Translations under genes and position numbers: made by a program
Origin: Pseudomonadota bacterium
GTDB lineage: Bacteria > Pseudomonadota > Gammaproteobacteria > Ga0077536
DNA: 64,000 nucleotides
Reading direction: 5' to 3'
Assembly (NCBI GenBank): GCA_036339995.1
Contig: JAYYZW010000014.1
Span: 6,153-70,152, forward strand
Part shown: in pieces, positions 1-64,000 of the stretch
Layout of the letters: the number at the start of each line of letters is the position of its first letter
Numbering within the stretch: position 1 is the stretch's first letter
Notes under the pieces: model-generated
The model's input: only the letters and a program-made list of their open reading frames with translations
The model's database searches: none
What the model was told of the DNA's origin: nothing

Positions 1-58
1 AGTAGCGCGCCACGAGGACCGGCGAATTATGAACGTTTATTCCGGGACAGCACACTAG
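1..58. repeat. Partial copy (right end) of the ~140-bp interspersed intergenic repeat, family A
   Basis: ...ggaccggcgaattatgaacgtttattccgggacagcacactag aligns with the right end of the copy at 19463..19601 (gggccagcgaattctcgaacctatttacgggacagcacactag). The copy is truncated by the window edge. Confidence 0.6.
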
Positions 59-101
59 TACCTATAGTTCTATTCTCTGAAAAGGCGTTGGCGCCCCATT
101 C

Positions 102-2411
102 ATGATCGCACGTCTGTTCGACATGCTCATCGAGCGCCCGCGACGCATTATCGCTGTCGCTTTCCTGTTGGCTTTGGTCGGGCTCGTTCTCCTGTTCGAA
201 TGGCCGAGCCTCAATCTCGCTCTCGAAGTCGATCCGTCCGTGCGCGCCTTGTTGCCGCATCAGGGTGTCGAACTCGAGATTTTTGAGGCTGTTCGCGATC
301 GATACTCAAGCGACGATCTCCTCCTCGTCGCATGGGTCGCCGATGACCTGTTCACGCCGACGCGACTCGCGGCGCTCAAGCGCCTGACGCGCCGGGTAGA
401 ACGCATGCCCGGCGTCGAGCATGTGGAAAGCCTTGCGACGGCGGTCCGTACGCACGTGTATGAAGACTATACGGAGGTGGGCGCTTACCTAGGCGAGGTT
501 CCGGAGACCGAAGCTGAGGCGCTGGAGGTGCGCGACGCGGTGTTGGATAACCCGCTTTACGCGGGCTACCTGGTCTCACGGGACGGCCGTGGGGCGATGA
601 TCGCCGTCCGCTTCGACCGCGGCCTCTCGGCCAGGACACTGATCGATATCGTCGCGAACATCGCCGCGGCCTCGCGCGAAGAAGCGAGCAACGTGGATCA
701 GTTCCTTTCCGGGCCCTTGTTCATTCGCCTCGAAATAAGCCGCTTGTTGCTACGCGATCTTTATCACGTGATGCCGCTTGCCATCGGCGTAACGCTGATC
801 GTTGTCGCTATCGGTTTCCGTCATGTGCGCGGTGTTGTGTTGCCATTCCTATCGAATGCAATCGCGCTGATTCTGACCTTGGCGATGTTCGTGGCTTCCG
901 GCCACACACTCAACTATGTCACAGTGATTCTGCCTCCGACCGTTTACGTGGTCGGCTTCGCCTATGCAATTCACGTGGTCAGTGACTTTGATCGGCACTT
1001 TGGGGCGGGGCTCGACCGCGCCGCCGCGACGCGGGCGGCTCTTGGCGATGTTGCAGGACCCGTCACACTCACCGCCGTTACCACGGCGCTCGGCTTCGCT
1101 TCACTTACGCTCAGCGATATCGATTCCATCCGTCTGTTCGGCGCGTATTCAAGCCTCGGCACGATATTGGCGTGGTTGGCCGCACTCATCGTCGTCCCGG
1201 CCGGCCTGGTACTCATGCCCGGGCGGCGTCGCGCGAACGCAGTCCGCCGCGCTGATCTTCTTGGCCCTTGGCTCGCGCAACTCGCTGAACGGCGTGGACG
1301 CGTATTCCTGGCGTGCGGGCTGTTGTTGATCGGACTCTCTCTCATGGGTGCCACACGAATCACTGTGAGTACGGATTACCTGGCGAATTTTCCTGCAGGG
1401 AGCGAGCTGCGTCGCAATTTCAACCGCATGAGCACGGTCTTCGCAGGCTCCGTACCGTTACAGATCGTACTGGAGAGCGACACGATCGATGCTTTCAAAA
1501 CGCCGCACGCGCTACGCGCTGTGGACCAACTCAAGGACTGGTTGCTCAAGCAGCCGGAAATCGGTGGCGTTTACACCCTGCTCGACTATATAGGCGTTCT
1601 CGAGCGCGCCCTTGCACCCGAGTTGGTTGATGACGACCCGGTGCCCGACTCGGCAGGTCTTGCCAACCACCTGCTCTTGCTCGGTGGCGGCGAGGACGTG
1701 CGACGCTTTGCCGACCCGGAGTTCATGAGCACGCTCCTGCAGGTGCGCGCCCGGGTCGCGGCAAGCGCGGATCTAAATGCATTGGTTGACCGGATAGATA
1801 CGCGTTTGCGGGAGCTACCCCCTGACTTGCAGGGCTACGTGACCGGCAGCTCATACCTGATTGCGCGTACCCTCGACGAGGTCACCCGCGGCCAGGTCTT
1901 GAGCCTGAGCGCCGCGTTGGTGCCGATCTTTATTGTGCTGGTCGCGATGTTTCGTTCACTCAGGATCGCCGCCCTCGCGCTCATTCCCAACGTCCTGCCG
2001 ATCGTGGCGTTCTTCGGTATCCTGGGCTGGAGCGGCATCACGCTCAACCTGACCACGAGCCTCGTCGCCTCCGTGGTGCTCGGCATCGCGGTCGACGACA
2101 GCATCCACTTTTTCGCACGCCTGCGCGAAACCGCGCGCCATGCGAGCTCCGAGCGCGACGCCGTAGGGGTGGCGCTCGCTGCGGTCGTTCGCCCGGTGAG
2201 TTTCACGACCGCGGGACTCGCGCTTGGTTTTATCACCTTGATCGTCGGTGAGCTCCGCAGCCAGGCCGAATTTGGATTGCTCGCGGCGATTACGCTTGTC
2301 ATTGCGTGGTTGCTCGATCTCACCTTTACACCGGCGCTCGCGCGGCGCTACGGCTTAGCGCGGGTCACGGCAGCAGCCGATCGCAAGTTTACGCGCCACA
2401 AGCCGCGCTAG
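102..2411 (+). CDS. RND-superfamily / MMPL-type membrane exporter
   Basis: 769-aa ORF. It has two clusters of hydrophobic helices (about residues 210-380 and 600-750), each preceded by a large soluble loop, as in MMPL/HpnN-like RND exporters. Confidence 0.7.
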   Translation: MIARLFDMLIERPRRIIAVAFLLALVGLVLLFEWPSLNLALEVDPSVRALLPHQGVELEIFEAVRDRYSSDDLLLVAWVADDLFTPTRLAALKRLTRRVERMPGVEHVESLATAVRTHVYEDYTEVGAYLGEVPETEAEALEVRDAVLDNPLYAGYLVSRDGRGAMIAVRFDRGLSARTLIDIVANIAAASREEASNVDQFLSGPLFIRLEISRLLLRDLYHVMPLAIGVTLIVVAIGFRHVRGVVLPFLSNAIALILTLAMFVASGHTLNYVTVILPPTVYVVGFAYAIHVVSDFDRHFGAGLDRAAATRAALGDVAGPVTLTAVTTALGFASLTLSDIDSIRLFGAYSSLGTILAWLAALIVVPAGLVLMPGRRRANAVRRADLLGPWLAQLAERRGRVFLACGLLLIGLSLMGATRITVSTDYLANFPAGSELRRNFNRMSTVFAGSVPLQIVLESDTIDAFKTPHALRAVDQLKDWLLKQPEIGGVYTLLDYIGVLERALAPELVDDDPVPDSAGLANHLLLLGGGEDVRRFADPEFMSTLLQVRARVAASADLNALVDRIDTRLRELPPDLQGYVTGSSYLIARTLDEVTRGQVLSLSAALVPIFIVLVAMFRSLRIAALALIPNVLPIVAFFGILGWSGITLNLTTSLVASVVLGIAVDDSIHFFARLRETARHASSERDAVGVALAAVVRPVSFTTAGLALGFITLIVGELRSQAEFGLLAAITLVIAWLLDLTFTPALARRYGLARVTAAADRKFTRHKPR

Positions 2412-2805
2412 CCCGCATGCAGCCGAAATCTCCGAGCAGGAGCGCCTCTAAATCGTCCACGACAACACCAAGGAACTGTTTCAGCTTTCCTGTCCATGGG
2501 CCTTGGGTTGGGGTGTCTCAGGGCTGGTTTGCATCGAATGTGCTTCCAAAATGCTGCACAATGCATGAGCCCTGCGCGGGCGTGCTAGCAGTCTGGTCAC
2601 AAACCACCATTCGGAACGGCCGGCACCGTTAACTGCGTTATGGAGGCGCTTTATGAGAAACAAAAAATCTATAACTCATCCGTAACACGCGGTGGGCGGC
2701 CACGTGATGTGAGCGAACGCCTGGAGCATTCTGGCTCTAAGTCTTGTAGAAAAACTGATACTCGCGCGGACTTGCAGCGCGCTGGAAATAGAGGGAGACG
2801 CGATC

Positions 2806-3318
2806 ATGGTTAGTCAAACCCGTCCTGGGACATTTTCAATCTTATTCACCCTTGCGGTTGCGGCGTGGTACCCGACGGTTACCCTGGCGCATGGCGATGA
2901 AGCGCCCGCGCAGGCTGTCAGCCTTTCCGGCGAGAACTATGATCCGGTAAGCCGCGGGACGCGGAAACTCGCGCTCGGCGAGGTGACGATTCGAATGCTG
3001 ATCGACGCATCGAACATTGGCCGCGATGATATCGAGATCGGAGAACTGATCCTGCCCGCAGACAGTTCGGATTCCGTGTCGCACGCCCACGGCAGTCTCG
3101 AAATCTTCTACGTCGTGGAGGGGATCCTCGGGCATGAAGTGAACGGCAAGCCTTTCACCTTGCATCCGGGCGAGGCCGGCTATTTGAAGCCCGGCGATCA
3201 AATCGTCCATCGCGTCCTCTCGGACGGCCCCGTCAAGGCCTTGGTCATCTGGGTGCCGGGCGGTGAAGCTGATGCGATGGTCGAACACGCGGGCTTCATC
3301 GAAGTACCGCTTGATTAG
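2806..3318 (+). CDS. Secreted cupin-domain protein
   Basis: 170 aa. N-terminal signal-like segment FSILFTLAVAAWYPTVTLAHG. Cupin-like core HAHGSLEIFYVVEGILGHEVNGKPFTLHPGEAGYLKPGDQIVH. Confidence 0.6.
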   Translation: MVSQTRPGTFSILFTLAVAAWYPTVTLAHGDEAPAQAVSLSGENYDPVSRGTRKLALGEVTIRMLIDASNIGRDDIEIGELILPADSSDSVSHAHGSLEIFYVVEGILGHEVNGKPFTLHPGEAGYLKPGDQIVHRVLSDGPVKALVIWVPGGEADAMVEHAGFIEVPLD

Positions 3319-3410
3319 AGCGGCGCCAATGCCGCTTTACTGACCCCGCAGGCGGGCACGAATAACAACAGAAAAAGAAATGTGACTACGACCAATCCGA
3401 ATTCTGTCGT

Positions 3411-4565
3411 TCAAAAGCAGGACATCATCGCACTCATCAGGGTCTTCGAAAGCGGCCCTTCATCGAGGGCGTGGGCCATGCGGTTTCCGACGCACGCAAA
3501 CCCTAGTCGGCACGACGGTACCTCGACCCCGACATAACCGCCGGCGCCGAGTCCGGCGAAGGTATCGGGCGTGCCGGTAAATTCGAGCGCACCGCCCGAC
3601 AGCAGAAATCCGAGCCCGTGACGCACCGGAACGCCGAGCACCGCGCCCTCTTCGTTCCATATTTTCGTCGTCGCTTCGGTGAGGATGGCCTCACTCAAGA
3701 TGCGCTCCCCATCAAACTCACCGCCGCAGGCGAGTACCCCGTAGACGCGGGCCAGCCCGCGCGGATTGCCGAAACCGACATTCGGCGTACCCCAGGTGCG
3801 GCCCTCCGACGAGTTAACGAAACCCGCCAGGTCCGCGCCCTCCGGAAGCGCCTTCCACGCTCGCCCGATCGGATTGTCGGTGTCCATTAACAGCGCCAGG
3901 AAGGGATGATCGGGATCGCAGATGGTTTCCGCGCAGCGCGCCTGCTCCGCATCGTTCAACGCGATTTGGAAATCGGCGCCCAAGGGTTCGGCAAATTCTT
4001 CACGCCAGTAATCGGCGATGGCGCGGCCCGTGATCCGATAGACCAGTTCGCGGTTGAGAATCCCGATGGTGAACGTGTGATAGGCCGGCTGTGTGCCCGG
4101 TGGCCATTGTGCGGATTAATGCTCGACGGCAGCGCGCAGGGCAGCGTAGTCGGATATGCTGCCGCGCTCCAGCGCATCCAGGAACACGAGCCCCGCCAGG
4201 TGTGACAACACCTGGCGTACCGTGATCGCGTCCTTTCCCGCTTGAGCGAATTCGGGCCAGTACTTCGCCAGGGGCGCGTTCAGCCCGATCTTTCCTTCAT
4301 CGACGAGTTTCAAAACGCACAGGCAACCCATTGCCTTGCCCGTGCTCATCATGCGCGCGAGGGTATCTTCTTCCCACGTTTGCGCACGGTCCGCGTCGCG
4401 GTAGCCGGCCCAGAGATCGACGGCTAATTTACCGTCTACGTAAGCCGCGGCGGCGGCGCCGATTTCGAAGTTTTGGTTAATATGAGCTTGAAATGCCTCC
4501 CGGACGGCATCGAAGCGGGCGTCACAACGCCCATGAACCGTAACGGTAGTGGGCCTTGTCATCAA
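3411..4565 (-). pseudogene. Beta-lactamase-family serine hydrolase/esterase interrupted by a single in-frame TAA
   Basis: ORFs 4116..4565 and 3411..3983 are in the same frame. Reading through gives ...LRAAVEH*SAQWPPGTQPAYHTFTIGILNRELVYRITGRAIADYWREEFAEPLGADFQ..., with the only stop at 4116..4118. The N-terminal part has an S-x-x-K motif (MSTGK). Total length is ~383 codons, typical of the family. Confidence 0.8.
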
Positions 4566-4612
4566 TATCGCCTCGCGTCAGAACATTGAACGGGACACTC
4601 GGAGATCCGACT

Positions 4613-5284
4613 TTATCCGACGTTTTCTGCGAAGAAAGTCAAGGTCCTTTCCTTCGCCCTCGCCGTCGCCGCAGCGTCGTAGCTCTCTCGATGATTGCAA
4701 TTGAATCCATGGCCGGCATCGTAGACAAACACCTGGACCTCGGGCTGCGCTTTGCGGACTTTCTCGACATCACTCATGGGTATGTGCGCGTCCTTTTCCC
4801 CGAAGTGCATCATCACCGGGCATCGGGCGCTACGCTCGGCCTCGCCCGCGATGCCGCCGCCGTAATAAGCCGAGGCGGCCGAAACGCCACTCAATTCACA
4901 CGCCGAAAGCCAGGTCAACAGGCCGCCGAAACAATAACCGACGACGCCGACCTTGCCGTGCGCGGACACCGCGTCGACGGCCGCCTGGAGGTCCTTCAAG
5001 GTCTCTTCCATCTTGAGATCTTCGAAGGCGAGTTTCAGGCCCTTGTCGAACTCCGCCTGATCTTCGTAGCCGAGTTCGACGTCACGCTCGACCCGGTCAA
5101 AAATCTGGGGCGCAATCGCCGCGTATCCTTCCGCAGCGTAAGCGTCGATGACTTCGCGTATGTGGGAGTTGACCCCGAATATTTCCTGGATGATGACTAC
5201 ACCCGCCTTGGGCTTGCCCTCGGGCAAGGCTTCGTAGGCACCTAGCGTGAAGCCGTCGGATGATGTGAGTTGTCGCTGTTTCAT
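4613..5284 (-). CDS. Dienelactone hydrolase family protein (carboxymethylenebutenolidase-like)
   Basis: 223 aa. GVVIIQEIFGVNSHIREVIDAYAAEGYAAIAPQIFDR, nucleophile-elbow-like GYCFGG, C-terminal HGF. Confidence 0.85.
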   Translation of the reverse strand: MKQRQLTSSDGFTLGAYEALPEGKPKAGVVIIQEIFGVNSHIREVIDAYAAEGYAAIAPQIFDRVERDVELGYEDQAEFDKGLKLAFEDLKMEETLKDLQAAVDAVSAHGKVGVVGYCFGGLLTWLSACELSGVSAASAYYGGGIAGEAERSARCPVMMHFGEKDAHIPMSDVEKVRKAQPEVQVFVYDAGHGFNCNHRESYDAAATARAKERTLTFFAENVG

Positions 5285-5426
5285 AGTCGTTCTCCTGGAA
5301 TGGCAACCGAATAGAGTACTTCAGTTTCGCCTGTTTCCCTGCCTTTTTGAGAATGTCGGCGACCTCCGACTTAAACTATGCTAATGCCGTTATCATAGAC
5401 GTACCATCTATGGGGAGGGATTTCTC

Positions 5427-5825
5427 ATGAGCGCAAGTGCAATCTGTTTAATGGGCCTGATCGCCTGGACCATCGTGCTGACATTCATCCTGATTGGCGC
5501 GCGCGGTGCGGCCATTATGAAGGGACACGCCATTGCGCCCTTCGAACAGGACGGCGGCGATCTCGCCGGCTTTGGCACCCGGGTAACACGGGCACACGGC
5601 AACAGCCTAGAATGGCTGGTAATTCCCGCGGCCATTCTTGTTTACGCGATGGTAACCGGTCAGGGCGAAATCACGGACGGCTTGGCAATGTGGGTGCTTT
5701 ACGCTCGCTTGATCCAATCCATCGTACACATGATTTCGATAAGCACGCCTTTCATTGTTGTCAGGGGAACGATGTTAACGGTGCAGACCGTTATCTGGAT
5801 CATCTGGATGGCTAAGCTAGCCTAG
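5427..5825 (+). CDS. MAPEG family membrane protein
   Basis: 132 aa with about 4 hydrophobic helices. MAPEG-like signature RVTRAHGNSLEWLVIPA. Confidence 0.7.
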   Translation: MSASAICLMGLIAWTIVLTFILIGARGAAIMKGHAIAPFEQDGGDLAGFGTRVTRAHGNSLEWLVIPAAILVYAMVTGQGEITDGLAMWVLYARLIQSIVHMISISTPFIVVRGTMLTVQTVIWIIWMAKLA

Positions 5826-5992
5826 GATCCGGTCCGGGTAATCCTCGCGTAGCGAGGACGATTACTCCGACAGGCTCTTAGCTTCCGCTGGAGTGAACAT
5901 TTCGCTATCTGCTCCGCGTCGAGGACACGATACCCTTCCGCAGTTTTGGGACGCGATGGCTTGCGACGCAAAAAAAATGGAGATGGGTAAAA

Positions 5993-6391
5993 ATGAGCCC
6001 TGAAGAACGCAAGGCGGTTATCGCCGGGGTATTCGAGGCCTTCGCCCTCGGTGACGGCGGCCCCTTGATGAACATGATCGACGATGACATTAAATGGACG
6101 ATTATCGGCAACACGAAGTTCTCGGCGACCTACCTTGGCAAGGAGGACCTCGGCAATCGCCTTCTCGGCCCGCTCAGCGAACTCATCGACGGTCATTTGC
6201 ACATTACGACCGACAACATGATCGCGGAGGAGGATTTCGTGGTGGTGCAGGGCCGCGGCGAATCCAAGACGGTGGCCGGCGCCACCTATAACAATACCTA
6301 CTGCTGGGTCTATCGCTGGTCTGGCGACAAGGTCGTCGAGATCACGGAGTATCTCGATACGGAAGTACTCACCGCTTCATTCGGTCGCTAG
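5993..6391 (+). CDS. SnoaL-like / NTF2-fold protein
   Basis: 132 aa. Pattern typical of ketosteroid-isomerase-like NTF2 proteins (VFEAFALGDGGPLMNMIDDDIKWTI...VVEITEYLDT). Confidence 0.7.
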   Translation: MSPEERKAVIAGVFEAFALGDGGPLMNMIDDDIKWTIIGNTKFSATYLGKEDLGNRLLGPLSELIDGHLHITTDNMIAEEDFVVVQGRGESKTVAGATYNNTYCWVYRWSGDKVVEITEYLDTEVLTASFGR

Positions 6392-6401
6392 ACCGCAGAC
6401 T

Positions 6402-7637
6402 TTGGCCTGGATGGAAGATCCGCTCGAGCTACTGGCGAGCCTTACGGACGAGGACTGGGCCGGCGCCAACCCGTTGTCGCCGGATTTCCGTGACGATCCC
6501 TATCCCGCGCTACACCGATTGCGCGCACGAGATCCGGTGAATCTCTCTCCGATCGGTACCTGGCGCCTGACCCGTTACGACGACGTCGCGCAGGTATTCA
6601 AGCACGCGCCGACCAGCATGACGCTGCCCGACGGATCGAATCCGAATTTCGATCCGCTCGATCGCCGCGGCAGTTTCAATGAATTCATGCTCAACAAGGA
6701 CGGCAACGAACACATGCGCCTACGGCGCCTCGTGGTCAAGGCGTTTACGCACCGCGCTCTGGACAATATTCAGTTGGAGATCGACCTGGCGGTGACGGGC
6801 GCCCTCGACCGCGCGGCCGCGGACGGCGGTATGGAGGTGGTCCACGATTTGGCGCTCTATGTGCCGAGTCGCATGATCTGCCGCATCATGGGCGTACCGG
6901 AAGCCGATCGGCTGCAGTTCACCGCGTGGACAGCCGCCCGGACCAACGCCTTCTTCGCTCGCTTTTTGCCCGAAGATGTCAGGCAACGCGTACGCGAGGC
7001 GGGCTCCGCCATTGCGGATTACTTCGATGCACTCGTCGAGGAACGACGCAAGAATCTCGGGAATGATCTCCTGAGCGAATTGATCCGAGCCGAAGAAGAT
7101 GGTGATCGCTTGCACGAAGGCGAGTTGACGGTACAGGCGGTGGGCTTATTGGTAGCCGGATTCGAGACTACCATCGGCCTCATCGGCAACGGATTACGGG
7201 CCTTCATCGAGCATCCCGACCAGATGCGGATCTTAAGGGAACGTCCCGAACTCATCGACAACGCGGTCGAGGAATGCCTGCGTTACGACGCGCCGATCCT
7301 CTTCAACTGGCGCATCTTGACCGAGGATTATGAAATCGGTGAGCGCTTGCTTCCGCGCGACGCCGTGCTGTGGCCCATGATCGGCGCTGCCAATCGCGAT
7401 CCCGCGCGATTTTTCGATCCGGACCGTTTTGACATCATGAGGGACGATGTCGCGCACCAGTCCTTCGGCGGCGGCGCGCATTTCTGCCTGGGGCATCAAC
7501 TCGCCCGCATGGAAGCGCGGTCGGCGATCGGTGCTTTCATACGGCGGTTCGAAGCGCCGCGGATCGACACTCAAGGCTTGAGCTGGTCGCAGTCGTTCTT
7601 CCGTGTGCTCGGAAGTCTGCCCGTTACATTCGAGTGA
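6402..7637 (+). CDS. Cytochrome P450
   Basis: 411 aa. I-helix AGFETT, ExxR (ECLRYD), heme-Cys loop FGGGAHFCLGHQLA. The real start may be the ATG at 6411. Confidence 0.95.
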   Translation: MAWMEDPLELLASLTDEDWAGANPLSPDFRDDPYPALHRLRARDPVNLSPIGTWRLTRYDDVAQVFKHAPTSMTLPDGSNPNFDPLDRRGSFNEFMLNKDGNEHMRLRRLVVKAFTHRALDNIQLEIDLAVTGALDRAAADGGMEVVHDLALYVPSRMICRIMGVPEADRLQFTAWTAARTNAFFARFLPEDVRQRVREAGSAIADYFDALVEERRKNLGNDLLSELIRAEEDGDRLHEGELTVQAVGLLVAGFETTIGLIGNGLRAFIEHPDQMRILRERPELIDNAVEECLRYDAPILFNWRILTEDYEIGERLLPRDAVLWPMIGAANRDPARFFDPDRFDIMRDDVAHQSFGGGAHFCLGHQLARMEARSAIGAFIRRFEAPRIDTQGLSWSQSFFRVLGSLPVTFE

Positions 7638-7704
7638 ATCGGAGACCCTGCTGCCCGTAAGCCAGGTTTCAAGCATTGCAATCTGGTTTAACTATTTACG
7701 TCGG

Positions 7705-8178
7705 CTATCCTGTTTCTAGCAAGCTTTGGAGCATCCGCGCGTTCTTTTCGTGGATCTGCATCCGCTGGGTCAAAAGATCCGCACTGGGCTCGTCTCCCGC
7801 CTGTTCGATGACGGGGAAGACGCTGCGCGCGGTACGCACAACGGCTTCCTGCCGGGACACGAGCCGACGGATCATTTCCGTCGCACCTGGCTCGTCGTCT
7901 TCCTCGGTGATCGAGGTCAGATCCGCAAAATCACGATAAAAACCGGGCGCCCGATGCCCAAGCGCGCGAATACGCTCGGCAATCTGATCGACCGCGAGGG
8001 CCAGCTCCGTGTAATGCGTTTCGAACAGTACGTGTAAGGCCGTGAACTGGGGGCCCGTCACGTTCCAATGGTAGTTGTGCGTCTTGAGATAAAAGGTGTA
8101 GCTGTCTGCGAGCAGCCGGGACAAGCCCGCAGCGATGGCCGCGCGTTTCTCGGCGGGTATTCCAATATCGATATCCAT
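7705..8178 (-). CDS. dps: Dps (DNA starvation/stationary-phase protection, ferritin-like)
   Basis: 157 aa. YTFYLKTHNYHWNVTGPQFTALHVLFETHY...DQIAERIRALG. Confidence 0.9.
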   Translation of the reverse strand: MDIDIGIPAEKRAAIAAGLSRLLADSYTFYLKTHNYHWNVTGPQFTALHVLFETHYTELALAVDQIAERIRALGHRAPGFYRDFADLTSITEEDDEPGATEMIRRLVSRQEAVVRTARSVFPVIEQAGDEPSADLLTQRMQIHEKNARMLQSLLETG

Positions 8179-8233
8179 CGTCCTTCCTCCATAGATCGGG
8201 TTACGGGGGATACTTTAGGATGGCGGAATCGAT

Positions 8234-8247
8234 AATTAAATTTAATT
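8234..8247. promoter_or_regulatory. Perfect 14-bp AT palindrome upstream of dps (candidate operator)
   Basis: aattaaatttaatt lies 56-69 nt upstream of the dps start codon, in the dps/RND intergenic spacer. Confidence 0.3.
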
Positions 8248-8282
8248 TTCTATTCGTATTTAATAGATATTTTCAATCATTC

Positions 8283-11200
8283 TCAGACCGCGGAAGCAGT
8301 GTGTTCACCGGCCCCTTTTCCGCCGGAGCGCAAACGGCGGCTGAGGTCGAACGTCAAGGTCAGGAGCGCCGGCATGAAAGTGATCGTGACCAAGGTTGAA
8401 AACAAAATACCGAACAGCACGATGGCGCCGAGTCCGCGGTAAAGCTCGGTGCCGGCGCCCGGGTTGAGGACCAGCGGAGACAAGCCGATCACCGTCGTGA
8501 CCATGGACATCATAATCGGCCGCAGCCGCGAGCGCGTCGCTTCTATCACTGCCTCGCGAATATCCATCCGGCCCTGCTTCAGGTTTCTGACGGCGCGCTC
8601 GACCAGCAGGATCGGATTGTTGACGACCGTGCCGATCAAAACCAGAAAGCCCAGCATCGTGATCACGTCTAAAGGCTGCTGTATGACCGCTAGACCAAAG
8701 CGGCCCATTTCCTGACCCACCACGTTCATCAGCCACAACCCGACAATACCCCCGCTGATCCCGATAGGGACGGATGCCAATATCAGCAGGGGGTATCCCC
8801 AATGAGAAAAGATCGCGACGAGAAGCAGGTAGGAGATAAGGACTGCGATGATGAAATTCCCGCTCAGGGCTTCTCGCGTTGCTCTCAACCGATCGTTTGC
8901 CCCGCTGATATCCATTGACACGCTCGGCGCGATCTCGCCGGATTCCTGCAGATGCCGAATGAGTTCGCGTTCGACTCGCTCAACACCGACCTCGAGTGGG
9001 ATTTCCCTCGGTGGAATAATGGACAGCGTGATGGTGCGACGCCCGTCGACGCGGCGAATGGTTTCCGTATTCACAGTTTCGGTCACTTTCGCGATGGCGT
9101 CGAGCGGAACCACGCCGCCATTCGGCGAGAAGAGCAGCAGGTTTTCGATGTCTTCCGGCCCTTCGATCGCGCCCCGGGTCGAATAAATAAACATGTCGAT
9201 CTTATCGTCACCGAGGAAGAATTCATCGACGAAAGCACCGTCGGAAAACGCCCAGATAGCGTAGCCTAGATCGTCGGTTTCGATACCGAGTTCGGCAGCG
9301 CGCTCCCAATCCGGTTTGATTTCGATCATGGGCTGTCCCATCGTTAAACTCGACGGCTGCGGTCGGACCTGCGGATTGACGAAGATCTCCCGCGACCTCG
9401 CGAAAGCACGCGCGCCGGCTTCGAACAGGGGCGCCAGCTCGGCACCGCTGATGTCGAGATTAATGCTCCGCGTACCGCCCAGGTTGCTCGCGAAAATGGA
9501 ACCGCGCGACGCGAACGAGATGACGCCGGGAACCTCACGAAAACGCGCCGTCACTGCTTTGACCAGGTCGTCGGTCTGCACACGATCGGTGGCCTCCGGG
9601 ATCAGCATTACCATACCGGCATAGGCATAGCTGATGACAAAATTGAGCGCCGGAACTTCGGCTTTGCCCACATCGAAAACAGCCGGGTCCTGGCCGACAA
9701 AGGGAACGAAATAGTCGTTCAATTGGCCCAGAATGTCGTCCATGACCTCAATGTTGTAACCCGGCGGTGAAAACATGAAAGCGAAGATCTTCTGCTCCTC
9801 GCCCTCGGGCAGGTATTCGGCCTTGGGCGTCAGGAAACCGATAATGCCCGCTGATACCGCGAGTACGACGCCGATCAACACGACAGCCCGTATCGACCCC
9901 GCGACTAGCCAGCGTACAAAGGCGACCACCGTTTCGCCGACATGCGCGCCGGTTGTTTGAATACTTGAGAGCAATCCCGCGGCTCGACTCCGCCGGGGAT
10001 TCACCCAGCGGCTCATGGCCGCCGGGACCAGCGTGACCGCCACCACCATCGACATCAGAATTGACGCCGAAATAGCAATCGCGATGTCGGAATAGAGCTG
10101 CCCCGCTTCCTCTTCGATGAAGATCACCGGCAGAAAGACGAGCACCGTGGTCATCGTCGAGGCAAGTATCGCGGGCCACACTTCGCGTACACCGGTGATT
10201 GCCGCCTCCACCCGCGACTTGCCTTCCGCAAGATGGCGGTAGATGTTCTCCAGAACGACAATGCTGTTGTCCAGCGTCATCCCGATCGCGAAAGCAACGC
10301 CCGCGAGCGAAATGACGTTGATCGTTCGCCCCGCCAACATCAGCCCGAGAAACGCTACCACGGTGCAAATGGGTATACCGACCGCGCCGATCGCCGTCGC
10401 CGCCGCGGAACGCAGAAACAGGAAAAGCACGACGACGGCAAAACTGGCGCCGATCAGGAGATTGCGCCCTACCACCCACACCGCGTCCTTGACGTACTGG
10501 ACATCTTCGCTGGTGAGTTCCATCTGCAGTCCCCGCGAACTCAAGACGGTCCTGTTGAGGTCGGCGACTTCGTCCATTACCCCCTCCAACACCTCGACCA
10601 CGTTCGCACCGATCATGCGGCGAACGCCGATCGTGATGTTCGGACGCCCGTTGGCGTAGGACACGTTCCTGACTTCGAAGCCCCCCATCGCCGCGTACCC
10701 CACCTCGCGCAGGCGCACCGAAACATCACCGCGCCGGGCGATGATCAAGTCTTCGATGGACTCTACCGTGTCGAACCGGCCGACGGTACGAACGATGTAG
10801 CGCCGCTTGCCCGCATCCAGATCTCCGCCCGAAACGTCGCGATTGCGGCCGCGAATGGCATTGCGCAACTCCCGCACGCTGATGCGCCGATCGGCAAGTT
10901 TGATCGGATCGACGTAGATCTTTACCTGGCGTTCAGTACCCCCCCAGACTTCGGCCTCCGACACGCCCGTGACCCGCTCTATCTGCGCCGCCACGTAATC
11001 CTGTACGAAATCACGCATGAGGTGGACGTCCACGTTCATCGGGTTTCCCGGCAGAGGCGTCACCCGGAAGAACATGAACGGATTATTGGAGTAGGAACTC
11101 GTGATGATTCGCGGTTCGTCTACGTTCTCGGGATAGGATGGAACCTGGGTTAAGGCATTGTTAACCCGGATCAGAATCTCGTTGATATCGGCACCGTGTG

Positions 11201-11480
11201 AAAATTCGAGTTCGATTCGTGCCTGGCCCATTCGTGCCTCGGAGATCATCCGTTCGAGGCCAATGATGTTTCGCAGGTAATCCTCCTGCTCGATGATGAT
11301 TTCCTTTTCGATATCCTGTGGTGTCGCACCCGGCCAGGTCGTGCGTACCCTGACCGTACGTACGTCCAGATCCGGGATCATCTGCTTGGGTATGCGTGAG
11401 ATCGATGTCAGCCCGAACAGGCAGATGATCAGAATGACAACCGTCATGACGATCGGCTTGCGGACTGCAAACTCGAACAT
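8283..11480 (-). CDS. RND efflux pump, inner-membrane permease (AcrB/AcrD/AcrF family)
   Basis: 1065 aa. N-terminus FAVRKPIVMTVVILIICLFGLTSISRIP, 12-TM/2-large-loop layout, adjacent adaptor gene. Confidence 0.95.
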   Translation of the reverse strand: MFEFAVRKPIVMTVVILIICLFGLTSISRIPKQMIPDLDVRTVRVRTTWPGATPQDIEKEIIIEQEDYLRNIIGLERMISEARMGQARIELEFSHGADINEILIRVNNALTQVPSYPENVDEPRIITSSYSNNPFMFFRVTPLPGNPMNVDVHLMRDFVQDYVAAQIERVTGVSEAEVWGGTERQVKIYVDPIKLADRRISVRELRNAIRGRNRDVSGGDLDAGKRRYIVRTVGRFDTVESIEDLIIARRGDVSVRLREVGYAAMGGFEVRNVSYANGRPNITIGVRRMIGANVVEVLEGVMDEVADLNRTVLSSRGLQMELTSEDVQYVKDAVWVVGRNLLIGASFAVVVLFLFLRSAAATAIGAVGIPICTVVAFLGLMLAGRTINVISLAGVAFAIGMTLDNSIVVLENIYRHLAEGKSRVEAAITGVREVWPAILASTMTTVLVFLPVIFIEEEAGQLYSDIAIAISASILMSMVVAVTLVPAAMSRWVNPRRSRAAGLLSSIQTTGAHVGETVVAFVRWLVAGSIRAVVLIGVVLAVSAGIIGFLTPKAEYLPEGEEQKIFAFMFSPPGYNIEVMDDILGQLNDYFVPFVGQDPAVFDVGKAEVPALNFVISYAYAGMVMLIPEATDRVQTDDLVKAVTARFREVPGVISFASRGSIFASNLGGTRSINLDISGAELAPLFEAGARAFARSREIFVNPQVRPQPSSLTMGQPMIEIKPDWERAAELGIETDDLGYAIWAFSDGAFVDEFFLGDDKIDMFIYSTRGAIEGPEDIENLLLFSPNGGVVPLDAIAKVTETVNTETIRRVDGRRTITLSIIPPREIPLEVGVERVERELIRHLQESGEIAPSVSMDISGANDRLRATREALSGNFIIAVLISYLLLVAIFSHWGYPLLILASVPIGISGGIVGLWLMNVVGQEMGRFGLAVIQQPLDVITMLGFLVLIGTVVNNPILLVERAVRNLKQGRMDIREAVIEATRSRLRPIMMSMVTTVIGLSPLVLNPGAGTELYRGLGAIVLFGILFSTLVTITFMPALLTLTFDLSRRLRSGGKGAGEHTASAV

Positions 11481-11510
11481 GACGAAATCAGGCCGCCCGG
11501 AAATTGCTTG

Positions 11511-12608
11511 TCATATGTCTTGCTCGCGCTCTTCGGCGACGAGGACAGATTGGCCTGGCCTCAGTATCTCGTTGCCGCGAACGACCACTTGTTGACCGGG
11601 ACTGACGTCACCGTGCACGATTTCGATGTGATCTCGATAGGAACGGCCGGTCTCGATTCGCTGCGGAACGGCCTTGGTGACACCGTCTTCGACGATGATG
11701 ACCCAGACCTTAGCAGTGCCATCGGGTTTCCGCACCACCGCATCGCGCGGTAGCAACAGTGCGGACGCCTGGCCGCGCGCGCCGATGTACAGACTGACGC
11801 GCGCCGACATCCCGGGCGCCAACCGGTTCTCATCATTGGGAATATCGATCCATATTCTGAACGTTCTCGAGGCAAGATCACTGATGGGAATTTTTCTCGC
11901 CACCTTCGCCTCGAATGTCCGACCGGGCATGGCGTCAAAGCGAATGGTCACGTCGGTGTCGATTTGGATACCCGCGTAATAGAACTGCGGCACGGACACC
12001 TCCAATCGCAACAACTTGATGTCTACGAGCTCGGCGAGAGCCGTGTTGGTTTCAACCCACTCCCCTTGCTCAACCAGCTTGCGGCTCACGACGGCATCGA
12101 AGGGCGCGTGAACAACGTGACGCCGCAGTAATTCCCGCGCCCTCTCAAATTGCGCTTTGGCCTGTTTAACCGTAGCGGCGTCGATATCTATCTGAGCCTT
12201 GGCGGCAGAGACCGTCGTGTCGGCGACATTGCGGGTCTCCTGCAACTCAAGCAGTTCACGATATCGCCGTTCGGACTCAAGCCTGCGTGCGCGGGCTTCT
12301 TCGAGCCGCGCATTTGCCGCATCGACGTCAATTCGCGCAAGCGCTTGATCTAACAGCAAGACGACTGCACCGCGCTCGATGCGATCACCGTCATCGACCC
12401 GTATCTCTGCAACAAGGCCGTCGATTTCAGTCGAAAGGCGTGAAGTCCTGTGTGCGATGAGGCTTCCGTTAAGCGTAACTTCCTCACGTATTTCGGCTGT
12501 CTGTACGGTCGAGACGCCGACCGGTACGGGTGCCTCAGCCATCAAACCCAGCGGCGCAAAACAAATACCGCCGCGCAGCAAGGCACCGACGATACGTGCC
12601 GGTATCAA
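11511..12608 (-). CDS. RND efflux periplasmic adaptor (HlyD/MFP family)
   Basis: 365 aa. Signal/anchor segment, a coiled-coil stretch (ARLEEARARRLESERRYRELLELQE...), beta-barrel C-terminus. Sits directly upstream of the RND permease. Confidence 0.9.
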   Translation of the reverse strand: MIPARIVGALLRGGICFAPLGLMAEAPVPVGVSTVQTAEIREEVTLNGSLIAHRTSRLSTEIDGLVAEIRVDDGDRIERGAVVLLLDQALARIDVDAANARLEEARARRLESERRYRELLELQETRNVADTTVSAAKAQIDIDAATVKQAKAQFERARELLRRHVVHAPFDAVVSRKLVEQGEWVETNTALAELVDIKLLRLEVSVPQFYYAGIQIDTDVTIRFDAMPGRTFEAKVARKIPISDLASRTFRIWIDIPNDENRLAPGMSARVSLYIGARGQASALLLPRDAVVRKPDGTAKVWVIIVEDGVTKAVPQRIETGRSYRDHIEIVHGDVSPGQQVVVRGNEILRPGQSVLVAEEREQDI

Positions 12609-13039
12609 GACTGGAATTCCATGTTCACCAGCACATTATCGGCGTTGGCAGGGACGCTTGTCACATACTCCTAACCGAGCGCGAACGACCTGAATTGCGG
12701 GAAACATGGAAATCGAGATCCGCGCTGCTATATTTAGATCATGGGGTGAGTTCAAGGCGCACCAAACCGGCGAGGACGCCTGCGACCACCCACTGATGAG
12801 TGACGCGTCACGAATCAAATGTGCAGTAGATGCCTATACAGGAGGACCTCGCTCAGCGAGGCCAAACCGCCGGCCGAAGCCCCGCCTTAGTGTGGGGTTT
12901 ACTTTTCGATCCCCCCGTGTATTTTTCCTGTCATTCTGATCGACCATTCAATTCCTTTTTTTCGCCCGCTTGCGGGCGATTCCTCACGCTAAAATGCCCA
13001 GAAGATCTTTCGAAGCAACCTGATGGCCGGCGCGGGAAA

Positions 13040-13801
13040 TTAGTTTCGACGGGTGCCGAGTATTACCGCCCGTTTGAGCATCCTTGCGAAAACCGTACTG
13101 CCCGCCTCGATTAAGGCGGAAACGTCGTCGCGGCCCAGCTCGTTCGCTACGATTTGGTAAATTTCGAACCCGGTCCTCCCCCCATTCTCGATGATGAGTT
13201 CAAGAAGACGCGCCGATGCGCTGCTCAAATCCAGGAAACCATAGAGGTTGTCCAAATCGCGAAACACAGCGATCCGCGTCGCCGCGGGAGGTGGTTCAAT
13301 TGACTGATACTCTGGACCAATGGTATGGACCGGAAATCGATAGGTCACGATCTTGAGGATGGGATTGGGTACCGGGATTCCCTTGATCAGGTCGCCGCTG
13401 CGATCGATCCCCGTCAGATCGACCTGCCGCTCGTCCGCGCCTATCAAGGTTTCAAGCCAATCGAAATGAGCGAGTTCGCCTAGGAAGGGCGGATCAGCCG
13501 GATCCTCACGCTCGCATTCGAGATACTCGAGAAACTCCAGCGGCAAATCGACGAAGGCCGACGCCCGTGACGCATGGAGAATAAGATAATCGCGCACCAG
13601 AGCGTTCCAGCGCTCGTCATCGAAGATCTCACGCACTCTCGGGAAGTTGTCCTTCATGAAACCTTCGACGTTCGCGAATATCGCGCGACGATAGATAGCC
13701 ATGCGGCGATCCTCGTGACCTAGCGGAGGAGCCTCCTGGTCGGGATCGCGCAGGTATCGGGTAAACAAGCGCTGCAGGCGAATGAACTCCGGTTCCATCA
13801 C
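13040..13801 (-). CDS. DUF2063-family protein (MNIO partner, BufC/HvfC-like)
   Basis: 253 aa. RLQRLFTRYLRDPD...MAIYRRAIFANVEGFMKDNFPRVREIF...LGELAHFDWLE matches the DUF2063 pattern. Downstream of the DUF692 gene in the same orientation. Confidence 0.8.
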   Translation of the reverse strand: MMEPEFIRLQRLFTRYLRDPDQEAPPLGHEDRRMAIYRRAIFANVEGFMKDNFPRVREIFDDERWNALVRDYLILHASRASAFVDLPLEFLEYLECEREDPADPPFLGELAHFDWLETLIGADERQVDLTGIDRSGDLIKGIPVPNPILKIVTYRFPVHTIGPEYQSIEPPPAATRIAVFRDLDNLYGFLDLSSASARLLELIIENGGRTGFEIYQIVANELGRDDVSALIEAGSTVFARMLKRAVILGTRRN

Positions 13802-13819
13802 GAAAGGTCTCTCAGGGAA

Positions 13820-13972
13820 CCTCTGAATAAGTCATGGTAGGTCCGATTTGTTCGTGCACCGTGCAGAACAAGGTACGAATCGCAGGCCATAGCGGGGACT
13901 ATTGGCAAGCTTCGTAACGCAAGGCTCCACGATTTCATGGGCAAGGCAGATGTGCCATGACTTATTCAGAGG
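13820..13972. repeat. MITE-like element: perfect 18-bp terminal inverted repeats around a 117-bp core
   Basis: cctctgaataagtcatgg at 13820..13837 and its exact reverse complement ccatgacttattcagagg at 13955..13972. The left-end 22-mer gaacctctgaataagtcatggt recurs at 16533..16554. Confidence 0.8.
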
Positions 13973-13976
13973 CCCT

Positions 13977-14885
13977 TTAGGCAGCGGCGTCCCCGACACT
14001 TTGAGCGTATCGCGATTGCAATGCTTTGATTCTGGCCACTTCAGGCATCATCTCGCCGAGCGGTGGGATATTCTCGTCTCGCTCCAACAATGTCGGAAAT
14101 ACGCCAAACTCCTGGTACGCGAAATCCAATAAGGACCACACGGGATCGATGATGGGCTCGCCATGTGTATCGACGATGAGGTCCTCATCCTCATTGGTAT
14201 GCCCGGCAATGTGCGCATAGGCGATGCGCTGCGCGGGAATCTTCGAGATGAAAGACTTCGCGTCATAGCGATGATTCACGCTGTTGACGTAAACGTTGTT
14301 CACGTCGAACAGAAGCTGGCAGTCGGCCTCCTCGAGTACGGCCTTGATGAAGGTAATTTCATCTAATTCCGTCGACAAGGTCAGATAATACGACGCGTTT
14401 TCCACCGCGATCGTCCGCTCCAGCACATCCTGGACCTGCCGAATTCTCGCGGCGAGGTGGCGCACGGCTTCTTCCGTGAATGGAATTGGAAGAAGCTCGT
14501 ATAGCTGACCACTCTCCGCGCAAAAAGTCAGGTGATCGCCGTAGATGAGAACCTTGTGACGGCCCAGGAATTTTTTTACGCGGGCGAGGTATTCGAGATC
14601 CAGGGGATCCGGACCGCCAAGATTGAGCAGTAATCCGTGGCAGGCGAGGGGCCGTTCACAGGTAATGCGCTCAAATGCCTCGCCGAGGCGGCCGCCTACA
14701 CCGATCCAATTCTCGGGAGCGACTTCAAGGAATTCGATTTCGTCTGGGATGTGGTCCTGCAGCGGACCCATGTGGGTCCGCCGCAGACCAAGACCGGCGC
14801 CTGCTACGGCGAAATTCCGTTGCACCGGTTGAGTTTGGACAATAATGTCCGGGTCGTTTATTTCTTGAGGTGCTTCATCGAGCAC
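13977..14885 (-). CDS. DUF692 / multinuclear non-heme iron oxidase (MNIO; MbnB/BufB/HvfB-like)
   Basis: 302 aa. AGAGLGLRR...IEFLEVAPENW...HGLLLNLGG...GDHLTF...LLPIPFTEEAV...AVENASYY...LLFDVNNVYVNSVNH...HIAGH...VDTHGEPIIDPVW...PTLLERD matches the DUF692 (UPF0276) TIM-barrel pattern. The start is either ATG 14885 (28-nt overlap with the upstream ORF) or GTG 14825. Confidence 0.9.
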   Translation of the reverse strand: MLDEAPQEINDPDIIVQTQPVQRNFAVAGAGLGLRRTHMGPLQDHIPDEIEFLEVAPENWIGVGGRLGEAFERITCERPLACHGLLLNLGGPDPLDLEYLARVKKFLGRHKVLIYGDHLTFCAESGQLYELLPIPFTEEAVRHLAARIRQVQDVLERTIAVENASYYLTLSTELDEITFIKAVLEEADCQLLFDVNNVYVNSVNHRYDAKSFISKIPAQRIAYAHIAGHTNEDEDLIVDTHGEPIIDPVWSLLDFAYQEFGVFPTLLERDENIPPLGEMMPEVARIKALQSRYAQSVGDAAA

Positions 14886-15169
14886 ATATCACCGGCGAAG
14901 GTCCCGCAAACACCGGGATCTTTCATGCCTGTCGCGAGCTTCCCGCCAGCGTATTTAGCCTTCTGGTCACCACCGTAAGTGAAACCGGTTTCGTCATTGA
15001 TCATGACTTCGTTGCCCTGCATATCCATGGCTTCGCCGGCAACGGTGACGCCTTCACCGAATTCCACCATCTGGAAAGGGTTGTCGGCCGCGTTAGCGGA
15101 CACCGCTAATGCCAGAATGACACTGGAACCAAGCGCAGCAGCAACAGGCTTCAGATTGTTTTTCTTCAT
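14858..15169 (-). CDS. Small secreted Met-rich protein; candidate RiPP precursor of the MNIO
   Basis: 103 aa. Sec-type signal MKKNNLKPVAAALGSSVILALAVSANA|ADNP. The 76-aa mature part has 7 Met and ends in CGTFAGDMCSMKHLKK. Strong SD GAGGAGGAAGG upstream of the ATG. Abuts or overlaps the DUF692 gene. Confidence 0.7.
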   Translation of the reverse strand: MKKNNLKPVAAALGSSVILALAVSANAADNPFQMVEFGEGVTVAGEAMDMQGNEVMINDETGFTYGGDQKAKYAGGKLATGMKDPGVCGTFAGDMCSMKHLKK

Positions 15170-15347
15170 GATTGACCTTCCTCCTCAGAGATTTTTAACG
15201 TTGTACAACACCCCCGGGGACCGGCCGCGACACGCCCACGCATCCATTCGAGCAGAGTCCGGCAGCTATCCGGCCGGGGCTAGGGATGTTAGCGACCGAG
15301 GTAATATAAGTCTAGGCAGGCGGGATCCCGACGGATGCGGTCGGTGA

Positions 15348-15384
15348 ACAAAAAAACCCCGCCGAGGCAAACCGCCGCGGGGTT
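15348..15384 (-). terminator. Intrinsic-terminator-like hairpin plus U-run, oriented for the minus strand
   Basis: aaccccgc (15355..15362) pairs with gcggggtt (15377..15384), with extra inner pairs. A run of 7 A on the plus strand (15350..15356) gives 7 U after the stem on the minus strand. Confidence 0.55.
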
Positions 15385-15493
15385 ACGCGAATTGGAGCGT
15401 AAACCTATCGCTACGCAGGCCAAGTTGGCGCCGGCAGGCTGAACCCCTTGGGAAATTTTCGTAAACATCTTAAGCACCGGGCGCGAAATTCGA

Positions 15494-16531
15494 ATGCAAT
15501 CTAACGCATTGATTACATTTATTTTATTGAGCTTTCCCGCGCTCGCTGGAGGTGCGGACACGGGCGTCGATGCCTTCCGCCGCGGGGACTTTGACGCGGC
15601 CCAGCGGTACTTCACGGCAAAGGCCGAGCGCGGCGACCGGATAGCGCAGAACAATCTGGGCGTCATGTATCTGAAAGGGCGTGGCGTCGAGGTCGATTTC
15701 GTCAAGGCTAGAGCCTATTTCAAAGCCGCCGCCAACCAAGCGCTGGGGGGCGCGATGTTCAATCTGGGCATCATGCATCTTCGGGGCTACGGCAGCAAAA
15801 TCAATCTCCGCGAGGCGGTCACCTGGTTTCGCAAAAGTGCTGTGCGGGGCGATCGCGAAGCGCAATTCTTCCTCGGGTTGATGTATTTCAAAGGCCAAGG
15901 GACCCTGCCCGACCCTGAGAAGGCGCGTCAGTGGTTTCAGAAATCCTCTGAGGCAGGCTTAGCGGCGGCACAGTTCAATCTCGCCATGATTATTCTAAAG
16001 GCAGGCGATGGCGCCGCCAACGAGGAAGAGGCGCTGCGATGGCTTGATGCGGCAGCCGAGCAGGGTCACGAACAAGCCAAGCTGCATATCGCCAAGGTGC
16101 ATCTCGCACACGTGGACGACCCTGATAGAGCGGCTCGCGCCGCAATCGTCTTGCACGAACTTGCCGACGTCGGCGAACCCGAAGCGCAGATGCAATACGG
16201 CTTGATGCATACCTTCGGGTACGGCGTACCGCTCGATCACGAAGAAGGCCGGTTCTGGTTGCGGCAATCGGCCCTTCAGGGACTGACGGCAGCCCAAATC
16301 AACCTCGGGGCGATCTATGCCGACGGTCTGGGCACGGATCCTGACCTCGTCAAAGCCTATGCCTGGCTGACCCTCGGCGCGGAAAACAATCGAGCGGCGA
16401 ACCAGGCTTTGGAGCAAGTCTCTCAACGGATCGAGCGGGCAGACCGTGAGCTAGCCGAAGCCATGATCACCGAACTGAGGCGCAAGACATCGAAGGACCC
16501 CATTCCGAAGGCCGGCGAAACCGCGCACTGA
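15494..16531 (+). CDS. Sel1-repeat (SLR/TPR-like) protein with signal peptide
   Basis: 345 aa. Repeated A(Q/E)xNLGxMYxxGxGVxxDxxKAxxWFxKAA units, e.g. AQNNLGVMYLKGRGVEVDFVKARAYFKAAA and AQFFLGLMYFKGQGTLPDPEKARQWFQKSS. Confidence 0.9.
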   Translation: MQSNALITFILLSFPALAGGADTGVDAFRRGDFDAAQRYFTAKAERGDRIAQNNLGVMYLKGRGVEVDFVKARAYFKAAANQALGGAMFNLGIMHLRGYGSKINLREAVTWFRKSAVRGDREAQFFLGLMYFKGQGTLPDPEKARQWFQKSSEAGLAAAQFNLAMIILKAGDGAANEEEALRWLDAAAEQGHEQAKLHIAKVHLAHVDDPDRAARAAIVLHELADVGEPEAQMQYGLMHTFGYGVPLDHEEGRFWLRQSALQGLTAAQINLGAIYADGLGTDPDLVKAYAWLTLGAENNRAANQALEQVSQRIERADRELAEAMITELRRKTSKDPIPKAGETAH

Positions 16532-16532
16532 T

Positions 16533-16554
16533 GAACCTCTGAATAAGTCATGGT
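16533..16554. repeat. Second copy of the MITE left-end 22-mer
   Basis: gaacctctgaataagtcatggt is identical to 13818..13839 and starts 2 nt after the Sel1 gene stop. A degenerate inverted match (ttcatgtgaggttcaga) lies near 16836..16852. Confidence 0.7.
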
Positions 16555-16680
16555 GCGAGTAGAATCGATGCGGGCCGGGAAAGAAACGAGGTCTGGTACA
16601 GATTGCTTCGTACTTCGTTCGATTGCCACTGGCGATCTTTCCTTTAAAAATGCAGGCCAGTGTGCCGCCCCGTGAAACAA

Positions 16681-16822
16681 TTTCGTAAGTCGCGCAGGAT
16701 TTTTCGTTCCTGGGAAGGCGCGAGGACGCCGCGTAGCGGCCTCTACGCAAGGACGAGCAACACCGCCAGGGACGAAAAAGACCAGCGAATTACGAAATTT
16801 TTCGCGTGACGGCGCACTAAGC
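16681..16822. repeat. Interspersed ~140-bp intergenic repeat, family A, copy 2
   Basis: tttcgtaagtcgcgcaggatttttcgttcctgggaaggcgcgaggacgccgcgtagcgg...gacgagcaac..cgccagg...aaaaag.ccagcgaatt aligns along its length with 19463..19601. Contains the nested hairpin tcgcgc-aggat-tttt-atcct-...-gcgcga. Confidence 0.75.
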
Positions 16823-16903
16823 ACCGGCGGCCGATTCATGTGAGGTTCAGATCGAAGCGCGAGAATGCACCGGTATTAATGCGCAATTAAATCGGTAGAC
16901 GAT

Positions 16904-17188
16904 ATGTTCACGATTAAATACCTAGCCCGAGTTTGTCGCCGGCCGGCCAGGGCTCTCGCATTGCTTGCCGCCTTGAATCTGTGGCAACCAGGCTTGATGT
17001 CCGCGGAAAATGGAACCACGCCTGCCACATCACCGACGGAGCAATCGCAAAGTACGAACGAATCGAAAGCCCAAGACACCAAGTGCTTTCATGGTTGCCT
17101 CAGGTGGGGCAAGTTTTGCAATGTCGATCCGCGCGGAGTCTACAAGTGCCGCCGGCGTTGCGAGAAATTCGGCGAAATTTGCGAGTGA
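16904..17188 (+). CDS. Small secreted Cys-rich protein with a tandem C-x3-C-x6-C motif
   Basis: 94 aa. Signal-like RRPARALALLAALNLWQPGLMSA, a Thr/Ser/Gln-rich linker, then CFHGCLRWGKFC-x9-CRRRCEKFGEIC. Its stop overlaps the GTG start of the next gene (GTGA). Confidence 0.5.
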   Translation: MFTIKYLARVCRRPARALALLAALNLWQPGLMSAENGTTPATSPTEQSQSTNESKAQDTKCFHGCLRWGKFCNVDPRGVYKCRRRCEKFGEICE

Positions 17189-17871
17189 AGTCCACGGCGT
17201 TTCCCCGCCCGAATTGGAACGCCGTCGACGTTGCCGTTCTCGACATGGACGGCACGCTTCTCGATCTGCATTTCGACCATCAAGTATGGAATGTGCTGTT
17301 GCCTAAGCGATACGGTGAATTGCATTGCATTGATGAACTCGAGGCTCGTGAACGGATCAACTGTTTCCTCGATGAACACCGCGGCACGCTGAACTGGTAT
17401 TGTCTCGACTTCTGGAGCGAAACCCTCAAAATCGAGATGCGCGCGCTTGAGGCCGAACTTGATTACCTGATCAGCCTGAGACCTGGCGCCCGCGGATTCC
17501 TCGAATGGCTGAAGGGGCTCGGATTGCGACTGGTCCTGGCAACCAATGCACATCCAACAAGCCTGGAGCGCAAGCTTAAAATCACCGGCATCGGCAGGTA
17601 TTTCGACGGTGTCGTCAGCGCCCATACCGTGGGCGCGGCGAAAGAAAGTTCCGAATTCTGGATCGAATTCGAACGGCGATACGAGGTCGCGTGTGATCGG
17701 ACCGTGCTGATCGATGACAATCACGCCGTGTTGCAAACGGCAAGCGACCATGGCATCGCACACGTCTACGGTATCTCGCAACCCGACAGCCGGCGTACGC
17801 CGGTGGAGGAAACGGTGTTTCCCTGTGTCCGGTCTTTTTCCGATCTAGCTGGACAAATTCTGGCGGACTAG
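17185..17871 (+). CDS. yrfG: HAD-superfamily GMP/IMP nucleotidase (YrfG-like)
   Basis: In-frame GTG at 17185. VAVLDMDGTLLDLHFD...GTLNWYCLDFWSE...LATNAHP...LIDDN closely resembles E. coli YrfG. The longer ORF from 16933 is an upstream read-through extension. Confidence 0.85.
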   Translation: MKSTAFPRPNWNAVDVAVLDMDGTLLDLHFDHQVWNVLLPKRYGELHCIDELEARERINCFLDEHRGTLNWYCLDFWSETLKIEMRALEAELDYLISLRPGARGFLEWLKGLGLRLVLATNAHPTSLERKLKITGIGRYFDGVVSAHTVGAAKESSEFWIEFERRYEVACDRTVLIDDNHAVLQTASDHGIAHVYGISQPDSRRTPVEETVFPCVRSFSDLAGQILAD

Positions 17872-18281
17872 CTCGCATGTTGCACGAGTTGGCGAGATGG
17901 CCGCTGTCGACTCCTGTCTTCGCGGCATAAGTGCATCCCTGCACAAAATCACGCCGGCCTGGTGCGTTATGCGCGTGCTCGCGACCGCAATCATAGCCGT
18001 TGCTCTGGTGGAAGGAGCATGTGCGCGCATAACGTGCCAAGCCAAGTGAGGGCTCGCCAAGCGGTAACCTGGTAACGAATCGAACTGCTTCATTAAACAT
18101 TAAAATCCCTGTTGGACAACAAGTCGGGCTAGATTGCTAGCGTACTCGTGCAATATGCGGGCTCGGGGACCATTGATCCCCCTCGAATCAGGCGGTCATC
18201 GAGGGCCGCTTTGTCGCTTGGCAATCGCGTCTCGAAACGCTACCCCGCTTATTGCATGAAGGCGGGCGGATTCACGCGGCA

Positions 18282-18998
18282 TCAACCGGTCACTTTGGCG
18301 ATCGCAATTTCATAGACTCGACGTTGATCGCGAAGCGCGCGATGCTCGAACCGCGTGATTACACGGTAGCGGGGACGCGGCGCCCAGTGGCCCGCACCCG
18401 CTAGATTGAGCCACGCGGGTGACCGGTCGATCGTTTCGAGTATCGATTCGGCATAACCGACGTTGTCGCTGGCAAAATGGACCTGCCCCGAGCGATTGAG
18501 CCGATCCGCGAGGAGATCGAGAAAGGCACCCTGGACGAGACGGCGTTTGTGATGACGCTTTTTCGGCCACGGATCAGGAAAAAAGAGGTAAACGCGATCG
18601 AGAGACGCAGGCGTTAATGCATAAAGGAGATCGACCGCGTCACTCTCGACGAGCTTGACGTTGTGCAGGCGCCTCAATCGCAGGCCAAGCAAAGTGTGCC
18701 CCAATCCAGGTCGATGAACTTCGCAACCCAGGTAGTTATTGCCCGGCGCTGCTTGGGCCATTGCGAGCAGATTCTCACCGTTGCCCGTGCCGATCTCGAG
18801 GTGAATGGGCCCTCTTCTGGAATAAATACGGTCAAGACCAGGTGTCAGATCTTGCAGTCCCACGCCGTAACTCGGCCACAGCTCGCGCAGTGCCTGAGCC
18901 TGCCCACGTGTCGTGCGGCCTTCGCGAATGACGAAACTACGAATCGTCCGCGCTCGCCGCGGTATTGCGGCGGGACGCCTGGTTGAGGTCGCGCTCAG
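18282..18998 (-). CDS. trmB: tRNA (guanine-N7)-methyltransferase TrmB; apparent CTG start
   Basis: [13 protein letters not shown]...[16 protein letters not shown]. The conserved N-terminal box [29 protein letters not shown] lies upstream of the first canonical start (GTG 18863). The only plausible start there is CTG at 18996..18998, overlapping the upstream stop as CTGA. This gives 238 aa. Confidence 0.75.
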
Positions 18999-19387
18999 GA
19001 GAAGAAAGTACCGTCGATGGGAGAAGACGCCGAGGCGTACGGTCGTTTCGGCATGCGCCCGGCGGGAAAGGCTTCACGACCGGCTTCGATAGCTTTTCGC
19101 ATTGCGAACGACATCAATACCAGATGCTTTGCTTCGGCAATCGCGGTATTCATCAACACCGCATCACAACTGATTTCCATGGCGACGCTTGCGTCCGACG
19201 CGGTACCGGCATCGGCGATGAGATGGCTGGCATGCACGTTGCGAGGAACGATATCGCCGTTTATTTCAACCGCATACCGCGCCGAAACGCCCATTTTCTC
19301 CATCAGATTGTCGATGGAGTAGCGCCGTGGAAGGCGCATCGATTCACCGTTTAATATGACCGTCTGGCTCTCGGTGGGGGAACCCAT
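18995..19387 (-). pseudogene. thiS: thiS-'thiG in-frame deletion fusion (thiazole synthase remnant)
   Basis: The N-terminal ~55 aa are ThiS-like ([11 protein letters not shown]...[21 protein letters not shown]). This is fused directly to the last ~75 aa of ThiG ([27 protein letters not shown]...[18 protein letters not shown]). About 190 residues of ThiG and the ThiS C-terminal GG are missing. Confidence 0.75.
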
Positions 19388-19462
19388 CTCAAAGTATCGC
19401 GTGATTCATCGTGACGGTGCCGGCAGGCATTGCAAAATCTCGTAGCCCGTCTCGTCAATAGG

Positions 19463-19601
19463 TTTCATGAGTCGCGCAGGATTTTTATCCTGGCAAGGCG
19501 CGAGGACGCCCAGTAGCGGGCTTTACACACCGACGAGCAACGTCGCCAGGGGCAAAAAGGGCCAGCGAATTCTCGAACCTATTTACGGGACAGCACACTA
19601 G
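19463..19601. repeat. Interspersed ~140-bp intergenic repeat, family A, copy 3
   Basis: Aligns with 16681..16822 and, at its right end, with 1..58. Its last bases supply the stop codon (19598..19600) of the MBL-fold gene. Confidence 0.75.
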
Positions 19602-20506
19602 AGATCGACTTTCAAGCCCTCACAACCGATGTGGCATTCCATATCGGAGCCGCGTTCGCGAATGATTTGCAAGCTGTCCTGGTGAATAGCGGCCACTTGA
19701 TCGTCGTCGTAAGTCGGATCGTGGTGATAAAGGTAAAGGCACTGTACACCGGCGTCTATCGCGAGGTTGACGGTATCCACATAGCAAGAATGTCCCCAGC
19801 CGCGCTTTTTATCGTAATCGTGGGGCGTGTACTGTGCGTCGTGGATGAGTATGTCTACCCCTTGAATGGTGGAAACCTCCGAACTTCGTTGTTCCGAGAC
19901 CATGCGTTCGAGCAGTTCATGCTCGTCCTGCTCAAATTCATGAATGCGCTTTGCGATGGAGGTCTTGAGAAAACGAACCTCGTTGTCGGACACGTACACG
20001 ACGCTCTTTCCACCGACCTGGAATCGGTAACCATAGGTCAATCCGGGATGGTGGACGTTGTGGTAGCTTATTTTAATCGGACCATGCGACAAGCCATTCG
20101 CATCGGGTTCGAGATAATCGATTTTAGCCCTCCAGGTCTCGGTCTCGATCGGGAAATAAGGCGTCTTCATCTGAGCCGACAATCGCTGTTCGATGTCTCT
20201 CGATTTCTCACCGGGACCGAAAAATTTAATCTTCCAGTTGGGCGAAAATGCCGGTTGGAAAAAAGGCATGCCGCAAATGTGATCCCAATGGTAATGGGTG
20301 AACAACACCATCATTTCGGACAGCTCTTCGTCGCGCATCAATTGCTCACCGAGGGAAATGATGCCGGTGCCGCCATCGCAGACCAACAGCGTGTCATCGC
20401 TGCGGATTTCCACGCAGGAAGTATTGCCGCCTACGCTCAGATGTGATTTGTGAGGGGCGGCGTACGATCCTCTTACGCCCCAGAAACGCAGATAGCTGTT
20501 GCTCAT
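19598..20506 (-). CDS. MBL-fold metallo-hydrolase
   Basis: 302 aa. HxHxDH motif (THYHWDHICG), plus downstream His/Asp ligands (HHPG, VSDNE, HDAQY, YHHD). 4-nt overlap with the upstream receiver gene. Confidence 0.85.
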   Translation of the reverse strand: MSNSYLRFWGVRGSYAAPHKSHLSVGGNTSCVEIRSDDTLLVCDGGTGIISLGEQLMRDEELSEMMVLFTHYHWDHICGMPFFQPAFSPNWKIKFFGPGEKSRDIEQRLSAQMKTPYFPIETETWRAKIDYLEPDANGLSHGPIKISYHNVHHPGLTYGYRFQVGGKSVVYVSDNEVRFLKTSIAKRIHEFEQDEHELLERMVSEQRSSEVSTIQGVDILIHDAQYTPHDYDKKRGWGHSCYVDTVNLAIDAGVQCLYLYHHDPTYDDDQVAAIHQDSLQIIRERGSDMECHIGCEGLKVDL

Positions 20507-20895
20507 ACGTCGGCGTTGCCGGTTCCCACGTACTTGTCGATGAGCGAACGTATCGCCTTTTTCGAAATGGGCTTCGCCACGAACTCTAGCACTCCCAGCT
20601 CTTTAGCCTCGACGCGATCTTGTGCGTAATCTTTCGAGCTGATCATGACGGTTGGCGTATCAACGTGGAGCTCGTGAGCTCGAAGTTCCTTGAGAAAAGT
20701 GAAGCCATCCTTGTTGGGCATGATGATGTTTAGAAACAACAGGCTGGGTTGCTGGGTATTTAGAAAGTCGAGAGATTCCTCGGCCGATTCATACGCGTGA
20801 AAATCGAGATCCGCTTCCTCGGCGACCTGTTCGAAAAACGCCCGCATGGCAATACTGTCGTCGACGAGAACGATGGTCGGTTTGCTTGTTTGCAT
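20503..20895 (-). CDS. Single-domain CheY-like receiver with Asn at the phospho-acceptor position
   Basis: 130 aa. Has IVLVDDS (acidic pair), LLFLNIIMPNKDG (N56 where D57 is expected), ISSKD, and VAKP (conserved Lys). Confidence 0.85.
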   Translation of the reverse strand: MQTSKPTIVLVDDSIAMRAFFEQVAEEADLDFHAYESAEESLDFLNTQQPSLLFLNIIMPNKDGFTFLKELRAHELHVDTPTVMISSKDYAQDRVEAKELGVLEFVAKPISKKAIRSLIDKYVGTGNADV

Positions 20896-21305
20896 GCGCT
20901 TTTGATACCCGAATCCCCGCGTCCGCCGGCTCTTGGCTTACGCTCGGCCTTACACGTTTCTCCTAACCGCATGAGATCAGAACTATTATAGACAAGAATC
21001 CTGCGATATCCCTGGCTTCGGGACAAGCTAAATTTTCAACAATTTTTGGTTCGAAGCCATAGTACCCCACCGCGAAGCGCAAAAGTATGCCGCTCGGCTC
21101 GGGCGTTTATATCGCGAATTTCGAGCACCGCTTCTTTAGTCCTTTGACTGTGCCTTTCCAGATAATAAAATCGGTTCTGATCTCCAATTACTTTAATTAA
21201 AAGCGCGGATTTTTAGCGATGCCGGCCCCAAGGGAGAGTACAGGGAGCGGCGGACCCAAGCCACCGCAGTGCATGATGGAAATCGCTGGGCACAATTATT
21301 TCAGA

Positions 21306-21379
21306 GCGGGTGTAGTTCAATGGCAGAACATCAGCTTCCCAAGCTGAGAACGTGGGTTCGATCCCCATCACCCGCTCCA
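21306..21379 (+). tRNA. tRNA-Gly (anticodon CCC)
   Basis: Cloverleaf read by eye: acceptor gcgggtg/cacccgc, anticodon stem tcagc/gctga with loop ttcccaa, T-arm gtggg-ttcgatc-cccat, encoded CCA. Confidence 0.9.
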
Positions 21380-21440
21380 CTAAGCCGTACATCTCACCAA
21401 TCCTCCACTGCGGCGGCCCAATCGCACGCCCTCACCTGAT

Positions 21441-22091
21441 ATGTTGAACGATATTCGCGACGCGCAACTGGAAGCCAAGGCCAAGGCCTTGTACAGCGAC
21501 GAACTGCCCTACCACAACTTCTCTCATATTCTGGATACACTCAATTCAGCCGGTATCATCCTAACGCGCTGTGCGCGTGAGAACATCCGGATAGACGCCC
21601 GCGTAGTATACTTTGCGCTGCTGTTCCACGATGCGGGTTACCACGAAGATCACGTCGCGAAAGGTTACAAAAACAAAGAGCTTTACTCGGTCAAGCTCGC
21701 TCAGGAAACCCTGCGCGAGCATGGTCTTTCCGCCAGTCTCCTCGGCAAAGTGTCCAAGGCGATCCTCGCCACCGAGCGCAATGCGAGCTTTGTGAGTGCG
21801 GAACACAAGGCCGTCAGAGCGGCGGACCTGTCAGGCCTGGCTGCCGAATATGAGCGCTTTCTCGAAAGCTCGATCAAGCTCAAGCGGGAACACGAATACC
21901 TGAACCAGCAGCCCATTAGCTGGCCCCGATGGCAATCCGTATCGCGCGAAGTCATCGGCTTTTACCTCTCGCAGGAAATACGGTTGACGAGCTATTTTCA
22001 CGATGAAAACGGCGAATCGGCCTACCATAAGGCAGTACGTCAAAATCTCGCCCGCCTGCTGAGTGAGCCCCGGGAACCCAGGATCAATTGA
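21441..22091 (+). CDS. HD-domain-like metal-dependent phosphohydrolase (putative)
   Basis: 216 aa. YHNFSHILDT...ALLFHDAGY resembles the H...HD motif. Confidence 0.5.
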   Translation: MLNDIRDAQLEAKAKALYSDELPYHNFSHILDTLNSAGIILTRCARENIRIDARVVYFALLFHDAGYHEDHVAKGYKNKELYSVKLAQETLREHGLSASLLGKVSKAILATERNASFVSAEHKAVRAADLSGLAAEYERFLESSIKLKREHEYLNQQPISWPRWQSVSREVIGFYLSQEIRLTSYFHDENGESAYHKAVRQNLARLLSEPREPRIN

Positions 22092-22105
22092 TTCGAACCC
22101 GCGGA

Positions 22106-22702
22106 TCAGGTGGCATCTTCAGCACCGATTCTCAGTAGGATAAAGTCCATGTCGTTTTCAATCAGCTTGATGCGCATGGCGCGGATGTCCTTGATTCCGG
22201 AAAACGGCCCGACATGCACCCGGAACCAAACATCCTGGCCATTGATGACGACGCGATGAATCCGTGCGGTGATACCACGCAGAGCGAGTCTTGCTTTTGC
22301 ATGATCGGCGTCATCGAACTGCTTGAATGACCCGACCTGCAAGACATATATGCCCGGCGCCAGACTCGGTTCATCTTCGTCATCTTTGTCCGATAACTCC
22401 CATTCCGGAACAGGAACCTCCATCTCGGGAAGGATCGTGTAGAAATCGAATTTGGGGCGTGGAAGCACCACTTTGGTGTCTGATGTGACATCGGGTTCGT
22501 CGAATTTCCCCTGATCGATCGAACTGGAATCTCGCTTGCTGATCAATGACGCGGGCGGCGGCAGGCTGCCGGACCAGAGGTAGACCGCAAGTGCGACCAG
22601 CAAACCGAGCGCCAGTCCGCTGACGAAGGACATCCAGCTTCCCCGGCGCTCGCGCGCTTTGGATGGGGATCGGGCGGTGTTTTTGTAATCTTTCGGGGTC
22701 AT
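22106..22702 (-). CDS. SPOR-domain protein (FtsN/DedD-like, single TM anchor)
   Basis: 198 aa. TM segment FVSGLALGLLVALAVYLW. C-terminal SPOR-like YVLQVGSFKQFDDADHAKARLALRGITARIHRVVINGQDVWFRVHVGPF. Confidence 0.8.
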   Translation of the reverse strand: MTPKDYKNTARSPSKARERRGSWMSFVSGLALGLLVALAVYLWSGSLPPPASLISKRDSSSIDQGKFDEPDVTSDTKVVLPRPKFDFYTILPEMEVPVPEWELSDKDDEDEPSLAPGIYVLQVGSFKQFDDADHAKARLALRGITARIHRVVINGQDVWFRVHVGPFSGIKDIRAMRIKLIENDMDFILLRIGAEDAT

Positions 22703-22717
22703 CGCGAGGATCTGCGT

Positions 22718-24475
22718 CTACATCTCCATCGGCGCCTGAATGCCGAGAATCGCAAGCCCGTTGGCGATGATCTGGCGTACCGCGGTGACCAGCGCAATGC
22801 GCGCGTTGCGCACGGCGTCATCGTCCACCAGCATCCTGTGGGCGTTGTAGTAAACATGAAACTCGGTCGCCAGGTCGCGTAAATAGTTGCTCAATTGATG
22901 CGGCTCCCGGCCCAGGCATGCGGTCTCGACCACATCCGGATACTGCGACAGCAAAACCGCTATCGCTCTCTCCGCGGGTTCGACCAGGTATTCATCCAGC
23001 GCCTCAGTGGATCCCGTTACTGCAAGTTTTCTTTCATTCATCTGCCGCAATACGCTGCAGATACGCGCGTGGGCATACTGCACATAGTAGACGGGGTTAT
23101 CGCTGCTCTGCGCCTTCGCGAGATCGAGGTCGAATTCGAGGTGCTGATCTGAGCGGCGCATTACGTAGAAGAATCGCGCGGCGTCTACGCCAACTTCCCG
23201 AACGAGTTGCTTCAGGGTTACGAATTCGCCGGCACGGGTCGACATCGCCACTTTTTCGCCGCCCCGCATGAGGATCGCGAATTGCACCAGCAGAATTTCG
23301 AGGTTTCCAGGATCCAGATCCAATGCCTGCATCGCCGCCTTTACCCGCGGCATATAGCCATGATGATCCGCACCCCAGATATCGATCACGCTTTCGAACC
23401 CACGCGAAAACTTGTCGAGGTGATAGGCGATATCCGAAGCAAAGTAAGTTTTCGCACCGTTCTCCCTCACGACGACGCGGTCCTTCTCGTCACCGAAAGC
23501 GGAGGACTTAAACCACCGCGCGCCACTCTCTTCGAACAGCTGCCCGCTTTGATCCAATGCATCGATGGCGTCGTCTATCAAACCCCGATCGTCGAGCGAA
23601 GCTTCCGAATACCATGAATCGAATCGCACGCCGAATTCCGCAAGATCGGCCTCAATTTCCCCGAGAATTGTGCTCTTGGCCGAACGATGAATTTCATCGT
23701 AGCGCCCCGGACCGAGTGCCTGTTTTGCCTTTGCGATCATGTCGTCGAGCGCGCGCTCCGGATCGCCCGCGGCGTCGATGTCTTGAAACGCCGAGGCCTC
23801 GACCAGCATCGCGTCGCCGCACCTGGCCTTTAGATCGGATGCGATCTCCCCGATGTAACCACCCTGGTAGGCCTGTTGGGGGAATTCGACGTCGAGGCCG
23901 AACGATTCGAGATAGCGCAGCCAGACGCTCAACGCGAGAATATCTATTTGGCGGCCGGCATCGTTGACGTAGTATTCACGATATACCTCATAACCGCAGG
24001 TTTCGAAAAGATTGGCGAGAGAAGATCCAAAGGCCGCTCCTCTCCCATGGCCGATATGCAGCGGGCCGGTCGGATTTGCCGATACGAATTCCAATTGTAC
24101 CTTGCGGCCAGCGCCAAGCTGACAAGACCCGTACGATTCTTGCTCGGAAAAGATCCGACCGACGATGCCGAACACATCCCTGTTACGAATGACGAAATTG
24201 ATGAACCCGGCGCCTGCGACTTCGACCTTTTCGAGTAGATCGAGAGCAGACATTTCCGCGGCGATGAGGGCAGCGATTTCACGTGGCGGCCGCCGGCAGG
24301 GTTTGGCCAGTAACATCGCGACGTTTGTGCTGAAATCCCCGTGCGCGCTTTGTTTCGGCGTCTCAATCGTATAATCCGCGGCCGCCTCGTGCGGAATCTC
24401 GCCACCGGTGCGCAGGTGGTCGAGCACGCTTTCGAGTGAAGCCCGCAGTAATTGCTTCAATGTTCTTGGTCCCAA
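22718..24475 (-). CDS. argS: Arginine--tRNA ligase
   Basis: 585 aa. SANPTGPLHIGHGRGA (HIGH region) and a C-terminal anticodon-binding region ending in M. The real start may be TTG at 24460 (MKQLLRASL...). Confidence 0.95.
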   Translation of the reverse strand: MGPRTLKQLLRASLESVLDHLRTGGEIPHEAAADYTIETPKQSAHGDFSTNVAMLLAKPCRRPPREIAALIAAEMSALDLLEKVEVAGAGFINFVIRNRDVFGIVGRIFSEQESYGSCQLGAGRKVQLEFVSANPTGPLHIGHGRGAAFGSSLANLFETCGYEVYREYYVNDAGRQIDILALSVWLRYLESFGLDVEFPQQAYQGGYIGEIASDLKARCGDAMLVEASAFQDIDAAGDPERALDDMIAKAKQALGPGRYDEIHRSAKSTILGEIEADLAEFGVRFDSWYSEASLDDRGLIDDAIDALDQSGQLFEESGARWFKSSAFGDEKDRVVVRENGAKTYFASDIAYHLDKFSRGFESVIDIWGADHHGYMPRVKAAMQALDLDPGNLEILLVQFAILMRGGEKVAMSTRAGEFVTLKQLVREVGVDAARFFYVMRRSDQHLEFDLDLAKAQSSDNPVYYVQYAHARICSVLRQMNERKLAVTGSTEALDEYLVEPAERAIAVLLSQYPDVVETACLGREPHQLSNYLRDLATEFHVYYNAHRMLVDDDAVRNARIALVTAVRQIIANGLAILGIQAPMEM

Positions 24476-24570
24476 CCCTAATACCTATCCCGATTGCATA
24501 GGTGATATGCATCCATAAACGTTAATATTTCTCTCGCAAGGACGCCAAGCAAGCAATCGGTATGATTCTA

Positions 24571-24594
24571 GAACCCATCTCAAAATTATTCGGG
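24571..24594. repeat. 24-nt conserved motif, copy 1 (upstream of argS)
   Basis: gaacccatctcaaaattattcggg is identical to 28472..28495. A 14-nt core (revcomp tttgagatgggttc) also occurs at the thiS start codon (19377..19393). Confidence 0.7.
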
Positions 24595-24722
24595 CCAACC
24601 TTGCCCCCTGAAAATCGGGGTTGCAAGGCGCAGCGCGCAGGGCATGATGATTCCATGTTCAAGCGCTACAACGCAGCAAACGCGGTTTTCAGAGGGCAAC
24701 CCGAAGGGCTGGCGGCCTGAAT

Positions 24723-25358
24723 TCATTTCACGACCGTCAACGCGAGGATCTCCCAATCCTGCAAGCCGCCGCGATACCACTTTATCTTTGCCGCCGGGTA
24801 ACCGAACTTGAGGAGGGTTTTTATATTGGTGGGCGATTGACCGCACCACATTCCGTTGCAGAACAGCACCAGGGTCTTGGCGTGCGTGAAATCCCACAAA
24901 CCTTCCAAGCTCACAGCGCCAAATCGTTCCTCGAGGATTTCGGCGATTAGCAGCGGATCGGTGCCTGCTGCCGGGTTGAGTTCCGTCCAAGGGATATTGA
25001 TGGACCCGGGAATAGTCCCCTTGCTGACCCAGCCGGGCGTACGTGAATCGATAATGAGTATTGAATCATCCGTAACGGCTCTCGAAATATAGTCGATGAG
25101 TTCGATCTCCCCGAGCGTTTGCACACCCCCCGAAATAACGATGGGCTGAATGCAAAAGGGCGGACATTTTCGCGACGTTTTGGCATACCGCGGGTCGACC
25201 GTATTATCCAAGTCCTGGCTGCGCATGATGGTGACCGGCCTGCCATCGTGCTTGATCTCGACTTTGGACAGTCCCCGATCAATGGCCACGGCAAGCTCCT
25301 CAGCAACCGTTATCTGCAGAACGAACAAACATCCCGCGATTATCAGCAAGTTTTTCAT
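24723..25358 (-). CDS. Rhodanese-domain protein with signal peptide
   Basis: 211 aa. MKNLLIIAGCLFVLQITVA signal. LVLFCNGMWCGQS active-site-loop-like segment. IPGSINIPW. Confidence 0.7.
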   Translation of the reverse strand: MKNLLIIAGCLFVLQITVAEELAVAIDRGLSKVEIKHDGRPVTIMRSQDLDNTVDPRYAKTSRKCPPFCIQPIVISGGVQTLGEIELIDYISRAVTDDSILIIDSRTPGWVSKGTIPGSINIPWTELNPAAGTDPLLIAEILEERFGAVSLEGLWDFTHAKTLVLFCNGMWCGQSPTNIKTLLKFGYPAAKIKWYRGGLQDWEILALTVVK

Positions 25359-25473
25359 AACGCCACTTTAGTGCTTGTTGAAATTAGGCCGCGTCATCAC
25401 CGATCCCGCTGCCACCCACCATCCGGCGCACCGATCTCGAAGCCGCTTCGACCATTGTAGAACCAGATGACCT

Positions 25474-27681
25474 TTACAAGGTGTCTTGAGGGTCAATATC
25501 CAGTGACCAGCGGACACGTGTTTGACGGGCGAGATCCTCCAGCCTTTCCATGTGATCGGAAATTAGCTGGCCACTATGCGAGCGCCTTGATGCACGGATC
25601 ACCACGAGGGCTCGATACTTTCCCGCTCTACGTTCCATCAGCGCCGGAATGGGGTAGCTCACCTCGACCCGGGGTATTGCACGCGCTACCAACAGACCGC
25701 GTGCAAGTCGCAGGAAATCCAACGCGCCCGCGGGTTTCGCCGATTCTGCCCTGATGATCGCCATCGCTGAATAAGGCGGCAGACCGGCTTGCTTACGCTC
25801 TCTCAAGGCGGCAACCGCATAGGCATAGTAGCCATCGTCAATGATTCGCCGCAGGACCGGATGGTGCGGGTGATGGGTCTGAATCAGGACGCGCCCCTGG
25901 GTCAGGGTACGGCCCGCGCGCCCGGCAACCTGCAACAGAAGCTGTGCGAGTCGCTCGTCGGCTCGAAAGTCGACCGAATACAGCCGACTGTCTGCATCGA
26001 CTACTCCGACCAAAGTAACGCCGGCAAAATCCAGCCCCTTCGCCACCATTTGAGTCCCGATCAGGATATCCACTGCCCCCCTCGCGACGGCGGTGATGAC
26101 TTCCTCGTAATACCCTTTCCGCCTGACCGAATCCCGGTCCAGGCGGCGCACCTTTTTATCTGGAAACAGTTCGGTAATCGCCTCCTCGACTCTTTCGGTC
26201 CCAAGACCGATCTGTGCAATTTCAGCTTCCTCGCAACAGCGAGCCGGGCGGTTCGCGTGCCATTGCCGGTCGCAATGATGACACCGCGTCACTCCGAGTG
26301 CCTTGTGGAATACGACATAGGCGTCACACCGATCGCATCGTTGAGGTTCTCCGCAATTGCGGCAGATCAAAAGAGGCGAGTAGCCGCGACGGTTGAGAAA
26401 CAACAGGGCTTGTTCGCCGCGAGCGAGGTGTGTGCGTATCGAATCTATCAATGCGTCGCTGAGCCCTGCGATGAGCTTCAATCCCCTGACGTCGACGCAG
26501 CTTATGAGCGGCATCGGGATATCCTGCGGCCGGGACGATATGACCGCTCTCGCATACTTACCTCGCTCCACATTGGCCAAGGATTCCAGTGATGGCGTCG
26601 CCGACCCCAAGACCACCGGAAACCCTCCCTGCTGAGCACGCACCGTCGCAATATCGCGCGCCGAATAGCGGAATCCTTCGTGCTGCTTGTAGGATTGATC
26701 GTGCTCTTCGTCGACTACCACGAGTGCCAGATCGGGCATAGGCACCCACACCGCCGATCGTGTACCGACGAGGACCCGGACCTCGCGGTGCATGCAAAGC
26801 GCCCATGTCGACGCGCGTTCGCGATCCGTCAAGCCCGAATGTATAACGCCGACGCGCTCGCCAAAGCGCGCTTGAAAGCGGCCGACGAGCTGTTTCGTCA
26901 ATCCGATTTCCGGGACCAGAACAAGTGACTGACCTCCTCTGTCCAGGCAAGATTCGACCGCCGCAAGGTATACCTCGGTCTTGCCGCTGCCCGTGACGCC
27001 CTGCAGAACGATGGCCTTAAATGCCGAGAAATTCTCGATGATCATTTGAGCAGCAACATTCTGCTCTTCGGTGAGGACGACCCCGGGCTCGACGGGAGCA
27101 TTCGGAACCGGCGGGGTGTCGTCATCGATCTGTTCGATCCACGCTTTGGCGAGCAAGCGCTTGACGACTGGCCGCCATGCGAACTCGAGGCTCGAAAGTG
27201 CCTGGGGCGCACAGGCGCCTGTACGGAGCAACCGCAGCACCTCTTTCTGCCGTGGGGCATTGCGGCCCAGGGCGGCTAGCCCCTGTTTTCCGCCGGTAGT
27301 TATCCGCCAGGCGTGATGATTGACGGGCGGTAGTGAGCGGCGGCGGCGACGTAAGCGGGTCGGCAACATCGCGGCGATCACCTCGCCCAGCGGGTGATGG
27401 TAGTAGCGCGCCGCCCAGCGCGCGAGTGCAAGATTTTCACCGCCGAGTAACGGGTGGTCGTCCAGTAATTCGACAATGGCCTTCAGCTTTTCTTGTTCGA
27501 CCTCGCTCGAAGATTTGCGATTGAGCACGACGCCAACGCGTGTAGAACGGCCAAAGGGCACTAGAACGCGTGTCCCGATCAGATTGTCGACCGATTGAAA
27601 TCTTTTCGGCAATCGGTAATCGAAAGTCTGCCGCAACGGGGCGAATACGGCGACATCGATGACGACCGGGTGACCGGACAT
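25474..27681 (-). CDS. priA: Primosomal replication protein N' (PriA helicase)
   Basis: 735 aa. Walker A GVTGSGKTEVY, DEEH box VVVDEEHD, Cys-rich zinc insertion (CRNCGEPQRCDRCDAYVVFHK...CHHC). Confidence 0.95.
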   Translation of the reverse strand: MSGHPVVIDVAVFAPLRQTFDYRLPKRFQSVDNLIGTRVLVPFGRSTRVGVVLNRKSSSEVEQEKLKAIVELLDDHPLLGGENLALARWAARYYHHPLGEVIAAMLPTRLRRRRRSLPPVNHHAWRITTGGKQGLAALGRNAPRQKEVLRLLRTGACAPQALSSLEFAWRPVVKRLLAKAWIEQIDDDTPPVPNAPVEPGVVLTEEQNVAAQMIIENFSAFKAIVLQGVTGSGKTEVYLAAVESCLDRGGQSLVLVPEIGLTKQLVGRFQARFGERVGVIHSGLTDRERASTWALCMHREVRVLVGTRSAVWVPMPDLALVVVDEEHDQSYKQHEGFRYSARDIATVRAQQGGFPVVLGSATPSLESLANVERGKYARAVISSRPQDIPMPLISCVDVRGLKLIAGLSDALIDSIRTHLARGEQALLFLNRRGYSPLLICRNCGEPQRCDRCDAYVVFHKALGVTRCHHCDRQWHANRPARCCEEAEIAQIGLGTERVEEAITELFPDKKVRRLDRDSVRRKGYYEEVITAVARGAVDILIGTQMVAKGLDFAGVTLVGVVDADSRLYSVDFRADERLAQLLLQVAGRAGRTLTQGRVLIQTHHPHHPVLRRIIDDGYYAYAVAALRERKQAGLPPYSAMAIIRAESAKPAGALDFLRLARGLLVARAIPRVEVSYPIPALMERRAGKYRALVVIRASRRSHSGQLISDHMERLEDLARQTRVRWSLDIDPQDTL

Positions 27682-27682
27682 G

Positions 27683-28399
27683 TCAGTTGGCCCCGGTCGG
27701 CAACCGGGGTGGGGTTGTCCATTCGCGCGACGCGCTCATGTCAACGCCGCCAGCATGGATAACGGAGAACCACAGGGAATTGAATACCTGGCCGGAACTG
27801 ATCAGACGGGCAACCGCCGGGATCGCGGCTCGCTGCATCGGTTTGCCGTCGATTGGACTCAATGGGTGTCGCATAGCACCTTCTGTCGGAAACACCGCCA
27901 GCTCGAATCGCTGTTCCACGATAATTAACTTGAACAGCGGCACGGATTGCATCGCGGTCGAACGGCGGAAGCGAAATCGGGCTTCAGTAAAATCGTAGGC
28001 GAGTCGTCGCTCGATAAGGTAGCGCGTCACGGCTTCGAGTTCGGGGGTGGACAAATGAAGATGGATCGCCGAATGATCGCAGGCCGTTCCATATAATACG
28101 GCCCCGGTCAGCCGCGGCTCGAAAATTTCGAGGAGCTCCATCGCCTTGAGGGCTGCTTCGCGCAGGAGCAGCATCCGAGTTCCATGAGTGTCGGCGTGAA
28201 AAAGCGTCAGATACTCGGCAAGCGCGTTGTGCACTTCGAGATTGTCCGGAAGATTCCGGCTGTTTTCCGCACCGAGTTCTCGCGCCGCTTTACGCTTTGC
28301 GCCTTCGAAGCCGCCGGCAGTCCCGTCCGCGATCATTCGCGCCGCCGTCGCCGCAATTTCGGCACGGACATTTTTCGATTGCCGTCGTTTCTGCGCCAT
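27683..28399 (-). CDS. Hypothetical protein translationally abutting priA
   Basis: 238-aa ORF. Its stop (27683..27685) is 1 nt from the priA ATG (27679..27681). I recognise no family with confidence. Confidence 0.5.
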   Translation of the reverse strand: MAQKRRQSKNVRAEIAATAARMIADGTAGGFEGAKRKAARELGAENSRNLPDNLEVHNALAEYLTLFHADTHGTRMLLLREAALKAMELLEIFEPRLTGAVLYGTACDHSAIHLHLSTPELEAVTRYLIERRLAYDFTEARFRFRRSTAMQSVPLFKLIIVEQRFELAVFPTEGAMRHPLSPIDGKPMQRAAIPAVARLISSGQVFNSLWFSVIHAGGVDMSASREWTTPPRLPTGAN

Positions 28400-28471
28400 C
28401 GTAATTCGCTGGTGTACGGCGACCTCGATTTCGATTATGTCCGAACCCTGTGTGCACCACCGGGATTGTTC

Positions 28472-28495
28472 GAACCCATCTCAAAATTATTCGGG
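28472..28495. repeat. 24-nt conserved motif, copy 2 (upstream of the hypothetical/priA unit)
   Basis: Identical to 24571..24594. Here it is embedded in the inverted repeat attattcg...cgaataat. Confidence 0.7.
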
Positions 28496-28523
28496 GCAAG
28501 ATTGGTTCGAATAATACGGCGCA

Positions 28524-30980
28524 CTAGAATAGTGGTTCGGGAATGATGTCCCGCTTATCCGACGAATTGCCTGGACCGAGGCTATCACCTCGCAGTGGCA
28601 GGTATCCCGGACGGAAAGATTCAAATATGGCGTTGGGATGATCCGCGCCCGCGAGCAGACCGGTGTCGGGATCTATGCGCACAGTAATCAATCCAACTGG
28701 CTGTATCATGCGCGTCTCGGGTATACGGTCGAGCGCGACCCGCATGTAGTCTATCCAGGCTGGCAGCGCCGCACGTGCGCCGGTTTCACGTTTACCGAGC
28801 GGCGCAACACGATCGAATCCAACCCAAACGGTGGTCACCACGCGTCCGTTGAAACCGGAAAACCACGCATCTTTCTGGTCGTTAGTTGTGCCGGTCTTAC
28901 CGGCGAGATCTGTGCGCCCCAACGCCCGTGCGCGCCTGCCGGTTCCGCGCTTAATGACATCCAGCATCATCGAATTCATGATCCACGCATTCTCAGCATC
29001 GAGGACACGGGACGCGGGATTGCTCGGCGGCAAGCGATCCATATCCAGCAGAGCGGCAATATCGATCGGTTCGCCGTCGTCGTCGAGCGCGACGTTCTCA
29101 CACACTTCACAGACCGTCGCAGGATCGGCCTCATAGATAACTTCGCCGGCACCGGTTTCGATGCTTTGAACGAAATACGGATCGATCTTGTAACCGCCGT
29201 TAGCCAGCACGGCATAACCGGTTATTATTTCCATCGGCGTGAGTTCGCCGCTGCCCAATGCCATCGAAAGGTCGGCCGGCATTCTGCTCGTATCGAACCC
29301 GAAACGCCTGATATGCTTGAGGGCATATTCCACGCCGATCGCGCGCAACAATCGAATCGATACGAGATTGCGTGACTTCGTCAAAGCTTCGCGCAGGCGC
29401 GTCGGTCCGAGGTACTTGCCGCTGTAATTTTCCGGCCGCCATGCGCTTTCGAGCCCGGGGGCATCGAAAACGACCGGCGCATCATTTATAACGCTTGCCG
29501 CGGTATAACCTTTCTGTAGGGCTGAGGAATAGATGAACGGTTTGAAATTAGATCCGGGCTGCCTTAGTGCCTGCGTAACGCGATTAAATTTGCTGCGATA
29601 ATAATCCAGGCCTCCCACTAGAGCCTGCACGCTGCCGTCCCTGGGATCCAATGACACCAGCGCGCCTTCAATCTTTGGAATTTGCTCGAGTCGCCAGAAG
29701 CCGGCCGTTACGGCATCGCCTTCCCCAGGATCTCCTTCCGCGGGTTCTGGCTGGTACCAGCGAATTCTTACGACATCGCCTTCGCTGACGATATCGGTCG
29801 TGGTTTTCGGCGCGCGGCCCAAGGTGTCCTGAGAAAGGTGCTTACGCGCCCACTTCATGCCGTCCCAGGGAATCGTGACCGCGCCGAATTCCTTCGTATA
29901 AGCAACGACTTTCAGCGCCTCAAGGGCGATGATCAGAGCCGGGTAGAAACCCCCGACTTGATGAAAATCGCGCAGCGCCATGGCCCAATCCTCGGCCGTC
30001 GCATCGGGTGCCGCTGGATTTGACGCTTCCGGTCCCCGGTAGCCATGCCTGTGGTCGTAATCCGACAAGCCGTTGCGTATGGCCTCGGTCGCCGCATCCT
30101 GCAGGTGGCTCCGCACGGTCGTTATAACCTTGTAGCCCGAGGTGTAAGCCGTCTTAGCGTAACGATCGAACATGTAATCGCGAACGAGTTCGGCAAGGTG
30201 CGGCGCCCGCGTTTCAACCGCCTGACCGTGACGTCGTGCCGTTATCGGCGCGGCGACCGTGGCATCGAATTGCTGCTGTTCGATCAGGCCCAGCTTCAAC
30301 ATGCGCGTGAGCACGTACTCACGCCGTTCACGCGCCGTTTCCGGATTACTGATCGGATTCGTTCGTGAAGGTGCTTTTGGAAGTCCGGCGATCATCGCCG
30401 TCTGGGCCAGGCTCAGTTGATCGAGCGTCGCTCCGTAATAGACCTGCGCGGCAGCTCCTACCCCGTAAGCACGATGGCCCAGGAAAATTTTATTCAAATA
30501 CAATTCCAGGATATCGTCTTTGGATAACTCGCGTTCGATGATGATGGCCAGGACGATTTCCTTCAGCTTACGTTCGTAGGTTTTCTCAGGAGACAGGAAA
30601 AAGTTTCTCGCGACCTGCATGGTGATCGTAGAACCGCCGCGCTTTTTCTCGCGCGTCTGCAACAGCTCGAACGCGGCCCGGGTGATCGCCATCCAGTCGA
30701 CTCCGGGATGGTCGTAGAAACGGTCGTCTTCGGCAGCGATGAATGCCTGCTTCAGCTGCACAGGTACATTTTCGATCGCTACCGGGTCGCGGTGTTTCTC
30801 GCCGAATTCCGCAATAAGTTTGCCGTCTGAGGTGTAGACTTTGAGAGGCGTCTGCAGATGGACGTCCTTGAGGGATTCAACCGGTGGGAGTTGCGGGACG
30901 ACGTACCACAGCACGCCAGCCGTGCCGGCGACGCCGAGGGCGAAAAGCAGGAGCAGAGAATAGAAGGAAAAGCGCAACAT
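28524..30980 (-). CDS. mrcA: Penicillin-binding protein 1A (bifunctional transglycosylase/transpeptidase)
   Basis: 818 aa. GT51 motifs EDDRFYDHPGVD and RKLKE. Transpeptidase motifs SNFKP (SxxK), SRN, KTGTT. Confidence 0.95.
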   Translation of the reverse strand: MLRFSFYSLLLLFALGVAGTAGVLWYVVPQLPPVESLKDVHLQTPLKVYTSDGKLIAEFGEKHRDPVAIENVPVQLKQAFIAAEDDRFYDHPGVDWMAITRAAFELLQTREKKRGGSTITMQVARNFFLSPEKTYERKLKEIVLAIIIERELSKDDILELYLNKIFLGHRAYGVGAAAQVYYGATLDQLSLAQTAMIAGLPKAPSRTNPISNPETARERREYVLTRMLKLGLIEQQQFDATVAAPITARRHGQAVETRAPHLAELVRDYMFDRYAKTAYTSGYKVITTVRSHLQDAATEAIRNGLSDYDHRHGYRGPEASNPAAPDATAEDWAMALRDFHQVGGFYPALIIALEALKVVAYTKEFGAVTIPWDGMKWARKHLSQDTLGRAPKTTTDIVSEGDVVRIRWYQPEPAEGDPGEGDAVTAGFWRLEQIPKIEGALVSLDPRDGSVQALVGGLDYYRSKFNRVTQALRQPGSNFKPFIYSSALQKGYTAASVINDAPVVFDAPGLESAWRPENYSGKYLGPTRLREALTKSRNLVSIRLLRAIGVEYALKHIRRFGFDTSRMPADLSMALGSGELTPMEIITGYAVLANGGYKIDPYFVQSIETGAGEVIYEADPATVCEVCENVALDDDGEPIDIAALLDMDRLPPSNPASRVLDAENAWIMNSMMLDVIKRGTGRRARALGRTDLAGKTGTTNDQKDAWFSGFNGRVVTTVWVGFDRVAPLGKRETGARAALPAWIDYMRVALDRIPETRMIQPVGLITVRIDPDTGLLAGADHPNAIFESFRPGYLPLRGDSLGPGNSSDKRDIIPEPLF

Positions 30981-31050
30981 CTTGTGCTTTAGTTAGAGAA
31001 AGCGCAACATCTTGGCTTTAGTGAAAGTGAGACGCCAACATATGATATTT
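30968..31050. repeat. ~30-bp tandem repeat (2 good copies plus 1 degenerate) spanning the mrcA start codon
   Basis: aaagcgcaacatcttgtgctttagt (30968..30992) and aaagcgcaacatcttggctttagt (30998..31021), then the degenerate aaagtgagacgccaacatatg. Confidence 0.75.
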
Positions 31051-31161
31051 TATTACTTTAGATATCCGCTGTAACATATTTTTTTTATAGATTTTCAGAG
31101 AACATTCGATTGTTTTTTGATCGGCGATTGTTTCTATTTAGCCGTAAATTATTACGGTTAA

Positions 31162-32267
<1,106 letters not shown>

Positions 32268-32268
<1 letters not shown>

Positions 32269-32840
32269 TGCCACGCATTAATCTACTTCCATGGCGCGAA
32301 GAATTGCGGGTGCAGAAACGCACCGAATATTTGGTGACTCTCGGAATCTGCGCCATCTTCGCAACCACCGTTTGGTTCAGTATGCATATTTACGTCAACA
32401 AAAAGATAAAGCAGCAGGAACAGCGTAATGCCTATCTCAACGAACAAATCGTATTCATCGATATGAAAATTGAGTCAATCAAGCGGCTCGAGAAAGAAAA
32501 GGAAAGTCTGATCGCGCGAATGAAAGCGATTGAAACACTGCAAACCAGCCGCCCGATCATCGTTCATCTATTCGACGAACTCGTAAGCACCTTGCCAACA
32601 GGCGTGTATATCAAGGGGGTGTCGCAGAAAGGCGATGTCGTCACGATCAAGGGGGTCGCGCAGTCCAACGCGCGGGTCTCTAATTACATGCGTAATGTCG
32701 AGGCCTCGGAGTGGGTCAAGGATCCGAAGCTGACCATTATTCAATCGAAGACCGAAGACGGGCGCCGCATCGCAGATTTTACGCTAATACTTAAACAAAC
32801 CGCGCTCAAGACCGGAGGCGAAGAAGAGGATGAAATCTGA
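32268..32840 (+). CDS. pilN: Type IV pilus assembly protein PilN
   Basis: 190 aa. INLLPWREE N-terminal motif, single TM segment. 1-nt overlap with pilM. Confidence 0.9.
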
Positions 32841-33466
32841 TGGCAATGTCAATGTCAGATCTGAATAACCTCAGCCTGGACAACTTAGGCAGTTGGCCAA
32901 TGCCGGTAAAGATCGCCGGAGGCATTCTGATAATTGCCGCCATCGTGATCGGCGGCTGGTACTACGACATTACCGAACTTAATGTCAAATTCGACAACGT
33001 CGAAAAGGAAGAAAGCGAACTTAAGCTGGCTTTCGAAGCCAAGCAGAAGAAGGCTGCCAATCTCCCCGCTTTGAAGCAACAGCTCGAGGACATCAAGGAA
33101 ACGTTTGGTGACCTGCTCAAACGATTGCCTAACAAGACCGAAGTCGCCGAGTTGCTTGTCGACATCTCACAACAAGGCCTTGGCGCGGGGCTCGAGTTTG
33201 ACCTGTTCAAGCCGGGCAGCGAGAAGCCTGCAGATTTCTATGTCGAACTCCCGATCCAGATCCGCGTAGTCGGCGACTATCACGAATTCGGTAATTTTAT
33301 CAGCGGGGTATCCGATCTGCCGCGAATCGTGACGAGTCACGACATTAAGATTACACCGACCCCCGCAGCCGGCGGTAAGCCCGGTACCGGGCTCGTCCTC
33401 GAAACAACGGCAAAAACGTATCGGTATATCGACGAAACAGAAGAAGCAGAAGGCGAGGGATCCTGA
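32840..33466 (+). CDS. pilO: Type IV pilus assembly protein PilO
   Basis: 208 aa, TM segment plus coiled coil. Position matches the pilMNOPQ order. Confidence 0.85.
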   Translation: MAMSMSDLNNLSLDNLGSWPMPVKIAGGILIIAAIVIGGWYYDITELNVKFDNVEKEESELKLAFEAKQKKAANLPALKQQLEDIKETFGDLLKRLPNKTEVAELLVDISQQGLGAGLEFDLFKPGSEKPADFYVELPIQIRVVGDYHEFGNFISGVSDLPRIVTSHDIKITPTPAAGGKPGTGLVLETTAKTYRYIDETEEAEGEGS

Positions 33467-33468
33467 GC

Positions 33469-34038
33469 ATGAATGCCGGGCTCAAATCTAAGCTTCTTCG
33501 GGCATGGGTAGTAGCCGCGCTGGCGATAATTGCAAGCGGCTGCGTCTCCAAGGATATTTCGGACCTGGAACGGTATGTAGAAGAAATTCTTTCGCGCGCT
33601 GGCGGCACAATCGAACCGCTGCCACCGATTAAACCGTACGAAAGGTACTTGTACCAGGCCGAAAAACTGGGTATGCGCGATCCGTTCCGTTCCTTTTTCG
33701 ATATGCGGCCGCAAAAAGAGGATCTCGTTAAAGTTTTAGATCCCGCGCAACAAAAACTCATAGACGAAACCATCATTCATAAACCAGAAGAACTCGAAAG
33801 TTTCGAACTGGATGCGCTCCGCATGGTGGGCTTGCTGGAAAATCCGGAAGCCTTGTGGGCGATTATTCGTGACCAGGAAGGAATCGTGCACCGCGTTCAG
33901 ATCGGCGATTACCTCGGCCGAAACTTCGGCAAGATCATTAACATTCAGGAAAGTCGAATTGACGTTCGAGAAATCATTAAGGATGCGACAGGACGCTACG
34001 AAGAACGTAAAGCGTCTTTGGCCTTATCCGACGAATAA
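33469..34038 (+). CDS. pilP: Type IV pilus assembly lipoprotein PilP
   Basis: 189 aa. Lipobox-like LAIIASGC. Conserved RDPF motif. Confidence 0.85.
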   Translation: MNAGLKSKLLRAWVVAALAIIASGCVSKDISDLERYVEEILSRAGGTIEPLPPIKPYERYLYQAEKLGMRDPFRSFFDMRPQKEDLVKVLDPAQQKLIDETIIHKPEELESFELDALRMVGLLENPEALWAIIRDQEGIVHRVQIGDYLGRNFGKIINIQESRIDVREIIKDATGRYEERKASLALSDE

Positions 34039-34057
34039 CCCGAAAAGGTTTAAGAAG

Positions 34058-36220
34058 ATGAGCATTGTAGAGAGCTTCGACATCCTTGACTCCAGGCGAA
34101 ACCGAATCCGCCGGCAGTGGAAATCTCCGCTTGCGGTATGTCTGGCGGCCGGACTGATGATCCTTAGTTCCTACTGCGGTGTCGTGGTCGCGGCAACCTT
34201 GGATAACATCAGCTTTAGCTCGCTGCCCGGTGACCGGGTGCAGATTAAGATCAGGCTATCGGATCCGGTTGATGGGGATCCGCTGAGCTTCACGATTGAC
34301 AACCCGGCACGGATTGCAATCGATCTTCCGGGTACAACGCTCAATCTCGCTGACCGCACGCAGACGATCGGCGTTGGAAATGCAGAAACCGTAACCGCGA
34401 TCCAGGCCGGCGATAGAACCCGAGTCGTCGTCAATCTCGCACAACTCGTTCCCCACGAAATTGAAACGAGCGGCAACACGATCGCTATCACGCTCGAGGG
34501 TACAACAGCCAACCTGGACGCCGATGGCGGCGGCGGAGCGGCGACGATGCCGGGATCTGCCGCGGGCGCGAAGATTACCGACATCGATTTTCGTCGGGGT
34601 CCCGCCGGGGAAGCTCAGATCGTAGTCGACCTGTCAGTTCCGAATATCGCCATCAATATCACCGAGCAGGGTGAGAATGTGATTGTCGATTTCGCCGATA
34701 CCATGCTGCCGGACGCGCTCGACCGCAAATTGGATGTCATGGATTTCGCCACCCCGGCGCGCGAAATCGACACTTTTCGCCAAGGCAACGGCACCCGGAT
34801 GATCATTCGCCCGACGGGTTCGTTCGAACATCTTGCTTATCAGTCGGGTAACGTCTTTACCCTGGAACTCAGACCCTTGACGTCGGCCGAAGAAGAGGCG
34901 ATTAAGAAAGCCAAATTCGATTATACCGGTGAACGCCTGTCCCTGAACTTTCAGAACATTGAAGTCCGCGCCGTACTTCAGCTGATCGCCGACTTCACTG
35001 AAAAGAACCTCGTCGCCAGCGATACCGTAGGTGGCAACGTCACCCTACGCCTGAAGAACGTTCCATGGGACCAGGCACTGGATATCATTCTCAAGTCCAG
35101 AGGACTGGGTAAGCGGGATATCGGTAACGTGATGATGGTCGCCCCCCAAGAAGAAATTGCAGCGCGCGAGAAGCTCGAACTCGAATCCATGCAGCAGCTT
35201 CAGGATCTCGCGCCGCTGCGAACGGAGTTCATGCAGGTGAACTATGCTAAGGCGACCACCATTTCCGACCTCATCAAGGACGAAGCTACCAACCTCTTAT
35301 CGGACCGTGGCAATGTGACGGTCGACGAGCGAACGAACACGCTTCTCGTCCAGGACACCAGCGACAAACTGTCGGAAATTCGAAAGATCGTCGAGACGCT
35401 TGACGTACCCGTCCGGCAGGTATTGATCGAATCACGCATCGTCATCGCCAATGAAGATTTTGCGAAAGACCTGGGCGTAAGGTTCGGGTACGCCCACCGA
35501 GGCAACGCCAAGAACCTGACGATTAATCCGCTGAATAGCAAGTCGGGATTCGTCTCTATTCTTGGCGGCGGCATCCCGGGAGACATTTTGGGCCTTGCCC
35601 CGACTGGGTTCAACACAAACAACCTCGAAAACTATATCGTCGACCTGGCGGTAGCGGGAGCCGTGGGCAACTTCAAGTATACCGTGGGTAAGATCGGCAG
35701 CTATTTGCTGCAATTGGAACTGACGGCGCTGCAGGCGGAAGGCCGCGGCGAAGTGATTTCGGCGCCTCGCGTGATCACGGCGAATCAGAGCGAAGCGGTC
35801 ATTGAGTCAGGTACGGAAATCCCGTTTCTGGAAGCGTCCTCGAGTGGCGCGACCTCGATTTCATTCAAGAAAGCAGTATTGAGTCTTCGCGTCACGCCCC
35901 AGATTACGCCGGATGACCGGATCATCATGGATCTGTCGATTAACCAGGACTCGGTCGGACAGGTGTTCTCGGGAATCCCGAGCATTGACACCAATGAACT
36001 CCGCACTCAGGTGCTGGTGGAAAACGGTGAAACCGTAGTGCTCGGAGGTATTTACGAATCGACTAACCGCCACGACAAGACCAGCATCCCGTTCTTCGCC
36101 GACCTGCCATACCTTGGCAAACTGTTCCAGCGCACCGAGGTCGAAGCCACCAAGCAGGAGTTGCTCGTGTTCATTACTCCGAAGATCATCAAGGAAACCC
36201 TTTCTCTCTCGCCGCGATAA
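34058..36220 (+). CDS. pilQ: Type IV pilus secretin PilQ
   Basis: Start taken at ATG 34058 (MSIVESF...), because the listed ORF from 33812 overlaps pilP. AMIN-like N-terminal repeats. Secretin C-domain (VLVENGETVVLGGIY...IPFFADLPYLGKLF). Confidence 0.95.
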   Translation: MSIVESFDILDSRRNRIRRQWKSPLAVCLAAGLMILSSYCGVVVAATLDNISFSSLPGDRVQIKIRLSDPVDGDPLSFTIDNPARIAIDLPGTTLNLADRTQTIGVGNAETVTAIQAGDRTRVVVNLAQLVPHEIETSGNTIAITLEGTTANLDADGGGGAATMPGSAAGAKITDIDFRRGPAGEAQIVVDLSVPNIAINITEQGENVIVDFADTMLPDALDRKLDVMDFATPAREIDTFRQGNGTRMIIRPTGSFEHLAYQSGNVFTLELRPLTSAEEEAIKKAKFDYTGERLSLNFQNIEVRAVLQLIADFTEKNLVASDTVGGNVTLRLKNVPWDQALDIILKSRGLGKRDIGNVMMVAPQEEIAAREKLELESMQQLQDLAPLRTEFMQVNYAKATTISDLIKDEATNLLSDRGNVTVDERTNTLLVQDTSDKLSEIRKIVETLDVPVRQVLIESRIVIANEDFAKDLGVRFGYAHRGNAKNLTINPLNSKSGFVSILGGGIPGDILGLAPTGFNTNNLENYIVDLAVAGAVGNFKYTVGKIGSYLLQLELTALQAEGRGEVISAPRVITANQSEAVIESGTEIPFLEASSSGATSISFKKAVLSLRVTPQITPDDRIIMDLSINQDSVGQVFSGIPSIDTNELRTQVLVENGETVVLGGIYESTNRHDKTSIPFFADLPYLGKLFQRTEVEATKQELLVFITPKIIKETLSLSPR

Positions 36221-36245
36221 CGGAATACCGGGAGTGCCATCACAG

Positions 36246-36271
36246 GCGGGAGCCAGGCTCCCGCTTTTTTT
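36246..36271 (+). terminator. Rho-independent terminator after pilQ
   Basis: gcgggagc-cag-gctcccgc (8-bp GC stem) followed by 7 T (36265..36271). Confidence 0.8.
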
Positions 36272-36532
36272 GCCTGCTTGGATCTTCCCTGCTTAGTTTC
36301 TAGGCTCCTCGGCGGAGTATATGGCTATCCCCGGATGATGAATGATCCCGCCAAGCCAGCCAAGGAATCATTGGCCTTCTTCGACACCCGCACGCGCCTT
36401 TCCCTTGGCGTGCTTTGCGTCTCCGCGAGAGTATCATCAAGGGCCACTTGGTAGCGCGCTGCAGAGAATTCGTGATCGTCATGCCGTTGAGTCGAAAACC
36501 GTGCCAGGGTCCGAATCGGGTCCAGTCGTTCC

Positions 36533-37051
36533 ATGACAGCTAGAGACGAATCACGCATATTTCTCGTGGGTCCGATGGGCGCCGGTAAAACGACGATCGG
36601 GAACCAGTTGGCGCGCAGCCTGAATTTGGATTTCATTGATCTCGACCAGGAACTCGAACGCCGCACTGGCGCAAGCGTGTCTTTGATTTTCGATATCGAG
36701 GGCGAATCGGGATTCAGGGAGCGGGAAAGAAAGCTGATCGACGAATTAACGCTGCGCGATAGGACCGTACTGGCGACCGGCGGAGGTGTCGTGCTCGCCG
36801 CGGATAATCGACAGTGTTTGAGTCGGCGCGGCTTCGTCGTTTACCTCAAAGCGCCTCTCGAAACCCTCGTCGAGCGAACTCGCTATGATACGTCCCGGCC
36901 ACTGCTGCATGGCGGCGATCCGGCAGCAACGCTCGGCGAAATACTGCAGGTACGCGACCCCCTATATGCGGAAGTAGCTGACCTCGTCCTAGATTCGGGT
37001 AAATTGTCCGTGAAGCAAATTCTCAAGATGATTACGGAAGAACTGCAATGA
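36533..37051 (+). CDS. aroK: Shikimate kinase
   Basis: 172 aa. IFLVGPMGAGKTTIG Walker A. LATGGG. Confidence 0.95.
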   Translation: MTARDESRIFLVGPMGAGKTTIGNQLARSLNLDFIDLDQELERRTGASVSLIFDIEGESGFRERERKLIDELTLRDRTVLATGGGVVLAADNRQCLSRRGFVVYLKAPLETLVERTRYDTSRPLLHGGDPAATLGEILQVRDPLYAEVADLVLDSGKLSVKQILKMITEELQ

Positions 37052-38133
37052 ATCCGGAACTTCGCGTCGAACTCGGCGATCGCAGCTATCCGATTCACAT
37101 AGGTCCGGGCTTGCTCGCCGACGAAGAGCTGTTTCGAACGGCCGTGCCCTCGGATCAAGTGATGATTCTTACCGACGATACTGTTGCGCCCTTATATCTG
37201 GACCGTATACGCCGCCATTTCCAGGATCGCTCCTGTGAGGCCCTGACCCTCCCCGACGGCGAGATTCATAAATCGCTCAGTCGCTTTGAAGAAATCGTCA
37301 CTTTCATGCTCGAACGCGGCTTCGAAAGAAGCGCTTCGCTCGTGGCGCTCGGTGGCGGTGTCATCGGCGACCTCGGCGGGTTTGCCGCAGCGTGTTATCA
37401 GCGCGGAATCGCCTATGTGCAGGTGCCCACGACCTTACTGGCACAGGTCGACTCCTCAGTGGGAGGTAAAACCGCCGTCAATCATCGCCTGGGCAAGAAC
37501 ATGGTTGGTGCTTTTCATCAGCCGAAAGCGGTGATCGCGGATACCGAGTCGCTCGCTACTTTACCGGACCGCGAGTATCGATCAGGGATCGCGGAAGTGA
37601 TCAAGTATGGATTGATTCGTGATCGTAATTTTTTCGAATGGCTCGAAGCCAATCTCAGCGGAATCCTGGCGCGCTCCCCTGAAATTATCGATCATGCGAT
37701 ACGGCGATCATGCGAGAACAAGGCCGAGATTGTCGCTGCAGACGAAAGAGAGACTGGCACCCGCGCGATGCTCAATCTTGGCCACACCTTCGGCCACGCT
37801 ATTGAAACTGGCACCGGCTACGGTAGTTGGCTGCATGGAGAAGCCGTCGCCGTGGGAATGTGTATGTCGGCGCGCTTGTCCGCATTGTCGGGATCGCTGG
37901 ACGTGCATGACGTCGCGCGGATAGAGTCACTGATACGCAGTGCGGGACTTCCGACGGCACCGCCGGAAGAGATCTCGATCGACATGTTTCTGGACTTAAT
38001 GAAGCGCGATAAAAAGAGCGTCAAGGGCCGCATTCGCTTGGTGTTGCTGGAGGCCATCGGCGAGGCAAAGCTTACGATTGAATACTCCGAAAAAATGCTT
38101 GTCGATACGATTTCTTACCGAATGGTCGGCTGA
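37048..38133 (+). CDS. aroB: 3-dehydroquinate synthase
   Basis: 361 aa. GGGVIGDLGGFAAA, VDSSVGGKT, LNLGHTFGHA, HGEAVA. Confidence 0.95.
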   Translation: MNPELRVELGDRSYPIHIGPGLLADEELFRTAVPSDQVMILTDDTVAPLYLDRIRRHFQDRSCEALTLPDGEIHKSLSRFEEIVTFMLERGFERSASLVALGGGVIGDLGGFAAACYQRGIAYVQVPTTLLAQVDSSVGGKTAVNHRLGKNMVGAFHQPKAVIADTESLATLPDREYRSGIAEVIKYGLIRDRNFFEWLEANLSGILARSPEIIDHAIRRSCENKAEIVAADERETGTRAMLNLGHTFGHAIETGTGYGSWLHGEAVAVGMCMSARLSALSGSLDVHDVARIESLIRSAGLPTAPPEEISIDMFLDLMKRDKKSVKGRIRLVLLEAIGEAKLTIEYSEKMLVDTISYRMVG

Positions 38134-38152
38134 CAAGGATCTCTGGCAAGAC

Positions 38153-39742
38153 ATGCGGCCGGAAGTACAGCCAGACGCCGACGGGAGCCTGGAGCTTCCT
38201 TACCTCATCGCTCCCATACATCGTCAACGTCTCGATCTGATCCATCATTTGCTTGAATTCGGAAATCAGATCGTCCTCATTCAAGGTGCCCCGGGATCCG
38301 GCCGCACGAGGATGCTGGAGTGCGTCTGTGCGGAAGCGGAGCCAAGCTGGAACGTCCAGCAAATAGAAGGTGCTATCGAGTCGCCCGACGTACTGCTGAG
38401 ATTTCTCGCGGACGGGTTGTCGGATGAACAATGGACCGAGGATAGCGACGGCGAAGAACTCATCTGGGCAATCGACAAAGCCTTGGCCCACATGGTCGAC
38501 GACCGCAGTCTGTGCGTTCTCGTGGTCGATGATGCGGATGAGCTCGACGAAGAAATCTGCACGCTTTTGTTCGAGTTGGCGGGGACGAACGGCCCGGGCG
38601 GCGAACTCCGCGTGCTGCTCGCGGGCAGGGCCGAATCGGATCTGGAGGAACGCCTGCAGCGCGCGGCACCCGGTCCGGCGCTCGTACATGTCATCGACAT
38701 ACCGGAACTCAGTTCCGATCAGGTTCGTGAAATCATTGAGAGTTTCGCGCGCGAATTTGGCGGCGAGAATCGGCTCCTGGAGATTGATCCCGACCGACTT
38801 GCGCGCGATACAGGCGGTAATCCCGGTAAGGTGATCGCCGAATTGAACGCCCTCGGCGACGCCCCGCGGACTTCGACGAGGATTCCGAGAGCAAGGGATC
38901 TCAAGCGGCATCAGATTTACGCCGCAATGTTAGCGGTAGCGGTCATCGCCACGGCCGCATACGCCCTGTTCGGGGCCAGCGAGCGAAAAGACAAGGTCGA
39001 GACGGTCGCGCTGGCGCTGCCTGAGAAAAACGCGTCCGCAATGCCGACAACGCCTTCCGACGGGCGCAATGCGGTCGTATCAATGGACCCGACGGACGTG
39101 GTGGTCGAACCGGTGGATGTCGCTTCGGTCGAGGCGGGTGACGCAGTCGAAACAGTTGATGTCGACACGGGTGACGCGCTTGAGCCGGGCGATTCGACGG
39201 GCGAAGGGTTCACTGCGGGCGCGGTGGATCTCGCGTCGAAGCGTCCCGTCATCACCATGAACCGCGGCGGCGTCTCCGAGCCCCCAACCGGACCGCCGGC
39301 AGCCCTGGAAGCGCTTGACTTCACCGCAGAAGCCGCCGCAGATGTGCCGGGCGGCGCAGCCGTGACGGAAACGATCGCACCGCCGGCACAAGCCCCGTCC
39401 GCAAGCCTCCCATCCGCGGCTGTCGACTTCGAGCCTACACCGGAACCTCCCGAAGAGAAGACCTATTCCAGTAAGTGGGTACTCGCTCAAGATCTACAAA
39501 GCTACGTCATCCAACTGTTCGGCGTACGCGATCGGAACGCGGCGGTCCGCTTCATCAAGGCAAACGACCTCGGATTACCGAGCGCCGTCATCGCCACCAC
39601 TCATGAGGGCGCGCCCTGGTACGTATTAGTCCTTGGCCATTACTCCGATCGCGACAGCGCAAAGGCCGCGATCGATGGTTTAAGCCCGCCCCTTGCGGCG
39701 CTAAAACCGTGGGCCCGGCCGATCCACTCGTTAACAAAATAA
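38153..39742 (+). CDS. AAA-ATPase (ExeA-like) plus C-terminal SPOR-domain protein (DamX-like position)
   Basis: Start taken at ATG 38153, after the aroB stop. P-loop QGAPGSGRT, Walker B LVVDDAD, TM segment, Pro/Ala/Asp-rich linker, SPOR-like end YVIQLFGVRDRNAAVRFIKAN...WYVLVLGHYSDRDSAKAAI. Confidence 0.8.
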   Translation: MRPEVQPDADGSLELPYLIAPIHRQRLDLIHHLLEFGNQIVLIQGAPGSGRTRMLECVCAEAEPSWNVQQIEGAIESPDVLLRFLADGLSDEQWTEDSDGEELIWAIDKALAHMVDDRSLCVLVVDDADELDEEICTLLFELAGTNGPGGELRVLLAGRAESDLEERLQRAAPGPALVHVIDIPELSSDQVREIIESFAREFGGENRLLEIDPDRLARDTGGNPGKVIAELNALGDAPRTSTRIPRARDLKRHQIYAAMLAVAVIATAAYALFGASERKDKVETVALALPEKNASAMPTTPSDGRNAVVSMDPTDVVVEPVDVASVEAGDAVETVDVDTGDALEPGDSTGEGFTAGAVDLASKRPVITMNRGGVSEPPTGPPAALEALDFTAEAAADVPGGAAVTETIAPPAQAPSASLPSAAVDFEPTPEPPEEKTYSSKWVLAQDLQSYVIQLFGVRDRNAAVRFIKANDLGLPSAVIATTHEGAPWYVLVLGHYSDRDSAKAAIDGLSPPLAALKPWARPIHSLTK

Positions 39743-39918
39743 CTATTTAAATACAAATAGTTAAAAGCACTGACACCGACCTGCACGAACCTGCCCCGTG
39801 CCGACCGCAGCCGGATCGCGTGATGACAGTTTCGCGTAGCTCGGCATATAATTGGCGCCCCCTTTTCTCGCAATTCATCACTGTATTCACGAACAAAGCC
39901 CCGGAGGCAAGCTGAGGG

Positions 39919-44518
<4,600 letters not shown>

Positions 44519-44526
<8 letters not shown>

Positions 44527-45964
44527 AGTCACCGGATTTCTCGAGGCCGAACGCGAGGGTCAGGCCTATCGACCGGTCGAAACGCGACTGTTCGATTGGA
44601 ATCAGGTAATGGCGGCGTACGAGCCGGATCAGGTCCCCATCCAGGCGGCACGCTGCATGGACTGCGGGATCCCGTTTTGTCACCAGGGGTGTCCGCTGGG
44701 AAACCTGATACCGGACTGGAACGACCTTGTTTATCGGGAACGCTGGAGCGACGCGATCGACCGTCTGCATGCGACCAATAATTTCCCCGAGTTCACAGGT
44801 ACTTTGTGCCCCGCTCCGTGCGAAGGATCCTGCGTCCTGGGTATCAATGATGACCCTGTCACGATCAAGGCCGTCGAGCTCGCACTTATCGATCGCGCAT
44901 TCGACGAAGGCTGGGTCGTTCCGGAACCACCGAAAACGGAGACTGGAAAATCCATCGCGATCGTGGGCTCCGGTCCCGCGGGCCTTGCCGCCGCCCAGCA
45001 ATTGCGCCGTGCGGGACATGCGGTAACGGTTTTTGAAAGAGACGATCGCATAGGCGGCCTGCTGCGCTACGGAATCCCGGAATTCAAGATGGAAAAGCAC
45101 GTGCTCGACCGCCGCCTGCAGCAGATGATCGACGAGGGCGTACGGTTCCAGGTCAATGCCAACATCGGTGTAGACATTGCGGTGGAAGACTTGCGCAAGG
45201 AATTCGACGCCATACTGCTTGCCGGCGGCGCCACCGCGTCGCGGGATTTAGCCATCCCTGGACGCGATCTCGATGGCGTGCATTTCGCAATGACATTTCT
45301 GCCGCTGCAAAATCGTCGGTGCGAAGGCGACGATATCCCGGACAGCGCATTTATCACCGCTAAAGACAAGCACGTGATCATCATCGGCGGCGGTGACACG
45401 GGCGCAGATTGCCTGGGTACAGTGCATCGGCAGGGGGCGAAATCCGTTACCAGCCTCGAGATCATGCCCAAACCTCCAGAACGGCGCGCCGCCGACAATC
45501 CATGGCCACTGTGGCCGCAGATTTACCGAGTCGCTGCCGCGCACGAGGAAGGCGGCGAGCGAATTTACGCCGTATCGACGAATCGATTTATCGGCGACGA
45601 GCAGGGCCGCGTCACGGCACTGGAACTCGTCGAAGTGAAGATGAAACTGAGCGACGGCCGCCCGTCATTCGAATCCGTTCCCGGCTCGGAGCACGAACTC
45701 CCCTGCGATCTGGTGCTGCTGGCCATGGGATTCACCGGTCCTGAAATGGACGGTGTGATCGATCAACTCGGCGTCGAGCTCGACCAGCAAACCAACGTGA
45801 AACGTGACGCCGAGTGGATGACTTCTGTCGAGGGCGTGTTCACGGCAGGGGATATGCAACACGGACAGTCACTAATCGTATGGGCCATTGCGGAGGGCCG
45901 TTCCGCGGCACGCGGGATCGATGAGTTTCTAATCGGCTCATCGGGCTTGCCGGCACCCTTATAA
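44519..45964 (+). CDS. gltD: Glutamate synthase small subunit
   Basis: 481 aa. Cys clusters CMDCGIPFC and CPAPCEGSC. Dinucleotide folds [11 protein letters not shown] and [11 protein letters not shown]. 8-nt overlap with gltB. Confidence 0.97.
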
Positions 45965-46093
45965 AAAAACAAGACTCATTTCAAAAATACCCACATATGC
46001 ACCGGTACACTTACGTACCGTCAACAAACGGCCGAAAAATGGGGTTATCCACCAGCCTGCTGATTTCGGCGACAGCCCTGTGCGCCAACCCGA

Positions 46094-47140
46094 ATGAACG
46101 ATCGATTTTTACGTGCATTGGCCCGCCAAGCCGTCGACCGCACGCCAGTGTGGATCATGCGCCAGGCGGGCCGTTATCTTCCGGAGTATCGCAAAATCCG
46201 CGAGCGTGCCGGGGATTTTCTAACGCTTTGTAAAACGCCGGATCTCGCTTGTGAAGTAAGCCTGCAACCGATGCGGCGTTTCGATCTCGACGCCGCGATC
46301 CTCTTTTCAGACATCTTGACCATTCCCGACGCCATGGGCCTCGGTTTGACGATCGAAGAGGGTTTCGGACCTCGTTTCGAACGCCCCATCGCGAGCATCG
46401 CGGACATCGACGCCCTGCCCCTGCCCGATCCCGACTTCGATCTGCGCTACGTGATCGACGCAGTGGCGTTAACACGGCGCGAGCTCGACGGGTGCCGCCC
46501 GCTCATCGGGTTTGCCGGCAGTCCCTGGACGCTTGCGACCTACATGGTCGAAGGCCAGAGCAGCCGCGATTTCGCCAAGATCAAACGCCTCGCCTATGAA
46601 AGCCCAGAGGCGACCCACCGGCTGCTGGAAAAGCTCGCGCGCGCCGTTTCCGATTACCTGATCGCGCAGATTCACGCCGGCGTGGACGCGGTCATGGTGT
46701 TCGACACCTGGGGCGGCACGCTTTCGACGGCCGCCTACCTCGAATTCTCACTCGAATACCTACGGCGCATCGTCTCTGCTCTACCGGGAGGAACACCCAG
46801 TATCGTGTTTACGAAAGGCGGCGGCGGATGGATCGAGGCGATAGCAGAGATCGGCTGCACTGCAGTGGGGCTCGATTGGACGATCGATATCGGTGACGCG
46901 CGCCAACGTATCGGCGATCAGGTCGCGTTGCAGGGCAATCTCGATCCCGCCGTCATGCTGGCCAGCCCTGCCACCATCGAGATCGAAGCAAAGCGCGTAC
47001 TCGATGCTTACGGACCAGGCAACGGCCACGTTTTCAACCTCGGCCACGGCATCACGCCGGCCGTTCCTCCTGAACACGTCCAGCAACTGATCGACACCGT
47101 TCACAGCTATAGCCGTCGATATCATGAACCAACGGATTAA
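46094..47140 (+). CDS. hemE: Uroporphyrinogen decarboxylase
   Basis: 348 aa. [29 protein letters not shown]. Confidence 0.95.
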
Positions 47141-48050
47141 GGCCGCTGCGGTCATCGTGCTCAAGGGATTCTGCATGGGCGCTGCCGACGTCGTACCCGG
47201 CGTCTCGGGCGGCACGATGGCTTTTATCCTCGGCATCTATACCCGCTTCGTCGATGCGATTAAGTCCTTCGACGCGACATGGATGAAAGCCTTCGTGCGT
47301 TTCGATTTACCTACCGTACTGACGCGGCCCGACTTTCCGTTCATCGTGCCGCTCGTCGTCGGTATTTTCTGCGCGATCTTGTTTTTCACGCACCTCATCC
47401 CCTTGCCGCGCTTGCTGGAGACACATCCTCAGTACGTCTACGGCCTGTTCTTCGGGTTGATCATCGGCTCGATCGTCGTTCTTATAAAGGGCCTGGGCGG
47501 TTTGCGCCCCGTTGACATGCCGCCGTTGATCGCCGGACTGCTATTGGGCATCGTCCTCGTCACGGCCGTTCCCGCCGAGACACCCGATACGTGGTGGTTC
47601 GTCATGCTGTGCGGCGCCCTGTCGATTTGCGCGATGGTCGTACCCGGCATCTCCGGATCATTCGTACTGCTTTTGCTGGGCAAATACGCCTACGTGCTCG
47701 ACGCGGTTGGGCATTTTCGGATGGCGGTGGTCGCGCCGTTCGCGCTCGGAGCTTTAGCGGGTCTGTTTTCCTTCACCCGGTTGCTGTCGTGGCTGCTCCA
47801 TCGCCACGAACGCGTAGCCCTGCTCGCCATCTCCGGCATACTCCTGGCCTCCCTGTGGGTCGTGTGGCCCTTCCAGCAGCGTCGCTACGTCGAGATCCGC
47901 GGCGAGCTCAAATGGGTTGAATCCTCTCCTTTGCTGCCCGAGTTCTCCGGGACCGCGCTCGCCGTCGGGGTGCTGGCGGCCACGGGATTCGTCATCGTTG
48001 TTGCAATGCAGCGAGTGGCATCGACCTCGGTGAAATCGGGGGATTCGTAA
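47124..48050 (+). CDS. DUF368-family integral membrane protein
   Basis: 308 aa, polytopic. Duplicated VPGVSGGT / VPGISGSF motif typical of DUF368. Confidence 0.75.
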
Positions 48051-48406
48051 ATGCGGAGCATGATCAAACCGGCAATTTCGACGGATTTTCCGTATCGCAG
48101 CTAACCGCCTGGACTGCGAGAATACCCGTTGCCAGGCTTGCGGACGTGGCCGGATGAACGCGGCCCGACACCGCCGGCCAGCCTTTATTTCGGCGGATAC
48201 GATCCGGAGTACTATTCTAGGAGCGCCCGCGGGTACGTTTAAGGCAACTGCACCCGGGCCAAACCTCAACGGGGTGGTCTTTGGCGGCGGCGGCTGTTTC
48301 GGCTGCGAGGGAAAGATAGCGGGCCGACTGGAGCGGCTACGCGGAATCCGCCGGGTCGTTCGAGAAATATAACGCGAGTGAAGAAGGCCCACCGAGCGAC
48401 GTTTCA

Positions 48407-49554
48407 ATGGCCTTTCCCGCGCAGAGCCGTGCAAAAGTTCATGTAGCGATTACCAGCGCGATCGCGTCGGTTGCCGGCGCGCCGATGCCGCCGGGCAAAC
48501 AACGATTACGCGTGGCCTACCTGTCGTCGAAGTTTCGGGCCAGCCCGTCTTTCGTCCTGGTCAACGGACTACTCGAAGCGCACGATCGCGGTCGCTTCGA
48601 GATCGTCGGCTATGCCTTGAACCCGGACGATCGCAGTGCCGAACGCATACGATCCGCAGATGCGGTCGACGTCTTCGTCGATCTCTCTGCGATGAACAAC
48701 GAAGAAGCCGCCCAGCGGATCCGCGGCGACGGCATCGATATTCTGATCGATCTCAACGGCTACAGTGACGAAGCCCGTCCCGGGATCGTCACGCGCCGCC
48801 CGGCGCCCCTGCAGGTCAATTATCTCGGCCACATGCACTCTCTTTACGGACCGTGGATCGATTACCGTTTCACCGACGCGGTCGCGGAACCCGAGGCGAC
48901 CGGCTTTCGACCTCGCCCCCGGAACGCAGCGCATTGGGCCTCCCGCAGGATGCCTTCGTGTTCTGTGCTTTCAGCGGCGTCGCGAGGATTGAACCCGTGG
49001 TTTTCGCGGCATGGATGACGATACTCGAGCGTGTGCCGGACTCGGTCCTGTGGTTGCTGGATCCGGGTGACCCGGCAAAGGCCAATCTTCGCCGCGCGGC
49101 CGAGTGCGCCGGGATCGCGCCGGCAAGGCTCTGTTTCGTCGGGCGCATCGAGCATGCAAAATACCTCGACCGTCAACAGGCGGCCGATCTATTCCTCGAC
49201 ACCTTCACTCACGGCGCCCACACGACCGGTCTGGATGCACTGCATGCCTGCGTCCCCCTGGTAACCCGCCAGGGCGACAGTTTGGCTGCGCGCGTCGGTG
49301 CAAGCCTGCTCACCGCAGTCGGATTACCGGAACTCATAAGCTGCACAACAGAGGCATACATCGAATGCGCCTGTGATCTGGCGCACGACCTCGACCGCCT
49401 GGCAGGGATCAGACGGCGTCTCAGCGCTACGATCGATAACGACAACCCGTTTGCCTCGGCATCAGTCGCCGCAAAAATCGAAGCCGCGTTCGAACTGATG
49501 TGGGAAGGCCTTTGCACCGGCGAAGCACCTGCCGACTTGCACACGGACGTTTAG
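48407..49554 (+). pseudogene. GT41 (OGT/SPINDLY-like) glycosyltransferase remnant: 5'-truncated and frameshifted
   Basis: Two overlapping ORFs in different frames (48407..49018 and 48853..49554) together cover a GT41-like catalytic region (LRVAYLSSKF...HDRGRFEIVGY...LQVNYLGH...IDYRFTD // GLPQDAFVFCAF...PVVFAAWMTILERVPDSVLWLL...DTFTHGAHTTGLDAL...PLVT). The frame switch is near 48905..48920 (C5 run). No TPR region lies upstream; an in-frame stop comes just before 48407. Confidence 0.65.
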
Positions 49555-49557
49555 CCG

Positions 49558-51045
49558 CTACTCTTTGCGCGTCGCGCGGTGCCACGATTCGATCGCGGCG
49601 AGCACGACGATAAGGAGCAAAGCAGCCAACAGGGGGCGATCCCCCAACCGCGTGTAGGGCGTGATGCCGGTACGCGGGATCAAGCCGGCACGCAGACTGC
49701 TCGGTTCGAACTGCGCCGACTGCGCGACGATTTTCCCTCGATGATCGATCACCGCCGTGATGCCCGTGTTCGTTCCGCGCAGCAGGTAGCGCCCGGTCTC
49801 CAGCGCCCGCATACGCGCGATTTCCAAATGCTGGTGCGGCGCGATCGTGTCGCCAAACCACGCGTCGTTACTGACGTTAACCAGAAAAGCCGCGCCCGGA
49901 AGAGCGCGCGCGATTTCGCGGGGAAAGGCATCCTCGTAGCAAATCGAAAGACCCGCCGCATACCCGGCGACCTCGACCGTGGTCTGATCCTCGCGGCCGG
50001 GCGTGAAATCGGACATCGGAATATTCAACAGGCGCGAGAAATCGCGCATGAAGCCTTTTAAGGGAAAGACCTCCCCGAACGGGACCAGATGCCGTTTGTC
50101 GTAGCGGCCCGGCGTGGAACCCAGATCGATGATGCTGTTGAAATAGCGCTGCTCCCGCGGCTCTCCGGACAGCATGCCAATCAGGAGATCCGTGTTCGTT
50201 TCGCTGGCCCGGTCCTGCAACACTTGTATGGTGTCCGGGACGTCGAAGGGAAAAGCCGGGATCGCAGTTTCTGGCCAGATCACGATATCCGCACCCCAAT
50301 GCGGCTCCGTCAGAGATTGATAAAGTTCGATTGACGGTTGCCGCACGTCAGCGTGCCATTTAACGGCCTGTGGTACGGCGCCCTGCACGAGTGCGACTGT
50401 AAGTTTCGGACCCGCGGCTCGTGTCCAGTCTGTATGCGTCAACCGCTCACCACCTATCACGATTGCCCCGATGGCAATGGCGATTGTGACGCGAACCGTC
50501 GAGGCGCTGAAAACAAGAGCAACGATGGCGGCGGCGATTACGACAGCCATCAGCGAGCAGCCGTAAATCCCGGCGATCGGCGCGAACCCGGCCAAGGGAG
50601 AATCGATCTGGCTGTATCCCAGGGACAACCATGGAAATCCGGTGAACAGAGTTGCGCGAAGCCACTCCGTGAGAACCCACAATGCAGGCGCTGAAATAAT
50701 CAAGCACCAGGTCTCCTGGCGGGGCGAGAGAGCGTTCATTAAGCCGGCGAACAAGGCCGGATAGCAGGCCATAATCGCAATGAATACGGCTGTAACGCTC
50801 ACCGAGAACGCATAGTACGGGACGCCGAATTGATGAATACTGACCTGCACCCACCAGACGCCGCAACCGAACATTCCCAGCCCGTAGAGCCACCCTGCGA
50901 GGGCCGCGCGCGGCACGCTGATTCCGCGGACGACGAGTAACAGCACGGCCGGGGAAACGATGGCTAACGTCCAGATGCCGAACGGCGCGAACGCAAGCGG
51001 CAAAATTGCTCCGCCCGCTAGGGCTGCCAGATAGCGCTGCCACAT
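49558..51045 (-). CDS. lnt: Apolipoprotein N-acyltransferase
   Basis: 495 aa. Multi-TM N-terminus, nitrilase-like domain with WPE and ICYE motifs. Confidence 0.95.
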   Translation of the reverse strand: MWQRYLAALAGGAILPLAFAPFGIWTLAIVSPAVLLLVVRGISVPRAALAGWLYGLGMFGCGVWWVQVSIHQFGVPYYAFSVSVTAVFIAIMACYPALFAGLMNALSPRQETWCLIISAPALWVLTEWLRATLFTGFPWLSLGYSQIDSPLAGFAPIAGIYGCSLMAVVIAAAIVALVFSASTVRVTIAIAIGAIVIGGERLTHTDWTRAAGPKLTVALVQGAVPQAVKWHADVRQPSIELYQSLTEPHWGADIVIWPETAIPAFPFDVPDTIQVLQDRASETNTDLLIGMLSGEPREQRYFNSIIDLGSTPGRYDKRHLVPFGEVFPLKGFMRDFSRLLNIPMSDFTPGREDQTTVEVAGYAAGLSICYEDAFPREIARALPGAAFLVNVSNDAWFGDTIAPHQHLEIARMRALETGRYLLRGTNTGITAVIDHRGKIVAQSAQFEPSSLRAGLIPRTGITPYTRLGDRPLLAALLLIVVLAAIESWHRATRKE

Positions 51046-51148
51046 ATCTTAAACCGGTTCTTATCGCGGTCGCGACTGTCGATGCCAGCCGCGGCTCATA
51101 GGTAGGATCTTAGAGTTTGCACGGATACGCAGTTGGTTTACGGAGCGA

Positions 51149-51268
51149 CACAATAACTTAAAACCACAGAGACCACAGAGACCACAGAGAAATACATTCT
51201 ATTTATGATCTGTAAACGGTCCTTTTTCTTTTTCTCTGTGTCCTCTGTGATCTCTGTGGTTTATTGTG
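51149..51268. repeat. Large imperfect palindrome whose arms are three tandem 9-mers (accacagag)
   Basis: The left arm cacaataacttaaaaccacagagaccacagagaccacagagaaa pairs with tttctctgtgtcctctgtgatctctgtggtttattgtg (51231..51268). The loop is ~38 nt and AT-rich. Confidence 0.85.
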
Positions 51269-51315
51269 AACGTATTTGGGGACTTAGGGCATAAGAACTA
51301 ATCAATCATCCACGG

Positions 51316-52188
51316 CTAATTCGAGCCGGTGAGTGGCTTCTCCAGAACTGATTCTTTACGAATGACCCGCACGAGGCGAACGCGACGCCTGTCGGCGCGC
51401 AGAATCTTGAATTCGAAATTCGAAAATTCCAACTCCTCTCCGCGATGCGGAAGGTGTCCGAGTTCGTGAATGATGAATCCACCGATCGTTTCGTAATCTT
51501 TTGTTTTCCAGTTAGTTTGGAAAAATTCGTTGAATTCTTCGATCGGTGTACGCGCTTTCACCGTATAACGCTCGTCGCGGTGACGTTTGATGTTGTCCTC
51601 TTCCGCAGGATCGTGTTCGTCATCGATCTCACCGACGATTTGCTCGATCACGTCCTCAATGGTAACCAGACCCGAAATACCACCGTATTCGTCGACGACT
51701 ATCGCGAGGTGATTTCTCCGTTCGCGGAATTCCCGCAGCAGAATGTTCAAGCGTTTGCTTTCCGGGATGAAAGCGACCGGACGGATCATATTTCGAATAA
51801 CAAATGGGTTTTGCGTATTGACTGCCAGGGACAACAGGTCCTTGGCGAGTAATATGCCTAGAACGTGCTCGCGCTTGTCATCATAGACGGGGAATCGTGA
51901 ATGCCCGGAATCAATAATTTTCCGAAGAAATTCGGCGGGCTTCGAGTCTTCCTCGATAAATACAATCTCGGAACGCGGAACCATGATGTCGCGTACCTGA
52001 ATTTCCGAGACGAGCAGCGCGCCTTCCATCATCGCGACGGTGTCGGTGTCGATGACGTGCCTTTCTTCGGCATCATGCAGCTTGTCAACAAGCTGCATGC
52101 GATTATCGCGCTTAACTCTGACGGCGCTCAGAAAGCGTCGCAACACCGCCTGTATCCGCCGGGATCCACTCGAATGACCGTCGGTCAT
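51316..52188 (-). CDS. corC: CorC/YbeX-type CBS-pair plus CorC_HlyC domain protein
   Basis: Start taken at ATG 52188 (MTDGHSSG...), because the listed longer ORF overlaps ybeY. CBS pair (VRDIMVPRSEIVFI...), C-terminal transporter-associated domain. Confidence 0.9.
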   Translation of the reverse strand: MTDGHSSGSRRIQAVLRRFLSAVRVKRDNRMQLVDKLHDAEERHVIDTDTVAMMEGALLVSEIQVRDIMVPRSEIVFIEEDSKPAEFLRKIIDSGHSRFPVYDDKREHVLGILLAKDLLSLAVNTQNPFVIRNMIRPVAFIPESKRLNILLREFRERRNHLAIVVDEYGGISGLVTIEDVIEQIVGEIDDEHDPAEEDNIKRHRDERYTVKARTPIEEFNEFFQTNWKTKDYETIGGFIIHELGHLPHRGEELEFSNFEFKILRADRRRVRLVRVIRKESVLEKPLTGSN

Positions 52189-52192
52189 TGAT

Positions 52193-52717
52193 TCAACACG
52201 CAAATTTCGGATACGGATATCCCATATCCGAGAGAATCGCGTGTTCTTTGTCCTCCATTTCACGAGCTTGAGATTCTTTATCGTGATCGAACCCCAAAAG
52301 ATGCAAAATTCCATGCACGATCAAATGCGCCCAATGTGCCTTGCGCGCAATGCCGTTCGCATCGGCTTCAGCGTGCGCCAGCGCGATGCAGATGACGACG
52401 TCACCCAGCAGGTCAGGCACTGCGTGTTCCAGGCCCTCAACGGGAAACGATAACACATTGGTCGGCTCGTTTATTCCGCGCCAACGCCTGTTGAGTTCAC
52501 GTGATTCTTCGGCGTCTACGAGACGAATAGTCAATTCCGCGTGATTGCGGAACGACGACAAAACACGCTTTGCGCAATCCTCGAAAAAGCTCTTCTCGGG
52601 AATATTCGGTGCAGTGGATTCGATTTGTAGATCGAGATCAATCGTGCAGGGGTGCTCGTGACTCACTTTCGATGGAGACGGTCCGGTCTTTTGCTCATCG
52701 CTCGCCATCTTCTCCAT
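52193..52717 (-). CDS. ybeY: rRNA maturation endoribonuclease YbeY
   Basis: Zinc motif HLIVHGILHLLGFDH. Start is uncertain among in-frame ATGs at 52729, 52717 and 52708. Confidence 0.9.
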   Translation of the reverse strand: MEKMASDEQKTGPSPSKVSHEHPCTIDLDLQIESTAPNIPEKSFFEDCAKRVLSSFRNHAELTIRLVDAEESRELNRRWRGINEPTNVLSFPVEGLEHAVPDLLGDVVICIALAHAEADANGIARKAHWAHLIVHGILHLLGFDHDKESQAREMEDKEHAILSDMGYPYPKFAC

Positions 52718-53678
52718 GGCCCCGATCATCCGCCTTTTCGTGCGCGGCGTACGCATCTAGAATGCGGGCCACCACCGTATGCCGGACTACATCTCGAGAA
52801 TGAAAAAATGTAAAGCTGATTCCCTGCACATTATTCAGGATGCCGATTATGTGCTTCAATCCAGAGGTCCGGCCGCATGGGAGGTCAATTTGAGTGACAT
52901 CTCCAGTAACGACCGTTTTCGAGCCGAACCCGATGCGCGTTAGAAACATTTTCATTTGCTCAATGGTCGTATTTTGAGCTTCATCCAATATGATGAATGA
53001 TTCATTCAGTGTTCGACCACGCATAAAGGCCAACGGTGTCACTTCGATGACGTTTCGCTCGATCAGTTTTGCAACGCGCTCGAATCCCAGCATCTCATAG
53101 AGCGCGTCGTATAGCGGGCGCAGGTACGGATCGATTTTCTGTGCCATGTCTCCCGGCAGGAACCCGAGGCGTTCGCCGGCCTCCACGGCGGGCCTGACCA
53201 GACATACGCGCCGCACGGTATCCGCCTCGAGGGCCGCGACCGCGCAAACCACTGCAAGATAGGTTTTACCAGTACCTGCCGGCCCTACGCCAAAGCTGAT
53301 GTCGTTCATCCGGATAGCTTCTAGATATCGGCGCTGGTTGCCGCCTCGCGGTCGGATCAGTGCCCGACGGGTTCGAATCGATTCGGCGCCCTCACCCGTT
53401 GGTTGATCCTCATTCTCGGAACTTCTGAGCTCGAGGTGTACGTCTGTCGCGGAAAGCGTTTTCGTTTCGGTCAACGAATATAACTGTCGAATGACTTGCT
53501 CCGTGACGACGACGCCGTCGTCGGTACCCGTCAGCTTGAATTGATTTCCCCGATTCCCGATTTCCACGCCGGTACGGCGCTCGAGAAGTCGCAAATGCTC
53601 GTCGAATTGGCCGCACAAGTTGGCTAACCGCTCATTGTCGACCGGCTCGAGGGTAACTTCGACTGCTACGATGCTCAC
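52695..53678 (-). CDS. phoH: PhoH-like ATPase (YbeZ)
   Basis: 327 aa. GPAGTGKTYLAV Walker A, FIILDEAQN Walker B. Confidence 0.95.
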   Translation of the reverse strand: MSIVAVEVTLEPVDNERLANLCGQFDEHLRLLERRTGVEIGNRGNQFKLTGTDDGVVVTEQVIRQLYSLTETKTLSATDVHLELRSSENEDQPTGEGAESIRTRRALIRPRGGNQRRYLEAIRMNDISFGVGPAGTGKTYLAVVCAVAALEADTVRRVCLVRPAVEAGERLGFLPGDMAQKIDPYLRPLYDALYEMLGFERVAKLIERNVIEVTPLAFMRGRTLNESFIILDEAQNTTIEQMKMFLTRIGFGSKTVVTGDVTQIDLPCGRTSGLKHIIGILNNVQGISFTFFHSRDVVRHTVVARILDAYAAHEKADDRGHGEDGER

Positions 53679-55022
53679 TTATGTCGATTCGTTACAAAGC
53701 GCGAGAATGCTGCCTCGCAATGAGTTCGGTAGAGCTTCGGCAATCTCTATATCGACGAGTTCGCCGATGAGCGAAGACTCTCCCGGGAAATTTACGACGC
53801 GGTTGTTCTCAGTCCTCCCGCTGAGTTCTTCAGGATTCTTTTTGGATATGCCCGTTACGAGTATCTGCTCGACATTACCAATCATTTTTTTGCTGTAACT
53901 TTCGGCTAATTCGGTAATACGGCGTTGAAGAATCGCAAGTCGATTCTGCTTCTCTTCGGTCCTTACGACGTCGGGAAGGGCCGCCGCCGGCGTTCCCGGG
54001 CGAGGACTGTAAATGAAGCTATAAGACTGATCGAATTCGACTTCGTTTATCAAATCCATCGTGGCGTCGAAATCTTCCTGGTTTTCTCCGGGAAATCCAA
54101 TGATGAAATCCGAGGATACTGAAATACCAGGTCGCGCGAGCTTGAGCCGCTTAATGATCGATTTGTACTCCAATGCGGTATGTCCACGCTTCATTAACGA
54201 CAGAATTCGATCGGAGCCTGATTGCACGGGAAGATGTACATGGCTCACCAGTTTTGTCACGTCTTTGTATACTTCGATCAAGCTATCCGTAAATTCGATC
54301 GGATGTGAGGTGGTGTATCGTATCCTGGCCACCCCGTCGATGCTGGCGACGTAGCGAATCAAACCGGCCAAATCTATGACCCGACCGTCATGGGTGGTCC
54401 CTCTGTAAGCATTGACGTTCTGCCCGAGTAATACGATTTCGCGGACGCCTTTTCCGGCCAGCGCATAGATCTCGGTGATTACATCGTCGAAAGGGCGGCT
54501 GAATTCTTCGCCTCGCGTATAGGGAACGACGCAAAAACTGCAATACTTGCTACACCCCTCCATGACGGACACATAAGCGCTTGGCCCATTGGCCTTCGCC
54601 TCGGGAAGATTGTCGAACTTTTCAATCTCTGGAAAACTGACATCGATTACCTGTTCGGCGCCGTTTTCGATTTTCGCGATGAGCGCGGGCAAGCGGTGTA
54701 GTGTCTGTGGCCCGAAAACGATGTCCACATAGGGCGCGCGGGCCCATATCTGATCCCCTTCCTGACTCGCAACACACCCTCCGACCCCGATGATTACCTT
54801 ACGCCCGTTCTCTTTGAGCGGGCGCCATCTGCCGAGTTCCGAGAACAGCTTTTCCTGGGCCTTTTCTCTCACGGAACAGGTGTTCATCAAAAGGACCTGC
54901 GCCTTTTCGGGTGCAGACACACGCACCAAGCCGTGGGTTCGCTCCAATATGGCTGCCATTTTATCCGAATCGTATTCGTTCATCTGACAACCGAACGTCT
55001 TTATATACAGTCCCTCAGCCAT
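53679..55022 (-). CDS. miaB: tRNA-2-methylthio-N6-dimethylallyladenosine synthase
   Basis: 447 aa. [13 protein letters not shown], radical-SAM [16 protein letters not shown]-terminus. Confidence 0.95.
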
Positions 55023-55226
55023 CGCGATTATCCATCAATGCGTCTCTTGATACGGGTGCCCGGCAACCTGAAAATTCCATCCCGTGCACTAAGCTACACT
55101 TTATCTTCCACTATTTGAATGTCTTCGCGACCTACGATGCGCCGCCGATTTGATGCCATTTCATCCATAGACCGGTCGTTTGAGAGCCTAACAGGATGTT
55201 GAAATACCTTGTTTTGCGACACTCTG

Positions 55227-56102
55227 TTATACGGCCGTCCCACACAAAGGTGCCTCGAGTAAGACCTGCACGTTGTCTATGAGTCGGGCTTTCCCCAGCC
55301 ATACCGCCATAAGAATGATCAATTCCCAGTCGCCGGCCGCTGCTGGAGCGAGATCTTCGCTTCGTCGCACTGAGACATACTCGAGACGCATGCCTTTTTG
55401 TTCGACGGCCTCACGACAAGCCGCTTCCAGTTCCGGAATCGTCGTCCTTTGTGATTTCAGATTTTTCGCTGCCGCGTTCAGAGATTCGTAGACTACGGCA
55501 GCATACTGACGCAATTCCGGCGTCAGGTAATTGTTGCGTGAACTCATGGCAAGCCCATCGTCCTCGCGGATGATCGGCAGAGCGATAATCTCTACTGGAA
55601 TCAAAAGGTCGTGCACCATCCGCCGAATGACGAGAACCTGTTGGTAATCCTTCTCGCCGAACAGGGCGAAATCCGGCTGCACGTTGTTCAATAGTTTGAT
55701 AACGACGGTAGCGACGCCGGCGAAATGCCCGGGCCGGAATTCGCCGCACAATATGTCTGAGATAGCCGGAACGGTCACTCTCGTGTCTTTCGTGATTCCT
55801 CCGGGATACAGCTCCTTCAGATTGGGCGCGAAAACGAGATCGACTCCCGCGTGCTCGAGCTTTTCCTTATCCGCATCCAGCGTACTGGGATAATGCTCGT
55901 AATCCTCGCCCCGGCCGAACTGTATCGGATTGACGAAAATACTGACCACTGTCCTTCCGGCGATTCCCCGCGCATGGCTTAGAAGGGAAAGATGACCTGC
56001 ATGCAAGTTACCCATGGTCGGAACGAGCGCGATCTTTTCATCCGCCCTCTTCCACTCCCGAATTAGTCGCCGCAGAGATTTTATGTCGTAGATCGTTTCC
56101 AT
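55227..56102 (-). CDS. panC: Pantoate--beta-alanine ligase
   Basis: 291 aa. VPTMGNLHAGHLSL, FVNPIQF, FGEKDYQQ. Confidence 0.95.
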   Translation of the reverse strand: METIYDIKSLRRLIREWKRADEKIALVPTMGNLHAGHLSLLSHARGIAGRTVVSIFVNPIQFGRGEDYEHYPSTLDADKEKLEHAGVDLVFAPNLKELYPGGITKDTRVTVPAISDILCGEFRPGHFAGVATVVIKLLNNVQPDFALFGEKDYQQVLVIRRMVHDLLIPVEIIALPIIREDDGLAMSSRNNYLTPELRQYAAVVYESLNAAAKNLKSQRTTIPELEAACREAVEQKGMRLEYVSVRRSEDLAPAAAGDWELIILMAVWLGKARLIDNVQVLLEAPLCGTAV

Positions 56103-56173
56103 TACTCAAGGCGCGCTGTTCGCTTACTTTGCAGGTTACAGCGTAAAGGAACGTAAGTCGTTCCCGCGATGCC

Positions 56174-56689
56174 CTAGCAAGCTGGCTTGAGAGGTTCCCC
56201 TATTTTTATTACTTCTGTTGTATCGATCAGGCCGAGTAGTTCATCGATGGAGGCGTGCCCTGGTATCAATAAGTCCGGATCAATCTCAGCCATGGGAACG
56301 AGAACGAACGCACGTTCTGGAATCCCCGGGTGCGGAACTTGCAGTCCGGGTTCGTCGATGATCTCATCGCCATGGATGAGCAGATCGAGATCAATCGTCC
56401 TCGGCCCCCAACGAATCCCATCCCGTGTCCGGCCCTGGGCACACTCTATTGACTGCAGATGTTTCAACAAGGCATGGGGATCGAGGCGGGTGTCGAGCCG
56501 AACCACAGCGTTGACGTAGTCCGGCTGATCCGGCGGACCCATGGGTGGAGTTCGATAAAGCGACGAACAACTATCGATTCTGCTTGACGGTATCGATGTC
56601 AATCGAGCGGTGGCGAGGTGGATCTGGTTGACTGGGTCGCCCAGATTGCTACCGAAGCCAATAAAACTCGCTACTTCAAATCGCATCAA
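56174..56689 (-). CDS. folK: 2-amino-4-hydroxy-6-hydroxymethyldihydropteridine diphosphokinase
   Basis: 171 aa. GSNLGDP, YRTPP, GPRTIDLDLL, HPGIPERAFVLVP. Confidence 0.9.
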   Translation of the reverse strand: MMRFEVASFIGFGSNLGDPVNQIHLATARLTSIPSSRIDSCSSLYRTPPMGPPDQPDYVNAVVRLDTRLDPHALLKHLQSIECAQGRTRDGIRWGPRTIDLDLLIHGDEIIDEPGLQVPHPGIPERAFVLVPMAEIDPDLLIPGHASIDELLGLIDTTEVIKIGEPLKPAC

Positions 56690-58002
56690 GACTGAGGGCG
56701 TTTTCGGCGGCGGCCCCTTTTTTTAGATTCGGACTGATTCTTGACCTTATTGAGCAATACCTCGCGTTCCGTATCGTCGGCATTCTGATACTCAGTCCAC
56801 CATTCGTAGAGTTCCTGAACGGGCTCTCCAGACTCCGCTCGCAACTCGAGAAAATCGTATGCAGCCTTGAAGCGCGGATGTTCGATCAATTTGCCTACGC
56901 GCTTGCGCGTTCGTTTGGGTAAGCGCAGCTGCATCGCCCAGATTTCACGAGTGACCTGAGTATATCGCCGGGGAACCGCAAGGCGGGCTACTTGTTCCGA
57001 CAATAACTTATCCGCCGCAATCGACAACGCGTCCGTCGCCTCCACCCCCCCTGCTTCCAACTTTTGGCGCTCATTGTCGACAACGTCCCACAGCAATGCG
57101 GCAATTAGAAAGGCCGGCGTTACGGATTTTGACTCAGCGATGCGGGCGTCGGTATTCGCCAATGCATGGCCAATAAGCGTGCCCGGGAAGCCGCCGTGCT
57201 GATGATCGAGTTCCGCGTCGGTCAAGGGGAATAACTTCGAAAACAGATCGTAATGCCTTAATGCTTCGAAGGTCTGGAGAGCCGTACCGCCGTGAAACAG
57301 TTTCAAGGCCTCGTCGAACAGTCGCGCCGGTGAGATTTCGACCAATAAGTCACCAAGCTCACTAAGCGGTTCGGCCGTGCGATCGTCCAGCTTGAAGCCT
57401 AATTTGACAGCGAAACGAATCGCCCGCAGCATTCGCACCGGATCCTCACGATATCTCTGGTAGGGGTCGCCGATTACTTTCAGTATGCCCCTTTTGAGGT
57501 CCTCGACACCGCCGACGTAATCGATCACGCTGAAATTACGGATGTCATAATAGAGTGCATTCACCGTGAAATCGCGCCGCCACACATCGTCATCGACCTC
57601 ACCGTAGACGTTGTCCCGCAGAATACGGCCTTCCTCGCTGACCTCAACGGCATCGTCATTGGCACGATGGGCCGCGCGGAAGGTGGCCACTTCTATGACT
57701 TCTCGCCCGAAGCGGATGTGCGCCAGGCGAAATCGCCGTCCAATCAACCTGCAATTGCGGAACAGTTCGCGTACCTGCTCTGGTATCGCATCAGTGGCGA
57801 TGTCGAAATCCTTGGGTTCCCGACCGAGCAGGAGATCCCGTACCCCTCCGCCGACAAGGCAAGCCTTGAAGCCGGCATTGTTGAGCCGGTAGAGCACTTT
57901 CAGTGCGTTTGGCGAAATATATTTTCGCGAGATCGAATGTTCGTCACGCGAATAAATACGCGGCGGACGAGGGATGCTTGCTACTTTTCGTTCGGCGCGC
58001 AT
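56686..58002 (-). CDS. pcnB: Poly(A) polymerase I
   Basis: 438 aa. LVGGGVRDLLLGREPKDFDIAT, RRDFTVNALYYD, basic C-terminal tail. Confidence 0.95.
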   Translation of the reverse strand: MRAERKVASIPRPPRIYSRDEHSISRKYISPNALKVLYRLNNAGFKACLVGGGVRDLLLGREPKDFDIATDAIPEQVRELFRNCRLIGRRFRLAHIRFGREVIEVATFRAAHRANDDAVEVSEEGRILRDNVYGEVDDDVWRRDFTVNALYYDIRNFSVIDYVGGVEDLKRGILKVIGDPYQRYREDPVRMLRAIRFAVKLGFKLDDRTAEPLSELGDLLVEISPARLFDEALKLFHGGTALQTFEALRHYDLFSKLFPLTDAELDHQHGGFPGTLIGHALANTDARIAESKSVTPAFLIAALLWDVVDNERQKLEAGGVEATDALSIAADKLLSEQVARLAVPRRYTQVTREIWAMQLRLPKRTRKRVGKLIEHPRFKAAYDFLELRAESGEPVQELYEWWTEYQNADDTEREVLLNKVKNQSESKKRGRRRKRPQS

Positions 58003-58082
58003 GAACGCATGAGAGGAAGGATAACGGTGTTGAAAAATCCAGGCAGGTCAAGCCGTATGATAGCATCCGATGCCGATTTGCC

Positions 58083-58158
58083 GCTCCCTTCGTCTAGTGG
58101 CCCAGGACGTCGGCCTCTCACGCCGAAAACAGGGGTTCGAGTCCCCTAGGGAGCGCCA
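58083..58158 (+). tRNA. tRNA-Glu (anticodon CUC)
   Basis: Near-collinear with the canonical tRNA-Glu scaffold: acceptor gctccct/agggagc, anticodon stem tcggc/gccga with loop ctctcac, T-arm agggg-ttcgagt-cccct, encoded CCA. Confidence 0.85.
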
Positions 58159-59270
58159 TCCTCACCGGACCTGCAATCCTCTCCCCACGTATCCGCACAA
58201 ACATGCGAATCGGCAATTACGACCGCAGCCGCCGGATACAGGCTTAAATCGTCTTTCATCCATGCAGCGTTATTTAGTTTAAAACGGTTGCGCAGCTTTG
58301 AGTCGAACGGCGCCGCCGCTAGTCCATCGCGGCACCCGCTACGATGCCGGTCGATCAGCATCGCGATCGCGAAGGCAACGAGATCCGGCTGTTCGATATG
58401 AACGTGATGACCGCTGCCTCCCGCCACGAGGTGGGCGGACACTGGGCTAAAGGCCGCCAGATCCGCCTGAAGTTCGAGCCAGAGCTTCTCGATGAGGAGC
58501 CGCTTGGCGCTGTGTTCTCCTTCAATCCTTCCGCGGGTGATTACGATCAGGGGCAAATCGTGCAATGGCTTTGAAGCCTTTATTTGGCGCGCACTGTCAC
58601 GGAAATTCAATAGTTCGCTCGCCAGCGTGCGGCGCATCTTCCAGTGTCCTGCTAGCTTGATCACCCTCCGTTTCAGCTTATCAGGCAACCTAACGTGCGG
58701 CGGCGGCGGATCGCGAAACTGAACAATGCCATAACGGGTGCTTGGCGCGGTGGTCATGTTCAGGGGCGGAGCCAGGAAGCGTTCGACCTGATCTGGATGC
58801 GATGCGTCGATTAACACGAGACCAGCGCTTAGATAGGGGTATCTGCGCGCGAACAACTGCATGTTGTATCCGCCGAATGAATGTCCGACGAGGATGAACG
58901 GAGGCGACACCGAAGCTTCGTTCAATAGGAGAAACAATTCGTTCGCGATCCGTGAACTGGTGCGCGGCATTGGTCCCATATCGCTCGCGCCGTAGCCCGC
59001 ACGATCGTAGGTACAGACTTTAGTGATTTCACGTAAACGCTGGCTGACGAAAACCCACTCGAGAGACGAGCCGCCGAGGCCGGAATCCATAATCACCGTC
59101 GGCGTACCGTATCCCTCACAAGAAATCTGCAGACGATAATTGTCGATGAAGATATGATCGACGTCGGCCGCGCTTGAAGTTGTAGCAATGATGGCCAGCG
59201 CCGCTGTAACGAATGAGCGGACCGGGCTTTTGGCAAGGCGCGTATTCAAGCTCTCTAATGCCATGCGCAA
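58146..59270 (-). CDS. Secreted alpha/beta-fold hydrolase
   Basis: 374 aa. Signal-like FVTAALAIIATTSSAA, nucleophile elbow GHSFGG, HHVHIEQP. The 3' end overlaps the convergent tRNA-Glu by 13 nt. Confidence 0.8.
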   Translation of the reverse strand: MRMALESLNTRLAKSPVRSFVTAALAIIATTSSAADVDHIFIDNYRLQISCEGYGTPTVIMDSGLGGSSLEWVFVSQRLREITKVCTYDRAGYGASDMGPMPRTSSRIANELFLLLNEASVSPPFILVGHSFGGYNMQLFARRYPYLSAGLVLIDASHPDQVERFLAPPLNMTTAPSTRYGIVQFRDPPPPHVRLPDKLKRRVIKLAGHWKMRRTLASELLNFRDSARQIKASKPLHDLPLIVITRGRIEGEHSAKRLLIEKLWLELQADLAAFSPVSAHLVAGGSGHHVHIEQPDLVAFAIAMLIDRHRSGCRDGLAAAPFDSKLRNRFKLNNAAWMKDDLSLYPAAAVVIADSHVCADTWGEDCRSGEDGAP

Positions 59271-59330
59271 GGTGGATCAATTCCCGCTTATAACGCTCGA
59301 GGAACATACCACAATAATGGTCTCGCAATC

Positions 59331-59753
59331 GTGAATTCCAACCATGAATTCGTGTCCTTCCCGCGCCGTCTTGCGGCCTTGCTTTATGACATCGTGGCCG
59401 TTTTCACCGTGCTCTATTTCGCATCGTTCGTGCCCATAGTAGCCGGCGGCGGAGACGCCATCGCCCCGGGGAATCCAATATTCGTCCTTTACCTCCTGGT
59501 GATTGCTTTCGGCTATTTCGGCCTGTCCTGGACGCGCGGCCGAACGCTTGGCATGCAAGCCTGGAAGCTCGAGATACGAGCGTGCGCAGATACGCGGCGT
59601 ATAACCTGGAAGCAGGCCTTTATTCGCTTCGCTGGCGCCGCGCTCTCGACCGCGATTTTTGGTATTGGATATTTCTCTGCATTGACCGATGCTGAAAATC
59701 GTACGTGGCATGATCGATTATCGAAATCTCGCCTGGTCCGAAAGCAGCCGTGA
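59331..59753 (+). CDS. RDD-family membrane protein
   Basis: 140 aa. RRLAALLYDIVAV..., 2-3 TM segments, WHDRLSKSRLV ending typical of RDD domains. Confidence 0.7.
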   Translation: MNSNHEFVSFPRRLAALLYDIVAVFTVLYFASFVPIVAGGGDAIAPGNPIFVLYLLVIAFGYFGLSWTRGRTLGMQAWKLEIRACADTRRITWKQAFIRFAGAALSTAIFGIGYFSALTDAENRTWHDRLSKSRLVRKQP

Positions 59754-59761
59754 TACGTGCG

Positions 59762-60841
59762 CTACAGTGCGCGGTAGTTCAGGATGATGCCAATCGTGAA
59801 CACTGCAAGGGTCGGACCCATGGCGCTGACGACCGCGGGCGTGTTGAATACGATGCCCAGATGTCCGGATGCCTGATTGAGAAGGTGGAAACTAAGGCCA
59901 ATCAATGCGCCGACCATGATGCGCCGCCCTATGGATACCGAACGCGAACCGCCTAATACCAATGGAATGGCCAGGAATACCATGACGGCCGTTGCCATTG
60001 GATATCCCATCTTGACCCAAAGTGCATGCTCATAACGCTGCGAGCTCTGTCCGCTATCGCGAATAAAACTGACATAACGAATGAGGTCAATGAGTGACAG
60101 GCTGTCGGGGTTGATCGCCACCATGCCAATCAAATCCGGATCGAGAAGCGAGTCCCAGATCGCTTGCTCGATATGGCGTGATTCTATCGCCACCTCCTTG
60201 AACGAGGTTTGCCTGATGTTCTGGAGCTCCCAGCGCCCTCGCTGATAATGTGCGGACTCCGCGTGAGTCGCTGTTCTAAGCCGATTATCGGAATCGTACT
60301 CGTAAATGTTGATATCGCGGAATTGATCATTGGGCAGCACTTCGCGGATGTTGATATAGCTGTTCCCATCCCGCGTCCAAAATCCTTTTTCCGACCGCTG
60401 CGTTATCCGGCCATCGATGGCCGAGGATCGAAATTCGCGCGCATAACGTTCCGCGGGCGGGAAGATCAGCTCCCCGATGATCACGGCGATTACGGCGAAA
60501 AATAGACCCGCTTTCATGACCGACCAGATGATTCTAAGTTTGGAAACACCCGCGCAGCGCACCACCGAAATCTCATTGGTTTCCATCATCGAACCGAGTC
60601 CAAGCAGGGAGCCGACCAGCGCCGCAATCGGAAAAAGTTCGTACGCTAATCCGGGGGCGCGTAACAGCACGACCATACATGCTTGCCCGAGATCGTATGA
60701 ACCTCGGCCAATCTCTTCGAGTTCGTCGATGAATGTAAAGAATAGGAAGATCGCCAGCAGAACAAACATTACCGTGAGTGTCGCCGCGATCACGGCATGA
60801 CCTATATAGCGATCTAAGATCTTCATTTGCACCATGGGCAT
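59762..60841 (-). CDS. lptG: LPS export ABC permease LptG
   Basis: 359 aa. ILDRYIGHAV..., GRGSYD, and ISVVRCAGVS align with E. coli LptG (VLDRYIGKTI, GQGSYD). The start may be the internal ATG (MKILDRY). Confidence 0.85.
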   Translation of the reverse strand: MPMVQMKILDRYIGHAVIAATLTVMFVLLAIFLFFTFIDELEEIGRGSYDLGQACMVVLLRAPGLAYELFPIAALVGSLLGLGSMMETNEISVVRCAGVSKLRIIWSVMKAGLFFAVIAVIIGELIFPPAERYAREFRSSAIDGRITQRSEKGFWTRDGNSYINIREVLPNDQFRDINIYEYDSDNRLRTATHAESAHYQRGRWELQNIRQTSFKEVAIESRHIEQAIWDSLLDPDLIGMVAINPDSLSLIDLIRYVSFIRDSGQSSQRYEHALWVKMGYPMATAVMVFLAIPLVLGGSRSVSIGRRIMVGALIGLSFHLLNQASGHLGIVFNTPAVVSAMGPTLAVFTIGIILNYRAL

Positions 60842-60985
60842 GGACCGTGATGATTCAATTCATGCGGCTCTTTGCGCCCCAAGATACAAAAGAATACACT
60901 GCGATCCGGTCGGGCGCAGCCTGTAGTCATTGCGCCGGCTTCCCTTTTCAGTTGTTGAAATGAATAACCCACGGCGAGGAAAGCT

Positions 60986-62473
60986 ATGGAATTTTCCGTC
61001 AAACGCGGCGCGCCCCGCAAACAGAAGACTGCATGCATCATCGTCGGCGTGCATACCGGCGGGATCCTGAGCCGGAGCGCGGAAGATCTGGATAAAGCGA
61101 GCCGCGGCGCACTGCGACGCATCGTGCAACGAGGCGATATTGGCGGCAAGCCCGGTGAACATATTCTCCTGCCGGACGTATCGGGAATAAGCGGCGACAG
61201 GATTTTCCTCGTCGGTGCGGGTAAACGCGAAGGCGTGACGGCTGGGGATTTCCGTAAACTAGTCGGTAAGGCCGCGAGCGCCTTAAATCGGATGAAAATC
61301 CGAAATGCAGTAAGTACATTGATTGAAGTCGAAGTGAAGGGGCACGACATCCATTGGAAGCTCGATCAGCATTTAACGGCTTTCGCCGCCTCGTCTTATC
61401 GGTTTAATGATCTCAAGTCCAAACGCGAACCCGCGCGACTGGGCCGAACGGGTTTTCTTTTCAAAGATGAAGAAGTTTCGGCGGCGCGTACGGGGCTGAA
61501 AGTGGCGCGCGCCAAAGCTGTCGGCATCGACCTTATGAAGGATCTCGCTAATCGCCCGGCCAATTTATGCACACCTACATACCTCGCGGAACAAGCAGCG
61601 GGACTTTCCGAGCAAGCAGATTCGCTAAAACTGACAGTCCTCGACGAAGCGAAAATGGAAAAACTCGGTATGGGCGCACTCCTGTCCGTCTCGAAGGGAT
61701 CCCGACAGCCAGCGAAGCTGATCACTCTTGAATACAGCGGTACCGGCGATGACTCCGCGCCGATCGTACTCGTTGGCAAAGGGGTCACCTTCGACTCCGG
61801 TGGTATTTCAATCAAACCGTCTCCTGCGATGGACGAGATGAAGTTTGACATGTCCGGCGCGGCCAGCGTGCTCGGTACTATGGCGGCGGTCGCGATGATT
61901 GGTCCGTCCGTCAATGTCGTCGGCGTTATTCCCGCGACCGAGAATCTGCCTGACGGAAATGCCACCAAACCCGGCGATGTCGTAACCAGCATGTCAGGGC
62001 AAACGATAGAAGTGTTAAACACCGACGCCGAGGGACGACTGATCTTGTGTGACGCCTTGACCTATAGCGCACGATTCAATCCCGACGTCGTCATCGATAT
62101 TGCGACCCTCACGGGCGCCTGCGTCGTTGCGCTTGGCGCGCACGCCAGCGGACTGATGAGCAATGACGACGAACTCGCCGACGACCTGCTCGCCAGCGGA
62201 CAACGCACCGGGGATCGTGTCTGGCGCTTGCCGGTTTGGAGTGAGTATCAAAAGCAGATCGACAGTCCTTTCGCCGATATGGCCAATGTCGGTGGACGCG
62301 CCGCGGGAACTATTACCGCCGCCTGTTTTCTTTCACGATTCACCGAAGATTACCGTTGGGCTCATATCGATATCGCGGGAACCGCGTGGACTTCGGGTAA
62401 GTCGAAAGGTTCGACGGGCCGCCCCGTACCGCTGCTGCTCGATTACATCCTGACTCGCGCGAACGTCGATTGA
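60986..62473 (+). CDS. pepA: Leucyl aminopeptidase (M17)
   Basis: 495 aa. VGKGVTFDSGGISIKP, NTDAEGRLILCDAL, HIDIAG. Confidence 0.95.
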   Translation: MEFSVKRGAPRKQKTACIIVGVHTGGILSRSAEDLDKASRGALRRIVQRGDIGGKPGEHILLPDVSGISGDRIFLVGAGKREGVTAGDFRKLVGKAASALNRMKIRNAVSTLIEVEVKGHDIHWKLDQHLTAFAASSYRFNDLKSKREPARLGRTGFLFKDEEVSAARTGLKVARAKAVGIDLMKDLANRPANLCTPTYLAEQAAGLSEQADSLKLTVLDEAKMEKLGMGALLSVSKGSRQPAKLITLEYSGTGDDSAPIVLVGKGVTFDSGGISIKPSPAMDEMKFDMSGAASVLGTMAAVAMIGPSVNVVGVIPATENLPDGNATKPGDVVTSMSGQTIEVLNTDAEGRLILCDALTYSARFNPDVVIDIATLTGACVVALGAHASGLMSNDDELADDLLASGQRTGDRVWRLPVWSEYQKQIDSPFADMANVGGRAAGTITAACFLSRFTEDYRWAHIDIAGTAWTSGKSKGSTGRPVPLLLDYILTRANVD

Positions 62474-62476
62474 GCA

Positions 62477-62905
62477 ATGACGCGGATCGATTTTTACGTT
62501 CTCGATTCGCCTACCACCGACCGCCACGATCGAATGATCTGCCGGATCGTGGAAAAGGCGTGGCAACAAGGACACTCCGTTTATATACAGTGCCAGGACA
62601 TGGCCTCGGTCAAGTCATTCGATCAAATGCTTTGGCGGTTCAAGGATACCAGCTTCGTCCCCCATGCCGTCGATGGGAGTGACCTGGAAGATTCGCCCGT
62701 CGCCATCGGTACCCATGCGGATGCGGTATCCAGTCCGGATGTGCTCGTAAACCTTGCCATCGATGTTCCCGGTTCCGTTAGTCGCTATCTCCGTGTCATT
62801 GAATCGGCGGGTTACAACGCTACGTCGCGTACCGCGGCCCGCACGCGTTACCGTTATTATCAGGATCGAGGATTTCCGCTGAACACCCACAAACTCAATC
62901 TTTAG
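62477..62905 (+). CDS. holC: DNA polymerase III chi subunit
   Basis: 142 aa. IDFYVL...R...CRIVEKAWQQGHSVYI. Positioned after pepA and before valS. Confidence 0.85.
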   Translation: MTRIDFYVLDSPTTDRHDRMICRIVEKAWQQGHSVYIQCQDMASVKSFDQMLWRFKDTSFVPHAVDGSDLEDSPVAIGTHADAVSSPDVLVNLAIDVPGSVSRYLRVIESAGYNATSRTAARTRYRYYQDRGFPLNTHKLNL

Positions 62906-62916
62906 AAATACGCTCA

Positions 62917-63219
62917 ATGGCAGATTCAGGTTCGGATCCGGCAAAAGAAGCTTCCGCTCCGGGCGGAGACGGTGGGCCAAAACCTCCTCGCGTACCGATG
63001 GTCCGGTCCACGCCGCCGAATGGCCGAGCCGAAGCTGCCGATCTGTCGAATACCTTGAAGCAACTCGTCGTGGAAAGCATGTCGAGCGCGATCGCGGAAC
63101 TGAAGGAGGAACTCACGCGCGAAATTTCACGCTCGTTCAACGACGCGCACAGGCCCGCAGACGAGGCGCTAAAAGAACGCGAAGATCATCACCCCAATCC
63201 CTCACACGCAAAGAAGTGA
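62917..63219 (+). CDS. Small hypothetical protein between holC and valS
   Basis: 100-aa ORF, low-complexity Pro/Gly/Ala-rich N-terminus and a charged helical C-terminus. Coding status is supported only by tight spacing with its neighbours. Confidence 0.4.
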   Translation: MADSGSDPAKEASAPGGDGGPKPPRVPMVRSTPPNGRAEAADLSNTLKQLVVESMSSAIAELKEELTREISRSFNDAHRPADEALKEREDHHPNPSHAKK

Positions 63220-63225
63220 TTAGTG

Positions 63226-64000
63226 ATGGAAAAAACCTTCGACCCCCATGACATAGAAATTCAGCGCTACGAGCAATGGGAGAGATCCGGGGTGTTTCGA
63301 CCGTCTGGTTCGGGCCCGCCCTACTGCATCATGCTGCCGCCGCCCAATGTGACGGGAAGTCTGCATATGGGCCACGCTTTTCAGGATACCTTGATGGATG
63401 CCCTCATCCGCTATCACCGCATGTGCGGGGACAATACCCTGTGGCAGTGCGGTACCGACCACGCGGGTATCGCGACCCAGATCGTGGTGGAGCGGCAGCT
63501 TGCGATGGAAGGCCTGTCCAAGCATGAGCTCGGGCGCGAGCAATTCATAGAGGCCGTATGGAATTGGAAAAAGGAATCGGGTGGAACCATAACAAGGCAG
63601 CTGCGCCGCATGGGTGCGTCCATGGACTGGAGTCGGGAACGGTTCACTCTCGATTCCGATCTCTCCCGCGCGGTGCGCGAAGTATTCGTGACTCTATATG
63701 ACGAAGACCTGATCTACCGGGGCAAGCGGCTTGTCAACTGGGACCCGGTGCTGCGCACGGCAATATCGGATTTAGAAGTCGTATCCGAAGAGGAGACCGG
63801 CACGCTCTGGCACATGCGCTACCCATTGTCCGATGGCAGCGGCCACGTGGTCGTCGCCACAACGCGACCCGAAACCATGCTTGGCGATACCGCCGTCGCG
63901 GTTCATCCGGAAGACGATCGCTATCGGCGCTTCATCGGAAAAACGGTCGAACTCCCGATTGCCGAACGTCCCATCCCGATCATTTCCGACGAGTATGTCG
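63226..64000 (+). CDS. valS: Valine--tRNA ligase (5' part; runs off the window)
   Basis: The ATG at 63226 gives [19 protein letters not shown]...[15 protein letters not shown] (HIGH motif)...[13 protein letters not shown]. Open to the window end. Confidence 0.95.

Follow-up and report, generated by a model that had tools for sequence, protein, structure and literature searches.

The question raised by this locus is whether a small secreted protein with only two cysteine residues, encoded directly ahead of an MNIO gene and its DUF2063 partner, marks a new branch of MNIO-dependent RiPPs or a variant of a system already described. MNIO-PME1 clusters occur in approximately half of Pseudomonadota reference genomes, and the rules by which these enzymes select substrates are only beginning to be mapped (PMC13097082). 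The initial annotation of the window (the whole 64,000-nucleotide stretch of DNA analyzed) had described three minus-strand genes forming one unit, read them as a precursor-MNIO-DUF2063 RiPP operon of the HvfABC or bufferin kind, and proposed that they may represent an uncharacterized branch of non-canonical composition. All three ORFs are indeed present (14858-15169, 13977-14885 and 13040-13801), and the core reading is upheld by family scores and orthologs. The claim of a non-canonical branch survives only for the precursor core, which lacks EGKCG repeats, has two cysteines only, and lies in a conserved module that is also free-standing elsewhere; the rest was overstated. The locus is an uncharacterized variant of a known system, and it reveals no new kind of system.

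Table 1. Coordinates of the features discussed, in window numbering.
Feature	Position	Strand	Details
Promoter-like site of the operon	15286..15314	-	TAGACT (15309-15314), 17-nt spacer, TAACAT (15286-15291); putative function
Ribosome-binding site	15176..15186	-	GAGGAGGAAGG; 6 nt ahead of ATG at 15169
Precursor gene, 103 aa	14858..15169	-	HvfA-like N-terminus and new 2-Cys core; from homologs, dN/dS and synteny
Sec signal peptide, residues 1-27	15089..15169	-	MKKNNLKPVAAALGSSVILALAVSANA; cleavage predicted after ANA
NPF box, residues 28-47	15029..15088	-	ADNPFQMVEFGEGVTVAGEA; leader-like, common to canonical HvfA-type precursors
2-Cys module, residues 48-103	14861..15028	-	DMQGN.V...F.YGGD...Y..GK..TG.KDP.VCGTF....CS..H
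Cys88 codon	14906..14908	-	V-C-G-T-F; proposed modification site 1
Cys96 codon	14882..14884	-	x-C-S-M/V; proposed modification site 2
His100 codon	14870-14872	-	Invariant; proposed extra ligand
HvfB-family MNIO, 282 aa	13977..14825	-	From GTG at 14825; longest ORF to 14885
MITE/REP-like palindromic insertion, 165 nt	13817..13981	.	Between MNIO and HvfC; ~31-nt imperfect inverted ends
HvfC-family partner, 253 aa	13040..13801	-	From GTG 13801, or ATG 13798; DUF2063 N-domain and NGO1945-type C-domain

The enzyme pair and its operon

The 302-aa ORF, which had been assigned to DUF692, matches Pfam PF05114 with an E value of 3.8e-97 and 325.1 bits (cutoff 25; match 1-262 of 263). It reaches 397.5 bits with the NCBIfam HvfB model NF003818 (equivalog cutoff 360) and 263.3 bits with the BufB model NF050167, which is under the cutoff of 310. 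The 253-aa ORF is a DUF2063 protein, as had been expected, with matches to PF09836 (79 bits) and PF22106 (59.2 bits) and a score of 210.3 bits with the HvfC model NF050145 (cutoff 142). Because the equivalog cutoffs for both HvfB and HvfC are passed, the enzyme pair does not constitute a new MNIO branch, and the HvfA-like N-terminus of the precursor also weakens the claim of an uncharacterized branch.

The MNIO carries the motifs HGL (63), DHL (97), VEN (141), DVNN (174), HIAGH (205), DTHG (219) and ERD (248-250), all of which except HGL occupy identical columns in alignments with the H. somni MNIO 3BWW and/or MbnB. Which of these residues bind iron we take from MbnB-type structures. The substrate-contact residues Arg15 and Arg16 are likewise retained. 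Another substrate-contact residue is changed: FonB-Phe250, which contacts the Lys and Gly residues flanking the target Cys (PMC13097082), corresponds here to Glu251, beside the catalytic Asp. Among 45 enzymes that accompany repeat-less precursors, the equivalent residue is Glu in 38, Leu in four, Val in two and Ile in one. By comparison, 3BWW and five of five enzymes linked to the chimeric precursors described below have Phe. One change inherited within a single clade could account for the Phe-to-Glu difference. We also considered by eye whether this Glu/Leu/Val/Ile site is charge-compensated by a Glu two residues before Cys96, and rejected the idea on encountering counter-examples (L016, L022 and L030).

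Relatives have an MNIO of 281-285 aa that begins approximately 30 nt past the precursor stop, and so the GTG at 14825 (MQRNFAVAGAGLGLRR...) is most likely the true start. The abutting or overlapping arrangement of precursor and MNIO genes reported earlier is an artifact of calling the longest ORF. The repeat noted between the MNIO and partner genes is real, but it is a strain-specific, MITE-like insertion and not a trait of this type of locus: it is missing from L010, a relative with 98% identity, and also from L001, where the MNIO stop lies 10 nt from the HvfC start or overlaps it. This insertion has a 3-nt direct repeat on either side (CCT, read on the minus strand), supplies the TAA stop codon of the MNIO gene, has a predicted hairpin of -70.9 kcal/mol (z -6.0), and recurs in unrelated metagenome contigs.

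The strong ribosome-binding site claimed for the 103-aa ORF is present and conserved, with a Shine-Dalgarno core of GGAG(G/A)AA in 12 of 12 aligned relatives. The promoter-like site was missed by a stricter consensus scan, and the block CCTAGACTTATATTA...CGCTAMCAT is kept there in the upstream regions of relatives. An Rfam scan of positions 12400-17000 gave no match at E<=1. The flanks are as originally described, with a divergent Sel1-repeat gene upstream and approximately 430 bp of non-coding DNA downstream, leading to genes for an RND adaptor and pump. DoxX, sigma and anti-sigma genes are absent from the cluster, as had been observed. Their absence does not make its composition non-canonical, because the fontiphorin cluster FonABC of Fontimonas thermophila, of the ‘captophorin’ class, likewise consists of these three genes only, with no DoxX gene or regulators (PMC13097082). 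More generally, the core genes of published clusters occur ‘in various combinations’, and DoxX and sigma genes are optional (PMC12452194).

The small ORF is also retained in orthologous loci. We compared 46 loci of the window type, drawn from uncultured Gammaproteobacteria in separate MAG assemblies that are GTDB species representatives. The MNIO and HvfC genes follow the precursor gene directly, in A-B-C order, in 45 of these, and the contig of the 46th ends inside the MNIO gene. The MNIO starts 20-113 nt past the precursor, identities are 57-92% for MNIO and 36-87% for HvfC, and the GLGLRR and ERD motifs are kept. The window thus has the MNIO, PME1 and adjoining Cys precursor in A-B-C order that characterize captophorin clusters. 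The 103-aa precursor itself falls outside the three published groups (DUF2282, Lys-Cys repeat and Cys-Lys), because its sites are neither Lys-Cys nor Cys-Lys.

A precursor with an HvfA-type leader and a different core

The 103-aa ORF has no Pfam or NCBIfam match at E<=1, DUF2282 included, which agrees with the original remark that the small protein is not of the DUF2282 type. It is nevertheless a real conserved gene, far above chance expectation, because more than 190 homologs of approximately 103 aa exist and pN is 0.07-0.16 against saturated synonymous sites (dN/dS approximately 0.04-0.1). Conservation extends over the whole mature length, which is more typical of a small protein than of a leader/core peptide.

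Residues 1-27 have, by inspection, the KK n-region, hydrophobic core and A-x-A site of a Sec signal peptide, and they align with the signal-peptide region in EGKCG-type precursors. When residues 1-47 (the Sec signal and the NPF box) are compared with EGKCG-type precursors, hhalign returns a probability of 98.8%, an E value of 7.4e-17 and 49% identity; library-wide profile matches of the N-terminal region to these precursors have E values of 8e-6 to 6e-4. By these profile comparisons, residues 1-47 are homologous to the canonical EGKCG-repeat HvfA precursors, and the protein shares the HvfA-family trait of a Sec signal followed by a short conserved N-region. The homologous EGKCG precursors pass the NCBI HvfA KCGExKCG model, as seen with the positive controls P0172, P0193 and P0127 on NF050137. 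The 103-aa precursor has no KCG motif and no match at E<=1 to either HvfA model (NF050188 or NF050137).

Beyond the leader-like region, the only two cysteines occur in the contexts V-C-G and (S/T/M)-C-S, and the next residue is small in both cases (Gly or Ser). Cys88 is invariant in 115 of 115 close homologs, and Cys96, Ser97 and His100 are invariant among close homologs as well. An AlphaFold2 model from a 115-sequence alignment is essentially disordered (pLDDT 48, pTM 0.17), with a helix only at residues 8-22, and the glycine-rich tail is predicted to be disordered.

The two-cysteine module with and without MNIO genes

The tail of approximately 55 aa is found in two other settings: in chimeric precursors, where it follows EGKCG repeats, and alone in loci without MNIO. 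The chimeras consist of an NPF box, one to seven KCG motifs (four to seven in four of the five) and the same 2-Cys module, and they precede MNIO-HvfC in five of five testable loci. Because the module is present in these chimeras, it is physically tied to bona fide substrates. The module also occurs with both cysteines intact in at least 25 loci without an MNIO within 5 kb, including three orthologous loci from which MNIO and HvfC have been lost (L058, L061 and L063), lipoprotein versions, and P0128 and P0132. Conservation of the cysteines is therefore independent of a neighboring MNIO.

These distributions raise the alternative of an autonomous module in the periplasm, with the two cysteines of the small protein acting unmodified, either as a C-x7-C disulfide or directly as a Cys2-His/Met site for metal binding or redox function. 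The place of the small protein before MNIO-HvfC would then be a relic of an EGKCG-containing ancestor, and the enzyme pair would be idle or serve a precursor encoded elsewhere. Consistent with this alternative, many MNIO-less loci have the module by itself, preceded by a signal peptide or a lipoprotein signal, the three that have lost MNIO and HvfC keep the Cys motif unchanged, the whole mature sequence is strongly constrained, and several paralogs can exist in one genome with only one linked to an MNIO. We nonetheless consider it unlikely. An idle enzyme pair would be expected to decay, whereas MNIO and HvfC are intact and adjoining in every window-type locus except the one cut off by a contig end, and the substrate-contact residue of the MNIO has been altered and has not drifted randomly. 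Furthermore, a search across the window for another EGKCG- or NPF-type precursor ORF found none, and the HvfA-type leader box is kept wherever the window-type arrangement occurs.

The three loci that have lost MNIO and HvfC have lost the NPF box as well, which favors a role of the protein as their substrate. Against such a role, two loci (L059 and L089) have an adjoining MNIO without the box, and divergent NPF-bearing copies without an adjoining MNIO are found at L065, L067, L068, L078 and L087. Neighborhoods of the orphan modules have no common partner, only clade-specific synteny with an nqr operon, CFA-synthase-like genes, carbonic anhydrase/NhaA or a GSDH-like gene. Long fn3/EPTP/DUF6242 repeat proteins also appeared in profile searches and were rejected as homologs; they cover profile positions ~21-59 only, in many stretches per protein, and are treated as resemblances to a beta-propeller-blade-like ‘D.QGN.V.I.D’ motif.

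A more speculative proposal, which we regard as doubtful, starts from the 55-aa ‘KDPAVCG’ tail. It might be an undescribed autonomous periplasmic module, used alone, lipid-anchored or behind EGKCG repeats, that in one gammaproteobacterial lineage became the sole substrate of an HvfB re-tuned by replacement of its substrate-contact Phe with Glu. If so, the same small domain would exist in modified and unmodified forms, HvfB would recognize a target of neither the Lys-Cys nor the Cys-Lys type, and the product could be a metallophore with a single site or could carry another pattern of heterocycles.

Proposed product and relation to known systems

On balance, and with moderate confidence, we assign the locus to the HvfABC/fontiphorin-type (‘captophorin’) RiPP operons and favor a divergent precursor whose two cysteines would become 5-thiooxazoles in a one-copper periplasmic peptide. 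Gene identities, operon order, leader homology, conservation and the altered substrate-contact residue are observed directly, whereas modification of the two cysteines, its chemistry and the metal are predicted. The 103-aa product would consist of a Sec signal, the NPF box as an HvfA-type leader, and the glycine-rich tail. The iron enzyme HvfB, complexed with HvfC in the cytoplasm, would oxidize Cys88 (VCGTF) and Cys96 (xCSM), and a four-electron oxidation of each would yield two 5-thiooxazoles with a change of -4 Da per Cys. The modified peptide would then be exported via Sec and its signal peptide cleaved, leaving a 76-residue periplasmic product in which the two heterocycles, probably together with His100, may hold one copper ion, compared with up to four in canonical EGKCG-repeat relatives. 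There is precedent in methanobactin, where two modified Cys residues provide one four-coordinate Cu(I) site (PMC11252979). Likewise, FonBC requires a small residue after the Cys and processes a related NVCGG motif (PMC13097082).

The peptide could instead be a substrate of HvfB and HvfC with an outcome other than two 5-thiooxazoles: Cys88, in its Cys-Gly context, might alone be converted, or the Glu251 enzyme might install a different modification, and the product might do something other than buffer copper. FonBC shows a strong preference for Gly or Ala directly following its target Cys and modifies the NVCGG variant once only (PMC13097082), and Cys96 is followed by Ser and has no preceding Lys. 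The specificity residue also differs from those of both characterized groups, being Phe in Lys-Cys enzymes and Asp in Cys-Lys enzymes (PMC13097082), and the MNIO superfamily performs several chemistries (PMC12452194). Against these points, all characterized MNIOs with a DUF2063/PME1 partner and a signal-peptide precursor install the same Cys-derived heterocycle (PMC13097082), and the invariant Cys pair, Ser97 and His100 fit a two-heterocycle site. We consider such an outcome unlikely.

The closest known systems include HvfABC and FonABC. HvfABC of nontypeable Haemophilus influenzae, which makes oxazolin (PMC11252979; structure revised to 5-thiooxazoles, PMC13097082), has the same gene order, enzyme families and precursor N-terminal organization. 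In contrast to HvfABC, the present locus lacks DoxX (HvfX) and encodes a precursor that has no AEGKCGEGKCG repeats, has two Cys instead of eight, and fails both HvfA models; its MNIO has Glu, not Phe, beside the catalytic Asp. FonB shares Arg15 and Arg16 at the same numbering, and FonABC shares the small residue after each Cys. However, the EGKCG repeats of FonA contain seven Lys-Cys sites, and FonA can bind as many as four Cu, whereas the precursor here has two sites of neither Lys-Cys nor Cys-Lys type and the MNIO has Glu251 in place of FonB-Phe250.

Bulbicupramide MmrABC of marine Microbulbifer (PMC12538549) is also a lineage-conserved marine gammaproteobacterial MNIO-DUF2063 cluster without a protease, with a conserved N-terminal leader modeled to bind the RRE of the partner, but the MmrA core is built of EGKCG cassettes (5-8 Cys) and not of a 55-aa two-Cys module. 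Bufferins (BufABC, with DUF2282 and BUF_6/12Cys precursors; PMC11626156, PMC12452194) are likewise periplasmic signal-peptide Cys peptides modified by an MNIO with a PME-type-1 partner, and few Cys are modified per molecule, as proposed here; the present locus differs in its sub-cutoff BufB score, in the lack of a DUF2282 match and in having no DoxX, sigma or anti-sigma genes. The description that fits our precursor exactly is that of small, unclassified ORFs encoding a signal peptide and 1-18 Cys, which stand directly before MNIOs of the large bufferin/oxazolin cluster and were neither grouped nor described further (PMC12452194). The strings VCGTF, NPFQM, CSMPH and DETGF do not appear in the possibly incomplete supplementary text of PMC12452194 and PMC13097082, which is weak evidence of novelty.

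The precursor family offers a minimal natural substrate, in which a pair of target Cys would make a single predicted metal site, together with a natural comparison series of EGKCG chimeras, repeat-less and leader-less forms, and orphan modules where the enzyme has been lost. The accompanying enzyme is changed at a residue already known to influence substrate tolerance. The family is thus suited to testing how MNIOs choose cysteines, and whether one thiooxazole pair suffices for copper binding.

Nothing in the neighborhood is specific to copper, and we counted this against the copper assignment. Both components of the RND system, pump and adaptor, are of a generic type and score below the cutoffs for CusA/CzcA and CusB; the pump is under every subfamily cutoff and scores best against multidrug-type models. 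A weak MerG match of the Sel1 protein is due only to common Sel1 repeats. The neighboring genes for Dps, a HAD nucleotidase and TrmB are housekeeping-like.

Family assignment and conservation of the operon

The initial annotation described three ORFs on the minus strand as a bufferin/HvfABC-like operon, and all three are present as given, as is the strong ribosome-binding site (GAGGAGGAAGG) located 6 nt before the ATG of the small ORF. The 302-aa ORF matches Pfam family PF05114 (MbnB_TglH_ChrH, formerly DUF692; E 3.8e-97), and the 253-aa ORF matches PF09836 (DUF2063) and PF22106 (NGO1945 C-terminal domain), in agreement with the assignments originally proposed. NCBIfam models give a finer family assignment here: the MNIO lies above the HvfB equivalog cutoff (397.5 bits versus 360) and below the BufB cutoff (263.3 bits versus 310), and its partner lies above the HvfC cutoff (210.3 bits versus 142). 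The 103-aa protein has no match in Pfam or NCBIfam at E ≤ 1, consistent with the earlier view that it is not a DUF2282-type precursor. By the identity of its genes, the operon is almost certainly of the HvfABC type. One reported feature requires revision. The 28-nt overlap between precursor and MNIO is an artefact of the longest-ORF call, because the MNIOs of relatives (281-285 aa) start at a GTG approximately 30 nt past the precursor stop (MHEFAVNGAGLGLRR in the related locus L001), which is equivalent to the GTG at 14825 in the window (MQRNFAVAGAGLGLRR).

Coordinates of the operon, of repeats and of neighboring features in the window
Feature	Position	Strand	Size or remark
HvfC	13040-13801	-	
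MITE/REP-like insertion between MNIO and HvfC	13817-13981		165 nt
MNIO (HvfB)	13977-14825	-	
Precursor ORF	14858-15169	-	103 aa
Promoter-like site of RND adaptor/pump	12664-12635		
Conserved unit between Sel1 start and precursor promoter	15347-15417	-	~70 nt
Solo end of the inserted element	16533-16554		just past Sel1 stop; common to window and L010
Intergenic repeat, two copies	16665-16791, 19447-19571		~125 nt, 78-83% identical
Intergenic repeat, further partial copy	15-58		matches 19558-19601
Six-Cys ORF	16904-17188	+	94 aa
Cytochrome P450 gene	6402-7637	+	just past RND pump
Dps-like ferritin gene	7705-8178	-	just past RND pump
Inverted repeat	51161-51262		32-nt arms, 91% complementary, 38 nt apart

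A word-index search yielded 192 homologues of the 103-aa ORF. The best 120 of these share 72-95% identity, are nearly all 102-104 aa long, and are all unnamed proteins from uncultured Gammaproteobacteria/Pseudomonadota. The alignment of 115 precursors has 27 invariant positions, C88, G89, C96, S97 and H100 among them. Comparisons with relatives give a dN/dS of ~0.04-0.1, because pS is 0.6-0.9 (synonymous sites are saturated) and pN is 0.07-0.16. When one genome for each GTDB species was scanned for the motif KDP[AGS]VCG[TS]F, 79 loci were identified. All of them derive from MAGs, and nearly every one is labeled Gammaproteobacteria or Pseudomonadota (a few records bear other names, apparently mis-assigned); sample sources named in the records include lake, groundwater and marine. 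Retention of the small ORF in orthologous loci, on which the first reading depended, is evident: of the 46 loci whose precursor is of the window type, 45 have an MNIO gene 20-80 nt downstream, followed by HvfC. The 46th (L045) carries only an MNIO fragment, 113 nt downstream, and the locus ends 983 nt further on. The small ORF is a real gene under constraint that is tied to the enzyme pair.

Precursor architecture and the substrate-contact residue

Searching 1.84 billion representatives with a profile of the precursor returned only 82 matches, which divide it into N-terminal and C-terminal parts. The first 47 residues are a Sec-type signal peptide with ANA at its end, followed by ADNPFQMVEFGEGVTVAGEA. 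This part matches peptides such as P0172, P0180, P0192 and P0193, all with the EGKCG repeats of the canonical HvfA-type core; the two that were scanned (P0172 and P0193) pass the NCBI HvfA KCGExKCG model. Over residues 1-47, profile-profile comparison with EGKCG-type precursors gives 98.8% probability (E 7.4e-17, 49% identity). The remainder, residues 48-103, is a module of its own, DMQGN.V...F.YGGD...Y..GK..TG.KDP.VCG(T/S)F....CS(M/V/I).(H/Y). For the precursor of the window, AlphaFold2 yields no stable fold (pLDDT 48), which fits a flexible peptide substrate.

Across the 79 loci, the two-Cys module occurs in four settings. In setting A, the window type, a signal peptide and the leader-like NPF box (residues 28-47) precede the module and its two Cys. 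Setting B consists of chimeras (L064, L069, L072, L075, L079 and P0127) that also start with signal peptide and NPF box but have 1-7 KCG motifs ahead of the module; four of five chimeras have 4-7 of these motifs. MNIO-HvfC adjoin these precursors in all five testable loci, and HvfB is likewise the assignment of the incomplete gene that follows P0127. Setting C has a signal peptide or lipoprotein signal with the module only and no MNIO within 5 kb, and setting D comprises divergent NPF-bearing copies with no adjacent MNIO. Lipoprotein-type copies (lipobox ...ASCA) in L074, L076, L077, L084 and L086 immediately follow an nqr (Na+-NQR) operon and a CBS-domain gene, and are in turn followed by a conserved ~270-aa protein, with no MNIO near.

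In the fontiphorin enzyme FonB (Gadgil et al., PMC13097082), Arg15 serves as a gatekeeper and Arg16 interacts with the EGKCG Glu, Asp249 is the catalytic base, and Phe250 contacts the Lys and Gly on either side of the target Cys. At this last position, Lys-Cys enzymes have Phe and Cys-Lys enzymes have Asp (PMC13097082). With its start at 14825, the window MNIO has Arg15 and Arg16 at the same numbering, and its LLERD250-E251-NIPP segment aligns with LLERDFNFPP of the H. somni enzyme 3BWW. Phe occupies the Phe250 position in five of five MNIOs beside EGKCG chimeras versus none of the 45 beside repeat-less precursors (Glu 38, Leu 4, Val 2, Ile 1). This split, which may rest on few independent events, is the pattern that would be expected if the repeat-less peptides are true substrates with other flanking residues.

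Three loci (L058, L061 and L063) share the window neighborhood, with a response regulator, a metallo-beta-lactamase-fold protein and TrmB in all three and HAD, the 94-aa Cys protein and Sel1 kept in part. There, MNIO and HvfC are absent and the small protein is missing precisely the NPF box, and this joint loss supports a role for the box in serving the enzyme complex. Two other loci, L059 and L089, speak against a strict rule: they have no NPF box, yet the MNIO is still adjacent, in agreement with the finding that HvfA without its N-region is still modified (PMC11252979). Both Cys of the module persist without a nearby MNIO in L058, L061, L063, many setting C and D copies, P0128 and P0132, and thus Cys conservation is in itself no evidence of modification. 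The small protein might be an autonomous, unmodified module; set against the enzyme linkage of window-type precursors and the split at the contact residue, we consider this unlikely. Some genomes with orphan copies also hold one MNIO-linked copy (L079 alongside L074 and L085 in CBDDAG; L072 alongside L076, L078 and L082 in JALSSM; L023 alongside L055 in Baikal G149), and so modification of orphan copies in trans is possible.

Proposed chemistry and relation to known systems

Because the enzyme pair belongs to the HvfB/HvfC families, we expect the operon to work like characterized members. FonB and FonC associate stably as a heterodimer, with which three Fe copurify, and the HvfB-HvfC complex is weak; each target Cys undergoes a four-electron oxidation (-4 Da) to a product now assigned as 5-thiooxazole (PMC11252979; PMC13097082). 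The window HvfB and HvfC would jointly perform this same conversion on each target Cys, prior to Sec export of the peptide. The only Cys residues of the precursor, Cys88 (V-C-G) and Cys96 (x-C-S), are each followed by a small residue; FonBC requires a small residue after Cys and accepts the related motif NVCGG (PMC13097082). By this analogy, Cys88 and Cys96 are probably modified. A modification outcome different from the proposed thiooxazoles seems unlikely. The two proposed heterocycles could form one copper site, as in methanobactin, where two heterocycles provide an N2S2 site (PMC11252979), and the invariant His100 might be an additional ligand. A copper role for the peptide is a tentative proposal, and the full statement, combining operon identity, Cys modification and copper role, is slightly favored.

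Known systems of the same type are oxazolin (PMC11252979), fontiphorin, gonophorin and the captophorin class (PMC13097082), bulbicupramide of marine Microbulbifer (PMC12538549) and bufferins (PMC11626156). Upstream of MNIO genes, a landscape study also noted, but left ungrouped, 'hundreds of small annotated ORFs' whose products have a signal peptide and 1-18 Cys (PMC12452194); our precursor family fits this remainder. Its motifs do not appear in the accessible portions of the supplementary text of PMC12452194 or PMC13097082. The suggestion of an uncharacterized branch goes too far: the precursor is a new variant because it falls outside the three published groups (DUF2282, Lys-Cys repeats, Cys-Lys; PMC13097082), but the system type is known and the enzymes pass the HvfB/HvfC cutoffs. 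The operon brings no new mechanism; the precursor is a new part of a known system type. What makes the family valuable is its minimal two-Cys substrate, a modular tail found alone as well, and the linked change at a residue already known for its part in specificity.

The inserted element and the neighborhood

The repeat noted between the MNIO and its partner is real, but the 175-bp gap is no general feature of such loci, since the 98%-identical relative L010 lacks the insertion. Its ends are imperfect inverted repeats of ~31 nt (CCTCTGAATAAGTCATGG...) flanked by a 3-nt direct repeat, it folds as a long hairpin (-70.9 kcal/mol, z -6.0), and it recurs in unrelated marine metagenome contigs as a full copy (L094) or a 60-nt mini-palindrome (L100). 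This strain-specific insertion is a MITE/REP-like mobile element. It supplies the MNIO gene with a new TAA stop, leaving the C-terminus of the enzyme preserved, and it breaks the usual MNIO-HvfC translational coupling while both ORFs stay intact. The ~125-nt intergenic repeat is a second such family in this genome, and the arms of the distant inverted repeat consist of tandem CCACAGAGA units (AAACCACAGAGACCACAGAGACCACAGAGAAA).

The flanks are as first described, with a divergent Sel1-repeat gene upstream, followed by a conserved 94-aa signal-peptide protein and a HAD nucleotidase, and an RND adaptor and pump after ~430 bp downstream. A copper-specific reading of the RND genes was rejected, as both score generic and not CusA/CzcA type. 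DoxX, sigma and anti-sigma genes are indeed absent from the flanks, but this is not deviant: published clusters vary likewise, with three genes only for fontiphorin (PMC13097082) and core genes in various combinations elsewhere (PMC12452194). The 64-kb window holds no second EGKCG- or NPF-type ORF, and the P450 and Dps-like genes have no visible tie to the operon. The 94-aa protein, with no match in Pfam or NCBIfam, has a signal-peptide-like N-terminus and six Cys arranged as two C-x3-C-x6-C units (KCFHGCLRWGKFC ... KCRRRCEKFGEIC); it is conserved between Sel1 and HAD in most related loci, and kept in L058 and L063.

The ~70-nt unit, found in at least 15 related loci, comprises a 7-bp hairpin (consensus CGTAGCG-ATAG-CGTTACG; the window copy is imperfect), a linker, a GC-rich hairpin and a T-run, and is preceded by a CGCTAACAT box resembling the operon's own -10 region. 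It has no Rfam match, and a small RNA or a leader/attenuator is a possible identity. With conservation at the level of the sequence itself, covariation is slight.

Follow-up and report, generated by a model that had tools for sequence, protein, structure and literature searches.

The window, a 64,000-nucleotide stretch of gammaproteobacterial DNA, carries a 103-codon gene that is probably the cognate precursor of an A-HvfB-HvfC cluster, which would place its product in the class of Sec-exported, 5-thiooxazole-bearing, copper-binding peptides that includes the bufferins, oxazolin and captophorins. We favor this model because of the constraint on the gene, its MNIO/HvfC context, the identity of the enzyme and the homology of its leader to those of known substrates; because three architectures of its C-terminal module occur with MNIOs, enzyme and substrate co-vary, and the cysteine motif is compatible with the chemistry; and because the operon holds no other conserved, cysteine-containing small ORF. 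We infer the modification of the precursor, the type of modification, the number of cysteines modified and the binding of metal.

A conserved small gene beside an MNIO and its partner

The three genes of the cluster lie on the minus strand.

14858..15169, minus strand: precursor gene (the "A" peptide of an A-B-C MNIO cluster), 103 amino acids plus stop, called from the ORF translation, homologues and purifying selection
13977..14825, minus strand: HvfB-family MNIO (DUF692), called from NF003818, PF05114 and PDB 3BWW; the longest frame runs from 14885
13040..13801, minus strand: HvfC-family partner (DUF2063 plus RRE-type NGO1945_C), called from NF050145, PF09836 and PF22106

The precursor ORF translates as MKKNNLKPVAAALGSSVILALAVSANA followed, after the predicted cleavage point, by ADNPF...CGTFAGDMCSMKHLKK. 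The 76 residues from position 28 onward include 13 Gly, 11 acidic residues (D+E) against 7 Lys, no Arg, 7 Met, 1 His and 2 Cys, and both cysteines (C88 and C96, or C61 and C69 of the mature peptide) fall within the final 16 residues with 7 residues between them. Every statement of the first-pass annotation about the position, composition, cysteine placement and 28-nt frame overlap of this ORF was verified. Neither Pfam nor NCBIfam matched the whole ORF at E<=1.

Homologues of 102-104 amino acids form 192 clusters at 72-95 % identity, and 77 loci of the precursor family were found in GTDB genomes. The family was found solely in uncultured aquatic Gammaproteobacteria, and public databases hold no annotation for it. 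Exactly two cysteines are present in all 120 clusters listed of the 192; when the window ORF is added to those 120, C88, G89 and C96 are invariant and S97 is kept in 120 of 121 sequences, as the proposal of a functional cysteine pair had demanded. The pN/pS ratio is 0.23 (range 0.19-0.30) with synonymous sites close to saturation, and comparison with the 98 % identical precursor of locus L004 gives a dN of 0.008 and a dS of 0.164. Judged by sequence conservation, the ORF is thus a genuine, strongly conserved gene, far beyond chance. That it is no more than a chance frame, or was wrongly called as a gene, has a negligible probability, given length-conserved homologues in hundreds of contigs, the excess of synonymous over nonsynonymous change, and the conservation of a strong Shine-Dalgarno sequence and a promoter-like motif; we dropped this reading as already refuted by the conservation data.

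The methionines fared less well than the cysteines. The first-pass annotation had regarded the peptide as Met-rich in the manner of a metal ligand, and had asked for a test of whether the tail and the Met positions are conserved; the Cys pair is conserved, yet only 3 of the 7 Met are. Among the window ORF and the 120 clusters listed, M34 and M50 are invariant and M98 occurs in 108 of 121, whereas M48, M56, M82 and M95 vary, and the number of Met has a median of 4 and a maximum of 7. In the wider family described below H100 becomes Tyr and M98 becomes Val or Ile, which further argues against a Met-based ligand signature.

The order precursor, HvfB-family MNIO, HvfC is found in 48 of 49 close GTDB loci, and the same neighborhood is present in ENA and Logan contigs, which bears out the proposal that the ORF encodes a candidate precursor with Sec-type secretion and is linked to a DUF692 gene. 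The MNIO scores 397.5 bits against the NCBIfam HvfB equivalog NF003818 (cut-off 360), is also matched by Pfam PF05114, and aligns with PDB 3BWW at E 3e-72; its partner scores 210 bits against NF050145 (cut-off 142). The only other cysteine-containing small ORF in the operon lies in a MITE-like insertion that is missing from L004, and none is conserved.

The longest MNIO frame (13977..14885) overlaps the precursor ORF by 28 nt, an overlap that had been taken to suggest coupling. Homologous MNIOs (FonB and those of L081, L088 and L090) begin about 8 residues ahead of the GAGLGLRR motif, and for this reason we place the probable start at the GTG at 14825, 32 nt past the precursor stop. In most loci the MNIO starts 2-113 nt after the precursor stop, and an overlapping frame is possible in only 9. 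Translational coupling through the overlap, which exists only for the longest frame, was therefore rejected.

A leader shared with EGKCG precursors

The first 47 residues of the precursor comprise two elements.

15089..15169, minus strand: predicted Sec-type signal peptide, residues 1-27, MKKNNLKPVAAALGSS...ANA, cut before A, read from the sequence and supported by hhalign (alignments A1 and A2)
15029..15088, minus strand: N region, residues 28-47, ADNPFQMVEFGEGVTVAGEA, homologous to the leader/N region of FonA, HvfA-family and MmrA-type precursors

By eye, the signal peptide starts with a basic n-region (K2, K3, K7), continues as a hydrophobic core and ends in A-N-A at -3/-1, and its pattern KKxxLKPxAxALG(S/T) is common to the window family and to EGKCG-type precursors. 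In the N region, N30, P31, F32 and M34 are invariant or nearly so among the window ORF and the 120 clusters listed. Comparison of residues 1-47 with an alignment of EGKCG precursors that contains FonA (A1 versus A2) gave an hhalign probability of 98.8 % and an E value of 8.8e-17, so that the signal peptide and the "NPFQMVEFG..VA" region together form a 47-residue homologous leader. FonA is a validated EGKCG precursor whose sequence is given in the supplement of PMC13097082. The idea that the recognition determinants may be new is not supported, and because of this homology we regard the recognition part as not new. Profile matches to giant repeat proteins (SAADNxWxSVTYGNGLFVAV..GNRVM) were also seen and represent motif-level likeness to the N region.

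A two-cysteine module in place of EGKCG repeats

The remainder of the protein is a C-terminal module with the cysteines at its end.

14861..15028, minus strand: C-terminal module, residues 48-103 (alignments A3 and A5)
14906..14908, minus strand: Cys88 codon, V-C-G context, invariant throughout the module family
14882..14884, minus strand: Cys96 codon, C-S context, invariant in the close family

The consensus of about 55 residues reads DMxGN...F.YGGD...Y..GK..TG.KDPxVCG(T/S)F....CS.xH, with an invariant core F.YGGD....Y..GK..TG.KDPxVCG and a tail C-x7-C-S-(M/V/I)-x-(H/Y). The module family comprises 316 clusters, none of them named and none with a Pfam domain. The module had no match in Pfam or NCBIfam, a profile of it found nothing among PDB sequences (best E 0.24), and the family motifs are absent from the supplementary files of PMC12452194 and PMC13097082. 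As far as sequence comparison can tell, this module in place of EGKCG repeats is a new element. The claim that the core differs from such repeats held: the model NF050137 ("KCGExKCG_twice", cut-off 19.5 bits) matched FonA (71 bits), the canonical precursors P0196 and P0204, and the hybrids P0127 and L062, and did not match the window ORF at E<=1.

Two AlphaFold2 runs (33 and 50 sequences) gave mean pLDDT values of 44.7 and 48.2 and no confident fold. Cys88 is the likeliest predicted site of modification. In L077 and P0141, Gly rather than Ser follows Cys96.

Enzyme specificity and the expected product

The window MNIO has ERDE where FonB has ERDF. FonB-Phe250 is a published specificity determinant (PMC13097082), and the signature of the Lys-Cys subgroup is Arg15-Arg16 and Asp249-Phe250 in FonB numbering; the FonB sequence as machine-read from that source has the DF pair at 251-252, a 2-residue offset from its numbering. 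The window enzyme retains the Arg-Arg and the Asp, with Phe replaced by Glu. All six MNIOs whose clusters encode EGKCG motifs have ERDF, whereas the roughly 50 that have the C-module as their only neighboring Cys peptide all have ERD[E/L/V/I]. The F-to-E difference coincides with the split between two clades, and a single historical event could account for it.

These observations bear on whether the product would be a bufferin- or oxazolin-like one at all. The precursor might be an MNIO substrate with another outcome, in which only Cys88 is converted, a different chemistry or cross-link spans the C-x7-C, or the product binds another metal or serves a non-metal role. Such an outcome would fit the invariance of Cys88 across a module family of which two distant members (P0130, P0166) have lost Cys96, and a specificity residue (Glu, Leu, Val or Ile) that differs both from the Phe found in Lys-Cys MNIOs and from the Asp that PMC13097082 reports for the Cys-Lys group. 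The MNIO superfamily carries out many different reactions (PMC12452194), and no copper-linked gene (DoxX, CopA, SigF/NrsF) was found in the vicinity of the precursor. We nonetheless judge it unlikely, since the enzyme scores above the HvfB equivalog cut-off and keeps the FonB-highlighted Arg-Arg and Asp, and since all MNIO-PME1 pairs characterized so far make 5-thiooxazoles on Cys, according to PMC13097082.

For the thiooxazole model, what that paper says of FonBC is pertinent: the enzyme modifies an NVCGG (V-C-G) variant, once, and requires a small residue after the Cys. Its available portion does not document Cys before Ser, the context of Cys96, as accepted.

Module architectures and unlinked copies

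The module occurs beside MNIOs in three architectures: after an N region, as in the window; after an N region plus EGKCG repeats (P0127, L058, L062, L065, L068, L071); and directly after a signal peptide, in forms of 85 amino acids (L081-83, L088, L089) or 82 amino acids (L090). Among GTDB loci, 53 linked cases and no linked case without the N region had fitted the idea that this region is obligatory for MNIO linkage; the leaderless 85- and 82-amino-acid forms, which lie directly upstream of MNIO/HvfC, ruled it out.

Module genes without an adjacent MNIO were found at 23 loci, 15 without the N region and 8 with it. Those with lipoprotein signals adjoin the nqr operon, and 80-amino-acid versions have a MacAB-like exporter on one side and a CDF transporter with an ArsR regulator on the other. 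Some MAGs, such as JAWLAN01, JAJVHZ01 and JAXMGY01, hold unlinked copies only. The cysteines are conserved in these unlinked copies, and because of this they may have an MNIO-independent role.

It follows that the module could be an autonomous periplasmic mini-protein with a C-x7-C disulfide or thiolate metal site and no enzymatic modification, with MNIO/HvfC acting on another substrate, or the module only accompanying or escorting the true product. Besides the 23 loci and their conserved cysteines, two observations lean this way: hybrid and L090-type clusters also encode a canonical EGKCG substrate, so that in those clusters the enzyme may have a target other than the module, and locus L040 retains an intact precursor beside an MNIO that has decayed to a 48-amino-acid fragment containing a stop. 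Yet in the window and the 85-amino-acid clades, about 50 loci in all, the module protein is the only Cys peptide beside an intact and conserved MNIO/HvfC pair, and autonomy leaves the leader homology to validated substrates unexplained. The MNIO specificity position changes exactly where EGKCG substrates are absent, and at least 9 MAGs with an unlinked copy also have an MNIO-linked one, which would allow modification in trans. We consider an unmodified mini-protein improbable, marginally more so than a substrate with a different outcome.

A broader proposal, which we offer tentatively and think somewhat less remote than either of these alternatives, is that the module is an independent mobile functional unit, captured repeatedly by MNIO systems. 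The conserved domain exists in four forms: the sole core behind a leader, an appendage to EGKCG arrays, a leaderless Sec protein immediately ahead of MNIO/HvfC, and unlinked Sec or lipoprotein paralogues within the same genomes.

Upstream signals and neighboring genes

Four further features were annotated around the precursor and MNIO genes.

15286..15314, minus strand: promoter-like motif TAGACT-N17-TAACAT, 116 nt upstream of the ATG, a consensus match only
15200..15209, minus strand: 10-nt palindrome GTTGTACAAC in the 5' UTR, about 30 nt ahead of the ATG
15176..15186, minus strand: strong Shine-Dalgarno sequence GAGGAGGAAGG, nearly invariant in related loci
13820..13972, no strand assigned: 153-bp MITE-like insertion that separates the MNIO gene from the HvfC gene; its terminal inverted repeats (18 nt) match perfectly

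Of 45 related loci, 37 have the motif TAGACT/TGGACT-N17-18-TA(A/C)CAT, at a distance of 108-136 nt. The palindrome is conserved in related loci, or has AAAACGTTTT in its place, and may be an operator. We dropped a riboswitch or attenuator reading of the 5' UTR, as RNAalifold of its conserved stretch of about 116 nt (-1.5 kcal/mol) yielded no consensus structure; Rfam found two tRNAs only across the whole window. The MITE-like insertion, absent from L004, lies within the operon yet is no part of the system.

The neighboring RND pump is a generic one: it reaches 517 bits with the multidrug model (cut-off 1250) and 328 bits with CusA/CzcA (cut-off 701), and neither the pump nor its adaptor reached the cut-off of any heavy-metal model. 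A role for the module as a CusF-like chaperone of this pump was rejected on that ground, and also because the RND genes have their own promoter-like site and are adjacent in only some loci. A DoxX gene was sought among ORFs and Pfam-annotated neighbors in the window, L001-L003 and L081-L090, and was absent.

Comparison with known systems

The closest relatives are the HvfA/FonA/MmrA-type precursors (Buf_EGKCG/oxazolin; the "Lys-Cys" captophorins oxazolin, fontiphorin and bulbicupramide). The window precursor resembles them in its Sec signal peptide, in the pattern NPF.M.E(L/F)..G(Y)..VA that it has in common with FonA-type N regions (SVFQASDLGAGYMVA in FonA), in the A-B-C gene order with an HvfB-family MNIO and an HvfC (PME1) partner, and in the Cys-Gly dyad at its first Cys; natural fusions join EGKCG repeats to the window C-module. 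Unlike them it has no EGKCG or KCGExKCG repeats, 2 rather than 6 to 58 Cys, and a conserved, non-repetitive 55-residue module as its core; its MNIO has Glu in place of FonB Phe250, and its cluster lacks the DoxX gene that is frequent, though not universal, in HvfA-family clusters. The cluster has the MNIO, DUF2063/RRE PME1 and Cys-containing precursor of captophorin clusters, although with 2 Cys the precursor is "Cys-rich" only loosely.

Bufferin 1 of Caulobacter vibrioides (BufA1, DUF2282) is likewise a small, Sec-exported, protein-like precursor that requires an MNIO and a DUF2063 partner. Its two thiooxazoles form one copper site with a KD of ~6e-15 M for Cu2+ (PMC11626156), and with two modifiable Cys the window precursor would have the same stoichiometry. 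BufA1 contains 4 Cys, of which two form a disulfide, and its fold is predicted with confidence, whereas the window precursor has 2 Cys and no predicted fold; the ORF did not match Pfam DUF2282, and its MNIO scores 263.3 bits against the BufB model, under the cut-off of 310.

The survey of Antoine et al. (2025, PMC12452194) reports hundreds of unclassified ORFs, with signal peptides and 1-18 Cys, immediately ahead of mega-cluster MNIO genes. The window family fits this description but is unnamed in that survey; it differs from the "CxxxxC" family there in having an invariant C-x7-C instead of C-x4-C, and its cluster has neither a DoxX nor a Lactamase_B_2 gene. In methanobactin (MbnA/MbnB/MbnC), a peptide that an MNIO modifies, two heterocycle/sulfur pairs derived from Cys hold a single Cu(I). 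In contrast, the window MNIO scores 48.9 bits against the MbnB model (cut-off 325), the partner is HvfC-type with no MbnC, and the precursor is Sec-exported, about three times longer than MbnA, and unrelated to it in sequence.

Proposed role and significance

In the precursor model, the operon would be transcribed from the conserved sigma-70-like promoter with a leader of about 116 nt. In the cytoplasm, an HvfB-HvfC heterodimer would engage the precursor through its N-terminal 47 residues and probably also through the C-module, and the iron enzyme would, as family membership suggests, oxidize Cys88 (V-C-G) and probably Cys96 (C-S) to 5-thiooxazoles, with a loss of 4 Da each. Sec export and signal peptidase cleavage after A-N-A27 would release a 76-residue, largely unstructured periplasmic peptide. 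More speculatively, two heterocycles 8 residues apart might make one copper site, as in bufferin 1, and the peptide would then represent the class in minimal form, with a single site.

Few RiPP-type systems in Proteobacteria are as widespread as MNIO-PME1 clusters, whose characterized substrates, in the part of the literature covered, comprise DUF2282 proteins, Cys-Lys (BUF_6/12Cys) peptides and EGKCG repeats. The window family adds a candidate substrate with the shared leader and a different, non-repetitive two-Cys core. It offers natural chimeras, leaderless forms, unlinked paralogues and a correlated change at a published specificity residue, and with them handles on the parts of leader and core in recognition, on what the FonB-250 residue selects, and on whether one pair of thiooxazoles suffices to make a working copper site in the periplasm. 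Should recognition determinants reside in the module itself, a single MNIO/HvfC pair could act in trans on several dispersed proteins, lipoproteins among them; should the unlinked copies function without modification, they would provide a natural series showing what installing thiooxazoles brings to a pre-existing Cys-based site. Either outcome of the mobile-unit proposal would blur the line between a RiPP precursor and an ordinary periplasmic protein.

Sequence and constraint of the precursor gene

The two-cysteine precursor is followed on its strand by genes for an MNIO, a DUF692 iron enzyme, and for its DUF2063- and RRE-bearing partner HvfC:

14858..15169, minus strand: precursor ORF, translated as a 103-residue protein
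13977..14885 (longest frame), minus strand: MNIO gene, HvfB family; 397.5 bits to the NCBIfam HvfB equivalog model (cut-off 360)
13040..13801, minus strand: HvfC gene; 210 bits to the HvfC model (cut-off 142), with DUF2063 and NGO1945_C domains

Every fact that the first-pass annotation gave on this ORF is correct. The Sec signal layout can be read from residues 1-27 (K2, K3, K7, a hydrophobic core and A-N-A before the cut); the following 76 residues contain 13 Gly, 11 acidic and 7 basic residues, 7 Met, 1 His and 2 Cys; C88 and C96 have C-x7-C spacing and both lie within the final 16 residues; and the longest MNIO frame overlaps the ORF by 28 nt. The annotation's expectations of homologues, purifying selection and conserved cysteines were also borne out. 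Homologues found by protein search form 192 clusters (102-104 aa, 72-95% identity), none with a Pfam domain and all called "hypothetical protein" wherever a source name exists. A scan of GTDB species genomes found 77 loci (best CAXXLL010000003.1, 98%), all in uncultured MAGs and nearly all labelled Gammaproteobacteria or Pseudomonadota. Among the window ORF and the 120 clusters listed (n=121), every protein has exactly two Cys; C88 and C96 are invariant, as are or nearly are N30 (118/121), P31, F32, M34 (120/121), M50, G89 and S97 (120/121), and H100 is present in 118. Over 22 gap-free genes pN/pS was 0.23, falling to 0.19 for the C-terminal part; pS was near saturation (~0.64), and against the gene of locus L004 dN was 0.008 and dS 0.164. 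By these sequence measures the gene is real and under constraint. The label "Met-rich" proved to be a trait of the window sequence rather than of the family, because the family has a median of 4 Met; of the seven, M34, M50 and M98 alone are conserved.

A shared N-terminal region and a C-terminal module

A profile search of 1.8 billion representatives, together with the loci, revealed a two-part structure. Residues 1-47, the signal peptide plus ADNPFQMVEFGEGVTVAGEA (the N region), align with canonical EGKCG-repeat precursors (e.g. database proteins P0178, P0191, P0196, P0204 and P0206) and with the experimentally validated FonA (…AQASVFQASDLGAGYMVA…; sequence from the PMC13097082 supplement), and a profile-profile comparison with EGKCG-type precursors gave a probability of 98.8% (E 8.8e-17). 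In HvfA, a region of "20 N-terminal residues" is thought to be optimal for HvfC recognition (PMC11252979), and in MmrA a conserved leader has been modelled onto the partner's RRE (PMC12538549). Because residues 1-47 match EGKCG precursors and this region is tied to HvfC or the RRE in HvfA and MmrA, the recognition part is, judged by homology, common to EGKCG precursors, contrary to the earlier proposal that it may be new.

Five giant proteins (P0132, P0137, P0139, P0146 and P0185), made of repeats SAADNxWxSVTYGNGLFVAV..GTGNRVMTSPDGITWT, match profile positions 22-58, that is, the signal peptide end, the N region and the module start. Their homology to the precursor is doubtful; the likeness suggests that the N region may form a beta-hairpin.

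Residues 48-103 constitute a module with the invariant core F.YGGD....Y..GK..TG.KDPxVCG and the tail (T/S)F....CS(M/V/I)x(H/Y). Of the CGTFAGDMC tail emphasized previously, C88, G89 and C96 are kept among the 121 close sequences. The module family comprises 316 clusters, with "hypothetical protein" as the only source name and no Pfam domain, and a PDB sequence search with the module found no relative. Two AlphaFold runs predicted no fold for the peptide (pLDDT 44.7 and 48.2), in contrast to BufA1, which is predicted to fold (PMC11626156).

The claimed difference from EGKCG-like repeats held: the HvfA-family motif model NF050137 was negative on the precursor while its positive controls passed, and the motif that defines that family is absent. 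The precursor was likewise negative in the DUF2282, CxxxxC and methanobactin tests. Its cluster does fit the cluster-level definition of captophorins, the MNIO-PME1 5-thiooxazole metallophore peptides. The existence of such precursors was anticipated, since Antoine et al. (PMC12452194) had pointed to hundreds of unclassified ORFs, with signal peptides and 1-18 Cys, located upstream of MNIOs of this kind; in the literature searched, supplements included, we found no description of this family, its module or its architectures.

Distribution of the module

Architectures containing the module
(a) signal peptide, N region and module; adjoins MNIO/HvfC; the window's type
(b) signal peptide, N region, EGKCG repeats and module; adjoins MNIO/HvfC; P0127, L058, L062, L065, L068, L071
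(c) signal peptide and module only; directly upstream of MNIO/HvfC; 85 aa in L081-83, L088 and L089, 82 aa in L090
(d) unlinked copies; N region absent at 15 loci and present at 8

A separate canonical EGKCG precursor precedes the hybrid in L058 and L062, and the 82-aa form of L090 comes after a canonical 126-aa EGKCG precursor. Among unlinked copies, versions with lipoprotein signals adjoin the nqr operon, 80-aa copies have a MacAB-like exporter on one side and a CDF transporter with an ArsR-type regulator on the other, and one copy sits among ribosomal and gatCAB genes; at least nine MAGs carry a linked copy together with one or two unlinked ones. Because of this spread over the four architectures, the N region shows a strong but not absolute association with MNIO linkage, and the module is in its own right tied to MNIO clusters.

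The unlinked copies, with their conserved Cys, would also suit a module that is an autonomous periplasmic protein needing no modification. So would L040, where an intact precursor, N region included, stands beside a 48-aa MNIO fragment with an in-frame stop (6428..6571) and no HvfC was found; the explanation for this locus is either cluster decay or faulty assembly.

In L088, a gene for a 316-aa MerR-family regulator (1602..2552) lies two genes upstream of the 85-aa module/MNIO/HvfC cluster and may act as a metal-responsive regulator there; none like it was seen in the window. The 132-aa protein P0134, which joins the precursor's first 41 residues to Sel1-repeat sequence, is probably a chimera, made in assembly or gene calling, of the two divergent neighbours.

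Co-variation between MNIOs and their clusters

That the module is a substrate finds support in the enzymes. According to Gadgil et al. (PMC13097082), FonB-Arg15, Arg16 and Phe250 (beside catalytic Asp249) set the residues tolerated around the modified Cys, Phe at the 250 position is conserved in "Lys-Cys" MNIOs, and FonBC requires a small residue after Cys, an NVCGG variant being modifiable once. FonB, HvfB and PDB 3BWW have LLERDF (with the caveat that in the FonB sequence as read by machine the DF pair occupies 251-252, a shift of 2 from the published numbering), and the window MNIO has LLERDE. In ~50 MNIOs with the module as sole neighbouring Cys peptide, ERD is followed by E (mostly), L, V or I and never by F; ERDF is kept in all six MNIOs with EGKCG motifs also encoded in their cluster, and Arg-Arg and Asp are retained in all compared MNIOs. 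Loss of ERDF is as expected if the enzyme need no longer accommodate the EGKCG Lys. Because ERD[E/L/V/I] replaces ERDF where EGKCG substrates are absent, the pattern supports the module as the working substrate in the window's clade, with the caveat that the two states separate two clades.

Gene order and the MNIO start

The predicted adjacency to DUF692 genes was found in 48 of 49 close loci, where MNIO and HvfC immediately follow the precursor, and the same order occurs in independent ENA and Logan contigs. The window MNIO falls under the BufB, MbnB, ApyH and ChrH model cut-offs, and the cluster contains no DoxX gene. The operon organisation is clear; the 28-nt overlap that had suggested coupling is probably not real, because homologous MNIOs start ~8 residues before GAGLGLRR (FonB MSLHPTIAGAGLGLRR, L081 MFPDTPVFGAGLGLRR, L090 MFEKKYSVNGAGLGLRR), equivalent to GTG 14825, 32 nt past the precursor stop, and of ~50 loci no more than 9 permit an overlapping frame.

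Of the 46 loci with enough flank, 45 have a divergent gene for a periplasmic Sel1-repeat protein upstream of the precursor. This reflects either a functional link or synteny, and may mirror common ancestry only, because synteny extends to the wider region (TrmB, HAD hydrolase). In the window the protein has six Sel1 repeats and a resemblance to MerG that stays below threshold (96 bits; cut-off 350).

Regulatory sequence and nearby elements

A promoter-like TAGACT-N17-TA(A/C)CAT lies 108-136 nt upstream of the precursor ATG in 37 of 45 loci. In the mRNA leader the GATGGATGC and TTGTACAA motifs are conserved and the Shine-Dalgarno sequence is strong; the leader showed no consensus RNA fold. Other elements of the window are as follows:

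15356..15368, minus strand: terminator-like G+C hairpin and T7 tract on the same strand as the precursor, upstream of the conserved promoter-like motif; that strand has no preceding gene for it to terminate; also in L003 and L004
13820..13972: MITE-like element of 153 bp between MNIO stop and HvfC start, with perfect 18-nt terminal inverted repeats (CCTCTGAATAAGTCATGG)
15494..16531, plus strand: Sel1-repeat gene
16536..16553: third copy of the MITE-like element's repeat, after the Sel1 stop codon
16904..17188, plus strand: six-Cys secreted mini-protein of 94 aa, just past the Sel1 gene
8283..12608, minus strand: RND adaptor and 1065-aa RND permease, immediately downstream of HvfC and with a promoter-like site of their own
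6402..7637, plus strand, and 7705..8178, minus strand: cytochrome P450 and Dps-like genes, just past the RND operon

With the MITE-like element, which could form a strong hairpin in the operon mRNA, the MNIO-HvfC gap is 175 nt, versus ~14 nt in L004 (precursor 98% identical). Neither Pfam nor NCBIfam gave a match to the mini-protein. By tblastn, 31 related loci conserve its C-terminal half (C.HGC.RWG..CNVDPRGVYKC.R.CEKFGEICE); its gene also adjoins the MNIO-less module genes of L052 and L057, and in L049 it stands right beside the precursor in divergent orientation. The mini-protein could serve the module protein as a second small partner in the periplasm, or its position may be mere synteny. 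The RND genes are adjacent in L002, L004, L013 and L015 too, and in L054 they directly follow a module gene that has no MNIO; the pump reached no NCBIfam subfamily cut-off (multidrug model 517 bits, CusA/CzcA 328 bits). No link of the P450 and Dps-like genes to the precursor cluster was seen.

Proposed maturation

We infer that the precursor is made with its leader and would be modified by HvfB-HvfC in the cytoplasm. Cys88, in the V-C-G context whose Cys is invariant throughout the module family, would be the modified residue, and Cys96 (C-S) is probably modified as well; Cys96 is lost in P0130 and P0166 and has a C-G context in L077 and P0141. The modification could depart from the paradigm, with one site only, other chemistry or another metal. 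Sec export and cleavage after ANA27 would follow; under the two-site scheme, two thiooxazoles eight residues apart may create one copper site, by analogy with bufferin 1, whose two thiooxazoles bind Cu2+ with a KD of ~6e-15 M (PMC11626156).
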